This document shows positions 1 to 64,000 of a stretch of DNA of 64,000 nt, piece after piece. A program made the translations under genes and the position numbers. The DNA is from Acutalibacteraceae bacterium (GTDB taxonomy: Bacteria > Bacillota > Clostridia > Oscillospirales > Acutalibacteraceae): the NCBI GenBank assembly GCA_045627825.1, contig JAZQON010000052.1, positions 57,380 to 121,379 of the forward strand. The letters run 5' to 3'. The notes under the pieces are model-generated. The model saw nothing but the letters and a program-made list of their open reading frames with translations. It was not told the DNA's origin and searched no databases. Each line of letters opens with the position of its first letter. The first letter of the stretch is position 1.

Positions 1-121
1 CTGCATCGTCAGGAATATCAATGCTTTTCGGCAAAATGAGCCTTGAAGAATAGCGTCCGCATTTCGCCCGTATTTCATCCCAGTCAAGTCCTTTTTCGCC
101 GCAGAGAACTTCCGCCGACAT
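1..121 (-). CDS. Possible 5' end of an unidentified gene that runs off the window
   Basis: ATG at 121-119 opens a minus-strand frame (MSAEVLCGEKGLDWDEIRAKCGRYSSRLILPKSIDIPDDA...) that stays open to position 1. Stops lie upstream in frame. No family recognised and no clear RBS. Confidence 0.25.
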   Translation of the reverse strand, partial: MSAEVLCGEKGLDWDEIRAKCGRYSSRLILPKSIDIPDDA

Positions 122-235
122 AAACGGAAGTCCGTGCTCCGTACGGTATGCGGTCGGTGGCTTTTCGGATATTTCTCTTTTCTGCTTTCTTGCCGAAAAA
201 AATCCCTCGCACGGCTCAACGGTTTTAATAATAAA

Positions 236-298
236 AAACACATTATCACAATCCTTTCCGTTCAAATTTTATGAGAAAGGTTTTGAAATAATGTGTTT
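236..298 (-). terminator. Putative terminator after the pseudouridine synthase gene
   Basis: Perfect 11-bp arms AAACACATTAT (236-246) and ATAATGTGTTT (288-298). The large loop contains an inner CCTTTC/GAAAGG hairpin. A T-run follows on the minus strand (rc of 225-235). Confidence 0.4.
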
Positions 299-1023
299 CA
301 AGTAATATCTTTAAATATCAGCTCAAGCTCACCGTTACGCAACTCACGGCACTGACCCTCTTCAAGCCCGGGGTCAAGCTTCAACGCTCCTATTCCGGCT
401 CGGTGCAGATGCTCAACATTGTTTCCGAGTGCGGCGAACATTCTTTTTACCTGATGGTATTTGCCCTCTTTTATCTGAATAACGGCGGCAGGTAATCCGT
501 CTTTTTCGGTTGCCTTAACCCTTGCCGGCAGACATTCCGTTCCGTCTCCGAGAGTTATTCCGGCTTCAAGCTTCGCAATATCGTTTTCGTCAATCGGGAA
601 AGAGAGAATTGCTTCGTATGTTTTATAAACATGATGTGACGGGCTCATTATGCGGTGAGCCAGAGCACCGTCATCGGTTATTATCAGAAGCCCGGTCGTA
701 TCACGGTCAAGTCTTCCGCAGGGGAAAAGGGAACGGCGTTTGAGCTCATCGGGGATAATGTCAATAACCGTTTCCTTTGTCGGGTCTTCGGTTGCACTGA
801 TAACTCCCCTCGGCTTATGGAGCATGATATAAACATGTTCCTTAAGTGTAAAGCTATACCCCTTTACGGATATATCGTCATTCTCAATGTCGATAAGCTC
901 TTCGGCACGCAAAATACACCTGCCGTTTACCGTTACGGCGGCATCCTTTATGAGCTGTCTTGCATCACGGCGTGAAACATTGCAGTTGAGCGCTATTAAC
1001 TTGTCCAAACGCTGTAAACCCAT
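298..1023 (-). CDS. RsuA/RluB-family rRNA pseudouridine synthase (S4 domain + PseudoU_synth_2)
   Basis: N-terminal S4-like RLDKLI...SRRDARQLI and catalytic-loop motif GRLDRDTTGLLIITDDG. GGTGA RBS upstream of the ATG at 1023. Confidence 0.9.
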   Translation of the reverse strand: MGLQRLDKLIALNCNVSRRDARQLIKDAAVTVNGRCILRAEELIDIENDDISVKGYSFTLKEHVYIMLHKPRGVISATEDPTKETVIDIIPDELKRRSLFPCGRLDRDTTGLLIITDDGALAHRIMSPSHHVYKTYEAILSFPIDENDIAKLEAGITLGDGTECLPARVKATEKDGLPAAVIQIKEGKYHQVKRMFAALGNNVEHLHRAGIGALKLDPGLEEGQCRELRNGELELIFKDIT

Positions 1024-1060
1024 ATTTTCACCACATTTACTACTTATAACTTCTAACTGA

Positions 1061-1089
1061 AAAAGGGCTTGTTCATCACAAGCCCTTTT
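1061..1089 (-). terminator. Rho-independent terminator downstream of gap
   Basis: GGGCTTGT (1065-1072) pairs with ACAAGCCC (1078-1085). It is flanked by A4 and T4, which gives a T-run on the minus strand. Confidence 0.7.
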
Positions 1090-1104
1090 ATCTGTAAGGT
1101 TAAC

Positions 1105-2139
1105 TTATGCGAGTTCTGCGAAGTACTTGATAGTACGAACCATCTGGCTGGTGTAGCTGTTCTCGTTATCATACCAGGAAACAACCTGAACCTGATAGAG
1201 ACCGTCTCCGAGCTCTGAAACCATGGTCTGAGTTGCATCGAAGAGTGAACCGAACTTCATGCCGATAACATCGCTGGAAACGATGGGGTCTTCATTGTAT
1301 CCGAAGCTCTCGGAAGCGGCAGCCTTCATAGCGGCATTGATGCCTTCCTTGGTAACATTACCCTTAACAACAGCGGTAAGGATTGTGGTTGAGCCTGTGG
1401 GAACGGGAACTCTCTGAGCAGAGCCGATAAGCTTGCCGTTGAGCTCGGGGATAACAAGGCCGATAGCCTTTGCGGCACCTGTTGAGTTGGGAACGATGTT
1501 TGCAGCGCCTGCACGAGCTCTTCTGAGGACGCCCTTTCTGTGAGGACCGTCAAGAATCATCTGGTCGCCTGTGTAAGCATGGATGGTGCTCATGATACCG
1601 CTCTGAATGGGAGCATAATCATTGAGAGCCTTTGCCATGGGAGCAAGGCAGTTTGTTGTGCAGGAAGCGGCGGAGATAATCTGGTCATCAGCTGTGAGAG
1701 TATCGTTATTAACTGAGAAAACGATAGTTTTGAGGTCGTTGCCTGCGGGAGCGGAAATAACAACCTTCTTTGCGCCTGCATTGATGTGAGCCATGCTCTT
1801 ATCCTTGGAGCAGTAGAAGCCTGTGCACTCGAGAACAACATCAACGCCGAGTTCACCCCAGGGGCAGTTAACAGCGTCTTTTTCTGCATAAATCTTAAGA
1901 GTTTTGCCGTCTACGGTGATGGTGTTAGCTTCGTCATCAGCGCTTACGGTGTGAGCATTTTCGCCAATCTTGCCGCAGTATCCGCCCTGAGCGGTATCGT
2001 ACTTGAGAAGATGAGCAAGCATTGAGGGCTTGGTAAGGTCGTTGATAGCAACGATTTCATAGCCTTCTGCACCGAACATCTGTCTGAATGCAAGACGGCC
2101 GATACGACCGAATCCGTTAATTGCAACTTTAACTGACAT
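1105..2139 (-). CDS. gap: Glyceraldehyde-3-phosphate dehydrogenase (type I)
   Basis: [22 protein letters not shown]-binding N-terminus and SCTTNCLAP active-site motif. The ATG at 2139 follows GGAGG. The track's 2154 start is a TTG lying inside the RBS. Confidence 0.97.
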
Positions 2140-2182
2140 GATAAAAACCTCCAAAAAAGTTTATTATAATTTGACCATAACT

Positions 2183-2211
2183 ATTTTAAACATTTTCGAC
2201 GGAATATGCAA
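2183..2211 (-). promoter_or_regulatory. Candidate sigma-A promoter for gap
   Basis: On the minus strand: TTGCAT (rc of 2206-2211), 17-nt spacer, TAAAAT (rc of 2183-2188). It lies about 45 nt upstream of the start codon. Confidence 0.4.
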
Positions 2212-2322
2212 CATTTTTTTTGATATTTATAAATATTCGGTATTCTTAACAAAATTATCCGTTTCACTCATAAAAAGCGTGCAATTCTGCCGAAACATTT
2301 ATTCCGAAAAAGAATAATAATT

Positions 2323-2805
2323 TCATTTGTGATATTTTCCGCCGTTTGAAATCATAAATGCACGGTAAATCTGTTCAAGGAGCATAACCCTTGCAAGCTG
2401 ATGCGGAAAGGTCATCGGGCTCATTGAAAGCCTGAGCCTTGCTCTTTGTTTTACCGTTTCCGAAAGCCCGTGAGAGCCGCCGATTATGAAACAGAGTGTA
2501 CCCGCTCCCGATACGGCGCATTTTTCTATTTCTGCCGAAAAAGTTTCCGATGTCATCGTTTTGCCCTCAATGCACATCGGAAAAACCGCCGCTCCCGACG
2601 GGATTTTTGAAAGTATGCGGTTCGCTTCATCGTCAAGAGCCGCTTTTATCTGCGATGAGTTGGGCTCTTCGGGAAGCCGGAACGGCGTAAGCTCGGTTAT
2701 TTTCAGCTTGCAGAATGCACCGAGCCGTTTTTCGTATTCTGCGCACGCCATGCGAAGATATTCTTCCTTAAGCTTGCCGATACATATTATTTCGATATTC
2801 ATCAT
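2323..2805 (-). CDS. rlmH: 23S rRNA (pseudouridine1915-N3)-methyltransferase RlmH (SPOUT)
   Basis: MMNIEIICIGKLKEEYL... about 160 aa, with C-terminal GGSHG...S...TFPHQL motifs. Tandem ATGs at 2805 and 2802 follow GAGGGG. The longer track ORF would overlap the upstream gene. Confidence 0.9.
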   Translation of the reverse strand: MMNIEIICIGKLKEEYLRMACAEYEKRLGAFCKLKITELTPFRLPEEPNSSQIKAALDDEANRILSKIPSGAAVFPMCIEGKTMTSETFSAEIEKCAVSGAGTLCFIIGGSHGLSETVKQRARLRLSMSPMTFPHQLARVMLLEQIYRAFMISNGGKYHK

Positions 2806-2818
2806 AGTTTCACGCCCC

Positions 2819-3604
2819 TCAAAGAATAATCGGGGGATTATTATCGCCGGCAACGCACAGGGAATAATCGCTGTTTTCCTTTGCACCTGCCATTGTCATT
2901 GCGGAATGTGTGGCTTCATATGCCAGCGACGGGAAATTGTTTTCTTTGCTCAGGTGACCGAGAACAAACCTTGTTGTGCCGCTTTTCAGCAGGCAGACCG
3001 CCGCATCGGCGCAGACCTCATTCGAAAGATGTCCTCTGTCGGAAAGTATTCTTTCTTTAAGAAAATACGGATAAGGGCCGTTGCGGAGCATACCCACATC
3101 GTGATTGGATTCAAGCAGAATAAGGTCGCTTCCGGAAAGAGCATCAATAACTCCCGGGAGTATCATTCCCATATCGGTTGCAACCGATATTTTTTTGCCG
3201 TCGGGTGTCTGAACGCCGTAGCCGGTGCTTTCACGGCTGTCGTGCGGAGTTCTGAACGGTTTTACGAATATACCGCCGACCTCATAGCCGTTTTTCGGTA
3301 TTTCATAGGCATTGAATTTTCCGTTGAAAACGCCTGCATCGTCCATACCCTCAAGCGTACCCCGTGAAGCATAAACATTTATGCCGTATTTTGAAGCAAA
3401 TACTTTTATTCCGCCGATGTGGTCGCTGTGCTCGTGAGTAACGAAAACGGCGCTTATTGAGGACGGGTCAACGCCTATATCCTTAAGAGCCGTTTCGGCT
3501 TTTCTGGCGCTTACTCCGATATCAATAAGTATTCCGGATTTTTCCGTGCCTATGTAAGTGCAGTTTCCGCTGCTCGATGAAAAAAGTGAACAGAATTTTG
3601 CCAT
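2819..3604 (-). CDS. MBL-fold metallo-hydrolase (YycJ/WalJ-like)
   Basis: HEHSDHIGG metallo-beta-lactamase motif. Position next to rlmH matches the yycJ...rlmH neighbourhood in Bacillus. Confidence 0.85.
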   Translation of the reverse strand: MAKFCSLFSSSSGNCTYIGTEKSGILIDIGVSARKAETALKDIGVDPSSISAVFVTHEHSDHIGGIKVFASKYGINVYASRGTLEGMDDAGVFNGKFNAYEIPKNGYEVGGIFVKPFRTPHDSRESTGYGVQTPDGKKISVATDMGMILPGVIDALSGSDLILLESNHDVGMLRNGPYPYFLKERILSDRGHLSNEVCADAAVCLLKSGTTRFVLGHLSKENNFPSLAYEATHSAMTMAGAKENSDYSLCVAGDNNPPIIL

Positions 3605-3613
3605 ATATACCTC

Positions 3614-3639
3614 AAAAAAGGGCTATCAAACGATAGCCC
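3614..3639 (-). terminator. Rho-independent terminator downstream of murA
   Basis: GGGCTATC (3620-3627), loop AAAC, GATAGCCC (3632-3639). A6 at 3614-3619 gives a T-run on the minus strand. Confidence 0.75.
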
Positions 3640-3651
3640 GATAAAATTTAT

Positions 3652-4944
3652 TTATCCTACTGTTGAAAGCTCGTTTGCATCGGGATAATAAACTCTTTTA
3701 ATATCCGCACCGATTGCCGAGAATTTTTCAACAACATGTTCATATCCTCTGTCAATATGAAGTATATCCTCTATTTCGGTTGTACCCTTTGCGGCGATTC
3801 CGGCAATTATCATTGCGGCACCTGCACGCAGGTCATCCGCTTTAACAGGTGCACCCTTAAGGCTCTCAACGCCCTGAATTACGGCAAGCTGATTATCAAC
3901 GCTGATTGATGCGCCCATTCTGTTAAGCTGTTCCGTATAGCGAAAACGGTTTGACCAGATACCCTCGTTTATTATGCTTGTTCCCTCGGCGATTGAAAGC
4001 AGAACCGCCATCTGCGGCTGCATATCGGTGGGAAAACCGGGGTGCGGCATGGTTTTGATGTTGCATTTATCGGGCTTTCTGTTAAGCGCAACACGAACCG
4101 CATCGTCATATTCCTCAACGGTTGCGCCGCATTCGATAAGTTTATTTGAAATTGATTCAAGGTGCTTGGGAATAACATTCTTTATGAGAACATTTCCGAA
4201 AGAAGCGGCGGCGGCAACCATAAATGTTCCGGCTTCGATTTGGTCGGGAATTATGGAATATGTGCAGCCGTGAAGCTTTTCAACGCCCCTGATTTTGATA
4301 ACATCGGTTCCGGCACCTCTTACATCCGCTCCCATTGAGTTGAGAAAGTTTGCAAGGTCAACTATGTGCGGCTCTTTGGCGGCATTTTCGATAACCGTCA
4401 AGCCCGAAGCTTTTACGGCGGCGAGCATGATATTCACCGTTGCACCTACGGAAACCATATCAAGATAAATCGGACTTCCGGAAAGCTGTTCGGCATAGGC
4501 ATCAACAATTGCATTGTTCTCAATTGAGATATTTGCGCCGAGAAGCTCAAAGCCCTTTATATGCTGGTCAATCGGTCTCGGACCGAGATAGCATCCGCCG
4601 GGCATTGCAACCTTTGCTTTGCCGAATCTTCCGAGCAGAGCGCCGATAAAATAATATGATGCCCTGAGATGCTTTGTCATTTCATGCGAAATCACATATG
4701 AATTGACAAATCTCGAATCTATTTCGATTGTACTGCTGTTTATGAGCTTAACACCTGCTCCGATTTGCTTTAAAGCTTTCATCATATAGCTTACATCGCT
4801 TATCGAGGTGGGCAGATTTTCTATTATGCAAATATCCTGCGAAAGTATTGCCGCCGGAATGATTGCAAGTGCAGCATTTTTTGCGCCGCTTACGGTAACT
4901 TCACCGTGCAGGGGGGTTCCGCCGTTGATGACAAATTTTTCCAA
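3652..4944 (-). CDS. murA: UDP-N-acetylglucosamine 1-carboxyvinyltransferase
   Basis: (M)EKFVINGGTPLHGEVTVSGAKNAAL matches the MurA N-terminus. The TTG at 4944 sits 7 nt after AGAGGG. An alternative ATG at 4962 has a weak RBS. The track start at 5028 is unlikely. Confidence 0.93.
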   Translation of the reverse strand: MEKFVINGGTPLHGEVTVSGAKNAALAIIPAAILSQDICIIENLPTSISDVSYMMKALKQIGAGVKLINSSTIEIDSRFVNSYVISHEMTKHLRASYYFIGALLGRFGKAKVAMPGGCYLGPRPIDQHIKGFELLGANISIENNAIVDAYAEQLSGSPIYLDMVSVGATVNIMLAAVKASGLTVIENAAKEPHIVDLANFLNSMGADVRGAGTDVIKIRGVEKLHGCTYSIIPDQIEAGTFMVAAAASFGNVLIKNVIPKHLESISNKLIECGATVEEYDDAVRVALNRKPDKCNIKTMPHPGFPTDMQPQMAVLLSIAEGTSIINEGIWSNRFRYTEQLNRMGASISVDNQLAVIQGVESLKGAPVKADDLRAGAAMIIAGIAAKGTTEIEDILHIDRGYEHVVEKFSAIGADIKRVYYPDANELSTVG

Positions 4945-5357
4945 GAATGTACCCTCTTTCATTCTTTTTCTGCAAAATATATCATAAAGCACACAAAAAC
5001 TCATTTTATACTTTGAAAAGTATAACATATTTTTATGCGTTTGAAAAGACTTTTCGGCAAAAAATATGAAGAATTTGAAAATTTTTTATAAGTCAAACCG
5101 AAAAGCACGAAATGTACTAATCTTAATTACATTATAGTATTCCTCTCTGCTCTGCACATATATAAGGCAAATTATTTTTGAGGATTGCGGAATATGCTGA
5201 AAATCAACGGTTTTTCGTACTTAAAGAACATAATTCTCAAAAAATCAAAAACTTTTTTGACATTACCAATGCACGGTAAATTTGTTGATTTTTAATAAAA
5301 AGCGACTGAAATTCACAAAAAATTCAAAAAATATTTCGATAAATTCGTCAATATCTA

Positions 5358-5386
5358 TTGCAAAACGCTTGTCTTTTGTGTAAAAT
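5358..5386 (+). promoter_or_regulatory. Candidate sigma-A promoter for the PucR-type regulator / ftsEX operon
   Basis: TTGCAA (5358-5363), 17-nt spacer ending in TGTG, TAAAAT (5381-5386). The roughly 85-nt leader contains an imperfect inverted repeat CCGATAGTCA...TGACAATATCGG. Confidence 0.5.
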
Positions 5387-5478
5387 GTATATGTCCCGAT
5401 AGTCATTTTGTCTAAACTGACAATATCGGTTCTGACAAAGCGTAGGCTTAAACATCAGAATGAAGGGGTATTGAATTT

Positions 5479-6561
5479 ATGTCAAACAGAATTTTTCAGG
5501 GTCTTGTTCATCAGATGCGTGATTCGGTAGGCAGAACTTTGGGCGTTATTGACGAAACCGGAACAATAATCGCCTGCAGTGAGCTTAGTAAAATAGGTGA
5601 GGTTATTTCCACCGCCTCGGAAGCTTTTGCGGATAATGAGCTTCATTATATCGGCGGTTATACTTTCTGCAATTTCGGCTCGCATATTCAGTCGGAATAT
5701 GCCGTTTTTGTGGAGGGTGTTGATGAGCTCGCCGGCAGATTTGCGGCCATCTGCTGTGTTTCCCTTGAAAATCTGAAGCAGTATTACGAAGAAAAATTTG
5801 ACAGAGGTAATTTCATCAAGAATGTTATACTCGACAATATTCTTCCGGGGGATATTTATCTTAAATCCCGTGAGCTCCGCTTTAACAGCGAAGCAACAAG
5901 AGTGGTTATACTCATAAGAATTACCGACCATAACGATGCATCGGTATTTGATACTGTTCAGAATCTCTTCCCCGATAAGAATAAGGATTTTGTTATTAAC
6001 ATAAACGAGCATGACATCGCAATTGTCAAAGAGGTTAAAAGCAATATTGAGGGCAAGGACCTTGAAAAGCTTGCACGCTCAATATCGGATTCACTCAGCA
6101 CGGAGCTTTATACTCATGTGCTTGTAGGTATCGGGACAACGGTTGAGGGAATAAAAGACCTTGCCCGTTCATTCAAAGAGGCACAGATAGCACTCGAAGT
6201 AGGAAAGGTGTTTGACACCGAAAAAACCATAGTCAGCTATGAAAATCTCGGAATTGCCCGTCTCATCTATCAGTTGCCCACAACGCTTTGCGATATGTTC
6301 CTGAGAGAGGTGTTCAAGAAAGGCTCCATTGACAGCCTTGACCACGAAACACTTTTCACCATTCAGAAATTCTTTGAGAATAATCTGAATGTTTCCGAAA
6401 CATCCAGAAAGCTTTTTGTTCACAGAAATACTCTTGTTTACAGACTTGAAAAAATCAAAAAGCTTACGGGCCTTGATTTGAGAGAATTTGACGATGCAAT
6501 CGTATTCAAAGTTGCGCTTATGGTTAAGAAGTATCTTGATGCAAAACCGATTAAATATTGA
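5479..6561 (+). CDS. PucR/CdaR-family transcriptional regulator
   Basis: C-terminal PucR-type HTH (NVSETSRKLFVHRNTLVYRLEKIKKLTGLDLREFDDAI). GAAGGGG RBS. Confidence 0.8.
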   Translation: MSNRIFQGLVHQMRDSVGRTLGVIDETGTIIACSELSKIGEVISTASEAFADNELHYIGGYTFCNFGSHIQSEYAVFVEGVDELAGRFAAICCVSLENLKQYYEEKFDRGNFIKNVILDNILPGDIYLKSRELRFNSEATRVVILIRITDHNDASVFDTVQNLFPDKNKDFVININEHDIAIVKEVKSNIEGKDLEKLARSISDSLSTELYTHVLVGIGTTVEGIKDLARSFKEAQIALEVGKVFDTEKTIVSYENLGIARLIYQLPTTLCDMFLREVFKKGSIDSLDHETLFTIQKFFENNLNVSETSRKLFVHRNTLVYRLEKIKKLTGLDLREFDDAIVFKVALMVKKYLDAKPIKY

Positions 6562-6610
6562 CAGGCATAAAGAATACTTCTCGTAATTTTATTTTTGGGG
6601 ATTTGATACT

Positions 6611-7492
6611 GTGATTAAATTTGAAAATGTTTCCAAAAAGTATGAAAACGGAACTATCGCCCTTAAGGATATAAATCTCACCATTGAGGACGGAGAGTTT
6701 GTTTTCGTTGTCGGTTCCTCGGGCGCAGGAAAGAGCACATTTCTGAAGCTTATGATGCGTGAGGAGGTTCCTTCTGCCGGAACTCTTACCATTGACGGAA
6801 CCGTACTCAACAAAATGCGTAAAAAGAATATTCCGAAGCTTCGCCGTAAGCTCGGAATAGTTTTCCAGGATTTCAGACTTATACCCACGATGACCGTTTT
6901 TGACAATGTTGCGTTTGCCATGCGTGTTATCGGTACAAAAGAAAAGAAAATCCGCCGCAGAGTGCCTTATCTGCTCAGCCTTATGGGTCTCAACGATAAA
7001 GCGAGATGCTATCCCAGAGAGCTTTCGGGCGGCGAACAGCAGAGAGTTGCACTTGCAAGAGCGCTTGCCAACGATGCGGATATCATCATTGCGGACGAGC
7101 CTACGGGAAATGTTGACCCGCAGATGAGCTATGAAATCGTTGAGTTGCTTATGCGTCTTAACGAAACCGGCACAACGGTTATTATGGTAACGCATGAGCA
7201 CAGCCTTGTAAAATGCTTTGATAAAAGAGTTATAACTCTTGATAAGGGCAATCTTGTGGCTGACGGCGATACGCTTATCAGAGAAGCCGCAACGGCGCAC
7301 ATTAACGCCGTGAGCGAAATGACAAACGAAAATGTTGAGCTTCCCGAGGAGGATTATTCCGCATATGCCGAAAACATTGAAGCAGAGGAAGAAAAACCCT
7401 CCGAAAAAGAGTTTTCGTTTGAGGATATCGGCATTTCGCAGGAAACGCTGGAGCACATAAAAGAACTTGTTGACGACGGAGGCGAAAACTGA
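6611..7492 (+). CDS. ftsE: Cell-division ABC ATPase FtsE with an acidic C-terminal extension
   Basis: Walker A GSSGAGKST, signature LSGGEQQR, Walker B IIIADEP. GTG start. About 65 extra acidic residues follow the ABC core. Confidence 0.92.
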   Translation: MIKFENVSKKYENGTIALKDINLTIEDGEFVFVVGSSGAGKSTFLKLMMREEVPSAGTLTIDGTVLNKMRKKNIPKLRRKLGIVFQDFRLIPTMTVFDNVAFAMRVIGTKEKKIRRRVPYLLSLMGLNDKARCYPRELSGGEQQRVALARALANDADIIIADEPTGNVDPQMSYEIVELLMRLNETGTTVIMVTHEHSLVKCFDKRVITLDKGNLVADGDTLIREAATAHINAVSEMTNENVELPEEDYSAYAENIEAEEEKPSEKEFSFEDIGISQETLEHIKELVDDGGEN

Positions 7493-8406
7493 TGGGAAAG
7501 CTTGGTTATCTTACTAAAGAGGGCTTCCGTAACCTGAGAGTTAACAAGCTTATGAGCTTTGCTTCGATAACGGTTCTTTTCAGCTGTCTTATGCTGGTGG
7601 GAATAGCGTTTATGATGCTTATTAACATTCAGGCGTTTATAACCGGAATAGAATCCGAAAATGTCATAATGGCTTATGTTGACGACGGCACATTCGATTA
7701 TCAGCTTCCGGGAACTGAGAATACGCTCAGAAACATTCCTGGCGTAGAGGGTGTTGAAAGAGTTGAAAAGGATGCCGCATACAAAGAGATACTCAACGGT
7801 CTTGACGATGAGCTGAGAACCTATCTTGAAAGCGTTAACGAAAATCCGCTTCCGAATGCATTCAGAGTTACAGTTGCGGATATGTCGCAGTTTGAGTTCG
7901 TTGTTGAACAGGTGAAAAATACCGAAAATATTATGCGTGTTCATGAAAACAGCGAGCTTGCAGGCAAGCTTTCAAATATCAGAGATTCCGTTACATATAT
8001 CAGTATCGGTATAATTGCTCTTCTTCTGATAGTTTCTCTTTTCATTATTTCAAATACCATTAAAGTTACCATGTTCAGCAGAAGACTTGAAATAAGCATA
8101 ATGAAGAGCGTGGGCGCAACAAATTCATTCATCCGCTGGCCGTTCATCGTTGAAGGCATTATCATCGGTATTATTGCCGGTCTGCTTGCAACGGGTGCGG
8201 TTTGGGGCTTATATGAATTTGCACTCGGTTCATTCATTGCAACATTCTCGTCATTCGGCAATATGAAGCCAATTGAGTTTATTGACTATGCGCCGTATCT
8301 TGCGGCGGCATTCGTCGGAATCGGAATCTTTACGGGTATATTCGGCAGCTCTTCTTCTATAAGAAAGTATCTTAAAGAAAGGAAGTTTGTTGAACTTGAA
8401 GATTGA
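7492..8406 (+). CDS. ftsX: Cell-division permease-like protein FtsX
   Basis: TGATG overlap with ftsE. One N-terminal TM, an extracellular loop domain, then three C-terminal TMs (FtsX architecture). Confidence 0.9.
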   Translation: MGKLGYLTKEGFRNLRVNKLMSFASITVLFSCLMLVGIAFMMLINIQAFITGIESENVIMAYVDDGTFDYQLPGTENTLRNIPGVEGVERVEKDAAYKEILNGLDDELRTYLESVNENPLPNAFRVTVADMSQFEFVVEQVKNTENIMRVHENSELAGKLSNIRDSVTYISIGIIALLLIVSLFIISNTIKVTMFSRRLEISIMKSVGATNSFIRWPFIVEGIIIGIIAGLLATGAVWGLYEFALGSFIATFSSFGNMKPIEFIDYAPYLAAAFVGIGIFTGIFGSSSSIRKYLKERKFVELED

Positions 8407-9772
8407 TTTCAGAAAGATACTCTGCATAATTTTTGCGGTTGTCTGCACGGCGACGGCGGTTACATATTATCTTCCGAGAGCATCGGCTGATGAAACGCTT
8501 GACCAGATGCAGAAGCAGTATGAAGACCTTGAAAAGCAGATTCAGCAGAATAATCAGAAATTAGACGAAGTAAACGGCGAAATAAAGGATAATAAAGCAA
8601 AGCTTAAAAAGATAAACGGCGAGATAAGCGCCATTGAATCGCAAATTGATATTCTCGACAGCAGAATAGACAAACTCAATTCAAATATCGGAAGCTTACA
8701 GAATAAAATCAATACAACTTCCAATGATATTGAGGAAATAGGCAATCAGATAGTTGAAATCAATGCTCAGATTAAAATGACCGATGAGCTGATGAATGAT
8801 ACCAGAGCAATGCTTCTCGGTAGGCTCAGAGAAAACTATATGGCAGGGGAAGCCTCAATGCTCGAAGTTATCTTTTCTTCACACGATATTTCAAGCTATT
8901 TTGCAAGAAAAGAGCTTATGACAAGAGTTTCGGAAAACGATGCAAAGCTTATTCAGAATATGGAAGTTAAGATAAAAGAGCTTAACGACCTCAACAAACA
9001 GCTTGCGGAGCAGAAAGTAACTCTTGAGGGTAAGAAAGCCGAGCTCGGCGAGCAGGTTGTTTCACTCAGCGCACAGCAAACAGACCTTGAGGGAAGCAAA
9101 AGCACTCAGGAGAGCAAAAAGAAAGAGGTTGACTCAAAATACAGAGAGGTTCAGGGCATAATAAATGACCTTGACAAGGATAGCGCCGAATATAAGGCGG
9201 CTATCAAGGCTCAGGAGAAACAGCGTGAAGCCCTCGAAGCTCAGATTGATGAATACATCAGACAGCACGGTTCAAAGCAGGGCGATACTCCCGATGAAGC
9301 ATATCAGAATGACGGTAATATGATGTGGCCGGTTAAGGGCAGAACCACAATGACAGCAGGCTATCCCTCATACCCGAGCGGCGGAGCTCATTGGGGAATT
9401 GATATCTGTGTTTGCGATTCAAACGGCAACACGAGAGATTCAAACGGCAACAGTCTTTCATATGGTGCGCCTTATTATGCCGCACAGGGCGGTAAGGTTA
9501 TGATTGCTCATAATGACGGCGGCTGGAATTCGGGCTTCGGCAATTACTGCGTTATCGACCACGGTGACGGTACCATGACTCTTTATGCCCATTCAAAATC
9601 GCTTGTTGTTTCCGAGGGAGATGTTGTTCAGAAAGGTCAGAAGCTCGGATACATCGGAGATACCGGCAATGTTACGGGTCCTCATCTTCATTTTGAAGTC
9701 AGAGAGAAAAATGCGGACGGCTCAGTCAGCAGAGTTCAGCCCCTGAAATATGTATCTAACCCGGGGTATTGA
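8387..9772 (+). CDS. Secreted coiled-coil M23 peptidoglycan hydrolase (EnvC/PcsB-like FtsEX partner)
   Basis: Signal peptide, about 270 aa of heptad-rich coiled coil, and a C-terminal M23 domain with HWGIDI and GPHLHFEV metal ligands. Start is uncertain: TTG codons at 8387, 8390 and 8396. Confidence 0.88.
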   Translation: MLNLKIDFRKILCIIFAVVCTATAVTYYLPRASADETLDQMQKQYEDLEKQIQQNNQKLDEVNGEIKDNKAKLKKINGEISAIESQIDILDSRIDKLNSNIGSLQNKINTTSNDIEEIGNQIVEINAQIKMTDELMNDTRAMLLGRLRENYMAGEASMLEVIFSSHDISSYFARKELMTRVSENDAKLIQNMEVKIKELNDLNKQLAEQKVTLEGKKAELGEQVVSLSAQQTDLEGSKSTQESKKKEVDSKYREVQGIINDLDKDSAEYKAAIKAQEKQREALEAQIDEYIRQHGSKQGDTPDEAYQNDGNMMWPVKGRTTMTAGYPSYPSGGAHWGIDICVCDSNGNTRDSNGNSLSYGAPYYAAQGGKVMIAHNDGGWNSGFGNYCVIDHGDGTMTLYAHSKSLVVSEGDVVQKGQKLGYIGDTGNVTGPHLHFEVREKNADGSVSRVQPLKYVSNPGY

Positions 9773-9799
9773 TAAAAAACCGAAAGGAGACGGCTTAAA

Positions 9800-11005
9800 T
9801 TGAATAAGAAAATATCTGTCGGTTTATGCCTTTCTCTGGTTATTATTGCCATTGCCGCCACATTCACCGGAACAATGGTGGCTTCAAAGCAGATATATAA
9901 CGGCATAATCAATAATATTTCTCAGCGTTCACAAACCTATGAATCCGTTGACGAAATAAGCAAGATTATATCAAGCTATTTTTACGGCAGTGTTGATGAC
10001 AGAAACCGCCTTAACAGCGCACTTGCAGAGGGTTATGTTAACGGTCTCGGAGATTCAAACAGCGTTTATCTGAGCGCTTCCGAGTATGCGGATTATACCG
10101 CCAAGCTCAACGGAGGGCTTACGGGAATAGGCATTGAGACCGCATATGATTACAGCAGGGGCGCTCTTGTGATTACGAATGTTTATCCCGATTCGCCTGC
10201 CGAAAAAGCGGAGCTTAAGGTATTCGACGAGATAACCGCCGTGAACGATATAACCGTTACAAGAAGCAATTATACGGCGCTCCGTGAGAAATTTTACGGA
10301 AACCGCCTTACATCTGTTCGGATTGAATACGAAAGAGACGGCGACACAAAGGTTGTTGAACCGCTTCTCGGATTTTCGATTCCGAGTGTTACGGGATATC
10401 TTAACGGAAATGTAGGTTATATCAGGATAAACGGATTTTTCAAAAATACCGCCGATGAATTCAAAACCCTCATCACAAAGCTTCGTGATGAGGGAGCGGA
10501 AAGCGTTATTTTCGATGTCAGGGGTACTTCGGAGGGAACGGTTGACTATGCCGCAAAGGTGATAGATGTTATCGTTCCGGCAATATCCGGAAATATTGCC
10601 GTTGCAAAGGATAAGAACGGCAATGTATATAAGGATAAAATTTATACCGCCGAAAACAGCAGTTTTATTATGCCGAGCGTTGTGCTGATAAACTCATATA
10701 CCAAGGGTGCGGCTGAGCTTTTCGCCTGCGATATGAGGGATATCAATCAGGCACAGCTTGTGGGAACAAAGACTGCCGGAGTAGGCACAATGCAGGAGCT
10801 TTTTGCTCTTGAGGACGGCGGTGCGGTATTGCTTACCGTTGCACTCGTTGAGCCTAAGGGCGGCGCAGATGCCGTATATGAGGGCATCGGAGTTGCTCCC
10901 ACCGTTGAGATTACTCTCAGCCACGGTGATGAATCAAACTTCGCACTTCTGACCGCCGAGCAGGATAATCAGCTTTCAGCGGCATTCAATATGCTTTCGG
11001 CGTAA
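9800..11005 (+). CDS. S41 (C-terminal processing peptidase, CtpA/CtpB-like) homolog with PDZ domain, apparently catalytically inactive
   Basis: TTG start 9 nt after AGGAGA. N-terminal TM, PDZ (GIGIE...VITNVYPDSPAEKAEL) and an S41 core. The GSASASE and FGKG motifs read YTKGAAE and AGVG, so Ser becomes Gly303 and Lys becomes Val328. Confidence 0.8.
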   Translation: MNKKISVGLCLSLVIIAIAATFTGTMVASKQIYNGIINNISQRSQTYESVDEISKIISSYFYGSVDDRNRLNSALAEGYVNGLGDSNSVYLSASEYADYTAKLNGGLTGIGIETAYDYSRGALVITNVYPDSPAEKAELKVFDEITAVNDITVTRSNYTALREKFYGNRLTSVRIEYERDGDTKVVEPLLGFSIPSVTGYLNGNVGYIRINGFFKNTADEFKTLITKLRDEGAESVIFDVRGTSEGTVDYAAKVIDVIVPAISGNIAVAKDKNGNVYKDKIYTAENSSFIMPSVVLINSYTKGAAELFACDMRDINQAQLVGTKTAGVGTMQELFALEDGGAVLLTVALVEPKGGADAVYEGIGVAPTVEITLSHGDESNFALLTAEQDNQLSAAFNMLSA

Positions 11006-11009
11006 AAGT

Positions 11010-11600
11010 TTAAAATTTCCTTCTCAGCTCGGTTACTTTTCCTACTATCGTAACGGGCAGAGAAATGATATCCTCATTCATGTAAAACATCGGCTCATAA
11101 GCCGGATTTTCGGGCACCAGCATTATGCCGGTGTCCTTTTTTATTATTTTTTTAACCGTTGCATCGTTGCCATTGACAAGCACAACGGCGATTTCTCCGT
11201 TTTCAATATCGGGCTGACGGCGAACAATAACCGTGTCTCCGTCTCTGAATAGCGGAAACATACTGTCGCCTTTTATTTTCAGTCCGAAATATTCGCCCTT
11301 TGAGGCGATATCAGCGCTAATTTCTTCGTAATCCAATATATCCTCTATTGCCTCCATCGGTATTCCCGCTCTCACATATCCGAGAACGGGAATTGTTATT
11401 TTTTCGTCAAAATCCTCACTGCCGATAAGCTTGCCTACCGATATGCCGAAAATTTTCGAAAGTGTCAGCAAGCTGTTGTTATCGGGTGAGGTTTTTCCTT
11501 TTTCCCATTGACTGACTGCCGTCTGGTGAACATGGCATAACTCTGCAAGCTCACGCTGAGAAAGATTTTTCTGCTTTCTCAATTCTTTTATTATTTCCAT
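11010..11600 (-). CDS. XRE-HTH / S24 peptidase repressor (phage CI / LexA-like, autocleavable)
   Basis: N-terminal HTH_XRE (KNLSQRELAELCHVHQTAVSQWEKGKTSP), Ala-Gly cleavage context (VRAGIP), S24 Ser (GDSMFP) and Lys (TVKKI). Confidence 0.9.
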   Translation of the reverse strand: MEIIKELRKQKNLSQRELAELCHVHQTAVSQWEKGKTSPDNNSLLTLSKIFGISVGKLIGSEDFDEKITIPVLGYVRAGIPMEAIEDILDYEEISADIASKGEYFGLKIKGDSMFPLFRDGDTVIVRRQPDIENGEIAVVLVNGNDATVKKIIKKDTGIMLVPENPAYEPMFYMNEDIISLPVTIVGKVTELRRKF

Positions 11601-11610
11601 ATTTTCCTCC

Positions 11611-11628
11611 TGCCGCCTTAAGGCGGCA
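11611..11628. promoter_or_regulatory. Perfect 18-bp palindrome abutting the repressor gene's Shine-Dalgarno sequence
   Basis: TGCCGCCTTAAGGCGGCA lies directly 5' (in mRNA sense) of GGAGG-N6-ATG of the 11010-11600 gene. Candidate operator or 5'-UTR hairpin. Confidence 0.4.
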
Positions 11629-11652
11629 TATCTACATCTTATTCACGCCTAT

Positions 11653-11681
11653 ATTATGAGCTAAACTATTGAAAATGTCAA
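11653..11681 (-). promoter_or_regulatory. Candidate promoter of the XRE/S24 repressor gene
   Basis: On the minus strand: TTGACA (rc of 11676-11681), 17-nt spacer, CATAAT (rc of 11653-11658). Confidence 0.55.
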
Positions 11682-11710
11682 CAATTTTTTCCAAATGATG
11701 AAAAATTCTC

Positions 11711-11739
11711 TTGACAATCGAACAGATGTTCGTTATAAT
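11711..11739 (+). promoter_or_regulatory. Consensus sigma-A promoter of the lysis cassette
   Basis: TTGACA (11711-11716), 17-nt spacer, TATAAT (11734-11739). It lies about 26 nt upstream of the GGTGGTG RBS and the TTG start at 11773. Confidence 0.8.
11719..11732. promoter_or_regulatory. SOS (Cheo) box, predicted LexA operator
   Basis: CGAACAGATGTTCG matches the Gram-positive consensus CGAACRNRYGTTCG at every position. It sits entirely inside the -35/-10 spacer. Confidence 0.75.
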
Positions 11740-11772
11740 CAATAGCATAACTCTTAAAAAGGTGGTGACAAA

Positions 11773-12405
11773 TTGGAAAGAAGTCTGTTGACGGAAGAAG
11801 AATATTTCGTTTTTCCGTCAGAGGAAGAGATTCAGGCGGCTCAGGGGGCGTGCTGCGGAAGATGCTGTTCGGCGTGCGAAACGCCTGCCGCTTATGCATG
11901 GCGCAAGCGTGATATTGATATGTCGGTTCTGCTTGAAACAGCCGTTAAAAACGAGCTTTCGGAAACGGAAAGAAAAATGATAGAGGAGTATTTTTATAAT
12001 TCCAAAAAGCTTGTAACAATTGCCGCAGAAAGAGGAGTGAGCGGTGCGGCGGCAGGAAAAAGTCTTGAAAGAGCGCTTGAAAAGCTTCGCAATGCGCTTA
12101 AATATGTTGTGATGTATCAACATATCTGTGCCGATGAAAGCATTATTCCGCTTGCCGTACGCAGGGCAGCGGCAATTGCTCAGGCAAGAAAAACCGGCGG
12201 CGAAACCGTGGGTGAAAGACTTCTGAGCCTTAGAATGCGTGAAAATCTTTCCCGTAAAACGGTTGAAGAAATTCTCGGAATAGAGCCTGCACGGCTCGGA
12301 TATATAGAGCGTGACGAAAAGGATATTTCCGGAGCGGAGCTTATAATGCTGAGCGGATTTTACGGTGTTTCAGTCGATTACATATTGAAAGGAGAAAACC
12401 GATGA
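11773..12405 (+). CDS. Dual-HTH regulator: Cys-rich N-terminus, sigma-70 region-4-like HTH and C-terminal XRE HTH
   Basis: TTG start after GGTGGTG. CCGRCCSAC cluster at aa 27-35. LSETERKMIEEYF...TIAAERGVSGAAAGKSLERALEKLR resembles sigma-70 region 4. GERLLSLRMRENLSRKTVEEILGIEPARLGYIERDEKDIS is XRE-like. Confidence 0.65.
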   Translation: MERSLLTEEEYFVFPSEEEIQAAQGACCGRCCSACETPAAYAWRKRDIDMSVLLETAVKNELSETERKMIEEYFYNSKKLVTIAAERGVSGAAAGKSLERALEKLRNALKYVVMYQHICADESIIPLAVRRAAAIAQARKTGGETVGERLLSLRMRENLSRKTVEEILGIEPARLGYIERDEKDISGAELIMLSGFYGVSVDYILKGENR

Positions 12406-12659
12406 CGGATAAAAATGAGCTTTTAAGGCTCGGTGAGGAATATGATGCGGCGGCGGATATAGTTAAGGAGAGAATAGCGGAAAGGCTGAGAAAGCTCAGA
12501 ATACTCCGTGCCGCAGGGAAAATGCTTACCGATGATGCATATATTCTCAAAAGCGAGCTTAACCAGCTTTACAGAGAATATAACGATGCGGTCAACACGG
12601 CTTCATATCTTAAAAATTATTATTCCGATAAAGAAACAATAGAAAAATTACTTGTATAG
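12402..12659 (+). CDS. Hypothetical 85-aa helical / coiled-coil protein
   Basis: ATGA overlap with the upstream gene. Charged helical sequence with no recognised family. Confidence 0.55.
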   Translation: MTDKNELLRLGEEYDAAADIVKERIAERLRKLRILRAAGKMLTDDAYILKSELNQLYREYNDAVNTASYLKNYYSDKETIEKLLV

Positions 12660-12669
12660 GAGTTGAATA

Positions 12670-13425
12670 ATCATAAATAAAAAAATCTGTATTGCTGTCG
12701 GACACGGCAAATCGGTCAGCGGCGGCTATGACAGCGGTGCCGTCAGCAGGGACGGCAAATATCACGAATTTAAAATTGCAAAGGAAATTGCAAAATATGC
12801 TTCGGAATATCTCGGATGCGACCTGATGAATTATAACGGCGACATTTATCTTGTTGACAGAATAAAGAAAATCAATGCGGCGGATTATGATTTCGTTGCG
12901 GAAATTCATCTTAATGCAGGCGGCGGAACGGGAACGGAAACCTATTATTATCACGGTTCTCCCACCGGCAAAAAGGCTGCCGATGTGATATGCAAAAATA
13001 TTTCCGAAGCGCTTGCGGTAAGAAACAGAGGGGCAAAAATCAGGCTCGGCAAAAACGGGACGGATTATTTCGGATTTATCAGACAGACAAAGCCCTGCGC
13101 CGTGCTGATTGAAACGGCGTTTATTGATAATTCCGATGACCTTGCGAAAATCAGAACCGTGCAGGGGATGAAAGACTGCGGAATCGCAATCGGCAGAGCG
13201 CTTGAATCCGTGCTGATGGGCGGCGGCAATCCGTTTGAGGTTGAGGTTTCGTGCCTGAGCCTGAATATCCGAAAGGGCGCCGGAATGGAATATCCCGTTT
13301 GCGGTTATCTCAGAAACGGCAACAAGGTCAAAATTGATAAAACCGATGAAAACGGCAGATGGGGAAGGCTTTCCGACGGCAGGGGCTGGATAAACATCAC
13401 CGATAAATATGTAAGGAGAAAATAA
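12670..13425 (+). CDS. N-acetylmuramoyl-L-alanine amidase (Amidase_3) + SH3b endolysin with a non-canonical start
   Basis: The frame opens after TGA at 12664-12666. The conserved N-terminus KKICIAVGHGKSVSGGYDSGAVS lies upstream of the first ATG (12826). AGGAG (12658-12662) sits 7 nt before ATC 12670. C-terminal SH3b-like NIRKGAGMEYPV...GRWGRLSDGRGWI. Confidence 0.8.
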   Translation: MINKKICIAVGHGKSVSGGYDSGAVSRDGKYHEFKIAKEIAKYASEYLGCDLMNYNGDIYLVDRIKKINAADYDFVAEIHLNAGGGTGTETYYYHGSPTGKKAADVICKNISEALAVRNRGAKIRLGKNGTDYFGFIRQTKPCAVLIETAFIDNSDDLAKIRTVQGMKDCGIAIGRALESVLMGGGNPFEVEVSCLSLNIRKGAGMEYPVCGYLRNGNKVKIDKTDENGRWGRLSDGRGWINITDKYVRRK

Positions 13426-13426
13426 A

Positions 13427-13627
13427 ATGGACTGGAACTTACTGTTTTCTTTTCTCGGTTCCGCAATCGGGTGCGTTGCAGGTATTCTTGCTTCGCAGAA
13501 GCTCACAAATTACCGTCTCGAACAGCTCGAAATAAAGGTGAATAAGCATAATAACCTTGTTGAGCGTATGACGGTCAGCGAGATGAAAATAAAATCAATT
13601 GAAGAAAGGATAAACCATAATGATTAA
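13427..13627 (+). CDS. Small membrane protein (N-terminal TM + coiled coil), possible holin accessory in the XhlA position
   Basis: AAGGAGA RBS. TM segment WNLLFSFLGSAIGCVAGILA followed by a heptad-like LEQLEIKVNKHNNLVERMTVSEMKIKSIEERI. Confidence 0.6.
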   Translation: MDWNLLFSFLGSAIGCVAGILASQKLTNYRLEQLEIKVNKHNNLVERMTVSEMKIKSIEERINHND

Positions 13628-13862
13628 AAAAATACTCGGAAGAATTTCGGAAATTGCCCCGGGAACATGGGTAAGGCTTGCTCTGCTTATTGCCGCACTT
13701 GTGAATACCTCGGTAAAGCTCATCGGCGGTAATGAAAGCTTTGAAAATGTGACCGCAGTGGTGGTTATGGTGGTTACTGCTCTTACGGCTTATTGGAAAA
13801 ATAATTCTTTTACCGAAGCGGCAATTGCGGCGGATGAGATTATGAAAAGTCTCAAAAAGTAA
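13620..13862 (+). CDS. XhlB / SPP1-family phage holin
   Basis: GTWVRLALLIAALVNTSVKLIG and TALTAYWKNNSFTEAA resemble B. subtilis XhlB as I remember it (GTVIRTVLLLIALINQ..., AAWFKNNYVTEKG). Two TMs. 8-nt overlap with the previous ORF. Confidence 0.75.
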   Translation: MIKKILGRISEIAPGTWVRLALLIAALVNTSVKLIGGNESFENVTAVVVMVVTALTAYWKNNSFTEAAIAADEIMKSLKK

Positions 13863-13936
13863 TTGTTAAATTACACTAAAATCCAATGCGTATAATGTTA
13901 AAAATACACAAAAAAATAATTCAAATCAATTTCTTC

Positions 13937-13965
13937 TTGACTTATTGCGTTTTCTGAAAGATAAT
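13937..13965 (+). promoter_or_regulatory. Candidate promoter for the M28 peptidase gene
   Basis: TTGACT (13937-13942), 17-nt spacer, GATAAT (13960-13965). Confidence 0.45.
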
Positions 13966-13997
13966 TATAAGTAATAAATATACAGGGAGAGATTTAT

Positions 13998-15242
13998 ATG
14001 GATTTCAGCAACATTATCGCAAAGAAAAGAACATATGCAAATTTCATGGTAAAAGAAATTACCAAAATTTGCACGAAGTTTGAAAAGCGTGGTCCCGGCT
14101 CAAAGGGTGAGGAGCAGGCGTGCGAATATATGGCAAAATATCTTAAGGAAGCTTGCGGATGCGAGAGAGCCGATGTTGAATCGTTCAAAGAAAATCCCGG
14201 CTCATTCTTCGGCTGGATTTATATCACGATTTCCTGCGTGCTTCTTGCTATGGTTCTGGTTCTCGTTAACCATGCCGCAAAAACAGTTATTCTGCCGATA
14301 ATTGCGGCTGTTCTCATCGTTTTCGGACTTGCGCTTGCAGTTCTTCAGTTCGGTATGTATAAAAAAGCGGTTGACTTCCTCTTCCCCGAAAAGACAGGTC
14401 ATAATGTAACCGCTATCAAAAAGCCCACCGGTGAAGTTAAGAGAAGAATAGTTTTCAACGGTCACCCCGATGCAGCATGGGAATGGCCCGTTAACTATGC
14501 TCTCGGCGGCGTAGGCTTTGAATCACACGCAATCATCTGCGCTCTCGGTGCAGTTTTCTATCTTGTTATCGCTATCCTTTCGGCTAAAGCCGGAGCAATT
14601 GAAGGCGCTCTCTTCAAAACAGCTCTCTGGGGACTTTTCTTCACCCCGTTCCTCATCGGTCTCTATTTCATGTGGAATAAGAACAGAATAGTTGACGGCG
14701 CAAACGATAACCTTTCAGGTTGCTATATGGGTATTGCAATCCTCAAGGCTCTCAAGGATGAGGGCATTGAGCTTGAGAATACCGAAATCGGCGTTGTTCT
14801 TACCGGCTCGGAGGAAGCAGGTCTCAGAGGTGCAAAAGCATGGTGCGAGGCTCACAAGGGTGAGTTTGATGATGTTCCCACTTTCATTTATTCATATGAT
14901 ACCATTCACGACCCCAAATATCTCATGACAAATTACCGTGACCTTAACGCTACCGTTAAAGCCGATAAGGATGTTTCCGACCTCTTTATGGAGTGCGCAA
15001 AGGACCTCGATATCAGATGCCTTAAGGGTATGGTTCCTCCTCTCGGCGGTGCTACCGATTCAGCGGCATTTGCTCAGGCAGGCTTCAGAGCAACCGGTAT
15101 TACGGGTCTTAACCACAAGCTTGAAAACTACTATCACACCAGAAGAGACTCCTATGATAATATGAATGTTGACGGACTTGCGGATTGCTTCGCAGTCAGC
15201 GTTAAGGTTCTTGAGGAGTTTGACAAGGGCGCAAAACAGTAA
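13998..15242 (+). CDS. Membrane-embedded M28-family metallopeptidase
   Basis: M28 motifs HPDAAWEW, NDNLSGC and TGSEEAGLRGAKAW, with several internal TM helices. Confidence 0.8.
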   Translation: MDFSNIIAKKRTYANFMVKEITKICTKFEKRGPGSKGEEQACEYMAKYLKEACGCERADVESFKENPGSFFGWIYITISCVLLAMVLVLVNHAAKTVILPIIAAVLIVFGLALAVLQFGMYKKAVDFLFPEKTGHNVTAIKKPTGEVKRRIVFNGHPDAAWEWPVNYALGGVGFESHAIICALGAVFYLVIAILSAKAGAIEGALFKTALWGLFFTPFLIGLYFMWNKNRIVDGANDNLSGCYMGIAILKALKDEGIELENTEIGVVLTGSEEAGLRGAKAWCEAHKGEFDDVPTFIYSYDTIHDPKYLMTNYRDLNATVKADKDVSDLFMECAKDLDIRCLKGMVPPLGGATDSAAFAQAGFRATGITGLNHKLENYYHTRRDSYDNMNVDGLADCFAVSVKVLEEFDKGAKQ

Positions 15243-15257
15243 TAATATAATAAAAAT

Positions 15258-15290
15258 TATTCCCACCGTTCAAAACGGTGGGAATTCTTT
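15258..15290. terminator. Bidirectional terminator between the M28 gene and the GT2 gene
   Basis: ATTCCCACCGTT (15259-15270), loop CAAA, AACGGTGGGAAT. A/T runs on both sides. Confidence 0.75.
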
Positions 15291-15315
15291 ATAAATAAAA
15301 TTTGTTGAAAATATA

Positions 15316-16257
15316 TTAGTTATTTATGTGTAATATTTTTTCTCTATATGCTTTATGAAGATTCATTTCAAAATCATGTCTGTTTTTTTGAACCATTGTT
15401 TGAAGAGACAGCCCGGCAAAAAATGATTGGATAGCTGTCATCGTTGTAAAGCCACAGGCAATTAGTGTCGGAAATTTTGGAACTAACCCGGTTTCAAAAT
15501 AATCAATCAAAATCGGAATAAAAAATATTACAGATAAAACGACTAATGCAAATGCAATTGTTCCGAAAAATTTGAGTGGTTTATATGTTCTGTAAAGTCG
15601 AAAAATGGTTTTCAGTACTTTATATCCGTCTGAATATGTATTCAGTTTTGATTCACTGCCTTCGGGCCTGTCACGGTAATCAACCACAACATTTTCCACA
15701 AACATATTTTTATCAATTGCATGGATGCTCATTTCTGTTTCAATTTCAAATCCTTTGGAGAGCACAGGAAATGTTTTGACAAATTCGTATCCGAATGCCC
15801 GATATCCGGTCATAATATCTTTTATATCGCTGTGAAAAAGAATATTTATACTTTTTCTCACTAATGAATTTCCCAAATTATGAAAAGGTCTCTTGTTTTC
15901 TGAAAAATATGTTGAGGATAATCTGTCACCAACAACCATATCTGCCTTTTTATCCAACACCAGTTTTACCATTTCGGGAGCGCTTTCAGCAGGATAGGTG
16001 TCATCGCCGTCAACCATGATATAACATTCCGCATCAATTTCACGAAACATACGGCGGATTACATTTCCTTTGCCCTGCTGATATTCATGCCTGACAACGG
16101 CACCGGCACTTTCTGCAATATTTGCAGTATTATCGGTAGAATTATTATCATAAACATAAATTGTTGCGTTTGGAAGAACTTTTCTAAAATCATATATTAC
16201 TTTTTCTATTGTTTCGGCTTCATTGTAGCATGGAATTAAAACGGCTATTTTATCCAT
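15316..16257 (-). CDS. GT2 polyprenyl-phosphate glycosyltransferase (GtrB/CsbB/DPM1-like)
   Basis: IPCYNEAETI...YDNNSTDNT...MVDGDDTYP GT-A motifs plus two C-terminal TMs. The gene is visibly AT-rich. Confidence 0.85.
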   Translation of the reverse strand: MDKIAVLIPCYNEAETIEKVIYDFRKVLPNATIYVYDNNSTDNTANIAESAGAVVRHEYQQGKGNVIRRMFREIDAECYIMVDGDDTYPAESAPEMVKLVLDKKADMVVGDRLSSTYFSENKRPFHNLGNSLVRKSINILFHSDIKDIMTGYRAFGYEFVKTFPVLSKGFEIETEMSIHAIDKNMFVENVVVDYRDRPEGSESKLNTYSDGYKVLKTIFRLYRTYKPLKFFGTIAFALVVLSVIFFIPILIDYFETGLVPKFPTLIACGFTTMTAIQSFFAGLSLQTMVQKNRHDFEMNLHKAYREKILHINN

Positions 16258-16264
16258 ATATTTA

Positions 16265-18199
16265 TCACACCTTACTAAACAAATAAATGTTTTTATTATT
16301 TAAAGACAAAACTTCTTTTTCTGAATAGTCCAATTTATATTTTTTATTATTATATTTGATTATATTACTGTCTATGGATTCTGAAATCCAAACAATACAG
16401 TCGGGTGTGTATGTTGAGCTTTCATACTTATCGGATGAATTTGTTATATTTATGTACCTTATTTCATCCAAAGACGAATCAATTGCCCAAAAAGCGTATG
16501 TACATTCGAATATATTTGAATACAGACCCATTGTTTTGTATTCATTTTGGTTGATAATATCAATTACATTTTGGTGCTGTTCAAGGCAATCGGTTTGACC
16601 TCCGAAATATCCGACTGGCCTTTTTGATACATCGAAAAGGCATTTTATTGAATTATGACTTAAACCGTTTGCAAATGAAAGAATGCACAGAAATGAAATA
16701 ATTATATTAAACGCAGTTTTCTTTTTATCTTTGATACCTTTGTTTATTATATAGACTATACTCGGGCAAAGAATTGCTATAAACGGAATTTGATATCTTG
16801 AAATATATGGTTCCCATCTCAGAACAAGCATAAAGATAAAGAATGACAAAAATGAACACCAAATATAAGCGTTGGCGACTTTTTTTCGTTTTACAATACA
16901 ATATATCAAAATAAAAAATGTGATGATAATAAGCCATGTGTGCAGTGGATTTGAGGTGGTGTCATGTCCTAAATCTACTGTTCCGACATGATATGCACGC
17001 CCGAGCTCCGATATGGCAACATTATCAATATCCACATTTAAAATATCTGCCAAAATCATTACGGCTTTGTATATACAGTAATTGCTTTTGGTTATAAGTG
17101 CGGTAGGCAGACTGAAAGCGATGTTTTTAACGAAATTTACAATCAGGTACAATGGATTTATCGTGGCTACCAATTGGTTGGAGCCAACATTAGCATCGGA
17201 GATTGCGTTAAATGTGAATATGTTTCGTACTATTTCGGGAGCAACAACAGTGAGTGCTGTAAAACCGGCTATCAGAGGAGAAGCAATAACGGTTTTTGCG
17301 GCATCTTTTTTGGTGATACGAACAATAATCAAAGCTATTGCAAATATAAACATAGGTATGCATACGGACGGCTTTGATAAATAACCGAGTCCAAGTGCAA
17401 ATCCGGCAAAAACGAGTTCAAAAACAAGAGACCTATTCAGTTCAAGCTTATTCTTATTGAACAGTGTTAGGCATTCATATGCAAAAATCAATGTCCATAC
17501 TGCTGAAAAATTATCAACCTGTGTTGTAAACGCTTCAGCAAGCGCAATAGGCATAGCCATAAACAGCAGAACAGCCGTTTTGCTTTCTTTTTTACTAAGT
17601 TTTAATTCTCTTGAAATTGCATAAACACCGAATATATTAAAAATATATGATGCAGATTGGACAACGTTAAAAAATTTATCGGTTTTAAAAAAGACATATG
17701 AATTTAAGTTAATAAATTCGGCTATCATGGGACTGCTTAGTTGGCGAGCATCATTTGTTGCGTAGTGAGCAACGCTGTTGTTTTGTGCCCAGCATACTAT
17801 TCTCGGTAAATGATATGACATTGAATCCGGATTATACGGAACAGTTAGAATGCTTAACACAAATACCGAAACCGAAGCAGCTATAATAAATATTGAAAAA
17901 GCAGTAAAATTTTCTTTTCTGAGAAACGGAAATCCGACTTTAACAATATTTATTTTTTTATATTTCAATATCACAAAAATTAAAAGGATAATATTAATGA
18001 TAATCCAGCTGATTGCAAGGGGATAAAATGTCATTGCAGAAAAAAGAGAAAGAAATTCTGTTATGACATATAAAATAATTGCCCAAGAAGTTACCGCCCA
18101 GAAAATGGAGAAAACATAACTCCTTTTTTCAAATGTTATGCTTCTGATAGTTAAATATAAAAGTAACATAGGAAGAAAAGCATAAGTCAACATTATCAC
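16265..18199 (-). CDS. Large polytopic membrane protein, putative GT-C-type glycosyltransferase partner of the GT2
   Basis: More than 12 predicted TMs. Early loop PYNPDSMSYHLPR resembles the acidic-loop motif of GT-C enzymes, but this is a weak match. Very AT-rich. Start is GTG 18199 or ATG 18193. Confidence 0.5.
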   Translation of the reverse strand: MIMLTYAFLPMLLLYLTIRSITFEKRSYVFSIFWAVTSWAIILYVITEFLSLFSAMTFYPLAISWIIINIILLIFVILKYKKINIVKVGFPFLRKENFTAFSIFIIAASVSVFVLSILTVPYNPDSMSYHLPRIVCWAQNNSVAHYATNDARQLSSPMIAEFINLNSYVFFKTDKFFNVVQSASYIFNIFGVYAISRELKLSKKESKTAVLLFMAMPIALAEAFTTQVDNFSAVWTLIFAYECLTLFNKNKLELNRSLVFELVFAGFALGLGYLSKPSVCIPMFIFAIALIIVRITKKDAAKTVIASPLIAGFTALTVVAPEIVRNIFTFNAISDANVGSNQLVATINPLYLIVNFVKNIAFSLPTALITKSNYCIYKAVMILADILNVDIDNVAISELGRAYHVGTVDLGHDTTSNPLHTWLIIITFFILIYCIVKRKKVANAYIWCSFLSFFIFMLVLRWEPYISRYQIPFIAILCPSIVYIINKGIKDKKKTAFNIIISFLCILSFANGLSHNSIKCLFDVSKRPVGYFGGQTDCLEQHQNVIDIINQNEYKTMGLYSNIFECTYAFWAIDSSLDEIRYINITNSSDKYESSTYTPDCIVWISESIDSNIIKYNNKKYKLDYSEKEVLSLNNKNIYLFSKV

Positions 18200-18214
18200 C
18201 TCTGTTATATTTAC

Positions 18215-20494
18215 TTAATTGAAGTTGCAGATTATTTCGGTTTCTTCTGCCGTGACGGATGCGGAGGTTATCTTTTCTCCGTCTGCGCCGTTGATTATTT
18301 TTGAGGTTATAACATCCTCAATATTGCGGCGGATAACATTTCTCAGGTCACGGGCGCCCCTTGTGCCGTCAACGGAAAGCTCTGCGATTGCGGCAGTTGC
18401 TTTATCGTCCCATGTAAAGGTGATTCCCTTGTCGGCAAGAGGGTCAACAAGCTCTCCGAGAAGCAGAGCGGCTATCTTTTCATAATCCTCACGGCTAAGG
18501 TCATTGAATACAACAACCTCGTCAACCCTGCCGATAAATTCGGGTCTGAGGAACTCGGAAAGAGCCTTAAGAGCGTTATCCTTTGACGCTTCATTCTTTG
18601 TTTTTGCAAAGCCGAGGGCGCCTGAACCTCTGTTGCTTCCTGCGTTTGAGGTCATAATTATAACCGTATTTTCAAAGCTTACAGTTCTGCCCTGAGCATC
18701 GTTTATTTTGCCTTCGTCAAGTATCTGAAGCAGAATATTCATAACATCGGGATGTGCTTTTTCAATTTCATCAAAGAGCACAACCGAATATGGCTTACGG
18801 CGTACCTTTTCGGTAAGCTGACCTGCTTCGTCATAGCCCACATATCCCGGGGGAGAACCGATAATTCTCGAAACGGAATGCTTCTCCATAAATTCGCTCA
18901 TATCAAGCCTTATGAGCGTTTCGGGAGTATCGAAAAGCTCTTTTGCAAGCAATTTAACAAGCTCCGTTTTGCCCACGCCCGTGGGTCCGACAAAAATGAA
19001 CGATGCCGGACGGCGGCGTGGATTAATTCTCACTCTGCCACGGCGGATTGCGGCGCTGACAAGCGATACCGCTTCATCCTGACCGATTAGCTTTGCTTTC
19101 AGATTATCTTCAAGTCCTGCAAGGCGGCGCAGGTCGCTTTCAATAACCTTGCTTGCCGGAATGCCTGTCCAAAGCTGAATTACCTTGGCAAGGTCATCCT
19201 CTGTAACTCTGTTATCGGCGGCAAGCTTTTCAAGCTCGGCGGTTTCCTCACGCTTTTTGATAAGCTCACCCTTGACCCTTGCAATCTCCGCATAGTCGGC
19301 TTCGCCCGTGGTTTCGGTGAGTGCCGCTTCTTCCTCTTCAAGCTCGGAAAGAGCCGTGAGCGCTTCCTCATAATCGCTGATATGCTTATTTCTGAGGTTT
19401 GCGCAGGTGCAGGCTTCATCAAGCAGGTCAATTGCTTTATCGGGCAGGAAGCGGTCATTAATATATCTTTCAGAGAGCGAAACCGCCTTTTCAATCAGGC
19501 TGTCACTGACCGTTACCTTATGGTAAAGCTCATAATAATCCTTAACGCCTTTGAGCATTTCAACCGTTTGAGCGATTGACGGCTCTTCAACCTTAACGGG
19601 CTGAAGTCTGCGTTCAAGTGCGGCATCCTTTTCGATATATTTTCTGTATTCGGTAAAGGTTGTGGCGCCGATTATCTGAATTTCACCTCTTGAAAGAGAG
19701 GGCTTAAGGATGTTTGCGGCGTTCATGGAGCCCTCGGCATCGCCCGTGCCGACAAGAGAATGAACCTCATCAATGAACAGAATGATGTTTCCCTCTTGCT
19801 TTACTTCTTCGATGAGACCCTTTATTCTGCTTTCAAACTGACCTCTGTACTGAGTTCCGGCAACAAGTGCAGTGAGGTCAAGAAGATGAATTTCCTTTGT
19901 GCGGAGCTTCGCAGGCACATCGCCCGAAGCGATTTTCAGAGCAAGCCCCTCTGCTATTGCGGTTTTGCCGACACCCGGCTCACCGATAAGGCAGGGGTTA
20001 TTTTTTGTTCTTCTGCAAAGAATCTGAACCGTGCGGTAAATCTCATTTTCTCTGCCGATTATGCGGTCAATTTTGCCGTCTCTTGCCTTTGCGGTAAGGT
20101 CGGTGCAATACTGAGCAAGGAATTTACGCTTTTTAGGCTCTTTTTTCGATTTTTTTGAATCGGATTTTTTATCAGAATCCTTGGCATCGGCTTGCGGTTG
20201 TTCACGGCTGCTTTCATTCATCTGAGCGAAATTCTGAAAGAACGGCATCGTTCCGGCTCCGCCCGGCTCAAAGCTTCCGTCCTCGCCGAACATTTCCTCA
20301 AACTGCTCGCTCATATCGTCAAGCTCATCCTCGGAAATTCCCATGCTCTGCATAATCTGCTTCACGGGACCTATATTCATTTCCATTGCGCACTTAATGC
20401 AAAGTCCGTCCTGCGTGGTTTTGTCTCCCTCAACCTTTGAGATGAAGAACATGGCAGGGCGTTTATGACATTTTGAACATAAAACCTGTTTCAT
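18215..20494 (-). CDS. ClpC/ClpA-class double-AAA+ chaperone with an N-terminal CxxC...CxxC zinc-ribbon in place of the Clp_N domain
   Basis: Walker A motifs [13 protein letters not shown] and [16 protein letters not shown] tripeptide (candidate ClpP-docking loop). N-terminus CSKCHKRPA...CIKCA followed by a K/S/D-rich linker. Confidence 0.88.
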
Positions 20495-20515
20495 TTTAAG
20501 AGTTCCTTTTTCAGT

Positions 20516-21139
20516 TTATTTTTTTGCCTTATTTTTCTCTTTAACCTGACGGAATACATCGGGAAGATAACTGCAAAAAGCGATTATTGTAAGTACGGCA
20601 CTTACGCAAATAAGTGCTATCATGAGCCAATCGGGAATAAGACCGTTCACAACTATACCGATGTCGGGTCCGAAAGCGATTATGGCTATCATAATCAGAT
20701 AGAAAGCAAATGTGGCAACCTTGCCGGGCATTTCGGCGGCACCGGGGCGAAGTCCCATTGAAAGCATTATCGTTGCACCTACCACCATTACGGCTTCTTT
20801 GATAAGGAAAACGAGGAAAACCCAGCTGAATTTTTTAACAAGGTCATTTGAACTGCCTGCGAAGGTTATATAAAGCACAATGGCTATTGTTATCTGCGTT
20901 GCTTTATCGGCAAGGGGGTCAAGTATTTTGCCGAGAGCGCTTATCTGATTGAAGCGGCGTGCGATTTTGCCGTCAAAGAAATCACTTAAGCCCGAGAGAG
21001 CAAGAACGAATACCGACCAACCGTAAAAGCCTTTGCAGAAGAGTACGGCAAAAATCGGAACCATGATTATTCTCAGAAATGAGAGCAGATTGGGAACGGT
21101 TTTCCAGTTGGAAAACAAATCTTTGAGAGTGTCTTTCAT
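20516..21139 (-). CDS. pgsA: CDP-alcohol phosphatidyltransferase (PgsA-like)
   Basis: DFFDGKIARRFNQISALGKILDPLADK matches the signature D-x2-DG-x2-AR-x8-G-x3-D-x3-D. Confidence 0.85.
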   Translation of the reverse strand: MKDTLKDLFSNWKTVPNLLSFLRIIMVPIFAVLFCKGFYGWSVFVLALSGLSDFFDGKIARRFNQISALGKILDPLADKATQITIAIVLYITFAGSSNDLVKKFSWVFLVFLIKEAVMVVGATIMLSMGLRPGAAEMPGKVATFAFYLIMIAIIAFGPDIGIVVNGLIPDWLMIALICVSAVLTIIAFCSYLPDVFRQVKEKNKAKK

Positions 21140-21157
21140 AATATGAACCTCCGAAAA

Positions 21158-21835
21158 TTATTTTATAAATGTCAGATGAACCGTTTTTTCAAACAGGTAC
21201 ACCAGAGTTGACGAATTGAGCGCCGCTCCGAGAGGAGTTCCGGCAAAAAATTCTTTGCAAAGCACTGCGGCGGCGCAAAGAAGCAGAAAAAAGATTAACC
21301 CTTTTGCCGCTCCGACTATTCCGCCGAAGGTTTTGTCTATTGTTTTGATAACGGGGAGCTTGCGGAAAACCGAAACAAAGGTGAGCAGAATTCCGGAAAC
21401 GAGCCTGCATACGGCAAAAACCGTTATAAATCCGATTGATGAAAGAAGCGGAGAGAATGCGGCTTCAACCGCTGAGGCAAGCTTTAACGAGACCTGCTGA
21501 ATATCCTGAGTTTCGATAAGATTATTAATTGATATTCCCATATTTTCGGCCGCAGAAACGATATATGCCGGCAGAGCCGATGTTACCGCCTGAGCGCCCG
21601 AGGAGAGATTATCGCTGATTATTTTTGAAATAAGCCGGGTAAGGCTTTCGTGAATCAGATAATCATTAAGCCATTGACCGACGGGAGCGGCAAATTCTCT
21701 TGCAAGAATTATACAGCCTATTGAAGCGGCAAAGCCGAGAATAACACGGGAGAAACCTCTTATTCTGCCGATTATTATGCTGATGATAATTACGGCAACA
21801 AGAATAATATCAATTGTATATCCGTTAAGATACAT
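21158..21835 (-). CDS. cvpA: CvpA-family membrane protein
   Basis: MYLNGYTIDIILVAVIIISIIIGRIRGF is a CvpA-like N-terminus, with four TMs. The ATG at 21835 avoids overlap with the upstream gene. Confidence 0.75.
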   Translation of the reverse strand: MYLNGYTIDIILVAVIIISIIIGRIRGFSRVILGFAASIGCIILAREFAAPVGQWLNDYLIHESLTRLISKIISDNLSSGAQAVTSALPAYIVSAAENMGISINNLIETQDIQQVSLKLASAVEAAFSPLLSSIGFITVFAVCRLVSGILLTFVSVFRKLPVIKTIDKTFGGIVGAAKGLIFFLLLCAAAVLCKEFFAGTPLGAALNSSTLVYLFEKTVHLTFIK

Positions 21836-21848
21836 CGCATTCCTCCCG

Positions 21849-23021
21849 TCAGTATTTGCAAATTGAGCTTCCCTCAACGGTGTAAATATTGTTTGAGGAA
21901 AACAAAAGCTGTTTGATTTTTCCGTTTGCTTCAACGGTTTTTACTTCTTCACCCTTTACGGAATATACTGTAATTTTATTTCCGGAGGAAACCGCAAAGC
22001 GACCCTCTCTGACACTGAGTGCTTCGGGCTCAAAGTCAACCGTAAAATCGCACATTGTTTTTCCGCTTGACGAAAAACGAACCGTTTCGTATTTTGTTCC
22101 GCCGAATTCACGGCAGCATAAAACGGTGTTTCCCCTGTCATCGGAGTCAACGGCGGCAAGGCTTGCTTCGGGATATGTTTTCTCTGAAATCAGGCTTCCT
22201 TTTTTATCGTATATAACAGTTTTATTGTCTCCGATTGCGATGATTTTTCCGCCTGATGTGTATATTACTTTAAGAATGAGTGTTCCGTCAAGCTTCAAAT
22301 CGGCAGTCGGTTCGGTATTCTTAACCCCGAAAACCACAATTCTCGAATATATTTCGGCGTTTTTGCTTCCGATTGCGGCGATTGCCGCAGTTTTGCCGTT
22401 TGAGGAAAGACCGATTGAGGAAACGAATTCATTTGAACAGTTCCACTGAAAAATTTTTTTAAATCTGTTGTTATATACCTCAACAACACTCTGCGCCTGA
22501 CCGTGTGAATATGTTACGGCAAATGCACCGTTTCGGGCGAGACTTGCGGTGTTGACGGTTGACGGAACGGTTATTCCGCCGAGCTTTTCGGTTTTGCTCA
22601 GAAGCGTTACTGAATTTGAAGTGTTGCTGAAAAGCAAGGCTCTGCCGTTTGAGGTGTCAGCCTTTATATCGGCTGATTCAAGCTGATAACTGAGACGAAC
22701 CTTCGGAGCCGATGAAATTACTTCAGCATTATCGGAGTTTAAAATCAGAACATCGTTTCCGATAAGCTCAGCCTTGTTTATATTAAGAGAATCGGATATA
22801 TAGGGATAACTGCCGTTTGATGAAAACATTGACGGTATTGCCCTGAGAGCATCGGTTGAATTCGAAACGGCAACATTACCGAGCAGTCTTACACTCAGGA
22901 AAAGCGCCGCAGCGGCAATGATTACGGCAAGTGGAATTCTGAGCGTTTTCAACAGTTTTTTTGCGGTAAGCTTTGAGCGCTTTTTATTGAAATTTATTAT
23001 CTTTTTATTTTCCTTCTTCAT
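21849..23021 (-). CDS. Membrane-anchored hypothetical protein with a repeat-rich, beta-propeller-like ectodomain
   Basis: Basic N-terminus plus one TM, then about 340 aa that look beta-rich. It resembles Clostridial DUF5711-type proteins from memory only, which is unverified. GAGGTG RBS. Confidence 0.55.
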   Translation of the reverse strand: MKKENKKIINFNKKRSKLTAKKLLKTLRIPLAVIIAAAALFLSVRLLGNVAVSNSTDALRAIPSMFSSNGSYPYISDSLNINKAELIGNDVLILNSDNAEVISSAPKVRLSYQLESADIKADTSNGRALLFSNTSNSVTLLSKTEKLGGITVPSTVNTASLARNGAFAVTYSHGQAQSVVEVYNNRFKKIFQWNCSNEFVSSIGLSSNGKTAAIAAIGSKNAEIYSRIVVFGVKNTEPTADLKLDGTLILKVIYTSGGKIIAIGDNKTVIYDKKGSLISEKTYPEASLAAVDSDDRGNTVLCCREFGGTKYETVRFSSSGKTMCDFTVDFEPEALSVREGRFAVSSGNKITVYSVKGEEVKTVEANGKIKQLLFSSNNIYTVEGSSICKY

Positions 23022-23769
23022 CGCACACCTCACCGTAATTTATTTTATTCAGGTAAAGTCCGTGAGCAGGAGCGGTATGCCCTGCCGCAAAACGGTTTTC
23101 GGAGCTGATTATTTCTTTTATCGAATTTTTCCGTATTTTTCCTCTTGAAATATCAATCAGAGTTCCTACCATTATTCTGACCATATTATAAAGAAAACCG
23201 TCAGCCTCAACACGGAATATTATCATATCGCCGTCACGCTCAACGCAGGCATTTTTAACTGTTCTCACAGTGCTTTCAACACTGCTTCCCGATGCACAGA
23301 ACGAAGCAAAATCATGCGTCCCGATAAAGTCCTTTGCCTGTACGGACAGCATTTTTTCATCAAGAGGATATTTATAATGTAATGTATAATTATAAAGGAA
23401 CGGATTTTTTTCTGGTGCATTCCAGATTTTATAAATATATTCCTTGGATTTGCAGTCATATCTTGCGTGAAAACCGTAACCGACCTCACAACAGCTTTTA
23501 ACCGCAATATCTTTCGGCAGAACCGCATTGAGCGCTTCGGTGAATTTTGAACATTCAATTGTACTTTCGGTTCTCAGGTTACAGCAATACATATTTGCGT
23601 GAACGCCCGCATCGGTGCGTGAACAGCCGACAATATTTTCACGCTTCTGAAGAATATGCTCGATTGCATCCTGCAGGGTCTGCTGAACGGTAACGGCGTT
23701 TTCCTGAACCTGCCAGCCGTGATATGCCGTGCCGTCAAAGGAAATTGTCAAAAGCAGATTTCTCATCAT
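23005..23769 (-). CDS. truA: tRNA pseudouridine(38-40) synthase
   Basis: LLLTISFDGTAYHGWQVQ and catalytic CSRTDAGVHA motifs. Confidence 0.95.
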   Translation of the reverse strand: MMRNLLLTISFDGTAYHGWQVQENAVTVQQTLQDAIEHILQKRENIVGCSRTDAGVHANMYCCNLRTESTIECSKFTEALNAVLPKDIAVKSCCEVGYGFHARYDCKSKEYIYKIWNAPEKNPFLYNYTLHYKYPLDEKMLSVQAKDFIGTHDFASFCASGSSVESTVRTVKNACVERDGDMIIFRVEADGFLYNMVRIMVGTLIDISRGKIRKNSIKEIISSENRFAAGHTAPAHGLYLNKINYGEVCDEEGK

Positions 23770-24581
23770 ATTACCGCCTTGAAGTAAATATTCAGTATAA
23801 TTATTCCGGCTGTTACGGCGACACAGTAAAATATAATAAGAATATCACGCAGAGAAATTTTCATCTGCTTCATTCTTGTTCTGCCCTCCCCGCCCCTATA
23901 ACAACGGCAGGTCATCGCAAACGCAAGCTCATAAGCTCTTCTGAACGATGATACCATAAGCGGAATGAAAATCGGCACAAGTGCTTTGGCACGCTGAACT
24001 ATTCCGCCTGTTTCAAGGTCGGCACCTCTTGCTTTCTGGGCGTTCATTATGCGGTCAATCTCCTCAATAAGAGTGGGGATAAAGCGCAGAGCAAGTGTCA
24101 TCATCATTGCAAGGGTATGCACCTTGATTTTGAATACCTTAAGAGGGGAGAGCACCCGTTCAAGGCCGTCGGTCAGAGCGGTGGGAGTTGTGGTATAGGT
24201 GAGAATGGAGCTTATCACAACCAGAGCGATTATTCTTATCATTGTGAAAATTGCGGTGTTAACGCCCTTTTCGGTAACGCTCAGCTTCCACCATTCAAAA
24301 TAGGTTTCTCCACCCTGAGTGTAAAAAATATTGAGTATGGCGGTGAAAATCAGGATTATAACTATCGGCTTAAGGCTTTTTAAAATCATCTTTGCCGGAA
24401 CTCTTGAAATGAGCGCCGAAAGCACGGCGGTGAGAGCGATTACGCCAAGTGAAAAGAAATTTTTGCATATGAAAATAATAACGATAAGCCAGAATGAGGT
24501 TATCAGCTTAACACGGGGGTCGGCTTTATGAAAAAGCGAATTCCCGGGATAATACTGACCGATTGTTATATCTCTTATCAT
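23766..24581 (-). CDS. ecfT: ECF transporter transmembrane component
   Basis: MIRDITIGQYYPGNSLFHKADPRVKL is the EcfT N-terminus. ARG...E coupling motif (QKARGADLETG). ATGA overlap with ecfA. Confidence 0.92.
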   Translation of the reverse strand: MIRDITIGQYYPGNSLFHKADPRVKLITSFWLIVIIFICKNFFSLGVIALTAVLSALISRVPAKMILKSLKPIVIILIFTAILNIFYTQGGETYFEWWKLSVTEKGVNTAIFTMIRIIALVVISSILTYTTTPTALTDGLERVLSPLKVFKIKVHTLAMMMTLALRFIPTLIEEIDRIMNAQKARGADLETGGIVQRAKALVPIFIPLMVSSFRRAYELAFAMTCRCYRGGEGRTRMKQMKISLRDILIIFYCVAVTAGIIILNIYFKAVI

Positions 24582-25441
24582 GAGGAACACCTCCCCATGA
24601 GCTTTTTCAGTATTTCGGCACCCTGCTCAACGGTATAAACATTCGCAGGAACATCAATACCGTTTGCACGCAGACGGGTGAAAATATCGGTTATTTCGGG
24701 CACATTCAGACCGATTGAACGGAGCTCGTTGCCACAGGAATACACCTCGTCAACCGTGCCCTGCATATATATCTCGCCGCCGTTCATAACGATGATTCTG
24801 TCGGCAAGGGATGCAATATCCTCCATGCTGTGCGAAACTATGATAACTGCAGAACCTGTTCTTTCACGGTAATCCTTAATGAGCTGTATAAGCTCTTTTC
24901 TGCCCCTCGGGTCAAGGCCCGCCGCCGGCTCATCAAAAATCAGAACCTCGGGCTCCATTGCCATAACTCCTGCAATTGCGGCTCTTCTTTTTTCGCCGCC
25001 GGATAAGTCAAACGGTGATTTTTCAAGCAGCTCGGATTTTACTCCGGCATATGCCGCCGCTTTGAGAACCCTGTTTGTTACCTCGGTATCGGAGAGCTTC
25101 ATATTTTTCGGGCCGAATGCGATATCCTTGAATACCGTTTCTTCAAACAGCTGATATTCGGGATACTGGAAGCAAAGTCCGACCTTAAAGCGTGATTCAC
25201 GCAGAGTGTTTTTATCTTTCCATATATCAACTCCGTCAACGAGAATTTCCCCGTCGGTGGGCTTTAAAAGTCCGTTGAAATGCGAAATCAGAGTGCTTTT
25301 GCCCGAGCCGGTATGCCCGATTATTCCGATAAGCTCTCCCTTTTCAACGGAGATATTTATATTCTTTATTGCGAACACCTGCTGTGAAGTGCCTTTTGAA
25401 TAACAGTGCGTAAGCCCACGGGCTTCAATGGCGTAACTCAT
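24578..25441 (-). CDS. ecfA: ECF transporter ATPase (EcfA2)
   Basis: Walker A GHTGSGKST, signature LSGGEKRR, Walker B LIFDEP. Confidence 0.93.
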   Translation of the reverse strand: MSYAIEARGLTHCYSKGTSQQVFAIKNINISVEKGELIGIIGHTGSGKSTLISHFNGLLKPTDGEILVDGVDIWKDKNTLRESRFKVGLCFQYPEYQLFEETVFKDIAFGPKNMKLSDTEVTNRVLKAAAYAGVKSELLEKSPFDLSGGEKRRAAIAGVMAMEPEVLIFDEPAAGLDPRGRKELIQLIKDYRERTGSAVIIVSHSMEDIASLADRIIVMNGGEIYMQGTVDEVYSCGNELRSIGLNVPEITDIFTRLRANGIDVPANVYTVEQGAEILKKLMGRCSS

Positions 25442-26286
25442 AAAGCACCTCCGAGCAATTTTGTTATTTTTTCAACACATTCATCAGCATCGAGAACGGT
25501 ATCCTTTATGCCGAGCTCGGTGCAGAGCTTTGTTGACTGCGGCACATCAAGGCCGCATTTTTCAAGCGCTTCGGTCTGAGCAAACACCTCACGGGGCTTG
25601 CCCGTCATAACAACCGTGCCTTTATTCATAACCGCAACTCTGTCCGCTTTTGCGGCTTCATCCATAAAATGAGTTATCAGCACAACGGTTATTCCGAGCT
25701 CTTTATTGAGACGGTGAACTGTTTTAATGACTTCTTCTCTGCCCTTGGGGTCAAGCATTGCGGTGGGCTCATCGAGAATTATACATTCGGTCTGCATTGC
25801 GATAACTCCGGCAATTGCAACACGCTGTTTCTGACCGCCCGAGAGCTTATGCGGCTCACGGTGGCGCAGGTCATACATATTGACCGCTTTTAAAGCATCG
25901 TCAACCCTGCGGCGGATTTCCTTTGGCTCAATTCCGAGATTTTCGGGGCCGAATGCAACATCATCCTCAACTATCGTTGCAACAATCTGATTATCGGGAT
26001 TCTGAAACACCATACCGACTATGCGGCGGATTTCGTCCGCTTTTTCCTCGGTATCGGCAACTGTTCCTTTGACTGTTACTTTTCCCGAGGTTGGTTCATA
26101 TATGGCATTGCACAGCTTCGCAAGGGTGCTTTTGCCCGAGCCGTTATGGCCGAGAACGGCAAGAAATTCACCCTTATAAATATCAAGATTTACGCCGCTG
26201 AGGGCGGATTTTGCATCTCTTCCGCTTTCCTCATCAGCATCATAAACAAAACTGACATTATCAAATTCGATTATTTTTTCATTCAT
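25438..26286 (-). CDS. ecfA: ECF transporter ATPase (EcfA1)
   Basis: Walker A GHNGSGKST, signature LSGGQKQR, Walker B IILDEP. Confidence 0.93.
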   Translation of the reverse strand: MNEKIIEFDNVSFVYDADEESGRDAKSALSGVNLDIYKGEFLAVLGHNGSGKSTLAKLCNAIYEPTSGKVTVKGTVADTEEKADEIRRIVGMVFQNPDNQIVATIVEDDVAFGPENLGIEPKEIRRRVDDALKAVNMYDLRHREPHKLSGGQKQRVAIAGVIAMQTECIILDEPTAMLDPKGREEVIKTVHRLNKELGITVVLITHFMDEAAKADRVAVMNKGTVVMTGKPREVFAQTEALEKCGLDVPQSTKLCTELGIKDTVLDADECVEKITKLLGGAL

Positions 26287-26304
26287 AAGCTTGCCTTAAA
26301 TAAA

Positions 26305-27174
26305 TTATTTTCCGAGCCAGACGGCACTTGCACCGCAGGGGAGAGCTCTGCCCGGCTTTGACGAAACGGGTATTCCTATTTCGTCACTCTGAGTTGTTCC
26401 GCCGAATTTTTTCTGAACGGTCTCTCCGAGAATATATTCCATAACACTCGGAGAAAGACCCGTTGTGTAGGAATTTATCAGCACCATAAGAGATTTATCG
26501 TAAAGAAGCCCGGAACACATTTCAACGAATGAATAAACCTCGTTTTCGAGTTTCCACACTTCTCCGCCCGGGCCTCTGCCGTATGAGGGCGGGTCCATGA
26601 TGATTATATCGTATTTATTTCCACGCCTGATTTCACGCTGAACGAATTTTATGCAGTCATCAACGAGCCAGCGCACGGGAGCTTCGGTCAAGTGGCTGGC
26701 GGCGGCATTCTCCTTTGCCCAAAGGGTCATTCCCTTTGAAGCATCAACATGGGTAACGCTTGCTCCGGCTTCAAGAGCCGCAACTGTGGCGCCGCCCGTA
26801 TATGCAAAAAGGTTCAACACCTTAACGGGTCTGCCTGCGTTTCTGATTATATCGGCGGTCATCTTCCAGTTTACCGCCTGCTCGGGAAAAAGTCCGGTAT
26901 GCTTGAAACCCATTGTTTTTATGTTGAAACGCAGATTTTCAAATCCTACCTGCCATACATCGGGCATTTTTTTGCAAATCTGCCAGCTTCCGCCGCCCGT
27001 GTTTGAACGGTTATATATTGCGTGCGGATTATACCAGAGCGGATTTTCCTTTGGCGTTTTCCATATAACCTGAGGGTCGGGGCGCACGAGGATAATATCA
27101 TTCCAGCGTTCAAGTCTTTCACCGTCGGAGCAATCTATAAGCTCATAATCTTTCCAAAAATCGGCTGTTCTCAT
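26305..27174 (-). CDS. Class I SAM-dependent rRNA methyltransferase (RlmI/RlmK-like, PF10672-type)
   Basis: VLNLFAYTGGATVAA (SAM motif I) and IIMDPPSYG (motif IV). Confidence 0.75.
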   Translation of the reverse strand: MRTADFWKDYELIDCSDGERLERWNDIILVRPDPQVIWKTPKENPLWYNPHAIYNRSNTGGGSWQICKKMPDVWQVGFENLRFNIKTMGFKHTGLFPEQAVNWKMTADIIRNAGRPVKVLNLFAYTGGATVAALEAGASVTHVDASKGMTLWAKENAAASHLTEAPVRWLVDDCIKFVQREIRRGNKYDIIIMDPPSYGRGPGGEVWKLENEVYSFVEMCSGLLYDKSLMVLINSYTTGLSPSVMEYILGETVQKKFGGTTQSDEIGIPVSSKPGRALPCGASAVWLGK

Positions 27175-27189
27175 TTTATTACCTCTGTA

Positions 27190-28215
27190 TCAAAAATGCT
27201 GTTGTCCGGGCATCGGTATGCCGAGATGTGCATATCCGGCAGGCGTTACGCATCTGCCCCTCGGAGTTCTGCTGAGGAAGCCTATCTGCATAAGATAAGG
27301 CTCATAAACATCCTCAATCGTAACGGCTTCTTCACCGATTGCGGCGGCTATCGTTTCAAGTCCGACGGGGCCCCCGGCATAATTTTTTATCATCGTTTTG
27401 AGAATGAGCCTGTCTATCGAATCAAGACCCAATTCGTCTATTTCCATTTTGTCAAGCGCAATTGAGGAAGCTTCTTTGGTTATTTCACCGTTGCAGATTA
27501 CCTGCGCATAGTCACGGGAACGCTTTAACAGACGGTTTGCAATACGGGGAGTTCCTCTTGAACGGGAAGCAATTTCGAGCGCTCCGTCGGGGTCGATTTC
27601 TATTCCGAGAATACCTGCGCTTCGGGTGACTATTCTTGAAAGCTCATCGGGAGTGTAAAGCTCCAGACGGCTGATAACTCCGAAACGGTCTCTGAGCGGT
27701 GCACTGAGCTGACCGGCTCTTGTTGTTGCGCCCACAAGCGTAAAGCGGTGCAGGTCAAGCCTGATTGAGCGAGCCGAAGGCCCTTTGCCGATAATGATAT
27801 CAAGCACATTATCTTCCATTGCGGGATAAAGCACCTCTTCAACCGCTCTTGAAAGACGGTGGATTTCATCTATGAAAAGCACATCGCCATCTTCGAGATT
27901 GGTCAGCAGAGCCGCAAGGTCACCGGGCTTTTCAATTGCGGGGCCGCTTGTAACTCTGAAATTGACACCCATTTCATTTGCAATTATGCCGGCAAGAGTG
28001 GTTTTGCCCAAGCCGGGAGGGCCATAGAGCAGAACATGGTCAAGCGGCTCGCCACGCTGACGGGCGGCTTCAATATATATCGAAAGACTTTCCTTAACCT
28101 TTTCCTGACCGATATATTCATCAAGTGATTTCGGGCGCAGGGAAAGCTCAATATCGCTGTCCTCGGCAGGGGAATATTCACTGCCGATTATTCTGTTTTC
28201 AAAATCAAAATCCAT
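27190..28215 (-). CDS. ruvB: Holliday junction branch-migration helicase
   Basis: [17 protein letters not shown], Walker [12 protein letters not shown], Walker B FIDEIHRL. Confidence 0.97.
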
Positions 28216-28229
28216 TTATTTTTTCTCCG

Positions 28230-28838
28230 TCAAAAGTTTTTGGCAAGTAACTTAAGCGCCTGCTTTATCATTTCTTCCGTTGAAAGGTTTCCGTCAAGCT
28301 TGCCGACCGCTATGCTTGCTTCGGAACGGCTGTAACCGAGCATTGTGAGCGCATTCACGGCATCCTCTCCGGCGTAGCTGATTGCCGCTTTCTTTGCGGC
28401 GGCAATATTGCCCTTTGCCTGAGCCGTGGCGGCAAAAACATCGAGTTTTCCACGAAGCTCAAGCACAACCCTCTGTGCAAGCTTCGGTCCCACACCCTGA
28501 GCGGCGGTTATCGCCTTAACATCTCCGCCCTCAACGCTCACGGCAAGCATATCGGGGGTGAGCTGAGAGAGAATTGCCAGCGCCGCCTTCGGACCTACGC
28601 CCGATACACCCGTGAGGAGCTTGAAGCAGTCAAGCTCGTTTTTATCGGCAAAGCCGAAAAGGTCGAGCGCATCCTCACGCACATTCAGATGTGTATAGAG
28701 GGTCTGCACCTCTCCTACGGGAGCGCATTTCTTAAGAGTATTCAATGTTGTGAAAAGACGGAAGGCAACGCCGGAGCAGTCAATTGCAACGCTCGTTTCG
28801 TCGGCATATACCACCGTGCCGGTCAGACTGTAAAACAT
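28230..28838 (-). CDS. ruvA: Holliday junction DNA-binding protein
   Basis: MFYSLTGTV... OB-fold N-terminus and HhH motifs (GVGPKAALAILS, GVGPKLAQRVV). Confidence 0.95.
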   Translation of the reverse strand: MFYSLTGTVVYADETSVAIDCSGVAFRLFTTLNTLKKCAPVGEVQTLYTHLNVREDALDLFGFADKNELDCFKLLTGVSGVGPKAALAILSQLTPDMLAVSVEGGDVKAITAAQGVGPKLAQRVVLELRGKLDVFAATAQAKGNIAAAKKAAISYAGEDAVNALTMLGYSRSEASIAVGKLDGNLSTEEMIKQALKLLAKNF

Positions 28839-28861
28839 TTTATCAACACCTTTTTAATAGA

Positions 28862-28910
28862 TAGAAGAGAGGAGAGAGAAGAGAGGAGTTTTCGCTTCAC
28901 CGGATTATAT
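28862..28910. repeat. Purine/pyrimidine tract plus the left inverted-repeat arm of the NERD cassette
   Basis: AGAAGAGAGGAGAGAGAAGAGAGGAG tract, then TTCGCTTCACCGGATTATAT (28891-28910). The latter is the imperfect reverse complement of 29883-29900. Confidence 0.6.
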
Positions 28911-29900
28911 ACTATAAATTTTCAATATATCTGCATTTAGGAAAAGCAGAGCAACCGTAAAACTGTTTTCCTGCATTATCGCCTTTCTTTGCTGTGCGGA
29001 GTATAAGCTTACTGCCGCATCTGGGACATAATTTTTCTTCGGGTGTATCATCGTTATGTTCCGAAGAAATTTCTTCAACCGTTTCGGGTTGGCTTGTTAA
29101 ATCATCGGATTGAGCTGATAAATCAATTGCCGGTTTCTGTTCATGCTGAGGCGGAATTTTTTCTTTTTCAGCCGGTTTTTGATATTTGCGTTCAATATCT
29201 TTTATGTGTGCCTGCTTTATAGATTCATCCGCATTGGTTAGAATTTTTAATTTCTCATATATCTCGTTTACTTTTTCTTCGCTGAGCTTATTCTCTGTTT
29301 TGTCCCAAATATCTCTGATGTTTCCGATTAATCTGTCTCTTTTTATAACTCTCAAATTAAGTTGAGGTTCAGGCTTTTTCTTTATTTCACATCTCTCCGA
29401 AAAAACAATAAGGGAAAACATGGGAATATCTTCTTCAAGATAATTCGACAGCCATTTTATATGAGTTTTATTTTGAAGAATGGGGTTATAAAATTTGTTT
29501 TTTTCTTTATTCGGAAGCATTGCAGTCCAATAATATGACTCTTCGCTTCCGAAAATCCACCCTGAATAGTTTTTGCTTTCTATGACAAATATGCCTTTCT
29601 GCGTGATATAGATTACATCAATTTCGCTTGTTTCGTTGTTATCTTTCGGAACATATACATTTTTTAAAATCAAACCGTTTTCCCCGAACAGCTTTAACCA
29701 TTTTAATTCCTTTTCGGTCAGCTTTTCACCTCTTGCGCCTAACCACTCCGGTGTTCCTATCCCGAAAGATTCTAAAACCTTATCAAATAATATATCAAGG
29801 AGCGATTTTGCCATATTGATACCTCCCGAAAAGCTTTTGCTTCAACTCACTGTGGCAAATGGTTGATTTTATTATCATCCAAATATAATCCGAAGCGAAG
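28891..29900 (-). mobile_element. Putative single-gene cassette (NERD/Zn-ribbon) bounded by imperfect inverted repeats
   Basis: The arms share identical blocks TTCGCTTC and GGATTATAT with a 3-nt indel. The interior is visibly AT-rich compared with the flanking ruv genes. No transposase is present. Confidence 0.35.
28912..29814 (-). CDS. NERD-domain protein with a C-terminal topoisomerase-type C4 zinc ribbon
   Basis: NERD core GARGEKLTEKEL...SEIDVIYITQKGIFVIESKNYSGWI (EID...ExK). C-terminus CPRCGSKLILRTAKKGDNAGKQFYGCSAFPKCRY. An acidic/Pro-rich linker lies between the two. Confidence 0.85.
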   Translation of the reverse strand: MAKSLLDILFDKVLESFGIGTPEWLGARGEKLTEKELKWLKLFGENGLILKNVYVPKDNNETSEIDVIYITQKGIFVIESKNYSGWIFGSEESYYWTAMLPNKEKNKFYNPILQNKTHIKWLSNYLEEDIPMFSLIVFSERCEIKKKPEPQLNLRVIKRDRLIGNIRDIWDKTENKLSEEKVNEIYEKLKILTNADESIKQAHIKDIERKYQKPAEKEKIPPQHEQKPAIDLSAQSDDLTSQPETVEEISSEHNDDTPEEKLCPRCGSKLILRTAKKGDNAGKQFYGCSAFPKCRYIENL

Positions 29901-30129
29901 CGACCCTTAGCTTCTAACTTCTAACTAAATATCTCTTGCCGTCAAAATCGCAGATTTTGCCGACAAACTGCGGGATGCGGTCATCCCGCCCTACAATGCG
30001 GACTTATATATAATCGGGTATGGGCAGAGCCCGTCATTAACTTCTAACCGCTCACTTCTAACTTACAATCAATTACAATCGGAGCGAAGCGACCCTTAAT
30101 TCCGAACTCCGAATTCCGAATTCCGAATT
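29883..30129. repeat. Composite modular repeat block between the NERD gene and ruvC
   Basis: Direct repeats AATC(C/G)GA(A)GCGAAGCGACCCTTA at 29887-29909 and 30077-30098. CTTCTAA heptamers at 29911-29928, with AACTTCTAAC and CACTTCTAACTT further on. Hairpin module at 30003-30035. Four (T/C)TCCGAA heptamers at 30098-30129. Confidence 0.8.
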
Positions 30130-30605
30130 ATCAGCGACCCTGAGCAATGGCAATGGCAAATTGCCATTGCGAGGGCATCGGCGGCATCGTCGGGCTTCGG
30201 GATTTTTTCGAGGTTGAGCAGAAGCCTTGTCATCTCCTGAACCTGCTTTTTTTCCGCTCTGCCGTAGCCTACAACGCTCTGCTTTACCTGGAGAGGTGTA
30301 TATTCATAAACGGGTATATGATTTTTCTGCGCCGCCAGCACAAGCGCTCCTCTTGCCTGGGCAACATCAATGGCGGTTTTCTGATTTGTATTGAAAAACA
30401 GCTTTTCAATTGCCATGGCTTCCGGTCTGTATTTTTTCATAAGAGCATCGGCTTCATCATATATATGCTCAATGCGCTCGTTGAACGGCGTATGCGCTTC
30501 GGTGGTTATCGCTCCGTAGTCAAGCATTCTGAAATGATTTGATTTATATTCAACCACTCCGCAGCCCACTATGGCATAACCGGGGTCAATTCCCAAAACT
30601 ATCAT
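30096..30605 (-). CDS. ruvC: Crossover junction endodeoxyribonuclease
   Basis: MIVLGIDPGYAIVGCGVV and DAADALAMAICH catalytic motifs. The last ~11 codons (through ...IIRNSEFGVRN*) are encoded by the heptamer repeat. Confidence 0.93.
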   Translation of the reverse strand: MIVLGIDPGYAIVGCGVVEYKSNHFRMLDYGAITTEAHTPFNERIEHIYDEADALMKKYRPEAMAIEKLFFNTNQKTAIDVAQARGALVLAAQKNHIPVYEYTPLQVKQSVVGYGRAEKKQVQEMTRLLLNLEKIPKPDDAADALAMAICHCHCSGSLIIRNSEFGVRN

Positions 30606-31930
30606 TTTTTGTTTGACTCTCTTTCACGGATTATCATCTTTGTGGGCGTTCCCTCAAGTCCGAAAACTTCTCTTATCTGATTGTCAATATATCGCTGATA
30701 GCTGTAATGGAATAAGTCGGCTTTATTGACAAAGCAGATGAATGTCGGCGGCCTTGTGGAAGCCTGAGTGATATAGTAAATTTTAAGTCTTCTGCCCTTA
30801 TCCGACGGCGGCTGAACCCTTGCGGTTGCGTCCGCCAGAATATCATTGAGCTTACCCGTTGAAATTCGCATTGCATTCTGTTCATCAACGAATTTTATCA
30901 GTTCAAAGAGACGGTCAAGCCTGATTTTTTCTTTTGCGGAAATAAATATTATCGGAGCATAGCTCATAAACGAAAAATCATTCATCAGCTTTTTGCGGAA
31001 TTCATCCATTGTTTTGCCGTCCTTTTCAACGGCATCCCATTTGTTGACCGCAATAATACAGCCTTTGCCGAGGTCGTGGGCAATGCCGGCAACCTTGGAA
31101 TCCTGCTCGGTGAAGCCCTCCGTGGCATCAATCATAATAACGCATACCTGCGCTCTTTCAACTGCCATTCTTGCACGGATAACCGAATATTTTTCTATCT
31201 GGTCATAAACCTTGCTTTTGCGGCGCAGTCCTGCGGTATCAATGAATACGAATTTGCCATGCTCATTTTCAACGATTGAATCCGTTGCATCACGGGTTGT
31301 GCCGGCGATATCGGAAACTATCATTCTGTCTTCGCCGAGAACGGCGTTAACAAGAGATGATTTGCCTACATTCGGTTTGCCGATAACCGCAACCTTTATA
31401 TATTCGTCCTCGTCCTCCTCGTCTTCCGCTTCGGGCAGATATTTCAGAACCTCGTCAAGCAGGTCGCCCGTGCCGTGACCGTGAACCGATGAAACGGCTA
31501 TCGGGTCGCCGAGACCGAGATTATAGAATTCATAAAATTCAAGCGGCGGTTCGCCAATGGTGTCGCACTTATTAACGCAGAGAATAACGGGCTTTCCGCT
31601 TTTTTGAAGCATTGCGGCAACCTCGCTGTCGGTTGCAACAACGCCGCTTCTGACATCGGTAACAAGAATGATTACCTCGGCGCTGTCAATTGCAAGCTGA
31701 GCCTGACGCTTCATCTGACTTAAAATTATATCGTCTGACTGCGGCTCAATTCCGCCCGTATCAACAAGCATGAAATGCCTGTTTAGCCATTCGCAGTCAC
31801 CGTAAATACGGTCACGGGTAACGCCCGGCGTATCATCAACTATCGAAAGCCTTGCGCCCGTCAATTTATTAAAGAGAGTGGATTTGCCGACATTGGGTCT
31901 GCCGACGATTGCCACAACATTTCCCGACAT
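30602..31930 (-). CDS. der: Ribosome-biogenesis GTPase Der (EngA)
   Basis: Two G domains (GRPNVGKSTLFN, GKPNVGKSSLVN) plus a KH-like C-terminus. ATGA overlap with ruvC. Confidence 0.97.
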   Translation of the reverse strand: MSGNVVAIVGRPNVGKSTLFNKLTGARLSIVDDTPGVTRDRIYGDCEWLNRHFMLVDTGGIEPQSDDIILSQMKRQAQLAIDSAEVIILVTDVRSGVVATDSEVAAMLQKSGKPVILCVNKCDTIGEPPLEFYEFYNLGLGDPIAVSSVHGHGTGDLLDEVLKYLPEAEDEEDEDEYIKVAVIGKPNVGKSSLVNAVLGEDRMIVSDIAGTTRDATDSIVENEHGKFVFIDTAGLRRKSKVYDQIEKYSVIRARMAVERAQVCVIMIDATEGFTEQDSKVAGIAHDLGKGCIIAVNKWDAVEKDGKTMDEFRKKLMNDFSFMSYAPIIFISAKEKIRLDRLFELIKFVDEQNAMRISTGKLNDILADATARVQPPSDKGRRLKIYYITQASTRPPTFICFVNKADLFHYSYQRYIDNQIREVFGLEGTPTKMIIRERESNKK

Positions 31931-33247
31931 TTAATTACCTCCCAACATGGCGGAAAGAAGCTCGTCTCCGCCCGTACCGTTCTGACGGACGGGCACACCG
32001 AGCTGAGTCGAAAGCTCGTCCGTTGTCATATTATCAAGGAACATATCGCCCTCACTGCGCAGACAGTTAGGGGGAATGATAAGCTCCTGACCTATATCTT
32101 CATTTTCAACCGCATCCCGGATATCGGTTCCGCAGAGCAGACCCGAAACCGTTATCATTTTTCCGAAAAGCTTATTTTCGGCGGCGATGACATTTATATC
32201 GAGACCGTTTATTTTTTTCATTGCCGTTTCGGCAAGCTCCTTTATAAGCGGCTGAGCCGCTTTGCCCGTTACGATTGTTGCCCTGCGGTTTAATTCTTTT
32301 ACATCCGTTTCATCGAGTGCGCAAAGAAATTCCGAGCGAAGCAGTGCCCACATTCCCACGCCGTTTTCAAGCTGAGGGAAGCCATTGTAGTAATCTTCAT
32401 CGGGAATGCTTCTGCCTGCCGCAATATAAAATTCATCGGCGGCAAACGCTATTCTTTCGCCGTACTCTTTTTCGAATTCCGAACTGCATCGGTCGATTAT
32501 ATCTATAACCTCGCCGGCTGATTTTTCATCGTAGGGCTTGAGCGGATAAAGTCCCTCACGGTGGTCTGTAAGGCCGACCGGAACAGCCGCTATGCTTTGA
32601 ACAGACGGATAAAGCTTAAACAGCTCCTTAAGGCTGTATTCAAGCTCCGCACCGTCATTTATGCCCGGGCATAACACAAGCTGAGTATTCACGGATACGC
32701 CCGCTTCGGCAAATTTGCGCAGATATTTGAGAGATTCTCCTGCGTGAGGATTGAGCATCATTTTAACTCTCAGCTCCGGGTTCATGGTGTGAACGGATAT
32801 GTTGACGGGGCTGATGTGCATATCAATAATGCGCTGAGCTTCCTCATCGGTCATGTTCGTGAGCGTTACATAATTTCCGAAAAGAAATGAAAGGCGTGAA
32901 TCATCGTCTTTGAAGTAGAGACTGTCACGCAGTCCCTCGGGAAGCTGGTCAATAAAGCAGAATATACATTTGTTTTTGCAGGACTGCTGTTTATCCATAA
33001 GATAGGTTGCAAATTCAAGCCCTATATCCTCCGCTTCATCCTTGTGAACGGTAACGGCTCTGAATTTTCCCACGGCGCTTTTGAGCATCAGTCTGAGCCT
33101 GGTTTCGTTCAGATAAAAACGGTAATCAAGAACATCCCTTATGCTGTTTCCGTTAACGGAAATAAGGGTATCTCCTGCGTGTATTTTTTTCTTTTCCGCA
33201 ATACTGCCTTTTTCAACTCCCGTAATCAATGCCGACAATTTTATCAC
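31931..33247 (-). CDS. DUF512 / PDZ, radical-SAM-like protein commonly found upstream of der
   Basis: N-terminal PDZ (GSIAEKKKIHAGDTLISVNG). Cys motif CKNKCIFCFIDQLP. GTG start. Confidence 0.8.
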   Translation of the reverse strand: MIKLSALITGVEKGSIAEKKKIHAGDTLISVNGNSIRDVLDYRFYLNETRLRLMLKSAVGKFRAVTVHKDEAEDIGLEFATYLMDKQQSCKNKCIFCFIDQLPEGLRDSLYFKDDDSRLSFLFGNYVTLTNMTDEEAQRIIDMHISPVNISVHTMNPELRVKMMLNPHAGESLKYLRKFAEAGVSVNTQLVLCPGINDGAELEYSLKELFKLYPSVQSIAAVPVGLTDHREGLYPLKPYDEKSAGEVIDIIDRCSSEFEKEYGERIAFAADEFYIAAGRSIPDEDYYNGFPQLENGVGMWALLRSEFLCALDETDVKELNRRATIVTGKAAQPLIKELAETAMKKINGLDINVIAAENKLFGKMITVSGLLCGTDIRDAVENEDIGQELIIPPNCLRSEGDMFLDNMTTDELSTQLGVPVRQNGTGGDELLSAMLGGN

Positions 33248-33338
33248 CTGCCTATAATATCCGATTATAAAAGTATATCACACTTGTCAAGTGAAAAACA
33301 ATATATAATTTGTAAATAATAAAAATTTTTTAAATCTA

Positions 33339-33367
33339 TTGTAAAGAGATAAAATATAATATATAAT
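33339..33367 (+). promoter_or_regulatory. Candidate promoter for obg
   Basis: TTGTAA (33339-33344), 17-nt spacer, TATAAT (33362-33367). Confidence 0.5.
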
Positions 33368-33409
33368 GTAAACTGAAAAAATTTGCGCCGAGGAAAAGGA
33401 TTAATAAAT

Positions 33410-34681
33410 ATGTTTGTTGACAGTGCGAAAATAAAAATAAAGGCAGGCAACGGCGGTAACGGTGCCGTGAGCTTCCGCAGAGAAAAATATGTTGCGGCAG
33501 GCGGACCCGACGGCGGAGACGGCGGCAGGGGAGGAAACATTGTTTTTCAGGTTGACGATAACCTTGCAACGCTTGCCGATTTCAGATATAAAAGAAAATA
33601 TACCGCTCCGAACGGCGGAAACGGTTCGGGCGGCAGAAAAAACGGTAAAAAAGGCGAAGACCTTGTTATTCTTGTGCCGAGAGGAACCATAATAAAGGAA
33701 GCCGAAAGCGGAGCCGTTATGGCGGATATGTCGGGCGATGAACCGTTTATCTGCGCCAAGGGCGGCAGAGGTGGCTGGGGCAATCCCCATTTTGCAACCC
33801 CCACAAGGCAGGTTCCCCGTTTTGCAAAGGACGGTACTCCCGGCGAGGAATGGGAGGTTTGCCTTGAATTAAAGCTCCTTGCGGATGTGGGTCTGCTCGG
33901 ATTTCCGAATGTAGGAAAATCAACGCTTGTTTCGGTTGTGAGCGAAGCAAAACCGATAATAGCTAATTATCATTTCACAACTCTTACTCCCGTTCTCGGA
34001 GTGGTTTCTCTCGGAGAGGGAAGCTCATTCGTTATGGCGGATATACCCGGACTTATTGAGGGCGCCGGTGACGGAGTTGGTCTCGGACACGAATTTCTGC
34101 GCCATGTTGACCGTTGCCGTCTGCTGGTTCATATTGTTGATGCCGCAGGAAGCGAGGGCAGAGACCCTGTTGAAGATTTTGAAATAATCAATAAAGAGCT
34201 TGAAAAGTTTGACCCCGAGCTTGCAAAAAGGCCGCAGATTGTTGTTGCAAACAAGGTCGATTTGGCTTCGGACGAGCAGGTTGAAAGGCTTCGTGAATAT
34301 TTTGAAAGCAGAGGATTTGAATTTCATACGATGTGCGCTCCGATTGAGGAGGGCACGGCGGAGGTTGTTTCCGCAATATGGAATAAGCTTCAGACCCTGC
34401 CGCCGATAAAGAGATATGAAACGGAGAATATTCCTGCCGCACTGTTTGAAAATACAGATAACAAGGGCTTTGAAATCAGAGTTGAGGACGGTGTTTATTT
34501 CGTTGAAGCTCCGTGGCTTCTCAAAATTCTTCAGCGCACCGACCTTGATGATTACGAATCTCTGCAATATTTCCAGAGAGTGCTGATTTCAAGCGGAATA
34601 ATAGATGCTCTTCACGAAAAGGGAATAAGAGAGGGCGACACGGTTTCCGTATATGATTTGGAGTTTGATTTTGTTAACTGA
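33410..34681 (+). CDS. obg: GTPase Obg/CgtA
   Basis: MFVDSAKIKIKAGNGGNGAVSFRREKY Obg fold. G domain GFPNVGKST. C-terminal OCT/DUF1967-like domain. The ATG at 33410 is preferred over the track's 33383. Confidence 0.96.
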   Translation: MFVDSAKIKIKAGNGGNGAVSFRREKYVAAGGPDGGDGGRGGNIVFQVDDNLATLADFRYKRKYTAPNGGNGSGGRKNGKKGEDLVILVPRGTIIKEAESGAVMADMSGDEPFICAKGGRGGWGNPHFATPTRQVPRFAKDGTPGEEWEVCLELKLLADVGLLGFPNVGKSTLVSVVSEAKPIIANYHFTTLTPVLGVVSLGEGSSFVMADIPGLIEGAGDGVGLGHEFLRHVDRCRLLVHIVDAAGSEGRDPVEDFEIINKELEKFDPELAKRPQIVVANKVDLASDEQVERLREYFESRGFEFHTMCAPIEEGTAEVVSAIWNKLQTLPPIKRYETENIPAALFENTDNKGFEIRVEDGVYFVEAPWLLKILQRTDLDDYESLQYFQRVLISSGIIDALHEKGIREGDTVSVYDLEFDFVN

Positions 34682-34697
34682 TTGAGAGGTAATTTAC

Positions 34698-35108
34698 TTG
34701 AATTCTTTGTTGGAAAAGCCCTCAGAGGCTTCTCTGTTAAGTCCGTTGAACCTTGCGTTTATAGGCGATACGGTATATGACCTTCTTGTGAGAAGTGAGC
34801 TTGTGTGCGAAGCAAACAGACCCGTTGATGCGCTTCATAAAGCGGCTTCGAAAAGGGTTTGCGCCAAGGCGCAGGCGGCAAGCATAAAAGCGGTTATGCC
34901 TATGCTTACCGAGGAGGAAGAAACGGTATTCAAGCGTGGCAGAAATGCCGGAACAGGCGGAATACCGAAAAACCAGTCGAGCGCCGATTATCATTATGCA
35001 ACGGGGCTTGAAGCACTTTTCGGATGGCTGTATCTGCGTGGAGAAACAGACAGAATAAACGAGCTTTTTGCAAAAATAAAAGAAGCGGAAAGCGGGGAAA
35101 ACGGATGA
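34698..35108 (+). CDS. mrnC: Mini-ribonuclease 3
   Basis: LNLAFIGDTVYDLLVR and YHYATGLEALFGWLYL motifs. TTG start 8 nt after GAGAGG. Confidence 0.88.
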   Translation: MNSLLEKPSEASLLSPLNLAFIGDTVYDLLVRSELVCEANRPVDALHKAASKRVCAKAQAASIKAVMPMLTEEEETVFKRGRNAGTGGIPKNQSSADYHYATGLEALFGWLYLRGETDRINELFAKIKEAESGENG

Positions 35109-35959
35109 CAAAAAAAGAGGTATTGCATCTGATAAGAAACCTGCTTTTCTGGGCAATCGGCTGTGTATCATACTCAATAGGAGTTAATGTTTTCGTTAAG
35201 GCAAACGATATTGCGCAAAGCGGAATGACGGGCGTTGCGCTGATACTGAATAAATTATTCAGCTTCCCGATAGGTATAACGGGATTTATTCTCAATGTGC
35301 CGCTTCTTATATTGATGTGGATTTTTCTGAGCAAAAGACTTGTTGCAAGCACTCTTGTTGTTTCTGCGATTCTTTCTGCGGCGCTTGACGGCTTATCGTT
35401 TCTTCCCGTTTATACGGGTGATAAAATTCTTGCGGCGCTTTTCTGCGGATTATTTGAGGGCTTCGGTCTCGGTCTGATTATGACAACCGATGCCACGAGC
35501 GGCGGAACGGATATTATCGGAAAGCTTGTGCATAAAAGGTTTCCGCATATAACCGTCGGCAGAGTGGTTATGGTTTCGGATGCAATTGTAATCATATCGA
35601 ATATGATAGTTTTCAGAAGCATTGAAAGCGGACTTTACGCAATTATCATTATTTTCGTGAGCACCAAGGTTATAGATACGATGATTTACGGCACGGGCAG
35701 CGGAAAGATGGTAATGATTATAACCGAGAAAGCCGACGAAGTATCGAAGACCATAATTGATATTTCGCCGAGAGGAGTTACGATAGTTCCGGCAACGGGA
35801 GCTTACAGCGGAGAAAACAAAAATATGCTTGTCTGTGTTGCAAGAAAAAATGAAATTTCGGGAATTATCAAAATCGCTCAGACTGTTGACCCGAAAACCT
35901 TTATAATTGTCAGCGAAGCAAACGAAATACTCGGAAAGGGCTTTAATGCCACACTTTAA
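35105..35959 (+). CDS. YitT-family membrane protein (DUF161 + DUF2179)
   Basis: ATGA overlap with mrnC. Multiple TMs, SGGTDIIG motif, and a C-terminal DUF2179-like VTIVPATGAYSGENKNMLVCV. Confidence 0.82.
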   Translation: MTKKEVLHLIRNLLFWAIGCVSYSIGVNVFVKANDIAQSGMTGVALILNKLFSFPIGITGFILNVPLLILMWIFLSKRLVASTLVVSAILSAALDGLSFLPVYTGDKILAALFCGLFEGFGLGLIMTTDATSGGTDIIGKLVHKRFPHITVGRVVMVSDAIVIISNMIVFRSIESGLYAIIIIFVSTKVIDTMIYGTGSGKMVMIITEKADEVSKTIIDISPRGVTIVPATGAYSGENKNMLVCVARKNEISGIIKIAQTVDPKTFIIVSEANEILGKGFNATL

Positions 35960-35983
35960 AGGGCTTTAATGCTTCACTTTAAA
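35938..35983 (+). repeat. Tandem 23-bp duplication spanning the stop codon of the YitT-family gene
   Basis: GGGCTTTAATGCCACACTTTAAA (35938-35960) is immediately followed by GGGCTTTAATGCTTCACTTTAAA (35961-35983). 21 of 23 positions are identical. Confidence 0.9.
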
Positions 35984-35985
35984 TC

Positions 35986-36015
35986 TTGACAAGCCGATGT
36001 GAAATGTTATATAAT
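35986..36015 (+). promoter_or_regulatory. Candidate promoter for yebC
   Basis: TTGACA (35986-35991), 18-nt spacer, TATAAT (36010-36015). Confidence 0.5.
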
Positions 36016-36051
36016 AATAAAGTTAAATAACCGTGAAATGAGGTTTTAAAT

Positions 36052-36786
36052 ATGTCAGGCCATTCCAAATGGAGTACAATCAAACGCAAAAAAGAAAAAA
36101 CCGATAATGCCAGAGCCAAGGTGTTCACCAAAATCGGCAGAGAGATAGCAGTAGTCGTCCGTGAGGGCGGTCCCGACCCGGCTTCAAACTCAAAGCTTAA
36201 GGATGTTATCGCAAAGGCGAAGGCGAACAATGTTCCCAATGATAATATCGACAGAATAATCAAAAAGGCTGCCGGTGAAACAGGCGGAGCCAATTTTGAA
36301 AATATTGTTTATGAGGGCTACGGTCCGTCGGGCGTTGCCGTTATAGTTGAAGCACTTACCGATAACCGCAACAGAACTGCCGGCGATGTTCGTCATTATT
36401 TTGATAAATACGGCGGAAATATGGGTCAGAACGGCTGTGTTTCGTTCCTTTTCTCAAAGCAGGGCGTTATCGTGCTCGAGCAGGAGGGCGTTGACGAAGA
36501 AAAGCTTATGGAGGATGCTCTTGAAGCAGGTGCAACAGACTTCCTTTCGGATGACGGCGTTTTCGAAATCCGCACAGACCCGTATGACTGCGGTGCTGTT
36601 TCAACTGCTCTTTCGGAAAAAGGATATACTTTCCTTTCAGCCGAAACGGCATACATTCCCTCAACAAGCGTAACTCTTGCAAATCCCGATGATGTAACCG
36701 CAATGAACAAGATGCTTGAAATGTTTGAGGATAATGACGATATTCAGGGCGTATGGCATAACTGCGATAATCTTGATGAAGAGTAA
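36052..36786 (+). CDS. yebC: YebC/PmpR-family DNA-binding regulator
   Basis: MSGHSKWSTIKRKKEKTDNARAKVFTKIGREI is the hallmark N-terminus. Confidence 0.95.
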   Translation: MSGHSKWSTIKRKKEKTDNARAKVFTKIGREIAVVVREGGPDPASNSKLKDVIAKAKANNVPNDNIDRIIKKAAGETGGANFENIVYEGYGPSGVAVIVEALTDNRNRTAGDVRHYFDKYGGNMGQNGCVSFLFSKQGVIVLEQEGVDEEKLMEDALEAGATDFLSDDGVFEIRTDPYDCGAVSTALSEKGYTFLSAETAYIPSTSVTLANPDDVTAMNKMLEMFEDNDDIQGVWHNCDNLDEE

Positions 36787-36794
36787 TTGAAAAT

Positions 36795-36840
36795 AAAAAA
36801 TCCGGGGTTGTGACTGATGTCATGGCCTCGGACTTTTTTT
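36795..36840 (+). terminator. Rho-independent terminator after yebC
   Basis: TCCGGGGTTGTGAC (36801-36814), loop TGAT, GTCATGGCCTCGGA (the stem includes G-U pairs), followed by T7. Confidence 0.7.
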
Positions 36841-36946
36841 GAAGTTAGGAGAGAGGATGGAGGAGTGAGGACGGGCTCTGCCCGTACTCGTTTTTAATTG
36901 CGAAATCCGAATTAAAAAGTCCTTTAAATCTCTGAATTCTGAATTT
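36841..36946 (+). repeat. Modular intergenic repeat copy: purine tract, hairpin module, TTTTTAATT, CGAAATCCGAATT
   Basis: GACGGGCTCTGCCCGTACTCG (36870-36890) matches the 30003-30035 copy (reverse complement) at 19 of the first 21 positions. The downstream AATCCGAATT and TCTGAATTCTGAATT match the CCGAATT module. Confidence 0.75.
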
Positions 36947-36958
36947 TTACGGCAGATA

Positions 36959-36987
36959 TTGACTTTTGAAGTGAATAATTATATATT
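36959..36987 (+). promoter_or_regulatory. Candidate promoter for the FHA-M16-proBA gene string
   Basis: TTGACT (36959-36964), 17-nt spacer, TATATT (36982-36987). Confidence 0.45.
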
Positions 36988-37018
36988 ATATCATGTATAA
37001 ATATATCACGGAGGAATT

Positions 37019-37420
37019 ATGCTCGAACAGATGCTTGCAATATCCCGTTATGCGCTTCCTGCGCTGACGGTTATAATACTTGTTTTATGTTTTACGGCAC
37101 TTTTTAAGCGCAGAGCGCCGTCACTCGGCAATGCCGCACTTGTGAGCCTTGCAAACGGCGATGTTTTCAGGCTTACAAGCCGTGAAACCTCAATCGGAAG
37201 ATATAAAAACTGCGATATAGTGATGAATTATTCAACCGTTTCAAGACAGCATGCCGTTGTGGTATGCACCAAAAAGGGCTGGTATATAACGGGCGCAAAG
37301 GCGGCATCAGAGGTGCTTGTTAACGGAAAAAACATTGATAAAAAAGTGTTTCTGAATAACGGGGATAAAATAACAATCGGCAGTATTACTTTTGTTTTCA
37401 AAAATGAACGGGTGAAATGA
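37019..37420 (+). CDS. Membrane-anchored FHA-domain protein
   Basis: One N-terminal TM, then FHA motifs (SIGRYKNCDIVMNYSTVSRQHAVV...NGKNI...GDKITIGSITFVF). Confidence 0.85.
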   Translation: MLEQMLAISRYALPALTVIILVLCFTALFKRRAPSLGNAALVSLANGDVFRLTSRETSIGRYKNCDIVMNYSTVSRQHAVVVCTKKGWYITGAKAASEVLVNGKNIDKKVFLNNGDKITIGSITFVFKNERVK

Positions 37421-38673
37421 TGAAAACCATTACCTTTGACAACGGCTTCCGCATTGTAATTCAGAATGAGGAGCACGCAAAAACCTGCGCTCTCGGAATA
37501 TGGGTTGCAAGCGGTTCGGCATATGAAACGCCGGAAACGGCAGGCACATCGCATTTTACGGAGCATATGGTTTTTAAAGGCACTCGGAGCCGCTCAACGC
37601 TTGATATTGCCCGTGAGACCAACGCAACCGGCGGAGAGATAAATGCTTATACGGCAAGGGAATACACCTGCTTTTATGCCCGTGTTCTGCCTGAGCATTC
37701 GCCCGAAATTCTCGATATAATTTGTGATATGCTCCGCTTCCCGAAGCTTTTGCCGGAGGATATCGAAACGGAAAAGGGCGTTATCGCCGAGGAATTTTCG
37801 ATGTTTGAGGATGACCCGGAGAGCCTTTGCAGTGATACATTTATAAAGAACATCTGGAGCGGAAGTATGCTCGGATACGATATTCTCGGAACAAGGGGAA
37901 ATGTTGCTTCTATGACCCGTGAAAAGCTCACGGAGCATATGAAAAAATTCTATGTACCCGAAAGAACGGTTGCTTCATTCTGCGGAAAATTTGATGAAGA
38001 AAAGCTTGTTGATATTTGCGGAAAATATTTCGGAGCGCTCGGAAATACAGGCTCAGTCATATCGCCGTGCGGAGCGGAATATCGAAAAAATATCACTCTT
38101 GTGAAAAAAGCATCGCTCCAGAATCAGCTTGTTATCGGCTTCCCCGGAATATGCACCTGCGACCCGAGACGGCATACGGCGGCGGTTATTTCGAGAATAC
38201 TTGCTTCGTCAACCTCGTCAAAGCTGTTTCAGCGTTTGAGAGAAGAGCTCGGATTGGTTTATTCGGTGGATTCATCCAATACGAAGCAGGAAAAAGCCGG
38301 ATATTTTGCAATATATATGGCTCTTTCTCCGAAATCGGAAAAAAGAGTGATTGAGGAAACGGTTAAAATCATCTCGGAATTTCCCGATACCGTCACCGCC
38401 GGAGAGCTTAAAACGGCGATTGAGCAGGGCGTTTCGGGTTATGTTACCGACAGAGAAAATATAGTTGATGTTGCCGAGGATAACGCAATCGAAACGCTGT
38501 TTTATAACAGCGTTGAACCGGTTGAAGATGTCATAAACGGCATTCGCTCGGTAACGCTCAGTGATGTGAAAAAGCTCTCAAAAGAGATGCTGAATATAAA
38601 AAATGCTTCGCTTTGCGCAGTGGGAAATGTCAAGTCGAAAAAGACATATAAAAAATATCTGGAAACGGTGTGA
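37417..38673 (+). CDS. M16 (pitrilysin/insulinase) family zinc peptidase
   Basis: The inverted zinc motif HFTEH is present (SHFTEHMVFKG). ATGA overlap with the FHA gene. Confidence 0.88.
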   Translation: MMKTITFDNGFRIVIQNEEHAKTCALGIWVASGSAYETPETAGTSHFTEHMVFKGTRSRSTLDIARETNATGGEINAYTAREYTCFYARVLPEHSPEILDIICDMLRFPKLLPEDIETEKGVIAEEFSMFEDDPESLCSDTFIKNIWSGSMLGYDILGTRGNVASMTREKLTEHMKKFYVPERTVASFCGKFDEEKLVDICGKYFGALGNTGSVISPCGAEYRKNITLVKKASLQNQLVIGFPGICTCDPRRHTAAVISRILASSTSSKLFQRLREELGLVYSVDSSNTKQEKAGYFAIYMALSPKSEKRVIEETVKIISEFPDTVTAGELKTAIEQGVSGYVTDRENIVDVAEDNAIETLFYNSVEPVEDVINGIRSVTLSDVKKLSKEMLNIKNASLCAVGNVKSKKTYKKYLETV

Positions 38674-38679
38674 TAGATT

Positions 38680-39468
38680 ATGATAAACAAAAAAGAAGTA
38701 AAAAGACTTGTTGTCAAGGTAGGAACTTCAACGCTTACCTATGATACGGGAAAAATCAACATCAGAAGAATGTCAATGCTTGCAAGAGTGCTCAGCGACC
38801 TTAAAAATGCAGGCATGGAGATAACTCTCGTAACCTCCGGCGCTATCGGAGTCGGAGTTGGCAAGCTGGGTCTCACTCAGCGACCCAAGGACACCCCGGG
38901 CAGACAGGCGGCGGCAACGGTCGGACAGTGTGAGCTGATGTTCCTCTATGATAAATTTTTCAGCGAATACGGCAACACCATAGGTCAGCTTCTTGTTACC
39001 CGTGACGATTTTGAGAACGAGGAACGCAGAGGAAATCTGAAAAACGCATTTATGAAGCTCTTCGAATACGGCGCAATCCCCGTTGTTAACGAGAATGACA
39101 GCGTGGCGGTTGAGGAAATCGTTTTCGGAGATAATGACAGCCTTTCGGCACATGTTGCAAGTCTCACTCAGGCTGATGCTCTTATAATTCTGACCGATAT
39201 TGACGGCTTGTTCAGCTCAAACCCCCGTGAGGATGAAAATGCTGTTCTTATTCATACCGTTGAGGAGCTTAACGATGATATTTTTGCTCTTGCCGGCGGA
39301 ACGGGAACAAGCAGGGGAACGGGCGGAATGATAACCAAGCTTCACGCCGCCGATATTGCAACAAAGGCGGGAATTGATACCGTTGTTATGAACGGTTCAG
39401 ACCCCGAGGATATATATAAGGTGCTTGACGGCAGACAGCTCGGAACACTTTTCAAGGCTAAAAAGTAA
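38680..39468 (+). CDS. proB: Glutamate 5-kinase (short form without PUA domain)
   Basis: RLVVKVGTSTLT N-terminus, VTSGAIGVG and VVNENDSV motifs. Confidence 0.93.
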   Translation: MINKKEVKRLVVKVGTSTLTYDTGKINIRRMSMLARVLSDLKNAGMEITLVTSGAIGVGVGKLGLTQRPKDTPGRQAAATVGQCELMFLYDKFFSEYGNTIGQLLVTRDDFENEERRGNLKNAFMKLFEYGAIPVVNENDSVAVEEIVFGDNDSLSAHVASLTQADALIILTDIDGLFSSNPREDENAVLIHTVEELNDDIFALAGGTGTSRGTGGMITKLHAADIATKAGIDTVVMNGSDPEDIYKVLDGRQLGTLFKAKK

Positions 39469-39480
39469 GGAGCGGACATT

Positions 39481-40722
39481 ATGTATATAAAGGAAATAGG
39501 CGCACGCTCAAAGGCGGCGCAAAAGAAGCTTGCGGTTGCAGGCTCGGCGGCGGTAAATGCCGCACTGCGTGAATGTGCAGACAGAATCAAGGCAAACAGC
39601 GAAAAAATTCTTGAAGCAAATGCCGCCGATATAGCGCTTGCCCGTGAAAACGGTATGGCGGAAGCAATGATTGACCGCCTTACTTTAACGCAGTCCCGCA
39701 TAGACGGTATGGCTCAGGGGCTCTGTGAGGTTGCCGATGAACCCAATCCGCTCGGAAGAATTCTCTGGGGCGAAAACAGACCCAACGGACTGAAAATAGA
39801 AAAAGTAACCGTTCCCATGGGCGTTATTGCCGTGATTTATGAAGCAAGGCCGAATGTCACCTCCGATGCGGCGGCAATCTGCCTTAAGGCGGGAAATTCG
39901 GTTATCTTAAAGGGCGGCAAGGAAGCGGCAAATTCCAATAAGGCTGTTGCGGATTCAATGAGAGAAGCGCTCGAAGAATGCGGAATTCCGGCTGATGCCG
40001 TTATTCTGATTGAGAATAATTCGAGAGAGATAACCGCAGAGCTTATGAAAATGAACGAATATGTTGACCTGCTTATCCCCAGAGGAGGAGCCGGACTTAT
40101 CCGCTCGGTGGTTGAGAATGCATCCGTTCCCGTTATTCAGACGGGTGTCGGTAACTGCCATGTGTATGTTGATAAATATGCCGATATAAATATGGCGGCG
40201 GATATAATCGTTAATGCAAAAACATCAAGAGTTTCGGTTTGCAATGCGTGCGAAAGTCTGCTTTTCCATAAGGATACAGCTGAAGAAGCACTCATTGTTA
40301 TAGGTGAAAGGCTCAGGGAAAAAGGCGTTGAAATCAGGGGTGACGAAGCAGTCTGTGCCGTTCTGCCCTATGCCGTTCAGGCATCCGAGGAAGACTGGGG
40401 CAGGGAATATCTTGACCTGATAATCAGCGCAAAAACCGTTTCGGATATTGACGAAGCGATAGAGCATATTTCAAAATACGGAACGGGACACAGTGAGGTT
40501 ATCGTTACCGATAATCTTGAAAGTGCACGCAAATTCCAGACGGAAATTGATGCGGCGGCGGTATATGTAAACGCTTCTTCAAGGTTTACCGACGGCGGAG
40601 AATTCGGCTTCGGTGCGGAAATCGGAATTTCAACCCAGAAGCTCCATGCAAGAGGACCTCTCGGCGTTTCGCATATGGTCAGCACAAAATATCTTATCAG
40701 CGGAAACGGTCAGATAAGATAA
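39481..40722 (+). CDS. proA: Glutamate-5-semialdehyde dehydrogenase
   Basis: About 413 aa. VIYEARPNVT, catalytic Cys context (VCNACESLL) and GTGHSEVIVT motifs. Confidence 0.94.
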   Translation: MYIKEIGARSKAAQKKLAVAGSAAVNAALRECADRIKANSEKILEANAADIALARENGMAEAMIDRLTLTQSRIDGMAQGLCEVADEPNPLGRILWGENRPNGLKIEKVTVPMGVIAVIYEARPNVTSDAAAICLKAGNSVILKGGKEAANSNKAVADSMREALEECGIPADAVILIENNSREITAELMKMNEYVDLLIPRGGAGLIRSVVENASVPVIQTGVGNCHVYVDKYADINMAADIIVNAKTSRVSVCNACESLLFHKDTAEEALIVIGERLREKGVEIRGDEAVCAVLPYAVQASEEDWGREYLDLIISAKTVSDIDEAIEHISKYGTGHSEVIVTDNLESARKFQTEIDAAAVYVNASSRFTDGGEFGFGAEIGISTQKLHARGPLGVSHMVSTKYLISGNGQIR

Positions 40723-40734
40723 GGAGAAATTGAA

Positions 40735-41616
40735 ATGGCAAAGAAAAAGAAAAACAGATTTGCGTTTCCGGTTGGCGTAATTGCTTTGATTCTGGCAGTA
40801 ATAGGACTTATTGCCGTTATAAAATTCGGTATCGGAGCCGTGAAAAATATTACGGATAATTCCGCAAAAAAAGCGGAATACGAAAAGTTTTTAACACCCG
40901 TTGTGATGTTTGACCCCGACCCGTTTGACGACCTTACTCAGGCTGATATCCCTCAGCTTGTAAACAGTGCCGTATGGGCGCTTTTGCAAAGTGAAAACGG
41001 AACGGAGGGTTATGCCTATTCCGACGGCGGAATAGTTGTTCCGCAGGCCGATATCGAAAAATATTTTACATCACTTTTCGGAAATGAAATTGACCTTCCC
41101 TCGCTCCATTCGTCAATTGATATGAGCGATTATGAAATAACCTATGATTCCGCAATGCAGAGCTATATTCTGCCGATAACGGGTATTGAATCGGCATATA
41201 CCCCCAAGGTTTACGATATCGAAAAGCAGGGAAGCTCCGTTATTTTAACCGTGGGATATATCGGAAACAAGGCGTGGGTTCAGATTGAAAACGGCGAAAT
41301 GACCGCTCCCGAGCCCGATAAATATATGAAAATCACGCTTCGTGAGCGTAACGGCGGAATGTATATTTCGTCAATTCAGAATACCGATGCTCAGGAGGTT
41401 ATAGCCGAAACGGCAAGATATGTAACAGAACCGCTTGAAACTCAGGCTGAAAGCGTTCCTGCCGAAAGCACGGCGGTTCAGCCGCAGACGGTTATAGCCG
41501 AGGTGACGGATGAAGACGGCGATACGGTTTATGACGATAACGGCGAAGTGATTACGGAATATGTTACCGTTGAAGCAACCGAAGAAGCAACAACGCAGGA
41601 AACAGTTGAGGAATAA
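40735..41616 (+). CDS. Hypothetical membrane-anchored protein with an acidic T/E-rich tail
   Basis: Basic N-terminus plus one TM, an extracytoplasmic domain of unknown family, and a low-complexity acidic C-terminus. Confidence 0.6.
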   Translation: MAKKKKNRFAFPVGVIALILAVIGLIAVIKFGIGAVKNITDNSAKKAEYEKFLTPVVMFDPDPFDDLTQADIPQLVNSAVWALLQSENGTEGYAYSDGGIVVPQADIEKYFTSLFGNEIDLPSLHSSIDMSDYEITYDSAMQSYILPITGIESAYTPKVYDIEKQGSSVILTVGYIGNKAWVQIENGEMTAPEPDKYMKITLRERNGGMYISSIQNTDAQEVIAETARYVTEPLETQAESVPAESTAVQPQTVIAEVTDEDGDTVYDDNGEVITEYVTVEATEEATTQETVEE

Positions 41617-41618
41617 TT

Positions 41619-44009
41619 ATGACTTCTTTTGAAAAGCACTCAAAATCACTTGAATTTGATAAGGTACTTGAAAAAGTGGCTGAATTTGCGAGCTGTGAAG
41701 ACGCAAGGGAAGCGGTTATGAGCTTAAAGCCCGAGAGCAATCTTGATTTGGCACGCTCTCTGATGAATCAGACTGTTGATGCTCATATGCTTCTTGCAAG
41801 GTTCGGAGGGCCGTCCTTCGGCGGCTTGAAGAATGTAAATAATGCGCTCAGCAGGGCGAATGCCGGCAGTGTTCTGAACACAAAGGAACTGCTTGATATC
41901 GGCGGAGTGCTTCGTGTTATCCGCACTCTTTCTCAGTGGAGAGCTTCAAATGCAGGCGTTCAGACCGTGCTTGACAGTCTTTTTTATGCACTTGCGCCGA
42001 ATAAATTTCTCGAATCGGAAATTTTCAATGCCATTGTGACCGAGGATGAAATTTCCGATAACGCATCCCGTGAGCTTGCGGAAATAAGAAGAAAAATAAG
42101 AGCACAGGAATCAAAGGTTCGTGAACAGCTTGAAAAATTCACCCGTTCTCAGACCCATTCGAAATATTTGCAGGAAAATATCGTAACTCAGCGCAACGGC
42201 AGATATGTTGTGCCCGTCAAGAGTGAATACCGCTCCGAGATTGCCGGACTTGTTCACGATTCATCGTCAAGCGGCGCAACGGTATTCATTGAGCCGATGG
42301 CGGTTGTTGAAGCAAACAACGAGATAAGGGTTCTCCGCTCAAAAGAGAGAGAAGAAATTGACCGCATTCTTGCCGCTCTTTCGGCTTCCGCAGGCGATTT
42401 TTCGCAGAGCATAAAGAACAGTTATGAATGTGCGGTTGAAATAAATGTTATTTTCGCAAAGGCGCAGTATGCCTATAAAATCAAGGGCTGGCCTGCCGTG
42501 CTGAACGATAAGGGGGTTATCAATCTCCGTCAGGCAAGGCATCCGCTGATTGACCCGAAAAAGGTCGTTCCCGTTGATATAATGCTCGGAAAGGATTTTG
42601 ATACCCTTGTCATAACGGGTCCCAATACGGGAGGTAAAACGGTTTCGATTAAAACCGTTGGTCTGCTCACGCTTATGGCTATGTGCGGACTGATGATTCC
42701 GGCAGGCGACAGAAGCGAGATTTCAGTTTTCGATGAAATTCTTTCGGATATCGGCGATGAGCAGTCTATCGAGCAATCGCTTTCCACATTCTCGGCGCAT
42801 ATGACTAATATAATCGGAATTATGAATGCGGCAGGGGACAGAAGTCTTGTGCTGATAGACGAGCTCGGCGCCGGAACGGATCCCGTTGAGGGTGCGGCGC
42901 TTGCAATGGCGATTCTTGAGGAGCTTCACAATAAAGGTGCAAAAATTGCCGCCACAACTCACTATGCGGAGCTTAAAGCTTATGCGCTTGATACTCCGAG
43001 AGTTGAAAACGGCTGCTGTGAATTTGATATTGTTACTCTGCGCCCGACTTACCGTCTGCTGATAGGCGTTCCGGGCAAGTCAAACGCATTGGCAATCAGC
43101 GAAAAGCTCGGACTTTCGGATTCGGTTATTTCAAGAGCCCGTGAGCTTATTTCAAGCGAAAACAGAGAATTTGAAAATGTTGTTGACCGTCTTGAAGAAA
43201 CAAGGCGCAAAATGGAAGATGAATATTCCAAAGCGAATGAGCTTTCGGAAAAGGCGGCAAAGGAAAAAGAGAACGCCGAAAAGCTGAAAGGCGAAATCGA
43301 AAAGCTCCGTGAGCAGGAGCTTGAAAAGGCGAGAACGCAGGCGGCAAAAGTTACCGAGCAGGCAAAGCGTGAAGCATATAATCTTTTGCAGGAGCTTGAA
43401 AAGCTCAAAAAGGAACAGCAGAAAACAAAGGATGCAACCGAGCTTGCAAGGCGTGCGAGAGCGCTGGTTAAGAAAGGCGTTATTGCGATTGATGCCGCTG
43501 TTGAGCCGTCATTTGTTGTTGACGATGATGAGGATTATGTTTTGCCGAGGGCACTCGTAACGGGTGATACGGTTATAATCAGAGATATCGGAAAGAGTGC
43601 AAAGGTGCTGTCTCCTGCTGATAAAAACGGAAATGTTGAGGTTATGGCAGGCTCGATAAAAACGAGGGTAAAGCTTTCAAATCTGCGCCTTGACGAGAAT
43701 GTGCCCCAAAAAGAGAAGCCGAAGTCCACGGCGAGAATGACGGGTGACAGCAGACTGAATATGGAAGCGAATACCCGTCTTGACTTAAGAGGGATGACGG
43801 TTGACGAATGCCTGCTTGAGCTTGACCGTTTTATTGACCGCAGTCTCAGAACGGGGCTGAATGAATTTACCGTTGTTCACGGAAAGGGCACCGGCGCACT
43901 CAGAGCCGCTGTGAATAATTATCTGCGTTCATCACCTTATGTCAAATCGCACCGTCTCGGAGTTTACGGCGAGGGCGAAGACGGAGTTACAATAGTTATA
44001 CTGAAATAA
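41619..44009 (+). CDS. mutS2: Endonuclease MutS2 (MutS domain V ATPase + Smr)
   Basis: Walker A GPNTGGKTV, long coiled-coil linker, and a C-terminal Smr domain (LDLRGMTVDECL...VVHGKGTGALR). Confidence 0.96.
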   Translation: MTSFEKHSKSLEFDKVLEKVAEFASCEDAREAVMSLKPESNLDLARSLMNQTVDAHMLLARFGGPSFGGLKNVNNALSRANAGSVLNTKELLDIGGVLRVIRTLSQWRASNAGVQTVLDSLFYALAPNKFLESEIFNAIVTEDEISDNASRELAEIRRKIRAQESKVREQLEKFTRSQTHSKYLQENIVTQRNGRYVVPVKSEYRSEIAGLVHDSSSSGATVFIEPMAVVEANNEIRVLRSKEREEIDRILAALSASAGDFSQSIKNSYECAVEINVIFAKAQYAYKIKGWPAVLNDKGVINLRQARHPLIDPKKVVPVDIMLGKDFDTLVITGPNTGGKTVSIKTVGLLTLMAMCGLMIPAGDRSEISVFDEILSDIGDEQSIEQSLSTFSAHMTNIIGIMNAAGDRSLVLIDELGAGTDPVEGAALAMAILEELHNKGAKIAATTHYAELKAYALDTPRVENGCCEFDIVTLRPTYRLLIGVPGKSNALAISEKLGLSDSVISRARELISSENREFENVVDRLEETRRKMEDEYSKANELSEKAAKEKENAEKLKGEIEKLREQELEKARTQAAKVTEQAKREAYNLLQELEKLKKEQQKTKDATELARRARALVKKGVIAIDAAVEPSFVVDDDEDYVLPRALVTGDTVIIRDIGKSAKVLSPADKNGNVEVMAGSIKTRVKLSNLRLDENVPQKEKPKSTARMTGDSRLNMEANTRLDLRGMTVDECLLELDRFIDRSLRTGLNEFTVVHGKGTGALRAAVNNYLRSSPYVKSHRLGVYGEGEDGVTIVILK

Positions 44010-44060
44010 TTCGGAATTCGGAATTTATGACGGGTTTCACCCGTACCCAATTATATAACT
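44008..44060. repeat. Modular repeat copy: CGGAATT heptamers plus hairpin module
   Basis: AATTCGGAATTCGGAATT, then GACGGGTTTCACCCGTACCCAATTATATAAC. It matches the 30003-30035 copy (reverse complement) at 23 of 29 positions, including TACCC and ATTATATA. Confidence 0.75.
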
Positions 44061-44070
44061 GTAAATTTAA

Positions 44071-44121
44071 AGCCTTTAACTTCTGAACATACAATGAGTT
44101 GTTTTTCAGAAGTTAAAGGCT
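44071..44121. terminator. Bidirectional terminator between mutS2 and htpG
   Basis: Perfect 17-bp arms AGCCTTTAACTTCTGAA (44071-44087) and TTCAGAAGTTAAAGGCT (44105-44121). The arms themselves contain the AACTTCT motif. Confidence 0.7.
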
Positions 44122-44143
44122 ATAATATTGCTTGTATAAAATT

Positions 44144-44205
44144 GGCGCTTGCGCCCCTTAATTCGGAATTCCGAATTAAAATCAGAGTGGGCGAAACCGG
44201 TTCTC
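44144..44205. repeat. Second modular repeat copy at the mutS2/htpG junction
   Basis: GGCGCTTGCGCC palindrome, AATTCGGAATTCCGAATT (44160-44177), and GTGGGCGAAACCGGTT hairpin module. The reverse complement aligns over about 44 nt with 36870-36913. Confidence 0.7.
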
Positions 44206-44213
44206 TGAAATTC

Positions 44214-46103
44214 TTATTTTACCATCAGCTCACAGATAAGTCTGCTGTGCTCAACCGGGTCATCAACGGGCTTTCCGCCGATGAGACACGCTTCGCCGTA
44301 AAGAAGCTTTGCATATTTGCCGAGAGTTTCTTTATCGTCTGCAAACAGCGCTTTCAGTTTCTCTGCCACGGGGTGCTTTGCGTTGATTTCAAGAACTATT
44401 TGTGCCTTTACCTTTTGGTCTGCACCCGGCATTGAATTGAGCGTTTTTTCCATTTCAAGCGAAATGCCGCCCTCGGTTGTAAGGCAAACGGGGTGATTAT
44501 TCAGCTTGCCCGTAAAGCGTACTGTCGAAACGCCGTCACCGATGGCGTTTTTCATTTCCTCAAACATATCCTTTGAATCGGCGTTTTCCGCTTCAAGCTC
44601 TTTCTTTTCGTCCTCGGAATCAAGGTCAAGCTGTTCATCGCAGATGTTTATGAATTCTTTATCCTCATATTTGCCGAGCATTTTAAGTGCGAATTCGTCA
44701 ACATATTCGGTGAGATAAAGAATTTCAAAGCCCTTTTCCTTAACGGCGTCACACTGCGGAAGCATTTCAATTTTCTCGGCGGTTTCGCCGCAGGCGTAGT
44801 AAATGGCTTTCTGCCCGGCACCCATTCTTTCAACATATTCTTTAAGAGTAACAAGCTTCTTTTCATTGGATGATGTGAACATAATAAGCTCTTTTACGGC
44901 ATCCTTATTTGCGCCGTAGTTATCATATACGCCGAATTTCAGGCGGATACCGAAGCTCTTAAAAAACTCCTCATATGCCTCACGCTCGTTTTTGAGCATT
45001 TTTTCAAGCTCACTCTTGATTTTCTTTTCAATCGTTTTGGCTATGAGCTTTAACTGACCGTCATGCTGGAGCATTTCACGGGATATATTGAGCGATAAAT
45101 CCTCGCTGTCAACAAGACCCTTGACGAAGCTGAAATAATCGGGAAGCAGGTCGGCGCATTTTTCCATAATCAGAACGCCTTTTGAATAAAGCTGAAGTCC
45201 CTTTTCGAAATCCTTGGTGTAATAATCAAACGGAGGACGCTTCGGAACGAACATCAGCGCATGATATGTTGCCTGACCCTCAACGCTTGTATGGATTACC
45301 TTTGCCGGGTCTTCAAAATCATAGAATTTTTCTTTATAGAAATTGTTGTATTCCTCGGCTGTTATTTCCGAACGGTTCTTCTTCCAGAGAGGTATTCTGC
45401 TGTTGAGCGTTCTTTCCTCTTTAACTTCTTCATATTCTCCCTCTTCGCCGCCCTCAACGGGTTTTGATGTGGTGAACTCCATCTTAATAGGGTGGCGAAT
45501 ATAATCGGAATATTTCTTTATAAGAGCGCTTATTCTGTATTGGTCAAGGAAATCGCTGTACTTTTCGTCTTCGGTATCCTCTTTGATGTGCATGGTGACA
45601 ATTGTTCCGAAGCCGTCCTTTTCGCAGGAACCTATCTTATAGCCGTCCGCTCCCTCGGATTCCCAGATGAAAGCTTCATCGCTTCCGAAAGCCTTGGTTT
45701 CAACCGTAACCTTATCGCTGACCATGAATGCCGAATAGAAGCCGACACCGAACTGACCTATAATATCAACATTCTCTGCTTTCTCGTTTTCGTTTTTGAA
45801 AGCGAGAGAGCCGCTTTTGGCAATCGTTCCGAGATTTGTGTCAAGCTCCTCCTCGGTCATGCCGCATCCGTTATCAATAACACGGATAAGGCGGTTTTCC
45901 TCGTCAAGCTCAATGCGGATAACGAAATCCTCCGCTCCGAGACCGACCGATGAATCTGTGAGCGAGCGGAAATAGAGCTTATCAAGCGCATCGGAAGCAT
46001 TTGAAATTATTTCACGCAGAAAAATTTCCTTGTGAGTGTAAATTGAATTTATCATCATATCCATAAGACGCCTGGATTCCGATTTAAACTGTTTTGTTTT
46101 CAT
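44214..46103 (-). CDS. htpG: Molecular chaperone HtpG (Hsp90)
   Basis: FKSESRRLMDMMINSIYTHKEIFLREIISNASDALDK and GQFGVGFYSAFMV motifs. Confidence 0.97.
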   Translation of the reverse strand: MKTKQFKSESRRLMDMMINSIYTHKEIFLREIISNASDALDKLYFRSLTDSSVGLGAEDFVIRIELDEENRLIRVIDNGCGMTEEELDTNLGTIAKSGSLAFKNENEKAENVDIIGQFGVGFYSAFMVSDKVTVETKAFGSDEAFIWESEGADGYKIGSCEKDGFGTIVTMHIKEDTEDEKYSDFLDQYRISALIKKYSDYIRHPIKMEFTTSKPVEGGEEGEYEEVKEERTLNSRIPLWKKNRSEITAEEYNNFYKEKFYDFEDPAKVIHTSVEGQATYHALMFVPKRPPFDYYTKDFEKGLQLYSKGVLIMEKCADLLPDYFSFVKGLVDSEDLSLNISREMLQHDGQLKLIAKTIEKKIKSELEKMLKNEREAYEEFFKSFGIRLKFGVYDNYGANKDAVKELIMFTSSNEKKLVTLKEYVERMGAGQKAIYYACGETAEKIEMLPQCDAVKEKGFEILYLTEYVDEFALKMLGKYEDKEFINICDEQLDLDSEDEKKELEAENADSKDMFEEMKNAIGDGVSTVRFTGKLNNHPVCLTTEGGISLEMEKTLNSMPGADQKVKAQIVLEINAKHPVAEKLKALFADDKETLGKYAKLLYGEACLIGGKPVDDPVEHSRLICELMVK

Positions 46104-46189
46104 AGTTAGTCACCTTTCGATTATGTTTGTTCAAATTATAGCTTGCAAGGTGGAATATTCTGTTAAATAAATATGAACAAACTGTTAAA

Positions 46190-46216
46190 TTAGCACTCGA
46201 ATAGCTTGAGTGCTAA
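46190..46216. promoter_or_regulatory. CIRCE element (HrcA operator) upstream of htpG
   Basis: TTAGCACTC-GAATAGCTT-GAGTGCTAA is a perfect match to TTAGCACTC-N9-GAGTGCTAA. The palindrome arms extend to 18 bp (46181-46198 and 46208-46225). Confidence 0.85.
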
Positions 46217-46252
46217 TTTAACAGTTTGAGGAAGCAACGCTAAATTATAAAT

Positions 46253-47263
46253 CTATTTTTTTAGAAATTTTTTTATTTCTTTTTTAAATTTGTTCGGAAT
46301 TTGTAATAACAAAAGTAGCCATAAGGCTCGCCTTTTGTATGATATGAATATCAATTTATTTTGAAATGATTTTGGACCTAAATATCTCCATTCTTTGTCG
46401 GTATCTCTGACGATGTTATCTGGAATATTATATGGGTACATTCCTATACTTTTCAGTTCCTTAATATATTTAGTAATCATAGGAAATGATAAGAAAATTA
46501 TATGTTTAATCGAGTATCGGTAAGCTGTAATCATCCAAAAAAATACATCATTTCTGTTGCCGATATAATTGTCGTTATAGTTATCGAAAATTGATTTGAT
46601 TAATTTAGTACATCTTAAATATGAATTCGTCCTCTTTAAATGTGCATTTAATGATTGGTCATGCAAAACAGAACTGCTATTTTTAACATAGTAATACAAT
46701 CTTGTGTTTGTTTGCATCTTTTTATTGACATAGAGGTTATATGTGAGATTGTAAAAAGCATCCTCGGCATAATGAATTTGTTCATCAAAAAAAATGTTTT
46801 TTGATATAATTATATCTCGCTTATAAAAGTGTCCACACACAGCATCTACGCTGATTTGAATTTGCAAATCAGCGGTATCATATTTTTCATTTTCTTTTAT
46901 GATTGAGTAGCCGGTATTTAAAATTTGCGGCTTGTTTTTAACAAGCAAATCTCCAAAATAACCAAGACAGTTTTCTTCAATGAAATCATCGGGATCAACA
47001 AAAGTTATATAGTCGCCAGATGCTTTTTTTATTCCTACATTTCTTGCAGCACTCACTCCATGGTTATCTTGTGATATAACAGTTATGTTATTATATTTAT
47101 TCGCATAATCGTTTAGAATATTCAGACTTCCATCTGTTGAACCATCATCAATACATATTATCTCATATTCGTCAGAAACAAGGTCTTGTTTTATTAAAGA
47201 TTTTAAACACTTCTTCAAATATTTTTCTTTATTATATACAGGGATAATAATGCTGATTATCAT
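46253..47263 (-). CDS. GT2-family glycosyltransferase (AT-rich)
   Basis: IIIPVYNKEKYLKKCLKSL...ICIDDGSTDGS...FVDPDDF GT-A motifs. Composition is visibly more AT-rich than neighbouring genes. Confidence 0.85.
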   Translation of the reverse strand: MIISIIIPVYNKEKYLKKCLKSLIKQDLVSDEYEIICIDDGSTDGSLNILNDYANKYNNITVISQDNHGVSAARNVGIKKASGDYITFVDPDDFIEENCLGYFGDLLVKNKPQILNTGYSIIKENEKYDTADLQIQISVDAVCGHFYKRDIIISKNIFFDEQIHYAEDAFYNLTYNLYVNKKMQTNTRLYYYVKNSSSVLHDQSLNAHLKRTNSYLRCTKLIKSIFDNYNDNYIGNRNDVFFWMITAYRYSIKHIIFLSFPMITKYIKELKSIGMYPYNIPDNIVRDTDKEWRYLGPKSFQNKLIFISYKRRALWLLLLLQIPNKFKKEIKKFLKK

Positions 47264-47417
47264 TCACAACCCTCCTAAAAACAAGCATCCCGATATATTC
47301 ACTTATTCTAACTAATAACTTTATAATAGCATACACATATAATTTGTCAAGTAATTTAAATTTTTAAATATATAAAATGAACGACCAAATATTTTATAGA
47401 ATATAAACAAAATATAC

Positions 47418-47445
47418 TTGAATTATTATAAAAAGGTGATAGAAT
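47418..47445 (+). promoter_or_regulatory. Candidate extended -10 promoter for the sugar-oxidation operon
   Basis: TTGAAT (47418-47423), 16-nt spacer ending in TGA, TAGAAT (47440-47445). Confidence 0.4.
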
Positions 47446-47474
47446 AAATTTATACCATTATAGGAGGTAGTCAA

Positions 47475-49496
47475 ATGGCAAGATTTTTGTTTTCGGCGTT
47501 TGCCGATGAAGCTTCTGCTTCGATTGCGGAGCAGATAGCGGCTTGCAAAGCCAACGGTATTGATTATATCGAGCTGAGAAACTGCGACGGCAAGAACATT
47601 TCGAATTTTACGGTTGATGAAGCAAAGGCACTCAAAAAGGTGCTTGACGAGGGCGGAATTAAGGTTTCATCCATCGGCTCTCATTACGGAAAAATCGAAA
47701 TAACAGCAGATTTTGCGCCGCATTTTGAAGCGTTCAAGAATACCGTTGAGGTTGCGAAGATACTCGGCACAAAATACATAAGAATGTTCAGCTTTTACTT
47801 TAATAACGGTGAAAGCTATGAAGAATATAAGGATGAGGTTTTTGCCCGTCTTTCCGCAATGGCTGATTATGCCAACGAAAACGGCATTCTCTGCTGTCAT
47901 GAGAACGAGCGTGGAATTTACGGCGATATTCCCGAAAGAGCGCTTGAAATTGCCGAATATTTCGGCGACAGAATGGGCTGTATATTTGACCCTGCAAACT
48001 ATATTCTCAACGGCTCCGATACTCTTGACGGCTTTGATAAGCTTTGCGATTATGTGACCTATATGCACATAAAGGATGCCGTTTATGAGGGCGGAACGGT
48101 TGTTCCGGCAGGAAAAGGCGAAGGCAAGGTTGAAGAAATTCTCCGCAGGCTTGACGAGCGTGAGGGCGTTTTCTTCCTTTCCGTTGAACCTCACCTGAGA
48201 GTATTTGACGGCCTCAAGGACCTTGAAGCGAGCAATGAAAAAGAATTAAAGCTCAATGATGTTTATGTTTATCCCGATAACAAGACTTCGTTTGCGGCGG
48301 CTTGCTCTGCTATTCATGAGCTTGTTGAAACGAAAATCCAGCCCGTAAGATTCGGTATTATCGGTGTCGGAAATATGGGTACATCACATATAAATATGCA
48401 CGCCGAGGGCAATCATAAGGAGCTTCGCATTGTTGCGTGCGCCGATATAAAGCCCGAAAGACTTGAGGTTGCAAAGGGCATTCTTCCGCATATCAAAACA
48501 TTCGATTCCGCAGAAGCGCTTATCGACAGCGGTGAGGTTGATGCGGTTGTTATCGCAACTCCGCATTATTTCCATTCCCCGATTGCGCAGTATGCTTTTT
48601 CAAAGGGCGTTAATGTTCTCACTGAGAAGCCTGCCGGAGTTTACACGAAGCAGGTTCGTGAGATGAACGAAGCGGCTGAAAAGAGCGGTCTCACATTCGG
48701 AATTATGTATAATCAGCGCACGAACTGCCTTTACAGAAAAATGCGTGAGCTGGTTCAGGGCGGCGAGCTCGGCGAAATCAGAAGAGTAAGCTGGATTATC
48801 ACCGATTGGTACAGAACCCAGTCATATTATAACTCCGGCGGATGGCGTGCCACATGGGCAGGCGAGGGCGGAGGAGTTCTGCTCAATCAGTGTCCGCATA
48901 ATCTTGACCTCTGGCAGTGGATTTGCGGTCTGCCCGTTAAGGTAAGAGCATTCTGCCACGAGGGCAAATGGCATGATATAGAGGTTGAGGACGATGTTTC
49001 GATTTATGCCGAGTATGCAAACGGAGCAACCGGAACCTTTATCACAACAACCGGTGACTGCCCGGGTACAAACAGATTTGAGATAACTCTTGACGGCGGT
49101 AAGCTTGTTTGTGAAAACGGAAAGCTTATGCTTTATAAGCTCAACGGCACAATTACCGACCACTGCGCAAACTCAAAGGGCGGATTTGACAGACTTGACG
49201 GCGAATGGATTGAAGTTGAAACCGACGGCAGAAATAAACAGCACAGCGAGGTTATGAATAAGTTTGCGGCGGCGATGCTCCGTGGCGAACCCCTTGTTGC
49301 AAGAGGTGAAGAGGGCATAAGAGGTCTTTCAATCTCCAATGCGGCTCACCTTTCGTCGTGGCTCGGAAAAGAAGTTGAAATTCCCGTTGATGAGGATGTT
49401 TATTTTGCGGAGCTTCAGAAGAAGATTGCCGCAGGACACGCAGACAAAAAGACGGTTGTTGAAAATATTCAGGGAGATATGAGCTCCACATTTTGA
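47475..49496 (+). CDS. Fusion protein: xylose-isomerase-like TIM barrel (AP_endonuc_2) + Gfo/Idh/MocA oxidoreductase
   Basis: aa 1 to ~280 look like a sugar-phosphate isomerase/epimerase TIM barrel (IELRN..., CHENERG, HIKD). From about aa 290 there is a Rossmann fold (VRFGIIGVGNMG) and the EKP motif (VLTEKPAG). Confidence 0.8.
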   Translation: MARFLFSAFADEASASIAEQIAACKANGIDYIELRNCDGKNISNFTVDEAKALKKVLDEGGIKVSSIGSHYGKIEITADFAPHFEAFKNTVEVAKILGTKYIRMFSFYFNNGESYEEYKDEVFARLSAMADYANENGILCCHENERGIYGDIPERALEIAEYFGDRMGCIFDPANYILNGSDTLDGFDKLCDYVTYMHIKDAVYEGGTVVPAGKGEGKVEEILRRLDEREGVFFLSVEPHLRVFDGLKDLEASNEKELKLNDVYVYPDNKTSFAAACSAIHELVETKIQPVRFGIIGVGNMGTSHINMHAEGNHKELRIVACADIKPERLEVAKGILPHIKTFDSAEALIDSGEVDAVVIATPHYFHSPIAQYAFSKGVNVLTEKPAGVYTKQVREMNEAAEKSGLTFGIMYNQRTNCLYRKMRELVQGGELGEIRRVSWIITDWYRTQSYYNSGGWRATWAGEGGGVLLNQCPHNLDLWQWICGLPVKVRAFCHEGKWHDIEVEDDVSIYAEYANGATGTFITTTGDCPGTNRFEITLDGGKLVCENGKLMLYKLNGTITDHCANSKGGFDRLDGEWIEVETDGRNKQHSEVMNKFAAAMLRGEPLVARGEEGIRGLSISNAAHLSSWLGKEVEIPVDEDVYFAELQKKIAAGHADKKTVVENIQGDMSSTF

Positions 49497-49507
49497 GGTC
49501 TTGTGAA

Positions 49508-50512
49508 ATGAAAGTTGCGGTTATCGGATGCGGAAATATTTCCGCTCTGCATTTCAAAGCATTAAGCGGCATACCCGATGTTGAGATAATTGCCGCTGTG
49601 GACATAAAGCCCGAAAGGGCTGATAAAAAAGCGGCTGAATATTCCGCAAAGGCATATTACGGCATTGACGGGCTTTTTAAAAACGAAAAGCCCGATGCCG
49701 TGCATATATGCACGCCGCATTATCTGCATACGCCCATGGCAATTAAGGCTCTTGAAAACGGCGCAAATGTACTTATCGAAAAGCCCTGCTCCGTAACAAG
49801 AGAGGAAATTTCCGCCTTGCGTGATGCGCAGGAGAAAAGCGGAAAGCAGGTTGCAGTATGCTTTCAGAACAGATATAACGCCTGCGTGCAGTATGTCAAA
49901 AAGATAATAAGTTCCGGTGAAATGGGCAGGGTTAAAGCGATAAGAGCCTTTGTAACCTGGTCACGGGGAGAAGATTATTATTCCGATGATTGGCACGGCA
50001 CTCTCGAAAAGGAGTGCGGCGGAGTGCTGATAAATCAGGCGATACATACCGTTGACCTTATTCAGTATCTCGGCGGCAGATGCAGAAAGCTTACCGCTCA
50101 CACCTCAAACGACCACCTCAAGGGCGTAATCGAAGTTGAAGATACTGCAAGCATACTTATGGAGCTTGACGGAGGAGCAACCGCAATTCTTTATGCCACA
50201 ACGGCGTTTGCCGAAAACAGCGGTGTTTTGGTTGAGGTTGTGCTTGAAAAGGGAAAGCTTCGTTTTGAGGGCGAAAAGCTTTATAAAATCGGCGAGGATG
50301 ACAGCCTTTGTGAAATCGACTGCGGAGCGGCTTCACGGTTTATCGGTCAGAAATACTGGGGCGCAGGCCATTCAAGCCTTATCGGAGATTTTTATGACTG
50401 CCTGAAAACCGGCAGAAAATTCGGCATTGATGCCTTTGAGGGCGGCAGGGCGGCGGAGATTGTTGCCGCAAGCTATGAATCGGCGGTGTCGTGCGAAAGT
50501 ATAATTTTGTAA
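49508..50512 (+). CDS. Gfo/Idh/MocA-family oxidoreductase
   Basis: MKVAVIGCGNIS Rossmann motif and LIEKP motif. The ATG at 49508 lies 12 nt after the upstream stop. Confidence 0.85.
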   Translation: MKVAVIGCGNISALHFKALSGIPDVEIIAAVDIKPERADKKAAEYSAKAYYGIDGLFKNEKPDAVHICTPHYLHTPMAIKALENGANVLIEKPCSVTREEISALRDAQEKSGKQVAVCFQNRYNACVQYVKKIISSGEMGRVKAIRAFVTWSRGEDYYSDDWHGTLEKECGGVLINQAIHTVDLIQYLGGRCRKLTAHTSNDHLKGVIEVEDTASILMELDGGATAILYATTAFAENSGVLVEVVLEKGKLRFEGEKLYKIGEDDSLCEIDCGAASRFIGQKYWGAGHSSLIGDFYDCLKTGRKFGIDAFEGGRAAEIVAASYESAVSCESIIL

Positions 50513-50532
50513 TTACGGGAGAGAAAATTGAT

Positions 50533-51381
50533 ATGCTTAACGAAAATCTCAAAAACAGAGTTGCCGTTATAACGGGCGGCGGCGGAGTGCTTTGCAGCGG
50601 ATTTGCAAAGGATTTGGCAAAATTCGGCGTAAAGGTTGCCGTGCTTGACCTCAGAGAGGATGCGGCGCAGAAGGTTGTTGACGAAATCAAGGCTCAGGGT
50701 GGCGAAGCACTTGCAGTCGGCTGTAATGTGCTTGAAGCCGAAAGTCTTGAAGCGGCAAGGCAGAAGATAAATTCAGTTTTCGGTTCGTGTGATATTCTTA
50801 TCAATGGCGCAGGCGGAAATTCACCGCTCGGCACAACCAGCAAGGAAACGCTTGAACTCAAGGACATAGCGGAAAAGGCGGAGGGCGTTAAAACCTTTTT
50901 TGACCTTGACCCCAAGGGGATAGAGTTTGTTTTCAATCTTAATTTCCTCGGTACACTGCTCACAACTCAGTGTTTTGCAAAGGATATGGTCGGCAAGAAG
51001 AATGCTTCAATTCTCAACATTTCTTCAATGAATTCCTACCGTCCGCTCACGAAAATACCGGCATATTCCGCAGCCAAAGCGGCTGTTTCAAACTTCACGC
51101 AGTTTATGGCGGTGCATTTTGCCGATGTGGGCATCAGAGTTAATGCCATAGCTCCCGGATTTTTCTCAACCAATCAGAATAAAACGCTCCTTTTCAATGA
51201 GGACGGTTCACTCACGCCCCGTTCCGATAAAATAATCAGCCATACTCCGCTTCGCCGTTTCGGTGTTCCGGAGGATTTGACTGGTGCGCTTATTTTCCTT
51301 TGTGATGAGGAATATTCGGGCTTTATCACCGGAATCATTCTTCCCGTTGACGGCGGATTTTCGGCATATTCGGGAGTATGA
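50533..51381 (+). CDS. SDR-family oxidoreductase (UxuB / mannonate-type sugar-acid reductase-like)
   Basis: VAVITGGGGVLCSG cofactor motif and YSAAKAAV catalytic YxxxK. GGGAGAG RBS precedes the ATG at 50533. Confidence 0.82.
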   Translation: MLNENLKNRVAVITGGGGVLCSGFAKDLAKFGVKVAVLDLREDAAQKVVDEIKAQGGEALAVGCNVLEAESLEAARQKINSVFGSCDILINGAGGNSPLGTTSKETLELKDIAEKAEGVKTFFDLDPKGIEFVFNLNFLGTLLTTQCFAKDMVGKKNASILNISSMNSYRPLTKIPAYSAAKAAVSNFTQFMAVHFADVGIRVNAIAPGFFSTNQNKTLLFNEDGSLTPRSDKIISHTPLRRFGVPEDLTGALIFLCDEEYSGFITGIILPVDGGFSAYSGV

Positions 51382-51386
51382 TGATA

Positions 51387-51432
51387 ATTTCGGATTTCAA
51401 GTGTTCCCTAACTTAAACTTCTAACTTAAAAC
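51387..51432. repeat. Degenerate modular repeat copy
   Basis: AATTTCGGATTT followed by CTAACTTAAACTTCTAACTTAAAAC, immediately before the terminator hairpin. Confidence 0.45.
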
Positions 51433-51472
51433 AGGGCTTGTGACAACATAAAAATTTCACAAGCCCGTTTTT
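51433..51472 (+). terminator. Rho-independent terminator after the SDR gene
   Basis: GGGCTTGTGA (51434-51443) pairs with TCACAAGCCC (51457-51466), followed by GTTTTT. Confidence 0.75.
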
Positions 51473-51488
51473 AAAATCAGATTGAATT

Positions 51489-51977
51489 ATGATAAGAGAA
51501 ATGAAAGAATCCGACAGAGAGCGGATAATAGAAATATATTCCCGGGGCATAGAAAGCGGCAGAGCCACATTCAACACCGATATTCCGTCATATGATGAAT
51601 GGGATAAGGCGCACATAAAGGAATGCCGATATGTTTATGAGGAAAACGGAACGGCGGTCGGCTTTATCGTGCTGAGCAGGGTTTCGCAGAGGGAAGCATA
51701 TAAGGGCGTTGCGGAGGTAAGCCTTTATATAGATGAAAATTATCACCGTAAAGGAATAGGCAAGGCGTTGACGGATTATATCTGCGAAAAGGCGCCCGAA
51801 TACGGATTCTGGAGTCTGCTTTCGGTGATTTTTGCTTCAAACGCTCCGAGCCTTGCGCTTATCAGAAAATGCGGCTTCCGTGAAATAGGTTACAGAGAAA
51901 GAATTGCCAAAGACCGTTTCGGTGAATGGCAAAACACAATAATGTTTGAAAAAAGATTAGAGGAGAAAAAATTATGA
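51489..51977 (+). CDS. GNAT N-acetyltransferase (phosphinothricin/YncA-like)
   Basis: About 160 aa. RATFNTDIPSYDEW and HRKGIGKAL (acetyl-CoA loop) motifs. Confidence 0.8.
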   Translation: MIREMKESDRERIIEIYSRGIESGRATFNTDIPSYDEWDKAHIKECRYVYEENGTAVGFIVLSRVSQREAYKGVAEVSLYIDENYHRKGIGKALTDYICEKAPEYGFWSLLSVIFASNAPSLALIRKCGFREIGYRERIAKDRFGEWQNTIMFEKRLEEKKL

Positions 51978-53923
51978 GTGATTTCAGACTCAGACAGGTA
52001 CATCTTGATTTTCACACATCACCGGCAATTGACGGCGTGGGTGAAAAATTCAACAAGCAGGAGTGGCAGGAGACCTTAAAGCTCGGCCATGTTGACTCCA
52101 TAACCGTATTTTCAAAGTGCCATCACGGATATTCGTTCCATCCGTCAAAGGTAAATCAGATGCACCCGGGTCTCAGGTTTGACCTGCTTGGTGCTGAGCT
52201 TGAAGCATGTAAGGAAATAGGCGTTAAAGCGCCGGTTTATATCTCGGCAGGCCTTGACGAAAAGGAAGCCGAAGCGCACCCCGAATGGCTCTCTCTCAGA
52301 GAAGACGGTTCGCCTGCAAGCGGAGATTTTATGGCGGCACGCTTTCATTGCCTTTGCCTGAATACCGCTTATCTCGATAAGCTGATTGCGGAGATAGAAG
52401 AGGTTATGCAGCTTTATCATCCGTGTGAAATTTTCCTTGATATTCTCAGCGAAAGAACCTGCTGGTGTGCAAAGTGCAGAGCCGATATGACTAAGCTCGG
52501 ACTTGACTATACCAACAATGAAGATGCCGTGAAATTCGGAAAGCAGGTATATAAAAATTACCGTGACAGAGTTGAAGCGGCAATCAGAAAATACGACCCC
52601 GATACCGTGATATTCCATAATTCCGGACATCTAAGCAAGGGCAGAAGAGATTTGATAAGCTCCATGAGTCATCTGGAGCTTGAAAGCCTGCCAACGGGCG
52701 GATGGGGTTACGACCATTTTCCGCTCTCGGCGGCATATGCAAGAACGCAGAGAGAAAATTTTCTCGGTATGACGGGAAAATTCCATAAGTCGTGGGGCGA
52801 ATTCGGCGGCTTCAAGCATCCCAATGCGCTCCGCTATGAAGCGGCGCTCTCGCTTGCAATGGGCGCAGGCTGTTCCGTAGGCGACCAGATGCACCCGAAC
52901 GGTCAGCTTAACCGCTCAACCTTTGCACTCATCGGTGCGGCATATAAAGAGGTTGAGGAAAAGGAGCCGTGGTGCAAGGGAGCAAAATATATTCCCGATA
53001 TCGCCGTCCTTTCGGCAGAAGCGATGTCAGGAAAAAGAAACGGTGCAAGCGGCAATGCAGATGTAGGCGCAAACAGAATTTTGCTCGAAACCAAGCGCCT
53101 TTACGATGTTATCGACCTTGAAGAAAATTTCGGAAAATACAAGCTGATTATCATGCCCGATTTCTGGAGATTTGACGAAAAGCTTACCGCTAAGGTGAAT
53201 GAATATCTTGCAAACGGCGGTAAAATTCTGCTTTCCGGCGTTTCGGGACTTAATGAAAATGATGAGTTTGCCGTTGATACGGGCGTTAAATTCATCGGCA
53301 AAAACGAGTTTTCACCTACCTACGAAATCCCGTGCTTTGATACCGTAAACGGCACAACGGCTTATATTATGCGTGCGGATTCCTACCGTTTTGAGAATAT
53401 TGATGCCGAGGTTATCGCCAAGGGTCAGGACCCATATTTCAACAGAACACCCCTGCATTTCTGCTCACATCAGCACGCTCCTAATAACGAAGCCTATGAT
53501 TATCCGTCAGCAGTCATAAAAGGAAATATTGCCTATATCGGCTGGAATGTTTTTTCGGGCTACGCTCTTTACGGTGATTATCATATAAAGGAGCTTATCA
53601 ATAAGGCGGTAACGCTTCTGATGAATGATGATTTCACCGTTGAAACCTCTCTGCCCGACAGAGGTGTTATCTCACTTCTTCGTCAGGGTGAAAGAAAGAT
53701 AGTGCATCTGCTCTATGCTCATACCACCAACAGAGGACAGAACACTGAGGTTATAGAGGATATCGTTCCGCTTTATAATATCGGCGTTAAAGTAAAATGT
53801 GAAAAGCCGTCAAGAGTTCAGCTTGTTCCGCAGTGTGAGGACATTGAGTTTGAATATGAAAACGGCAGGGTGAGCTTTACAGTGCCCGAGGTCAACTGCC
53901 ATCAGATGATTTGCATTGAATAA
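51974..53923 (+). CDS. Putative glycoside hydrolase (GHL6/GH42-like TIM barrel + beta-galactosidase-trimerisation-like domain)
   Basis: The N-terminus RLRQVHLDFHTSP...FSKCHHGYSFHPS resembles the GHL6 family as I recall it. The middle region resembles the class-I GATase-like domain of GH42. Family assignment is tentative. Confidence 0.55.
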   Translation: MSDFRLRQVHLDFHTSPAIDGVGEKFNKQEWQETLKLGHVDSITVFSKCHHGYSFHPSKVNQMHPGLRFDLLGAELEACKEIGVKAPVYISAGLDEKEAEAHPEWLSLREDGSPASGDFMAARFHCLCLNTAYLDKLIAEIEEVMQLYHPCEIFLDILSERTCWCAKCRADMTKLGLDYTNNEDAVKFGKQVYKNYRDRVEAAIRKYDPDTVIFHNSGHLSKGRRDLISSMSHLELESLPTGGWGYDHFPLSAAYARTQRENFLGMTGKFHKSWGEFGGFKHPNALRYEAALSLAMGAGCSVGDQMHPNGQLNRSTFALIGAAYKEVEEKEPWCKGAKYIPDIAVLSAEAMSGKRNGASGNADVGANRILLETKRLYDVIDLEENFGKYKLIIMPDFWRFDEKLTAKVNEYLANGGKILLSGVSGLNENDEFAVDTGVKFIGKNEFSPTYEIPCFDTVNGTTAYIMRADSYRFENIDAEVIAKGQDPYFNRTPLHFCSHQHAPNNEAYDYPSAVIKGNIAYIGWNVFSGYALYGDYHIKELINKAVTLLMNDDFTVETSLPDRGVISLLRQGERKIVHLLYAHTTNRGQNTEVIEDIVPLYNIGVKVKCEKPSRVQLVPQCEDIEFEYENGRVSFTVPEVNCHQMICIE

Positions 53924-53935
53924 GGAGAATAAAAA

Positions 53936-54334
53936 ATGTTCAGAACAGGAAAATTTACTTATCCGATAATTGCCGTTATCGGCGTGATAATGATTGTACT
54001 CGGCATCATAAGCAAAAATTCGGATAAGGATATTGAATACAGAACCGTTCAGGGCGAAATTACAAATATAACCGAGGACCTTATCGGTGAAGACCGTGAA
54101 TACCATGTTTATGTTACCTATAAGGTTGCAGGCACGAAATATGAGAATGTGGAATACGGCAGTTATGATTCGTCCATGAAAATCGGCGACAGAGTAACGG
54201 TTTATTATGACCCTGCCGACCCGTCACATTATCAGGCTGAGGGCTTTGAAACCGTTCCGTATGTGTTCGGAGGTGTCGGCGCTGTTGCGGTTATATTCTC
54301 GACAGTAATGATGATAAGGAAAAAGAGCAGATGA
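53936..54334 (+). CDS. DUF3592-like small membrane protein
   Basis: TM, beta-rich core (YHVYVTYKVAGTKYENVEYGSYDSSMKIGDRVTVYYDPADPS), TM. Confidence 0.65.
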   Translation: MFRTGKFTYPIIAVIGVIMIVLGIISKNSDKDIEYRTVQGEITNITEDLIGEDREYHVYVTYKVAGTKYENVEYGSYDSSMKIGDRVTVYYDPADPSHYQAEGFETVPYVFGGVGAVAVIFSTVMMIRKKSR

Positions 54335-55785
54335 GTATAAATATTAAGGTTACGGATGAACGCTTCGGCGCAAAGGGTGACGGCTTAACCAATGACCGTA
54401 AAGCGATTCAGGCTGCAATAGATTATGCTTATTCCTGCGGCGGCGGAACGGTTGAATTTGATGCAGAAAAAACCTTTTTCACTTCGGGAATAGTAATCAG
54501 AAGCGGAATAACTCTGCTTTTGGGTGATAAAACCGTGCTTTTGCAGGATAATGACCCGTCTGGTTATGTGAAGCCCGTCGGAGACGGCTATGAGCATTAT
54601 GAGATAATGTTCGGACACAACTATTCCGAAAAGATAAAATGGAGCCATGTCTGGTATAAAAATTATCCGTTTATCTATGCGCCCGAGGGTTCGCACGATT
54701 TTGCGATAAAGGGAAACGGTATGCTCCGGATGGCGGAGGGTGATGACGGCAATAAGCTTATCAAAACCTGCCCGATAGGATTTTACCGTGCAAGCCGTTT
54801 TGAAATTTCGGATATTTCAATCACGAATTATCACGGATATGCGATGATGCCGTTCACCTGCGATAACGGTCTGATAAAGAATGTTAAAATCTCCGAATGG
54901 AGCCACGGCAACGGTGACGGAATCTGCATGATGAACTGCCGTGATATGCGCATAACGGGCTGTAAGATGTTCACGGGTGACGATGCGGTTTATATCTTCT
55001 CATCGTATAAAGACCCGAGAGCGAGTGAATGGTGGTCATCTGATGAGCCGCAGGCTTCCGAGAACATAGAAATTGACCATAACGACCTTGAAACAAATCA
55101 CTGCAAGGCATTCGGAATGATACTCTGGGGAATAGACTGCCACAACCTTGAAAAAATCGAGGTCAGAAATGTTTATGTTCACGATAATCATTTCAAAACC
55201 ATGGGCAATTGGAATTATAATCCCTATACCGTGAATACCGCTCCGCACCCCGTAACCAATGTGAGATTTGAAAACAATATCATTGACGGCATTGAAGCAA
55301 ACTTTTTTGAGACCGTTGTTTCCGATATGAATTATTATCATTCAATGCGTGAATTTCATAACGGAGAATTTGAAAACGGCAGAGTGTTCTGGTCAATGAG
55401 CGGTGAATATGCCGGAGCCGAAAAGGAAGAAAAATTCGGATATGCCGGTGACGGTTCTGCGATATATCAGGGACTTTACATTGAAGCAGGTCTGCCCTGT
55501 GCATTCGAAGCAAATGTAAAATCGGAGGGCAAAGGGTGCAGAATGTTTGTCAGAGAGCTTGACAGCGGTAAGCTTGTTCAGGCACTAAGCTTTGAAAATG
55601 CCGAATGGGAAACGATTGTTATGCCGTTTGATGTGCCGCACAGCGGAAATTATCACATCGGAATCGAATGTGAAACGGGCGTTGCAAAAATAAAATCCGC
55701 CAGACTTCTGGGCAATCACGACGGTGCATTCGGTTACAACGATGTTATATTCGACAGAGGAAAAATAATTTATCTTTATAAGTGA
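54331..55785 (+). CDS. Right-handed beta-helix glycoside hydrolase (Pectate_lyase_3 / GH28-like)
   Basis: N-terminus FGAKGDGLTNDRKAIQAAIDYA is typical of Pectate_lyase_3. Repeated beta-helix coils include GDDAVYI. Confidence 0.7.
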   Translation: MSINIKVTDERFGAKGDGLTNDRKAIQAAIDYAYSCGGGTVEFDAEKTFFTSGIVIRSGITLLLGDKTVLLQDNDPSGYVKPVGDGYEHYEIMFGHNYSEKIKWSHVWYKNYPFIYAPEGSHDFAIKGNGMLRMAEGDDGNKLIKTCPIGFYRASRFEISDISITNYHGYAMMPFTCDNGLIKNVKISEWSHGNGDGICMMNCRDMRITGCKMFTGDDAVYIFSSYKDPRASEWWSSDEPQASENIEIDHNDLETNHCKAFGMILWGIDCHNLEKIEVRNVYVHDNHFKTMGNWNYNPYTVNTAPHPVTNVRFENNIIDGIEANFFETVVSDMNYYHSMREFHNGEFENGRVFWSMSGEYAGAEKEEKFGYAGDGSAIYQGLYIEAGLPCAFEANVKSEGKGCRMFVRELDSGKLVQALSFENAEWETIVMPFDVPHSGNYHIGIECETGVAKIKSARLLGNHDGAFGYNDVIFDRGKIIYLYK

Positions 55786-55794
55786 GGATTTGTT

Positions 55795-56388
55795 ATGTCA
55801 CAGCTTAAAATGTATTGGTTTGCGAAAAATGATATTCCCGATATGCCGCTTCCCGAGGGCTATTCATTTTCACATTTTTCGGAGAAAAACAGAGATACCG
55901 ATATCCACGATTGGAACGAATGCATAAGAACCTGGGCTGAGTCCGAGCAGACGGATGAGGAACGCTTCAAGCAGGAGATATATGATTTCAAGGATATCGT
56001 GCCCGAGGAGGATGTATGGTTTCTCGATTATAACGGTGAGCATATCGGCACGGCAACCTCATTTGTTTACAAAGCAGACGGCACAGGAGATATGCACTGG
56101 GTAGGCATAAAAAAGGAATTCAGAGGAAAAGGACTTTCAAAATATCTTTCATGGATAGTGCTCACAACGCTTAAAAACCGTGGAGTAAAATATGTTTCGC
56201 TCACAACGAGTGAGGGCAGACCTGCGGCGGTTAAAAGCTATCTGACGGCAGGATTTCAGCCCGTTGAATACGCCGAGGGTATGCAGGAAAGATGGGAAAA
56301 GGTGCTGGATGTATATAATATTGACGAAATTGATATGCTCAATGAGGACAGCACTTTTTATAAGAAAATTTACAGAAGCAGGGGATAA
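55795..56388 (+). CDS. GNAT-family N-acetyltransferase
   Basis: WVGIKKEFRGKGLSKYL is an acetyl-CoA binding loop (R/Q-x-x-G-x-G/A). Confidence 0.75.
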   Translation: MSQLKMYWFAKNDIPDMPLPEGYSFSHFSEKNRDTDIHDWNECIRTWAESEQTDEERFKQEIYDFKDIVPEEDVWFLDYNGEHIGTATSFVYKADGTGDMHWVGIKKEFRGKGLSKYLSWIVLTTLKNRGVKYVSLTTSEGRPAAVKSYLTAGFQPVEYAEGMQERWEKVLDVYNIDEIDMLNEDSTFYKKIYRSRG

Positions 56389-56393
56389 TCAAA

Positions 56394-57038
56394 ATGAAAA
56401 AGCTGTTTCTTATCGGAGATTCAATCAGAATGGGCTACTGCGAATATGTTAAAGCCGCTCTCAAGGGTAAAGCCGAGGTGTTGTGGCATAACGGTAACGC
56501 CCGTTTTGCGGAATATGTTTTATATTCGCTCGGCGATTGGGAGCATGAAATGCACATCGGCGAAACCGTTGACTGCGTTCACTGGAACACGGGTCTGCAT
56601 GATATTATCCGTGCGGCAGGCGATGAACCGTTCACTCCTCCCGAAATATACGGTTATTATGTTGAACGCATATGCCGGAGACTGAAAAGCCTTTATCCGA
56701 ATGCGGAGCTGATATTCGCAACCACAACTCCCGTTCAGGAGGAGCTTTATGATTTCTGGTTTGCCAGAAAGAATGCCGATATCGATGCAATAAACGAAAA
56801 GGCGGTAAGCATCGCCGAAGCGTGCGGAATGAAAGTCAACGACCTTAATTCGCTTATGAAAAAACAGCCGGAATCCGTTTTTTCGGATAAAACCCATTTT
56901 AATACGCCGGAGGGCAGAGAGGTTCTGACAAAAGCCGTGCTGAAAGCGGTTTGCCCCTCTCTCGGAGTGAATTTCGATGAACTAACAATGCCCGATTTTT
57001 CAAGAGAAATAATCGCCGATGCGGAAATTCTTAAATGA
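56394..57038 (+). CDS. SGNH/GDSL-family hydrolase (esterase/deacetylase)
   Basis: Block I FLIGDSIRMGY near the N-terminus. Late D-x-x-H block (DKTHF). Confidence 0.75.
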   Translation: MKKLFLIGDSIRMGYCEYVKAALKGKAEVLWHNGNARFAEYVLYSLGDWEHEMHIGETVDCVHWNTGLHDIIRAAGDEPFTPPEIYGYYVERICRRLKSLYPNAELIFATTTPVQEELYDFWFARKNADIDAINEKAVSIAEACGMKVNDLNSLMKKQPESVFSDKTHFNTPEGREVLTKAVLKAVCPSLGVNFDELTMPDFSREIIADAEILK

Positions 57039-57042
57039 ACAG

Positions 57043-57071
57043 TTGAAAATCCGTATTTACTTTGCTATAAT
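57043..57071 (+). promoter_or_regulatory. Candidate promoter for the metallophosphoesterase gene
   Basis: TTGAAA (57043-57048), 17-nt spacer, TATAAT (57066-57071). Confidence 0.55.
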
Positions 57072-57101
57072 ATATTTATTAAATTTTCGGAGGTAAAAAT
57101 T

Positions 57102-58163
57102 ATGCCGTTATTCAAATTGATTATTGCGTTCTTTCTTTCATTTGTTCAGTTTTTCAGTCCGTTTTTTGCCATGCTCAACGGCGGAATAGATTCATTCTAT
57201 GATAAATGGTCTGAAAACGATACATATACAGCCGATTATGCAATCGAGCTTAAAAAAAATCCGGACAAGGATTTTGTTGTTCTTAATTTTGCCGATATTC
57301 AGCTCAGCGGACTTGATGTTTACAATGAGAAAGCGGATATCGCCGCAAAGACGATTGATAAGGCGATAAAAGCAACAAATCCCGACCTTATCACGCTTAC
57401 GGGTGACAACGGTTCGGGAAAGATGGCTTATATCGAAATGATTAAGGTTATTGATTCCTACGGTATTCCCTGGGCTCCGGTTATGGGTAACCACGACGGC
57501 GAAAACGGCAAGAGAGTAGATGAAGCCTGGTGCGGATGGCAGCTTGAAAATGCCGAAAACTGCCTTTTCAAATTCGGACCTGAGGGTATGGGCGTAGGTA
57601 ACTATGTTATCAATATTACCGAGAACGGAAGAATAATCCACACTCTTTATATGATGGATACTCATTCGAGCACCGATAAGGAATGCGGTGGCTATGACCA
57701 TCTCTGGGATAATCAGCTTAAGTGGTATGAATGGGCGGTTAAGGGCACAAATGCAATAGCCGGAACGAATGTTGAAAGCTCGATATTCTTTCATATTCCC
57801 TGCATTCAGTACAGAGATGCGTGGAAAGCGGTTTACGATGATGAAGCGAAGCAGTTCAAGCAGGAATATTATTCAAACGGTAATTTCGGCAAGAATGACG
57901 AGGGCATCTGCTCTCCCGAATATGACAGCGGTTTCTTTGCACTTGTAAAGTCACTCGGAAGCACAAAGAATATGGTGGCAGGTCACGACCATTCAAACGA
58001 TTCATCTATTCTTTATGACGGAATACGCCTTTCCTACGGCTTGAAGTGCGGCAAGGGCAGTTATACATTTGACGGCAAAAACGGCGGCTCAACTCTTACA
58101 ATCGGTTCAGACGGTCACGCCGACTTTGCACATTATTATGTTGATATTGATACTCTTGACTGA
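57102..58163 (+). CDS. Secreted or membrane-anchored calcineurin-like metallophosphoesterase
   Basis: Signal/TM N-terminus. Motifs LTGDNG, GNHDG and AGHDH. Confidence 0.8.
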   Translation: MPLFKLIIAFFLSFVQFFSPFFAMLNGGIDSFYDKWSENDTYTADYAIELKKNPDKDFVVLNFADIQLSGLDVYNEKADIAAKTIDKAIKATNPDLITLTGDNGSGKMAYIEMIKVIDSYGIPWAPVMGNHDGENGKRVDEAWCGWQLENAENCLFKFGPEGMGVGNYVINITENGRIIHTLYMMDTHSSTDKECGGYDHLWDNQLKWYEWAVKGTNAIAGTNVESSIFFHIPCIQYRDAWKAVYDDEAKQFKQEYYSNGNFGKNDEGICSPEYDSGFFALVKSLGSTKNMVAGHDHSNDSSILYDGIRLSYGLKCGKGSYTFDGKNGGSTLTIGSDGHADFAHYYVDIDTLD

Positions 58164-58261
58164 TTAACCGAGTGATAATAATCCGAATGGGTTTGTTTTA
58201 TCATCACTCGGTTAGGGTTCAGCTTCAAATCTGACGGTTCACGCCGTGTTGCTACGCTGAT

Positions 58262-58299
58262 AAAAAGGGTCTGTGACGAAAAATCGTTACAGACCCTTT
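58262..58299. terminator. Bidirectional terminator between the metallophosphoesterase and CapA genes
   Basis: AAAAAGGGTCTGTGACGA...TCGTTACAGACCCTTTTTT: a 13-bp stem with one mismatch, with A and T runs on both sides. Confidence 0.75.
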
Positions 58300-58300
58300 T

Positions 58301-59656
58301 TTACTTTGCGGTAATAACACCGTTATCATCAATGTTTATTGCCTTACCGGGCGACCAGCTTATTATATCATCGTAAAGCTTCCGTCTGTCGGCTTCATTT
58401 GAAATATAATGCGTTTCGCTTCCGGACTGCATTCCGGGAATATATGACATCTGCATTCCGTCACTGCTTATTTTCAGCTTCATCATAGCGGTGGGAACGC
58501 TCTTGGTATTGAACCAGAAATTGCCGAGACTGTATATTATCGGCGAGCCATTATAAAATTCTATGCCTTGCAGGCAGTGGGAATGGTTTCCGATAACCGC
58601 ATCGGCTCCGGCATCAATGAATTCTTTTCCGAGCTTCTTCTGAGAATCGGTCAGCTCCGTTGTGTTCTCATATCCCCAATGGGGATAGGCGATAACAATA
58701 TCGCACTCTTTTTTTGCTTTTTTGATAGCTTCAAGCATTGCTTTGCCGCTATCGTAGCATCCCATTATTCCGGCTTCGGTTTCGGTTGCAACAGGAGTAT
58801 ATATCGGAGATTCAACGCCCGATGAAGCAACATAGCCGACCTTATAGCCGTTGATAATGAAGGTTACGGGCTTTGCGGCTTCCTCTTTGTTCATGCCGGC
58901 TCCCACATAGGGTAAGCCTTCTTTTTCAAGAACCGAAATGGTATCAATAAATGAATCATAACCGTAATCATAGGTGTGATTGTTGGCAAGCGAAACAATG
59001 TCAACTCCGAGCTCGGTCATATAACCGACTGTTTCGGGGTCGGCACGGAATGTGTATGTTTTATCGGGTGTCGGCGAACCTCTGTCGGTATAAGTGAATT
59101 CATTATTCACAAGCAGAATATCAACGCCGTTCATTTCATTTCTGAATGTTTCGTCAATGCAGTCAATAACGCCGTTTGGTTTGGTTCTTGCATGGGTCAT
59201 AACATAACCGGAATTTGTGAAATTAATGTCACCGGTAAAGCCGAGTTCAAAATAATTCCTGCCGTTATTGCCCATATCAATACTGCCGTGGGTGATGAAT
59301 TTATCTTTTGCGGCTTTATAGGTAAATCCCGTTATTTTCAGCCATTCTTTATCGCTGACCTCTCCGTTTTTAACCGCTTCCTCAAGCTTTTCGATAATTC
59401 CGACATCGAAATTTTTCAGAAGCTCCTCGCTGATTTCTCTGTCCGGCATACGGGTCAGAGAAACGGAAAGCGATTTATAATCAAAGGTTCTTTCCTTAGT
59501 AACGGCTTCGGTTTTGACCTCGGGAATTTCCGAAACGGACTCAACGGACTGCGTTTGATTTTTATATTTTACCGCAAGCGTGGCGGTTACTGCGGTTATC
59601 GCAATCAGCAGGGCGATAAGTCCGGCTATAAATTTTTTGTATCCGTATTCCGTCAT
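58301..59656 (-). CDS. CapA-family (PGA_cap) membrane-anchored metallophosphatase-like protein
   Basis: One TM. Motifs GDINFT, LANNHTYDYG, GNHSH. The ATG at 59656 forms an ATGA overlap with the upstream gene. Confidence 0.8.
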   Translation of the reverse strand: MTEYGYKKFIAGLIALLIAITAVTATLAVKYKNQTQSVESVSEIPEVKTEAVTKERTFDYKSLSVSLTRMPDREISEELLKNFDVGIIEKLEEAVKNGEVSDKEWLKITGFTYKAAKDKFITHGSIDMGNNGRNYFELGFTGDINFTNSGYVMTHARTKPNGVIDCIDETFRNEMNGVDILLVNNEFTYTDRGSPTPDKTYTFRADPETVGYMTELGVDIVSLANNHTYDYGYDSFIDTISVLEKEGLPYVGAGMNKEEAAKPVTFIINGYKVGYVASSGVESPIYTPVATETEAGIMGCYDSGKAMLEAIKKAKKECDIVIAYPHWGYENTTELTDSQKKLGKEFIDAGADAVIGNHSHCLQGIEFYNGSPIIYSLGNFWFNTKSVPTAMMKLKISSDGMQMSYIPGMQSGSETHYISNEADRRKLYDDIISWSPGKAINIDDNGVITAK

Positions 59657-60480
59657 TCCAAGCTGTCCACCCAAACATCTCCGCCGCTGACCGTTGCATA
59701 AAATTCTTTAACGGTTCCGTCGGAATTTTTAAAGGTTACATATGTTCCGCCCTTATGCTTAGGGGAAATTTCGGCATGATTTCCGTCGGGCATTTCAACC
59801 TTAACAATGTTTTCATCTTCTATGGTGCATTGCCATTCGCCGTCACCGAGACTGATTTCCTTTGTGTTAGGTATTGTGATTATGAATATTGCCGCCATAA
59901 CCGCCGCAATCAGCGCAAATGATACAATGCGGTGCTTTTTTTCATCAAAGAATATGAGAACAAAGAATATTGCAAGCGCAAGGCAGAAAACCGCACTTAA
60001 AAGATGATGAGGGAAATAGCTCACCGTGCTTCTGAAATATTTAATGCAGGCATAGGCGAGATAACCGTTTGCAACGGCGAGAACCGCAACGCTGAGCCAA
60101 TTCTTCTTTTTAAGCAAAAAGGCAACGGCGGCACCGGGGAGAGTGAGAACGGTTATAATCGCCCAATACTTATAATACATGAATATTTTCCAGCCGAGGT
60201 CAACAAACGGAACCTCAATCAGATAAATGAGCGGCTGACTGATAAGGAAGAATACAAAGCATTTGAGCGAAGCTTCCCACCACTTTTTGCAGTTGGTTAT
60301 GATTAAAAGAGCAAATAAAATCCAGCATTCGAGATTGATTGCTATATCCTGAAATGAGGTATCCTTAAAAAACGGAATTACATTTATCAGGGCTGTATAT
60401 ACCGCCGTTATAACTGCAAAAATTATAACTTTTATCCAGGTCATATTTATTTCGCCGAAGAATTTTCTGAGTTTTGTCAT
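59653..60480 (-). CDS. Hypothetical polytopic membrane protein with a small C-terminal extracytoplasmic domain
   Basis: About 6 TMs, then a beta-rich tail of about 70 aa (GEWQCTIEDENIVKVEMPDGNHAEISPKHKGGTYVTFKNSDGTV...). No family recognised. Confidence 0.6.
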   Translation of the reverse strand: MTKLRKFFGEINMTWIKVIIFAVITAVYTALINVIPFFKDTSFQDIAINLECWILFALLIITNCKKWWEASLKCFVFFLISQPLIYLIEVPFVDLGWKIFMYYKYWAIITVLTLPGAAVAFLLKKKNWLSVAVLAVANGYLAYACIKYFRSTVSYFPHHLLSAVFCLALAIFFVLIFFDEKKHRIVSFALIAAVMAAIFIITIPNTKEISLGDGEWQCTIEDENIVKVEMPDGNHAEISPKHKGGTYVTFKNSDGTVKEFYATVSGGDVWVDSLE

Positions 60481-61145
60481 TGATTTTGTTCACCATTCTT
60501 TTCAATTTTGTCAATTATTTTGCCGAAAAAGTCGATAAGGGGTGCATTTAGAAATGCAACGATTATTGTTCCTATTCCCACGCCCTCCCACGAATGATTG
60601 AGTGCACGGGCAAAAACAATTGTGATAACCAGCATTGCAAGGTCGTTAAAGAGCTTTGTTTTGCTTTTGTCAAAGTGATATTTATCCGAGATTTCACCAA
60701 CGAGCAATTCATAAACCTGCGGCGGAAAATTCGTTCTGAAAACGAGAGCCACGGCAAGAGAAATTATTGCCGCACCGCAGACGAATGCAATTATGCGCAC
60801 AGGGAACGAATCATACATTCCGTTGCCGCCGAGCACCATGAGCCAGAAATCTATTATAAATCCGCTCAGAACCGCCGTAACAAGTGAAAGCAGGTATTTT
60901 ATGCGGAATCTGCCTACTGCGAGGCAGGTGACGATAAGAATAACCGCTTCCCATATGTATTCGGACATTCCCTGAGTGTACCACGGAAATGAATCACGCA
61001 GAAAACAGTGAAGTATATAAGGCGGAGCGGCAATCATCGAAAGACCGAATGCGGCTTTTGTGCAAAGACTTACACCCAGACTGCAAAGGATTATGCTCAG
61101 CGCCCAGTTGATAAAATTTTTTGTTTTTGAACTCATATTAATCAC
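60477..61145 (-). CDS. Hypothetical membrane protein (YczE/DUF6198-like, tentative)
   Basis: Six TMs. The N-terminus LGVSLCTKAAFGLS resembles YczE-type proteins from memory. Start is GTG 61145 or ATG 61136. Confidence 0.55.
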   Translation of the reverse strand: MINMSSKTKNFINWALSIILCSLGVSLCTKAAFGLSMIAAPPYILHCFLRDSFPWYTQGMSEYIWEAVILIVTCLAVGRFRIKYLLSLVTAVLSGFIIDFWLMVLGGNGMYDSFPVRIIAFVCGAAIISLAVALVFRTNFPPQVYELLVGEISDKYHFDKSKTKLFNDLAMLVITIVFARALNHSWEGVGIGTIIVAFLNAPLIDFFGKIIDKIEKNGEQNQ

Positions 61146-61222
61146 CGAAAATATATAAAATCACAAACAGCCTGCCGATGCTCAAAAGAACACCGGCAAG
61201 CTTTATTTATCGGATGAAATTA

Positions 61223-62062
61223 TTATGCTGACTTTTTCTTTTTACCGCTGACAATTGCAAATGCGGCGATACCGATTACGGCAACGGCGGCAATGCATAT
61301 AACTATTGTGCTGTTTCCCTCCGAAATTGCGGAGCCCGTTCCCGAGGCGGTTGTTTCGGCATCGGTTACTTCCGTAACGGCGGCTTCCGAAGCGTCGGTT
61401 GTTGCAGATGCTGCTTCGGCAACAGCATCGGACTTAAGTGTATAGCGGCCGTTTAAAGGAACCTCTATAACAAGGTTGCCGTTTGTATCATACTGAGGTT
61501 CAACGGTGTTTCCGTTAGCATCCGTGATTATATATCCGGCTACGGATGCGGGATTATCGGCGGTTCCGTTGCCAATAACAAGATTTGTATTTTGGTCTAT
61601 TATAAGCTGTTTTGTTGAGTTGGCGAAAACAACCTCGTTTACTGTCAGCGTTCCGACATTTGCTCCGTTGCTTGCCGAAATGATAACATCGCCGTCTCCG
61701 ATAAGCTTAAGAGTATTTGCGTTTGCTCTTAATCTTAACAGACTGTAAGGCGTTTCCGATGCCGTAAGAGTAATATTAAGCTTTGATGATGTTTTGAATG
61801 CCGATTCGGGTCTTGCGAATATAACGGTTTTAACATCGGAGCTTCTTAACATAACGGTGCCGGTGAAGCCGGTGTTATCTCCGCTGAATTTTACCGCACT
61901 GAAACCTTTGGTGATGGTCTTAATTGCGGTGCCTGAGCCTGCCGTAAGTGCTTCGTCTATGTTTGTAACGGTTTCTTCATCGGCAAAAGCGGGAAGCGAT
62001 GCAAAGCAGAGAAGCGTTAAAACTGTTAATACTGCGAGAAGTGAAGTAAATATTTTTTTCAT
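61223..62062 (-). CDS. Secreted, tail-anchored surface protein (beta-helix-like repeats)
   Basis: Signal peptide ending PAFA-DE. G/N/T-rich beta-strand repeats, an A/T/E-rich linker, and a C-terminal TM followed by KKKKSA. No LPxTG motif. Confidence 0.7.
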   Translation of the reverse strand: MKKIFTSLLAVLTVLTLLCFASLPAFADEETVTNIDEALTAGSGTAIKTITKGFSAVKFSGDNTGFTGTVMLRSSDVKTVIFARPESAFKTSSKLNITLTASETPYSLLRLRANANTLKLIGDGDVIISASNGANVGTLTVNEVVFANSTKQLIIDQNTNLVIGNGTADNPASVAGYIITDANGNTVEPQYDTNGNLVIEVPLNGRYTLKSDAVAEAASATTDASEAAVTEVTDAETTASGTGSAISEGNSTIVICIAAVAVIGIAAFAIVSGKKKKSA

Positions 62063-62141
62063 TGAAATACCTCTTTCATGTGTTTATTTCGTTTATTTAT
62101 ACGAACAAGTCGAAAAAAAGGCTTGTTTTTTTTGAGAAAAA

Positions 62142-62768
62142 TTAAAGAATTTTTTTGCGCTTAAGAGAAATTACAAGCGGAACAAAGGTCAGCACCGGCA
62201 AAATGAAGCCGATAAGCTGATATTGAGACTGCACAAGATTATTATATACCGAGTGATAAACCGTTGCAACCGAAAGCAAGGCAACCGTACCGGTATAGAA
62301 TAATTTTCTTCTGGTGTGAACGAATGACATTCCGTAGCCGACGGCAAGAGTGCATATGCCGTGCATCATTCCGGCGCCGAAGCCCCTTATAAGAGCAAGA
62401 GCAACCGAAACGCTATTAACGCTTTCTGCCAGGATAAAAGCGTTTTCGAGCACCGCAAAGCCAACTCCTACGGCAATTGAGCTTTCAAGCAGCTGCTGCC
62501 TTTTCGGCTTAAACATAAAGGAATAAAACATTATCGGCAGAGCCTTGAAAAGCTCTTCAAAGAACGGTGTCATATTTACCGTAAAATATCTTTTCGAAAA
62601 CGGAACCGAATTAAGAATTATCGCATTGAATTCTCCGCAGAAAAGGCAAACCGTAACTCCGGCAAGCAGAAAAATAAGTGAAACACGGGATTTGTCTTTA
62701 TAGACAAACAGCATCATTGCAAGGGGAGTGAAAATACTGATAAAAAGAATGAGATTTAAATTCCCCAT
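62142..62768 (-). CDS. PrsW-family intramembrane protease-like protein
   Basis: FFEELFKALP (EExxK motif), a GMMHG histidine and YHSVYNN (HxxxN) spread across TM helices. Confidence 0.6.
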   Translation of the reverse strand: MGNLNLILFISIFTPLAMMLFVYKDKSRVSLIFLLAGVTVCLFCGEFNAIILNSVPFSKRYFTVNMTPFFEELFKALPIMFYSFMFKPKRQQLLESSIAVGVGFAVLENAFILAESVNSVSVALALIRGFGAGMMHGICTLAVGYGMSFVHTRRKLFYTGTVALLSVATVYHSVYNNLVQSQYQLIGFILPVLTFVPLVISLKRKKIL

Positions 62769-63406
62769 TTTTTCGCCCCCTTTTCCGAACAGATAACAAC
62801 GGTCAGAACCGACAGCGAAATCAGAATTGATGTTATATCAAATCCCGGCTTGAAATTTATAAGAAGTATGTGCACTGCCGTAAGCAGATAGAAAATCAGC
62901 GCCGAAATATTGCAGGGATTTGTTGAACGCAGAAAGCCGAAATCGTCAACGGGCATCATCAGATGCTTAAGATTGAAATATGAAGCCGGAATGGCAGGCA
63001 CCATAATCAAAGAAAATGCCACGGCACCGAAGAGACTTTCACGCATTTGATGCAGAAAGATTGAAACCGTAACCGCTATAAAAACAAACGGGGCAAGCAG
63101 TGCAATGCGTTTTGCACGGTTGTTGACACTGCTTCCGTCATCGACTATGCGGTCAAGCTGACCGTAGTTTGCGGAAAGCAGAAAGAAGTTACATCCGAAA
63201 ATACCGAGAAGCCCGATTGTTACCGTTTCTTCAAATCCGCCGCAAAGATAATTGACTATTGTCGAAAGCTCTTCAAGAGCATAACATCCGGCGGCACAGA
63301 TAAGAAGCTGAAAATACATCGGCTTGCCCTTTTTAAAAAGCTTTAAAGCACCGTATGTGAATGCGCAGGCGGCAATAAAAAATGATATTATATTTGCAAT
63401 ATTCAT
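62756..63406 (-). CDS. Hypothetical polytopic membrane protein
   Basis: The ATG at 63406 lies 6 nt after GGAGG. About 7 TMs. 13-nt overlap with the PrsW-like gene. Confidence 0.6.
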   Translation of the reverse strand: MNIANIISFFIAACAFTYGALKLFKKGKPMYFQLLICAAGCYALEELSTIVNYLCGGFEETVTIGLLGIFGCNFFLLSANYGQLDRIVDDGSSVNNRAKRIALLAPFVFIAVTVSIFLHQMRESLFGAVAFSLIMVPAIPASYFNLKHLMMPVDDFGFLRSTNPCNISALIFYLLTAVHILLINFKPGFDITSILISLSVLTVVICSEKGAKKWGI

Positions 63407-63479
63407 TACATACCTCCGCAAGCACAATTTTGATTATTATAACATTTTAAGAAAATAAAATCAATACATTATATATAAA

Positions 63480-63504
63480 ACAGACCCGAATTTTTCGGGC
63501 CTGT
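63480..63504 (-). terminator. Rho-independent terminator after the GH38 gene
   Basis: ACAGACCCGAA...TTCGGGCCTGT stem with one G-U pair, followed on the minus strand by TTTTATATAT. Confidence 0.7.
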
Positions 63505-63509
63505 GTAAA

Positions 63510-64000
63510 TCAGCAGAATTTAACGGTTACGATTTCAAACGGTTTTGCGGTGAAGCTTACCGAATTGTCTTTAACCTCAAGCTCACTGAGCTCATTTTCC
63601 ATAAGGTCGCACAAATAAGCCTTTTCAACATCAAAGCCTGCTTTGAGTGTAACATCGGTTCTCTTGTTGAAGCTTTCATATCCTCTTGCTATAACGCTTT
63701 CATCGTTTTCAGCTTTCTTAACGGTTTCAACAATGAAGTTATCGGCAGAGCATGAAATAAGCGAATATTTCTCACCGAGCTTACCGCTGTTTTTGCTTAT
63801 CTCAAAAGCCTTTAACGGGCAGTTAAGCTCATATGCAAGCTGAATTGTGCCGGCTTCTCTGAAGTTTCCGGCGTGCGGATAGAGCGAATAGGTGAAGAAA
63901 TGCACGCCCTTGTCGGCATCGTGGTCGGGATAGGTGGCACATTTGAACATTGAAAGTTTCATTGTTCCGTTTTCGATGTTGTGGCCGTATTTGCAGTCGT
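63510..64000 (-). CDS. GH38 alpha-mannosidase, C-terminal part (the gene continues beyond the window)
   Basis: The frame is open to position 64000. DCKYGHNIENGTMKLSMFKCATYPDHDADKGVHFFTYSLYPHAG matches the conserved GH38 C-terminal region. Confidence 0.85.
   Translation of the reverse strand, partial: DCKYGHNIENGTMKLSMFKCATYPDHDADKGVHFFTYSLYPHAGNFREAGTIQLAYELNCPLKAFEISKNSGKLGEKYSLISCSADNFIVETVKKAENDESVIARGYESFNKRTDVTLKAGFDVEKAYLCDLMENELSELEVKDNSVSFTAKPFEIVTVKFC

Follow-up and report, generated by a model that had tools for sequence, protein, structure and literature searches.

A six-gene cassette in the window (the whole 64-kb stretch of Acutalibacteraceae DNA analysed here) is best explained as a domesticated prophage remnant that would work as an SOS-gated autolysis operon, a sequence-based reading to which we give a probability of about 0.55. 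The cassette genes are intact, are inherited together with ftsEX-M23-S41 in many gut Clostridia species, and are under purifying selection matching that on the flanking core genes. Because these intact, selected genes lie beside cell-division genes and have a LexA switch in their promoter, they suggest a self-lysis device owned by the host rather than debris. Domestication had also been preferred over simple debris in the first-pass annotation, and is favoured by synteny, the lack of an intact prophage in relatives, and undisabled ORFs.

Layout and genomic setting

The cassette comprises the following genes and predicted control elements:

11010..11600, minus strand: S24 repressor, 196 aa; HTH_3 (E 7e-17) and Peptidase_S24 (E 1e-28) by Pfam
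11611..11628, minus strand: hairpin in the repressor 5' UTR, directly 5' of the Shine-Dalgarno sequence; TGCCGCC-TTAA-GGCGGCA
11653..11681, minus strand: repressor promoter, TTGACA-17-CATAAT; 11/12 consensus matches
11711..11739, plus strand: operon promoter, TTGACA-17-TATAAT; 12/12 consensus matches
11719-11732, plus strand: LexA (Cheo) box, CGAACAGATGTTCG, in the spacer of the operon promoter
11741..11755, plus strand: palindrome AATAG-N5-CTCTT at the predicted transcription start; candidate operator or 5'-terminal RNA hairpin
11773..12405, plus strand: regulator REG, 210 aa; weak Sigma70_r4 match (E 4e-4, below the Pfam cut-off) and HTH_3
12402..12659, plus strand: p85, 85 aa, predicted helical; matches no family
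12667..13425 (ORF; probable start 12673), plus strand: amidase endolysin; Amidase_3 and SH3_3; PHROGs 435 and 2742
13427..13627, plus strand: p66, 66 aa, N-terminal transmembrane helix and coiled coil; phrog_1863
13620..13862, plus strand: SPP1-type holin, 80 aa; Holin_SPP1; phrog_263

The six ORFs have the positions and domains assigned to them in the first-pass annotation, which also gave the junctions between neighbouring genes correctly (ATGA overlap, 1-nt gap, 8-nt overlap). Among the profiles proposed there, Amidase_3, SH3_3, Holin_SPP1, and Peptidase_S24 were matched, Sigma70_r4 was matched weakly, and XhlA (PF10779) was not matched by p66. The flanks are core genes, as claimed (Pfam): FtsE, FtsX, M23, and S41 at one end of the cassette, M28 at the opposite end. 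A phage body had been described as absent from the 64 kb, and no integrase, terminase, capsid, portal, or tail gene was found when 40 window ORFs were compared with Pfam and the upstream genes were assigned by synteny with annotated relatives. The scanned ORFs and the upstream genes recognised by synteny are all housekeeping (GAPDH, EPSP synthase, Clp ATPase, RuvABC, Der, Obg, MutS2, HtpG, glycosyltransferases, and glycoside hydrolases), and no tRNA was found within the 64-kb window. The GC content of the cassette (0.42-0.44) falls inside the range of the window, which bears out the host-like base composition noted earlier.

Conservation and selection across relatives

The comparison set consisted of 80 Acutalibacteraceae species loci that bear the regulator, with relatives represented entirely by metagenome-assembled genomes. 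The repressor is present in 72 of these loci and p85 in 78, and the repressor/REG/p85 trio mostly adjoins ftsEX-M23-S41. Lysis genes occur in 30 species, with the full set of amidase, 66-aa protein, and holin in 25; at least 35 others keep the regulatory trio but have no lysis genes, so the trio is not dedicated to lysis. The order and position of the cassette are kept in 25 or more species. In three relatives (L087, L001, and L005) the six genes fill the interval from S41 to M28, with no phage structural genes present, and none of the 30 lysis-bearing loci ends an intact prophage, the arrangement that would have pointed to simple decay. A REG tree places the lysis-bearing lineages at the base and groups the lysis-less loci in a single derived clade; a repressor tree splits the lysis-bearing and lysis-less types into separate clades. 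Both topologies fit an ancestral cassette with one main loss.

Disabled ORFs, the other sign of decay to be looked for, were not found: dN/dS for the cassette genes is 0.01-0.24, indistinguishable from the flanking core genes, in comparisons with L087, L001, and L005 that range from moderate divergence (dS 0.24-0.68) to saturation (dS above 1). Against L087, the cassette gives 0.01-0.125 and the flanks 0.04-0.06; against L001 and L005, at dS of about 1 or more, the values are 0.07-0.24 and 0.08-0.15. By gene, dN/dS is 0.06-0.10 for the repressor, 0.06-0.22 for p85, 0.06-0.24 for the holin, and 0.01-0.09 for p66, the lowest in the cassette. In another relative, L006, the amidase is degenerate (GHG to GAV), and neither p66 nor the holin is left.

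Control of the operon

The REG-p85-amidase-p66-holin string contains no internal terminator and no intergenic space. The GAAC-N4-GTTC core of the predicted Firmicute-type LexA box in its promoter is at 11720-11731; in B. subtilis the LexA consensus reads GAACN4GTTC, and in Clostridium it reads GAACnnnnGTT(T/C) (PMC4234289). The box occurs at the same position, with at most two mismatches, in 73 of 74 loci, and this conservation, together with LexA-like cleavage residues in the repressor, backs in silico the control by DNA damage that had been suggested for the cassette.

The palindrome at the predicted transcription start has the perfect form AATAG-N5-CTATT in 64 of 77 promoter matches; a perfect 5+5 palindrome is present in 67 of the 77, a level reached by <1% of shuffles, and in L001, L005, and L006 the element takes the symmetric variant form AAGAG/CTCTT. 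As a counterpoint to its reading as an operator, it may be a 5'-terminal RNA hairpin. Two-tier control had been proposed, consisting of the S24 repressor and a sigma-r4/XRE regulator; the repressor stands, whereas REG, as the first gene of the lysis operon itself, does not form an upstream tier. The two tiers visible in the DNA are the LexA box and the second, palindromic candidate operator.

Amidase endolysin and its start codon

The Amidase_3 match spans profile positions 1-173 of 174, and the GHG, EIHLNA, and ETAF motifs align with GHG, IHYNA, and ECAF of the amidase Cwp6 (PDB 5j72). The protein lacks a signal peptide, and gave no match among GenBank phages at E 1e-10 or better. The description of this gene as an Amidase_3 plus SH3b endolysin holds for its domains but needs correction at its start, which is not canonical: no ATG, GTG, or TTG precedes the GHG zinc-ligand motif in the frame opening at 12667. 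The first canonical start, ATG 12826, gives a protein of 199 aa that lacks the N-terminal third of the catalytic domain; this accounts for the truncated 199-aa amidase in public gene calls for the source genome and three near-identical strains. The start is probably a near-cognate ATA at 12673, which aligns with the ATG, TTG, or GTG of homologues, follows a candidate ribosome-binding site (AGGAG, 12658-12662), and is kept in the window, L087, L005, and L006. Segment 12667-12825 differs from L087 by one non-synonymous and 12 synonymous changes; this constraint and the start alignment argue for translation upstream of the first ATG. As a counterpoint to autolysis, the ATA start may leave the endolysin too scarce for lysis.

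REG, p85, and a switch for other targets

REG has an invariant N-terminal Cys motif (C27, C28, C32, C35), and profile comparison with PDB chains assigns residues 49-110 to a sigma region 4-like segment and 143-208 to an XRE HTH. The family comprises 90 protein clusters, with no relatives in IMG/VR or GenBank phages and, for the N-terminal half, none in PLSDB plasmids. Among 1.84 billion representatives, about 41 contain the N-terminal domain; they are regulator-sized (about 200-256 aa) or shorter and probably partial, and none clearly has another architecture. This distribution marks REG as a lineage-restricted, non-phage family. p85 matches no Pfam, NCBIfam, or PADLOC family and has no phage relative; it comes after REG in 78 of 80 loci, and the ATGA overlap predicts translational coupling of its start to the end of REG. 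Because both genes are kept in species without lysis genes, REG, with its Cro-like XRE domain, sigma region 4-like domain, and Cys motif, probably acts with p85 to set the switch or to control additional genes.

It is possible, if doubtful, that the selected unit is the repressor, REG, and p85, forming an SOS-responsive and possibly redox-responsive switch for other targets, with the lysis genes either sub-lytic (wall remodelling, vesicles, protein release) or in the process of being lost from the window's clade. Selection may act mainly on the regulators, as at least 35 species have the trio but no lysis genes and L006 has a degenerate amidase and no holin. Nearly all of the 80 loci retain the trio and promoter, the Cys motif and non-phage family of REG and the conserved weak start of the amidase fit such a switch, and non-lytic, holin-dependent export has precedents (PMC9527704). 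However, the amidase, p66, and holin are constrained as much as the regulators or more, p66 most of all, they share the same predicted promoter and uninterrupted string, and the window contains no cargo gene.

p66, holin, and the tail-fibre gene of relatives

The holin scores 50.2 bits against Holin_SPP1 (cut-off 27) and has two predicted transmembrane helices and a charged C-terminus. Homologues of p66 lie directly upstream of a holin in Enterococcus phage phiEf11 and a Monoglobales phage, and in both records inspected the pair follows tail-fibre genes; the remaining matches are mostly Streptococcus phages. By homology, p66 is a holin-associated phage protein. In most lysis-bearing relatives, a BppU-like tail-fibre gene (dN/dS 0.17-0.27) precedes the amidase, which makes the phage origin explicit; it is missing from the window's clade. 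The model of this pre-amidase gene gave 105 BFVD hits (E 1e-3 or better), to BppU, baseplate, and tail-fibre proteins, and further matches to PDB 9m8o and 6v8i.

We consider it unlikely that the cassette supplies lysis in trans to a lysis-deficient element elsewhere (prophage, tailocin, or gene transfer agent), or could release the BppU-like fibre protein in relatives. The purifying selection on that gene, beside lysis genes and without any other tail gene, is in keeping with such a role, and SOS control would synchronise the cassette with prophage induction; but no partner element is visible in the 64 kb or in the 20-kb related loci, and the window's clade lacks the fibre gene while its lysis genes are still under selection.

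The S24 repressor

The repressor, an XRE-HTH and S24 protein matching the phrog_4 transcriptional repressor, is CI/LexA-like and predicted to be autocleavable. On sequence inspection, A78-G79, S113, and K150 are LexA-like and spaced as in E. coli LexA, and the S24 catalytic and cleavage residues are intact. Its own promoter carries an AATAG-N5-CTCAT element at 11656-11670, within the spacer and -10; the spacer motif is kept across 75 loci, and the divergent -35 hexamers are 28-30 bp apart in 68 of the 75. The 51-nt stretch containing the 5' UTR hairpin has a predicted fold of -14.6 kcal/mol (z = -2.9) with eight predicted pairs, of which two stay paired via two-sided changes in five relatives.

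In Bacillus subtilis, yneA is transcribed divergently from lexA. A similar layout would apply if the XRE-S24 protein were the SOS master repressor of the lineage, binding the GAAC-N4-GTTC box, with REG, p85, and the lysis genes as an operon divergent from it, a proposal that we regard as very unlikely. The S24 domain is close to LexA (C-terminal match to TIGR00498, E 1e-26), the gene is divergent to a LexA-box promoter in nearly all loci, and an XRE-type HTH protein of Eubacterium rectale has been deposited as LexA (PDB 2kpj). The TIGR00498 LexA equivalog, however, covers only the C-terminal domain and falls under its cut-off (93.8 bits vs. 110.95), the N-terminus is HTH_3 (XRE) rather than the LexA winged helix, the repressor's own promoter has the AATAG-type element and no GAAC-N4-GTTC box, and the repressor sequences form two divergent types (45-49% vs. 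60-82% identical to the protein in the window), although the box is constant. Simple debris, a decaying and functionless prophage end awaiting deletion, is highly improbable, and the dN/dS values and synteny have largely refuted it already. In its favour, the lysis genes are of phage type, missing from many relatives, and degenerate in L006, and the amidase has no canonical start and is called as truncated; yet all six genes are constrained like the flanking core genes, including the amidase segment upstream of its first ATG, and gene order, position, and promoter/operator architecture are conserved.

Proposed origin and mechanism

Under the preferred reading of a domesticated, SOS-gated autolysis operon, an ancestral siphophage would have kept its lysogeny-control region and the far end of its late operon, with all that lay between them deleted. 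Across most relatives, the remnant comprises the CI-like S24 repressor, divergent promoters, REG, p85, the BppU-like gene, amidase, p66, holin, and tRNA-Val(GAC), with the tail-fibre gene and tRNA additionally lost in the window's clade. As a counterpoint, REG and p85 are without phage relatives, so that an origin of the whole unit from a single prophage is not proven.

In an undamaged cell, the strong sigma-A promoter of the operon would be blocked by host LexA on the CGAAC-N4-GTTCG box in the promoter spacer, and by a locus-specific HTH protein on the AATAG-N5-CT(A/C)TT palindrome at the transcription start; the latter would most likely be the S24 repressor, which has a related site in its own promoter. 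DNA damage would activate RecA and lead to self-cleavage of LexA and of the S24 repressor (at A78-G79, with S113 and K150), and the operon would then be read as a single transcription unit. The cytoplasmic amidase, lacking a signal peptide, would build up, throttled by its inefficient ATA start, until the SPP1-type holin and p66 permeabilise the membrane and let the amidase through to the wall, at which point the cell would lyse.

Comparison with known lysis systems

The cassette probably parallels the Pseudomonas alp, pyocin, and PBSX lysis cassettes in kind. In P. aeruginosa alpRABCDE, DNA damage inactivates autocleaving AlpR, and a regulator and holin-type lysis genes are derepressed, leading to lysis (PMC7969949). 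Like the present cassette, alpRABCDE is chromosomal, stand-alone, and thought to be a repurposed prophage remnant (PMC7969949). The parts are non-homologous: AlpA is an antiterminator, whereas REG gave no AlpA-family Pfam match. In the cassette, moreover, regulator and lysis genes share one operon with a LexA box also in the promoter, and the lytic enzyme is a Gram-positive Amidase_3 plus SH3 endolysin with an SPP1-type holin.

PBSX is a defective prophage of Bacillus subtilis that DNA damage induces. Its xhlA-xhlB-xlyA genes (xepA upstream) encode a holin, an amidase endolysin, and a small membrane/coiled-coil protein. The cassette holin belongs to the SPP1 holin family (Pfam), as in PBSX, but PBSX keeps full head and tail genes and makes particles, and its control is by Xre rather than by an S24 repressor and LexA box. 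The gene order of amidase, p66, and holin is unlike that of PBSX, as had been noted in the first-pass annotation, and p66, with its N-terminal transmembrane helix, is not matched by the XhlA profile.

With PrtR/PrtN, RecA activation leads to cleavage of the CI-like S24 repressor, and the activator then turns on holin and lysin, so that the producing cells lyse. The R/F-pyocin cluster of P. aeruginosa ties SOS-induced holin/lysin lysis to pyocins (PMC8609362). A comparable route from repressor cleavage to lysis is predicted for the cassette, although its proteins are unrelated, and the pyocin lysis genes free co-encoded tailocin particles, whereas the cassette has none and relatives have the single BppU-like gene.

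In clostridial TcdE and UviA-UviB-BCN5, stand-alone holin-type genes beside a sigma-like regulator are used by the host for product release (PMC9527704, PMC8878733). The cassette shares this juxtaposition of holin-type gene and sigma-like regulator; the clostridial systems differ in that they have an evident toxin or bacteriocin cargo and their group-5 sigma factor is complete, while REG has only a region 4-like segment. UviAB is induced by UV. The phage modules of small transmembrane/coiled-coil protein, holin, and endolysin (Streptococcus, Enterococcus, Monoglobales) contain homologues of p66; in the two records inspected, phiEf11 (gp24) and Monoglobales phage CHVD 5762, the homologue (42-46% identity) is encoded immediately before the holin and behind tail-fibre genes. 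In these phages, by contrast, the endolysin follows the holin and the module closes a full structural operon.

Gene content and setting of the lysis cassette

The ORF list and the sequence bear out the six genes at 11010-13862 described by the first-pass annotation, together with their junctions (an ATGA overlap, a 1-nt gap, and an 8-nt overlap) and their domains, which were recovered in an HMM check against Pfam and PHROGs. The cassette opens with an S24 repressor gene on the minus strand, followed by five genes on the plus strand:

11773-12405, +, 210-aa regulator (REG)
12402-12659, +, 85-aa protein (p85), assigned to no Pfam or PHROGs family
12673-13425, +, amidase (endolysin), from its predicted start
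13427-13627, +, 66-aa protein (p66)
13620-13862, +, holin

The cassette is host-like in GC content and lies among core genes, with ftsE, ftsX, and the genes for an M23 and an S41 peptidase to one side and an M28 peptidase gene to the other (Pfam). Phage structural, integration, and replication genes were sought in 40 window ORFs (Pfam) and the upstream genes recognised by synteny, all housekeeping, and were found in neither; integrase, terminase, portal, capsid, and tail genes numbered zero among the 40 ORFs scanned. The structural genes contiguous with lysis genes that would define an intact or defective prophage are absent from these ORFs. There is no additional gene at 11010-13998 in the window, no cargo gene in the window that would depend on the holin or hydrolase, as in type 10-like secretion, and no Rfam family in the cassette. 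A defence-system reading was rejected: PADLOC gave generic HTH matches only, with no match for p85, amidase, p66, or holin.

Divergent promoters and the S24 repressor

Two consensus promoters lie back to back between the repressor gene and REG, the one for the operon being:

11711-11739, +, operon promoter TTGACA-17-TATAAT, with CGAACAGATGTTCG in the spacer

CGAACAGATGTTCG sits between the -35 and -10 hexamers and fits the Firmicute LexA (Cheo) box, which reads GAACN4GTTC in B. subtilis and GAACnnnnGTT(T/C) in Clostridium (PMC4234289). Of 74 loci, 73 have the box at exactly the same position with at most two mismatches, and while the central N4 varies the half-sites are kept; such a GAAC-N4-GTTC box over the promoter, conserved in orthologous promoters, marks the operon as a predicted member of the LexA regulon. 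Directly after the operon -10 hexamer is a 5-N5-5 palindrome, the score of which is attained by <1% of shuffled sequences. It is a perfect AATAG-N5-CTATT in 64 of 77 promoter matches, and a perfect palindrome of any kind in 67; L001, L005, and L006 (related loci in other genomes) have AAGAG/CTCTT, a symmetric variant, and the window's version is a hybrid. A related AATAG-N5-CT(A/C)AT element occupies the spacer and -10 region of the repressor promoter. The window shows no enrichment of either the LexA box or the AATAG palindrome, and both derive their significance only from positional conservation across species. The stretch from REG to holin contains neither terminator nor intergenic space, and would form one SOS-controlled transcript. 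Host LexA would gate it at the LexA box, and an HTH protein specific to the locus would do so at the palindrome; this second protein would most likely be the S24 repressor, with the XRE domain of REG as the alternative.

The repressor combines an XRE-type HTH (HTH_3) with a Peptidase_S24 domain (Pfam). By inspection, A78-G79, S113 (within GDSM), and K150 are spaced by 35 and 37 residues, as in E. coli LexA, where the counterparts are A84-G85, S119, and K156. The predicted layout is that of LexA/CI-type proteins: an N-terminal DNA-binding domain, an S24 domain, an Ala-Gly site, and a Ser/Lys dyad. As a candidate canonical LexA (TIGR00498 equivalog) it was rejected, with a score of 93.8 bits against a cut-off of 110.95, a match confined to residues 65-195, and an N-terminus of the XRE type.

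The repressor mRNA carries a conserved hairpin, TGCCGCC-TTAA-GGCGGCA (window 11611-11628, minus strand), directly 5' of the Shine-Dalgarno sequence and with compensatory changes in L087, L001, L005, and L006; the hairpin may act on the stability or the translation of the mRNA. Some lysis-bearing loci (L007, L008, L015, L020, L031, L033, L038, L047, L057, L061, L062, and L071) have a GC-rich, apparently structured leader of ~100 nt between the repressor promoter and start codon, and the four of these scanned (L007, L015, L031, and L038) gave no Rfam matches.

Lysis proteins and the endolysin start codon

The amidase matches Amidase_3 over profile positions 1-173 of 174 and also contains SH3_3 (Pfam); its GHG, EIHLNA, and ETAF motifs align with matching stretches of PDB 5j72, and no hydrophobic segment is present at the N-terminus (no signal peptide). 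It is predicted to be a cytoplasmic endolysin whose catalytic domain is complete and is joined to a wall-binding domain. No relatives were found in GenBank phages at E 1e-10 or better. The endolysin domains reported in the first-pass annotation thus stand, and the single correction to it concerns the start: the frame opens at 12667 and contains no ATG, GTG, or TTG before the GHG zinc-ligand motif, so that no canonical start lies upstream of the catalytic N-terminus. Start candidates upstream of the amidase domain are ATA or ATC only, and the first canonical start, ATG 12826, would cut off one third of the catalytic domain. Because a canonical start is lacking and a near-cognate ATA apparently serves instead, public gene calls in the window's genome and three near-identical strains give a truncated product of 199 aa.

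The segment upstream of ATG 12826 differs from that of L087 by 1 non-synonymous and 12 synonymous changes and has a dN/dS of about 0.1 against L001, a pattern that identifies it as coding. An AGGAG ribosome-binding site (12658-12662) lies 5' of ATA 12673, and in alignment the window's 'ATA AAT AAA AAA ATC TGT' stands opposite 'TTG AAT AAG AAA ATC TGT' of other species, or an ATG/GTG equivalent. The start position is ATA in the window and L087, ATA one codon off in L005 and L006, and ATG in L001 (start junctions at window 12657-12680 and L087 9832-9860, as well as in L005 and L006). We infer a near-cognate codon as the translation start of the amidase; such a start would be weak and would throttle endolysin output.

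The holin matches Holin_SPP1 (50.2 bits, cut-off 27; Pfam) and phrog_263 holin, and inspection of its sequence reveals two hydrophobic stretches and a Lys-rich tail, consistent with the transmembrane helices and charged C-terminus of a small holin. p66 belongs to phrog_1863 (PHROGs), with no XhlA (PF10779) match in Pfam at E 0.01 or better; in both phage records inspected, its homologue is encoded just upstream of the holin and after tail-fibre genes. In the xhlA-xhlB-xlyA module of PBSX, XhlA is encoded beside the holin, whereas p66 of the cassette is not XhlA. The PBSX order is xhlA-holin-amidase, closing a cluster of head and tail genes; in the window, amidase precedes p66 and holin, a difference already noted at first pass, and structural genes are lacking.

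Distribution and losses across species

One genome per species was scanned for REG, yielding 80 loci onto which the window proteins were mapped and the ORFs clustered; the great majority are labelled as Acutalibacteraceae or unclassified Clostridia metagenome-assembled genomes. Most loci share the order EPSP synthase, PucR-like gene, ftsE, ftsX, M23, S41, repressor (-), REG (+), and p85 (+). Lysis genes follow p85 in 30 of the 80 loci (25 with the full amidase-p66-holin set) and are missing in 35, the remaining 15 contigs being too short to tell. An intact prophage ending in lysis genes, which the first-pass annotation had named as the sign of simple decay, was found at none of the 80 loci. 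We found no paper describing this locus in the literature.

In the REG tree the lysis-bearing lineages are basal, and one large clade has lost the tail-fibre and lysis genes altogether. The window, L087, L001, L005, and L006 form a clade that lost a BppU-like gene. Decay is visible in L006 (2508-3215), where the amidase GHG has become GAV and p66 and holin are gone; L080 and L082 (10820-11890) retain p66 and holin with no recognisable amidase. L011 and L016, from one metagenome-assembled genome (JAZTZD01), comprise a lysis-bearing copy away from S41 and a lysis-less copy beside S41; either the two are true paralogues of the regulatory module, or the bin is chimeric.

The cassette genes evolve under constraint similar to that of their flanks.

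dN/dS of cassette and flanking genes between the window sequence (WIN) and related loci
WIN vs L087: dS 0.24-0.68; cassette 0.010 (p66) to 0.125 (REG); flanking genes 0.04-0.06
WIN vs L001 and L005: dS about 1 or more; cassette 0.07-0.24; flanking genes 0.08-0.15

It follows that the cassette was passed down along with its neighbours and has stayed functional over long divergence, a selection signature that argues for its usefulness.

Origins of the distal and proximal genes

Most lysis-bearing loci have an extra gene of 300-480 aa between p85 and amidase (L007 5818-6969; L015 10865-12304; L027 10842-11768; and about 20 other loci), encoding a conserved N-domain, a coiled coil of varying length, and a variable C-terminus. 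The N-domain has no Pfam or PHROG match, and the gene has none in PDB sequences or GenBank phages; its BppU-like identity was recovered only by structure prediction and Foldseek. The AlphaFold model matches BppU N-terminal domains, baseplate, and tail-fibre proteins, with 105 BFVD matches at E 1e-3 or better and further matches to phage NF5 and 80alpha baseplates. A XepA-like reading was unsupported by a search against PDB sequences. The gene is under purifying selection (dN/dS 0.17-0.27), and no other tail genes occur in the loci that carry it. Taken together, the lysis-gene context, the BppU-like gene, and the phage homologues of p66 are signs that the distal part of the cassette derives from a phage, as the end of a siphophage late operon.

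In 21 of 21 loci checked, of both lysis-bearing and lysis-less types, the cassette is directly followed by a tRNA-Val(GAC) (L002 10940-11015; L027 13066-13141; and 19 others); the window, in which no tRNA was found, has lost it. This tRNA is an insertion hot spot, where elements with large serine recombinase, DUF927, and Mor genes occur (L002, L012, L031, L053, and L071).

Unlike the distal part, REG and p85 appear to be without phage relatives in the collections searched. REG consists of an invariant Cys motif (C27-C28-x3-C32-x2-C35; CCGx3Cx2C), a sigma region 4-like segment, and an XRE HTH; its Sigma70_r4 match is weak and accompanied by HTH_3 (Pfam), and the two-domain layout was confirmed by a profile search of PDB sequences. 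The structure model (pLDDT 78, Cys region of low confidence) matches PDB entries domain by domain only, the XRE domain resembling ImmR, P22 C2, DdrO, and SinR, and sigma region 4 that of SigF or SigL. REG homologues form 90 protein clusters, with no relatives in 2.9 million viral contigs (IMG/VR), generic XRE matches only in GenBank phages, and no plasmid relatives of the N-terminal half. Among 1.84 billion representative proteins, about 41 contain the N-terminal Cys-motif domain; these are regulator-sized (about 200-256 aa) or shorter, the latter probably partial, with no clear case of another architecture. p85 is conserved and helical, with no relatives in GenBank phages and none detectable outside this locus type. 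REG and p85, as well as the promoter architecture, persist in species without lysis genes, which suggests for both proteins a role beyond lysis.

Mechanism, alternatives, and relation to known systems

Comparative genomics and promoter architecture support the domestication and autolysis interpretation put forward at first pass. We assign a probability of about 0.55 to the cassette being a domesticated prophage remnant that would act as an SOS-gated holin-endolysin autolysis operon, with the endolysin throttled by its near-cognate start. To our knowledge, experiments have established self-lysis that is host-owned and triggered by damage in only a few bacteria, examples being the Pseudomonas alp and pyocin systems and Bacillus PBSX.

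A rather unlikely alternative is that the regulators are the selected unit and that the lysis genes provide sub-lytic or release functions; REG and p85 outlast the lysis genes in many species, and the lysis genes are themselves conserved between the window and its relatives. Also rather unlikely is an undescribed decision switch, specific to the Acutalibacteraceae and composed of the S24 repressor, REG, and p85, that would join DNA damage (via the LexA box and S24 cleavage) to a metal or redox signal (via the REG Cys motif). In roughly one in three species its output, delivered by a captured holin-endolysin module, would be altruistic subpopulation lysis, with the conserved ATA start of the endolysin as a tuned brake, and other targets would be controlled by the switch in other species. 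A helper role, in which the cassette would supply lysis to another element or release the fibre protein, is improbable; in its favour the BppU-like gene accompanies the lysis genes in most lysis-bearing loci, and against it the window's own clade has lost that gene. A reading of the XRE-S24 protein as the master repressor of the SOS response seems more doubtful again, its LexA-type catalytic spacing being joined to a sub-threshold LexA score. Plain debris, by which the cassette would be a functionless prophage leftover, is hardly credible for genes inherited with their neighbours and kept functional over such divergence.

The proposed SOS-gated autolysis operon has its closest known counterparts in alpRABCDE of P. 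aeruginosa, considered to be a repurposed prophage whose regulator and holin-type lysis genes are under the control of an autocleaving repressor (PMC7969949), in the pyocin lysis cassette (PMC8609362), in PBSX xhlAB-xlyA, and in the holin-dependent release systems of clostridia (PMC9527704). The likeness is functional, and the cassette differs in being without cargo or particle genes; the regulators are not homologous, and no Phage_AlpA or alp-related family was found for the six cassette proteins (Pfam, NCBIfam, and PHROG).

Many uncultured Clostridia of the gut and rumen conserve a minimal lysis operon of this kind, and conservation through a whole family of gut anaerobes takes in the cassette, its LexA-box promoter, and two uncharacterised families of regulators. 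REG and p85 are the two uncharacterised families, behind one of the lineage's most conserved LexA-box promoters. If true, the autolysis reading would provide a handle on the release of DNA, vesicles, enzymes, and nutrients by abundant gut anaerobes under genotoxic stress (antibiotics, bile, oxygen, or inflammation), and on how prophage parts turn into host regulons. The cassette also exposes an annotation blind spot, in that an endolysin apparently starting at ATA is called as truncated.

Additional features of the window

In most species (80 related loci), the S41 (Ctp-type) protease gene (window 9800-11005) abuts the SOS-wired module. CtpA-type proteases degrade SOS-induced division inhibitors in Bacillus and Staphylococcus; a functional link between the S41 protease and the cassette would be pure speculation. 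A low-GC segment (0.32-0.36) at 15316-18199 carries genes for a glycosyltransferase of family 2 and for a membrane protein of 644 aa without a Pfam family; it is missing from the close relative L087, where M28 directly precedes a Clp-type ATPase, and is probably a recent insertion. In a further low-GC stretch (0.37), a gene at 28912-29814 between ruvA and ruvC encodes a NERD nuclease-related domain with a topoisomerase-type zinc ribbon.

Follow-up and report, generated by a model that had tools for sequence, protein, structure and literature searches.

A candidate LexA box inside the promoter of a phage-type lysis operon in an Acutalibacteraceae bacterium, and its conservation across the genus

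The window examined here is a stretch of 64,000 nucleotides from the genome of an Acutalibacteraceae bacterium, and it contains a small module of regulatory and phage-type lysis genes set among the genes of the host. The module extends from 11010 to 13862, between a gene for an S41 peptidase homologue and one for an M28 peptidase. The flanking genes are those of the host: ftsX, an M23 peptidase gene and the S41 homologue lie upstream, and the M28 peptidase gene lies downstream. Virion, integrase and replication genes were sought within 11010-13862 and none was found, so the module is not an intact temperate prophage. It consists of a repressor gene on the minus strand and, divergent from it, an operon on the plus strand that begins with regulators and ends with lysis genes.

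The operon is headed by a consensus promoter of the sigma-A type, P_reg, on the plus strand at 11711-11739. It is made up of TTGACA (11711-11716), a 17-nt spacer and TATAAT (11734-11739), and it was the sole 12/12 match to a sigma-70-type promoter in a simple scan of 10900-14200. Within the spacer, and hence overlapping the core promoter, is a candidate LexA operator (a Cheo or SOS box), CGAACAGATGTTCG, at 11719-11732; the two letters ‘at’ (11717-11718) separate it from TTGACA and a single ‘t’ (11733) separates it from TATAAT. The box shows zero mismatches to the extended consensus CGAACRNRYGTTCG and contains the core palindrome GAAC-N4-GTTC. A preliminary description of this DNA had reported a perfect Cheo box in the spacer of a TTGACA-17-TATAAT promoter, with the 14-mer agreeing with the consensus at every position, and a reading of the letters at 11711-11739 bears out both statements.

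The first gene behind P_reg, reg210 (11773-12405, plus strand), encodes a regulator of 210 amino acids from a TTG start that follows a GGTGGTG ribosome-binding site. Its protein has an invariant N-terminal CCGRxCxxCE cysteine cluster, a weak match to a sigma-70 region-4-like helix-turn-helix (HTH), and a C-terminal XRE HTH. When the protein was modelled (mean pLDDT 78), the C-terminal HTH was the one part that resembled solved structures (P22 c2, ImmR, and 434), and a search for a full-length structural analogue yielded nothing beyond this domain. No homologues of reg210 were found among the known phage genomes of INPHARED or IMG/VR, so the demonstration of a phage origin is confined to the lysis genes and the type of repressor. 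The start of the second gene, p85 (12402-12659, plus strand), overlaps the stop of reg210 in the sequence ATGA; it encodes a helical protein of 85 amino acids for which the family search gave no match.

Three genes of phage lysis type follow. The endolysin (12667-13425, plus strand; phrog_435 endolysin) carries complete Amidase_3 and SH3_3 domains, the former covering positions 1-173 of the 174 in the profile. The codons ATA/ATC/ATA stand at the opening of its frame, and none of ATG, GTG, or TTG occurs ahead of the catalytic domain. The idea that the protein is truncated at its N-terminus was considered and dropped, since the frame is open from 12667 and the full Amidase_3 profile is covered. 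The next gene, p66 (13427-13627, plus strand; phrog_1863), encodes a small lysis-module protein of 66 amino acids in which a coiled coil comes after a single predicted membrane helix. Homologues occur in phages of Streptococcus and Enterococcus and in phage lysis regions, and within the cassette it is the most conserved protein (66-81% identity). The last gene (13620-13862, plus strand) encodes a holin of the SPP1 type, 80 amino acids in length (PF04688, 2.9e-13; phrog_263 holin). A holin and a peptidoglycan hydrolase are encoded together here, as in a phage lysis cassette. The ends of the operon genes overlap or abut and no terminator-like sites were found between them, which indicates one operon behind P_reg.

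The divergent gene (11010-11600, minus strand) encodes a CI-like repressor of 196 amino acids, with an XRE-type HTH_3 domain (PF01381, 7e-17) and a Peptidase_S24 domain (PF00717, 1.4e-28), which confirms the divergent S24 repressor with an XRE-type HTH that had been proposed at first reading. The protein belongs to phrog_4 (6e-44), for which the PHROG label is transcriptional repressor. The translation contains a VRAG cleavage motif, the serine of GDSM and the lysine of TVKK, and all the sequence features expected of a CI-like self-cleaving repressor are present: an XRE HTH, an S24 domain, an Ala-Gly site, and a Ser/Lys dyad. It is not a LexA protein in the strict sense. The LexA winged helix (PF01726) gave no match, and the score against the LexA equivalog TIGR00498 (93.8 bits) is below the cut-off of 110.95 and comes from residues 65-195 only, the C-terminal half.

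The promoter of this repressor gene, P_rep, is on the minus strand at 11653-11681, with TTGACA (11681-11676), 17 nt and CATAAT (11658-11653), giving 11/12 matches. Both promoters carry a second type of palindrome, of the general form AATAG-N5-CT(A/C)TT. One copy, O_R (AATAGCATAACTCTT, 11741-11755), is found just after the -10 element of P_reg, from about -5 to +10 of that promoter, and is a candidate operator for the XRE/S24 repressor. The other, O_L (ATGAGCTAAACTATT, 11656-11670), is located in the spacer of P_rep and is a candidate autoregulatory operator. A further, GC-rich palindrome at 11611-11628 was considered as an operator and dropped; its sequence is not conserved, and what is conserved is hairpin potential alone, so it is more likely an RNA stem in the 5′-UTR.

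How much the presence of the LexA-type box means by itself can be judged from counts. The window has no CGAAC-N4-GTTCG apart from CGAACAGATGTTCG, even when one mismatch is tolerated, in agreement with the earlier remark that 11601-11710 has no Cheo box; after shuffling, the window yields 1.64 such matches. A scan of the whole genome, as the preliminary description had proposed, identified 3 perfect copies in 2.355 Mb, compared with about 1.6 expected from base composition (GC 0.436), and crude ORF calling places the other two copies within ORFs. These numbers are what one would see if the box were a chance palindrome in AT-rich intergenic DNA that binds nothing. The count was dropped as evidence, since window and genome both give chance levels, and the argument is built instead on the position of the box and on comparisons across sites and species. 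As to placement, simple arithmetic gives a joint expectation of about 5e-7 per genome for a box exactly inside a perfect promoter.

Comparison with other sites starts from the LexA of the host. The genome encodes one protein with a LexA_DNA_bind domain, on contig C16 (44037-44627; 196 amino acids; PF01726, 54.7 bits), and its score of 183.5 bits against TIGR00498 is above the cut-off of 110.95. The search for a canonical lexA gene that had been suggested at the outset was thus successful. The promoter of this lexA has two boxes, CAAACAAATGTTTG and TGAACATTTGTGCT, immediately 5′ of its TATAAT, and both boxes recur in the lexA promoter in four more species of the genus. The recA gene has AGAACATTTGTTTG located after its -10. 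The motif is the same as that of clostridial LexA operators, described as GAACnnnnGTTT/C, and binding assays with the recA operator of C. difficile employed AGAACAAATGTTTG (PMC4234289).

A weight matrix trained on the boxes of orthologous promoters from other species was then scanned over the genome. The box of the window ranks second genome-wide, alongside the lexA and recA sites, and six of the seven best matches, including the top five, are promoter-like in their setting. Apart from the window box upstream of the reg210 operon and the lexA and recA sites upstream of their own genes, the scan yielded two further promoters of the form TTGACA-NN-box-N-TATAAT and one triple-box promoter. The first, on contig C33 (TTGACAatCGAACATTTGTTTGcTATAAT), is followed by an XRE gene and a sigma-like gene; the second, on contig C57 (TTGACAgaTAAACAAATGTTCTgTATAAT), is followed by no clear ORF; and the triple-box promoter (C52:38170) precedes a gene for a small membrane protein with one helix.

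Of the 37 genomes in the same GTDB genus, 34 have a homologue of reg210 over its full length, and none was found in any other family of the order. Most of these homologues are 35-50% identical to the protein described here, and one is 91% identical. In public records the lineage is represented by Acutalibacteraceae metagenome-assembled genomes from animal guts. The order of the locus is conserved: the M23 and S41 genes, then the XRE/S24 gene divergent from reg210, p85, usually a gene for 300-375 amino acids, the endolysin, p66, and the holin. The 300-375-aa gene is missing from the present genome and from genome G005; in the relatives that have it, it gave no family match, and its 375-aa version no phage match. 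No tRNA gene occurs in this window, and a tRNA-Val follows p85 in two species only; a tRNA integration site at the locus was considered and dropped on account of this restriction.

The orthologous promoter in about 20 species follows the pattern TTGACA-NN-(C/A)(G/A)AAC-N4-GTTC-N-N-TAnnAT. In an alignment of 18 species the TTGAC, AAC, GTTC, and TA..AT elements are invariant and the central N4 of the box is variable, and the stretch of about 30 nt separating the divergent promoters varies freely. The GTCAA of P_rep and its -10 are also conserved in this alignment. Three species have the box relocated and retained, overlapping the -35 in two of them (G035 and G019) and 3′ of the -10 in the third (G023). 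The significance of the box therefore comes from its position and conservation, which are far beyond chance. That it is an accidental palindrome can be set aside as scarcely credible: the genomic counts would allow it, but its half-sites are invariant in 18 species among non-coding neighbours that vary, it is placed exactly inside a 12/12 promoter, and the same design is seen in other SOS promoters of the genome. On these sequence comparisons, conservation refutes the accident for practical purposes.

Which protein would bind the box was left between two arrangements in the preliminary description: either host LexA controls the operon together with the local repressor, as a double lock, or the XRE/S24 protein is itself the SOS regulator that binds the box. 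Naturally occurring losses in the genus help to separate them. Five loci (G014, G003, G013, G035, and G023) have no XRE/S24 gene; in all of them the LexA box is kept, and O_R is absent or decayed. The reverse is seen in four genomes (G008, G025, G006, and G009), where XRE/S24 and O_R are kept, the spacer box is absent and there is no canonical LexA match. It was at first thought that the species without the box have no LexA whatsoever; this was corrected when a search with full LexA identified, in G008 and G025, a divergent LexA-like protein, the sole one there, 28% identical to the LexA of the present genome. An alternative palindrome common to the promoter of the divergent LexA gene and P_reg was looked for in G008 and not found. 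One genome, G027, has the box and no LexA match, in an assembly that is 82% complete and in 430 contigs. The species without box and canonical LexA seemingly form one subclade, so the two losses together may be a single evolutionary event.

Since the box is kept where XRE/S24 is gone and missing where canonical LexA is gone, we infer that the host's canonical LexA, not XRE/S24, is the protein that binds it. The opposite assignment would make XRE/S24 an analogue of LexA, in the manner of HdiR, and the locus a divergent pair of the lexA/yneA type. The protein does have an S24 self-cleavage domain with its AG, Ser, and Lys motifs, and its gene adjoins the box. Against this assignment, its own promoter has no box, the five species lacking the gene retain the box, species that have the gene and lack canonical LexA have lost it, the genome encodes a canonical LexA and bears this motif at lexA and recA, and a different palindrome is common to the two promoters that flank the XRE/S24 gene. 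Taken together, these observations make it very unlikely that XRE/S24 binds the box. The first arrangement of the preliminary description, a double lock of host LexA and local repressor, accordingly gains comparative support from the canonical LexA, the motifs at lexA and recA, the box kept in the absence of XRE/S24 and the separate palindrome that follows XRE/S24. The second arrangement is not supported, with the box absent from species that have XRE/S24 and a divergent LexA, no box at the gene's own promoter and a score below the LexA equivalog threshold. The likeness to lexA/yneA drawn with it is superficial, because the genes downstream are regulators and a phage-type lysis cassette and include no division inhibitor; furthermore, the canonical lexA sits on C16 and not beside P_reg.

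The second palindrome shows a similar degree of constraint. In 18 species O_R has an invariant A..AG-N5-CT..T, and O_L has TAT.AG-N5-CT.TT, invariant or nearly so; the half-sites (A/T)(T/G)AG and CT(A/C)T(T/A) with 5-nt spacing are likewise invariant or nearly so at both sites. In two closer relatives, L043 and L044, O_R reads AAGAG-CATAA-CTCTT, with both half-sites altered symmetrically, as expected for the operator of a dimer. The perfect form AATAG-N5-CTATT occurs once each in G031 and G012, both times at O_R, and not at all in four other genomes; the reversed pattern, used as a control, occurs 17-37 times per genome. An example of decay is provided by G013, a genome without XRE/S24, which has CGAAAGTGCTGCTAAAAC where its sister G020 has CAATAGTGCTGCTAATAC. 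The loss of O_R where XRE/S24 is absent points to that repressor as the protein for which it is the operator, and O_R and O_L are, on this comparative evidence, probably both operators of XRE/S24.

These sites could instead, or also, bind the XRE domain of reg210, acting in the way of Cro. LexA would then bind the box, and reg210, as a counter-repressor like Cro, would bind the AATAG-N5-CTATT sites, alone or along with XRE/S24, leaving LexA as the sole damage-sensitive lock on P_reg. The HTH of reg210 is of the phage-repressor type, with matches to P22 c2, ImmR, and 434, and reg210 heads the rightward operon, a position commonly taken by cro. In addition, the XRE/S24 homologue of G031 seemingly lacks the Ala-Gly cleavage motif, so LexA may be the only inducible lock in that species. 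However, O_R is lost exactly in those species that have lost XRE/S24, and reg210 is retained there; a site bound by reg210 would be predicted to persist in them. This argues against reg210 as the main binder, and we regard such a scheme as improbable.

The explanation that best accounts for these observations, and that we consider probable on the strength of the sequence comparisons, is that LexA at the box and XRE/S24 at O_R and O_L together gate the lysis operon. With the box filling the 17-nt spacer, LexA bound there as a dimer would deny RNA polymerase access to the promoter. In an undamaged cell LexA would occupy the spacer of P_reg, and XRE/S24 would sit on its start site, predicted near 11746; at O_R the latter would shut P_reg, and at O_L it would regulate its own synthesis. 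Upon DNA damage, activated RecA would stimulate the self-cleavage of both repressors and the operon would be transcribed. As both repressors have domains for RecA-stimulated self-cleavage, P_reg would fire only when damage removes the two of them, and in this sense it would behave as an AND gate. The output would be the two regulators first and then, in this genome, the endolysin, p66, and the holin, with the ATA/ATC start of the endolysin perhaps limiting its translation. The likely outcome would be lysis, or opening of the cell wall, of a heavily damaged cell. As to origin, the module may be the remnant of a prophage that became fixed at one chromosomal site, by the M23 and S41 genes, in the ancestor of the genus and has been kept since.

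A different view of what has been selected accepts LexA control of P_reg and assigns the main role to reg210 and p85, as SOS-induced transcription factors for other targets; the lysis genes would ride along as dispensable or silenced cargo, with lysis held at a low level by the non-canonical start of the endolysin. Three genomes (G031, G024, and G004) have no lysis genes and keep the repressor, the promoter, reg210, and p85, so selection may act chiefly on the regulators. The retention of reg210 and p85 in 34 of 37 genomes is in line with this, as are the lack of an ATG, GTG, or TTG start in the endolysin frame and the promoter on C33, a second SOS promoter of the same design that drives another pair of XRE and sigma-like genes. 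On the other hand, most of the species examined have an intact and conserved endolysin, p66, and holin, with p66 the clearest case, which argues for selection on lysis too, and translational packing places the lysis genes close behind p85, with no intervening terminator. A purely regulatory role thus appears unlikely, though it has more in its favour than the other alternatives to the gated lysis operon.

Extended to the genus, the dual gate leads to a more speculative proposal: that this lineage domesticated a prophage remnant without a virion as a chromosomal SOS device for self-lysis (or for release of vesicles or DNA), controlled by an AND gate, and that selection preserved it over more than 30 speciation events. 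The subclade with a divergent LexA would have dropped the LexA input, leaving XRE/S24 alone to carry the damage signal. We put this forward tentatively, as a possible history that is in some doubt.

The locus offers a testable case, from an uncultured lineage of gut Firmicutes, of one promoter under two repressors that are both predicted to be RecA-sensitive. Sister species serve as natural ‘knock-outs’ of each input, so that the logic of the switch can be read from genomes. The analysis also provides a LexA motif and a first SOS regulon for the genus, in which lexA and recA are joined by two regulator operons and a small membrane protein. Should the cassette truly lyse damaged cells, it would give the host a route of its own for releasing DNA, vesicles, or nutrients in the gut, in parallel with the explosive lysis linked to PBSX and to pyocins in model bacteria.

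Several known systems share parts of this arrangement. The canonical SOS promoters of Firmicutes, such as those of lexA, recA, and uvrB in B. subtilis and C. difficile, resemble P_reg in having GAAC-N4-GTT(C/T) over the core promoter (PMC4234289). They differ from it in that the cargo here is not DNA repair and in that the putative operator of a second repressor is stacked on the same promoter. A dual arrangement is known from the promoter PrstA of the CTX phage in Vibrio cholerae, which is repressed jointly by host LexA and the phage repressor RstR (PMC9502458). The likeness would be that of one phage-derived promoter under both host LexA and an XRE-type repressor encoded by the element; the HTH of XRE/S24 matches the RstR family model NF041951 weakly, at 6e-13 and below the cut-off. 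CTX, a filamentous phage, infects a Gram-negative bacterium and has another LexA motif. To our knowledge RstR has no S24 self-cleavage domain, whereas both repressors are predicted to be RecA-cleavable here, and the promoter leads into an endolysin/holin cassette that lacks a phage body.

Among Firmicutes, phage GIL01 of Bacillus thuringiensis is not known to have a CI-like repressor and uses a small co-repressor, gp7. As described in PMC6182141, host LexA is its lysogeny repressor, acting at P1 and P2 on GAAC-type boxes over early promoters. GIL01 and the present locus have in common a Firmicute LexA and GAAC-type boxes that overlap a phage-type promoter, although GIL01 is a complete phage. 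In Bacillus subtilis, PBSX (xre / xkdA, xpf, xhlA-xhlB-xlyA) combines a sigma-like positive regulator with an amidase/holin lysis module and is induced by DNA damage. Its xkdA gene is listed under lexA/SOS (PMC3896406). PBSX, too, is a prophage that has become defective and fixed in the chromosome; it has an XRE repressor and a LexA-regulon gene beside the repressor gene, but it still makes particles. Its Xre has, as far as we know, no S24 domain. By comparison, in the module described here a sigma region 4 is fused to an XRE HTH, and the lysis genes are part of the regulator's short operon.

A further relative in design is uviAB-bcn of Clostridium perfringens (pIP404, pBCNF5603), which is inducible by UV and mitomycin and has a putative LexA site, the sigma-type UviA, and a small release protein (PMC4459074; PMC10467148). 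It differs in being plasmid-borne and in driving a bacteriocin; UviA is a full sigma factor of the TcdR family, and a second, CI-like repressor is not part of the system as described. The control of phage-derived promoters and lysis genes by LexA is already established, so the value of the present locus is that of a well-documented instance and not of a new mechanism. What sets it apart from these systems is the combination of two predicted self-cleaving repressors on one promoter, a small remnant, and fixation across the genus.

The palindrome AATAG-N5-CTATT occurs at most once per genome in six genomes of the genus (G000, G005, G008, G012, G025, and G031), compared with 17-37 copies per genome of the reversed pattern, a scarcity that is partly an effect of TAG/CTA composition. 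In G031 and G012, which have one, the sole perfect copy is O_R, the inferred operator of the XRE/S24 repressor just 3' of the -10 element of P_reg, the promoter of the lysis-gene operon (O_R of the window lies at 11741-11755). On the repressor side, a GC-rich hairpin, GCCGCCTTAAGGCGGC (window 11611-11628), lies directly beside the repressor mRNA's ribosome-binding site. Hairpins are found at the same position in relatives (G005, G021, L043, and L044). Because they share the place and not the sequence, comparison of the loci suggests that this element is an RNA stem in the 5'-UTR and not a DNA operator.

Both predicted regulators of P_reg differ in some members of the genus. In G031, where the lysis genes are missing, the homologue of the XRE/S24 repressor, at 182 aa, is shorter (L024 9116-9664) and may not be cleavable through RecA, as judged from its sequence, because the VRAG cleavage motif seems to be missing. 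In one subclade, canonical LexA is replaced by a 216-aa LexA-like protein, 28% identical, with Cys-Gly at the expected Ala-Gly cleavage site (L080, which is G008 contig C33:63633-64133, and G025 contig C6:54275-54775). P_reg lacks the GAAC box in species carrying this protein, and comparison of the gene's own promoter with P_reg in G008 revealed no binding motif for it.

Among 30 homologues of reg210, the dual-HTH regulator encoded first in the operon, the motifs CCGRxCxxCE and PAxYAWRKR are invariant. The first contains four cysteines, C27, C28, C32, and C35 (residues 27-35; window 11851-11877), and could serve a predicted SOS-induced regulator as a metal or redox site; the structure model has low confidence at this cluster. 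Further downstream, an in-frame TGA is followed by ATA ATC ATA, which opens the endolysin frame (window 12657-12690), and no ATG, GTG, or TTG lies upstream of the Amidase_3 domain in that frame. AGGAG is positioned 7 nt 5' of the ATC. Most relatives start the gene with ATG, GTG, or TTG, and initiation at a rare codon may limit how much endolysin is made here.

Most relatives also carry a gene of 300-375 aa between p85 and the endolysin (for example, L005 2362-3267 and L009 2371-3498), which is deleted in the present genome and in G005. The middle of its product is a coiled coil, and the protein also contains the motif I-P-L-A-T-T-x-x-x-G-G-(I/V)-(K/R)-L. It belongs to no family in Pfam or PHROG and matches no phage protein; it could be what is left of a tail fibre, or else cargo carried by the lysis cassette. 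A tRNA-Val(GAC) gene directly 3' of p85 in G029 and G022 (L021 2413-2488 and L013 2409-2484) may mark where a phage once attached; no tRNA lies within the first 30 kb of the window.

The TTGACA-NN-box-N-TATAAT design recurs at two further promoters of the present genome. One (C33:22400-22460) drives a gene for a 261-aa XRE protein and, after it, one for a 212-aa sigma-like protein, and a fragment of a serine recombinase gene lies nearby; the other (C57:101950-101990) has no clear ORF downstream. Approximately 19 kb before the window begins, another promoter (C52:38130-38260) has three putative LexA boxes, TCGAACATTTGTAT, CAAACGAATGTTCG, which overlaps the -35, and AGAACAAATGTTTC. The small protein encoded behind it, beginning MGIGEIIRSVFEFALIVLTLV and with one membrane helix, is a candidate SOS cell-division inhibitor.
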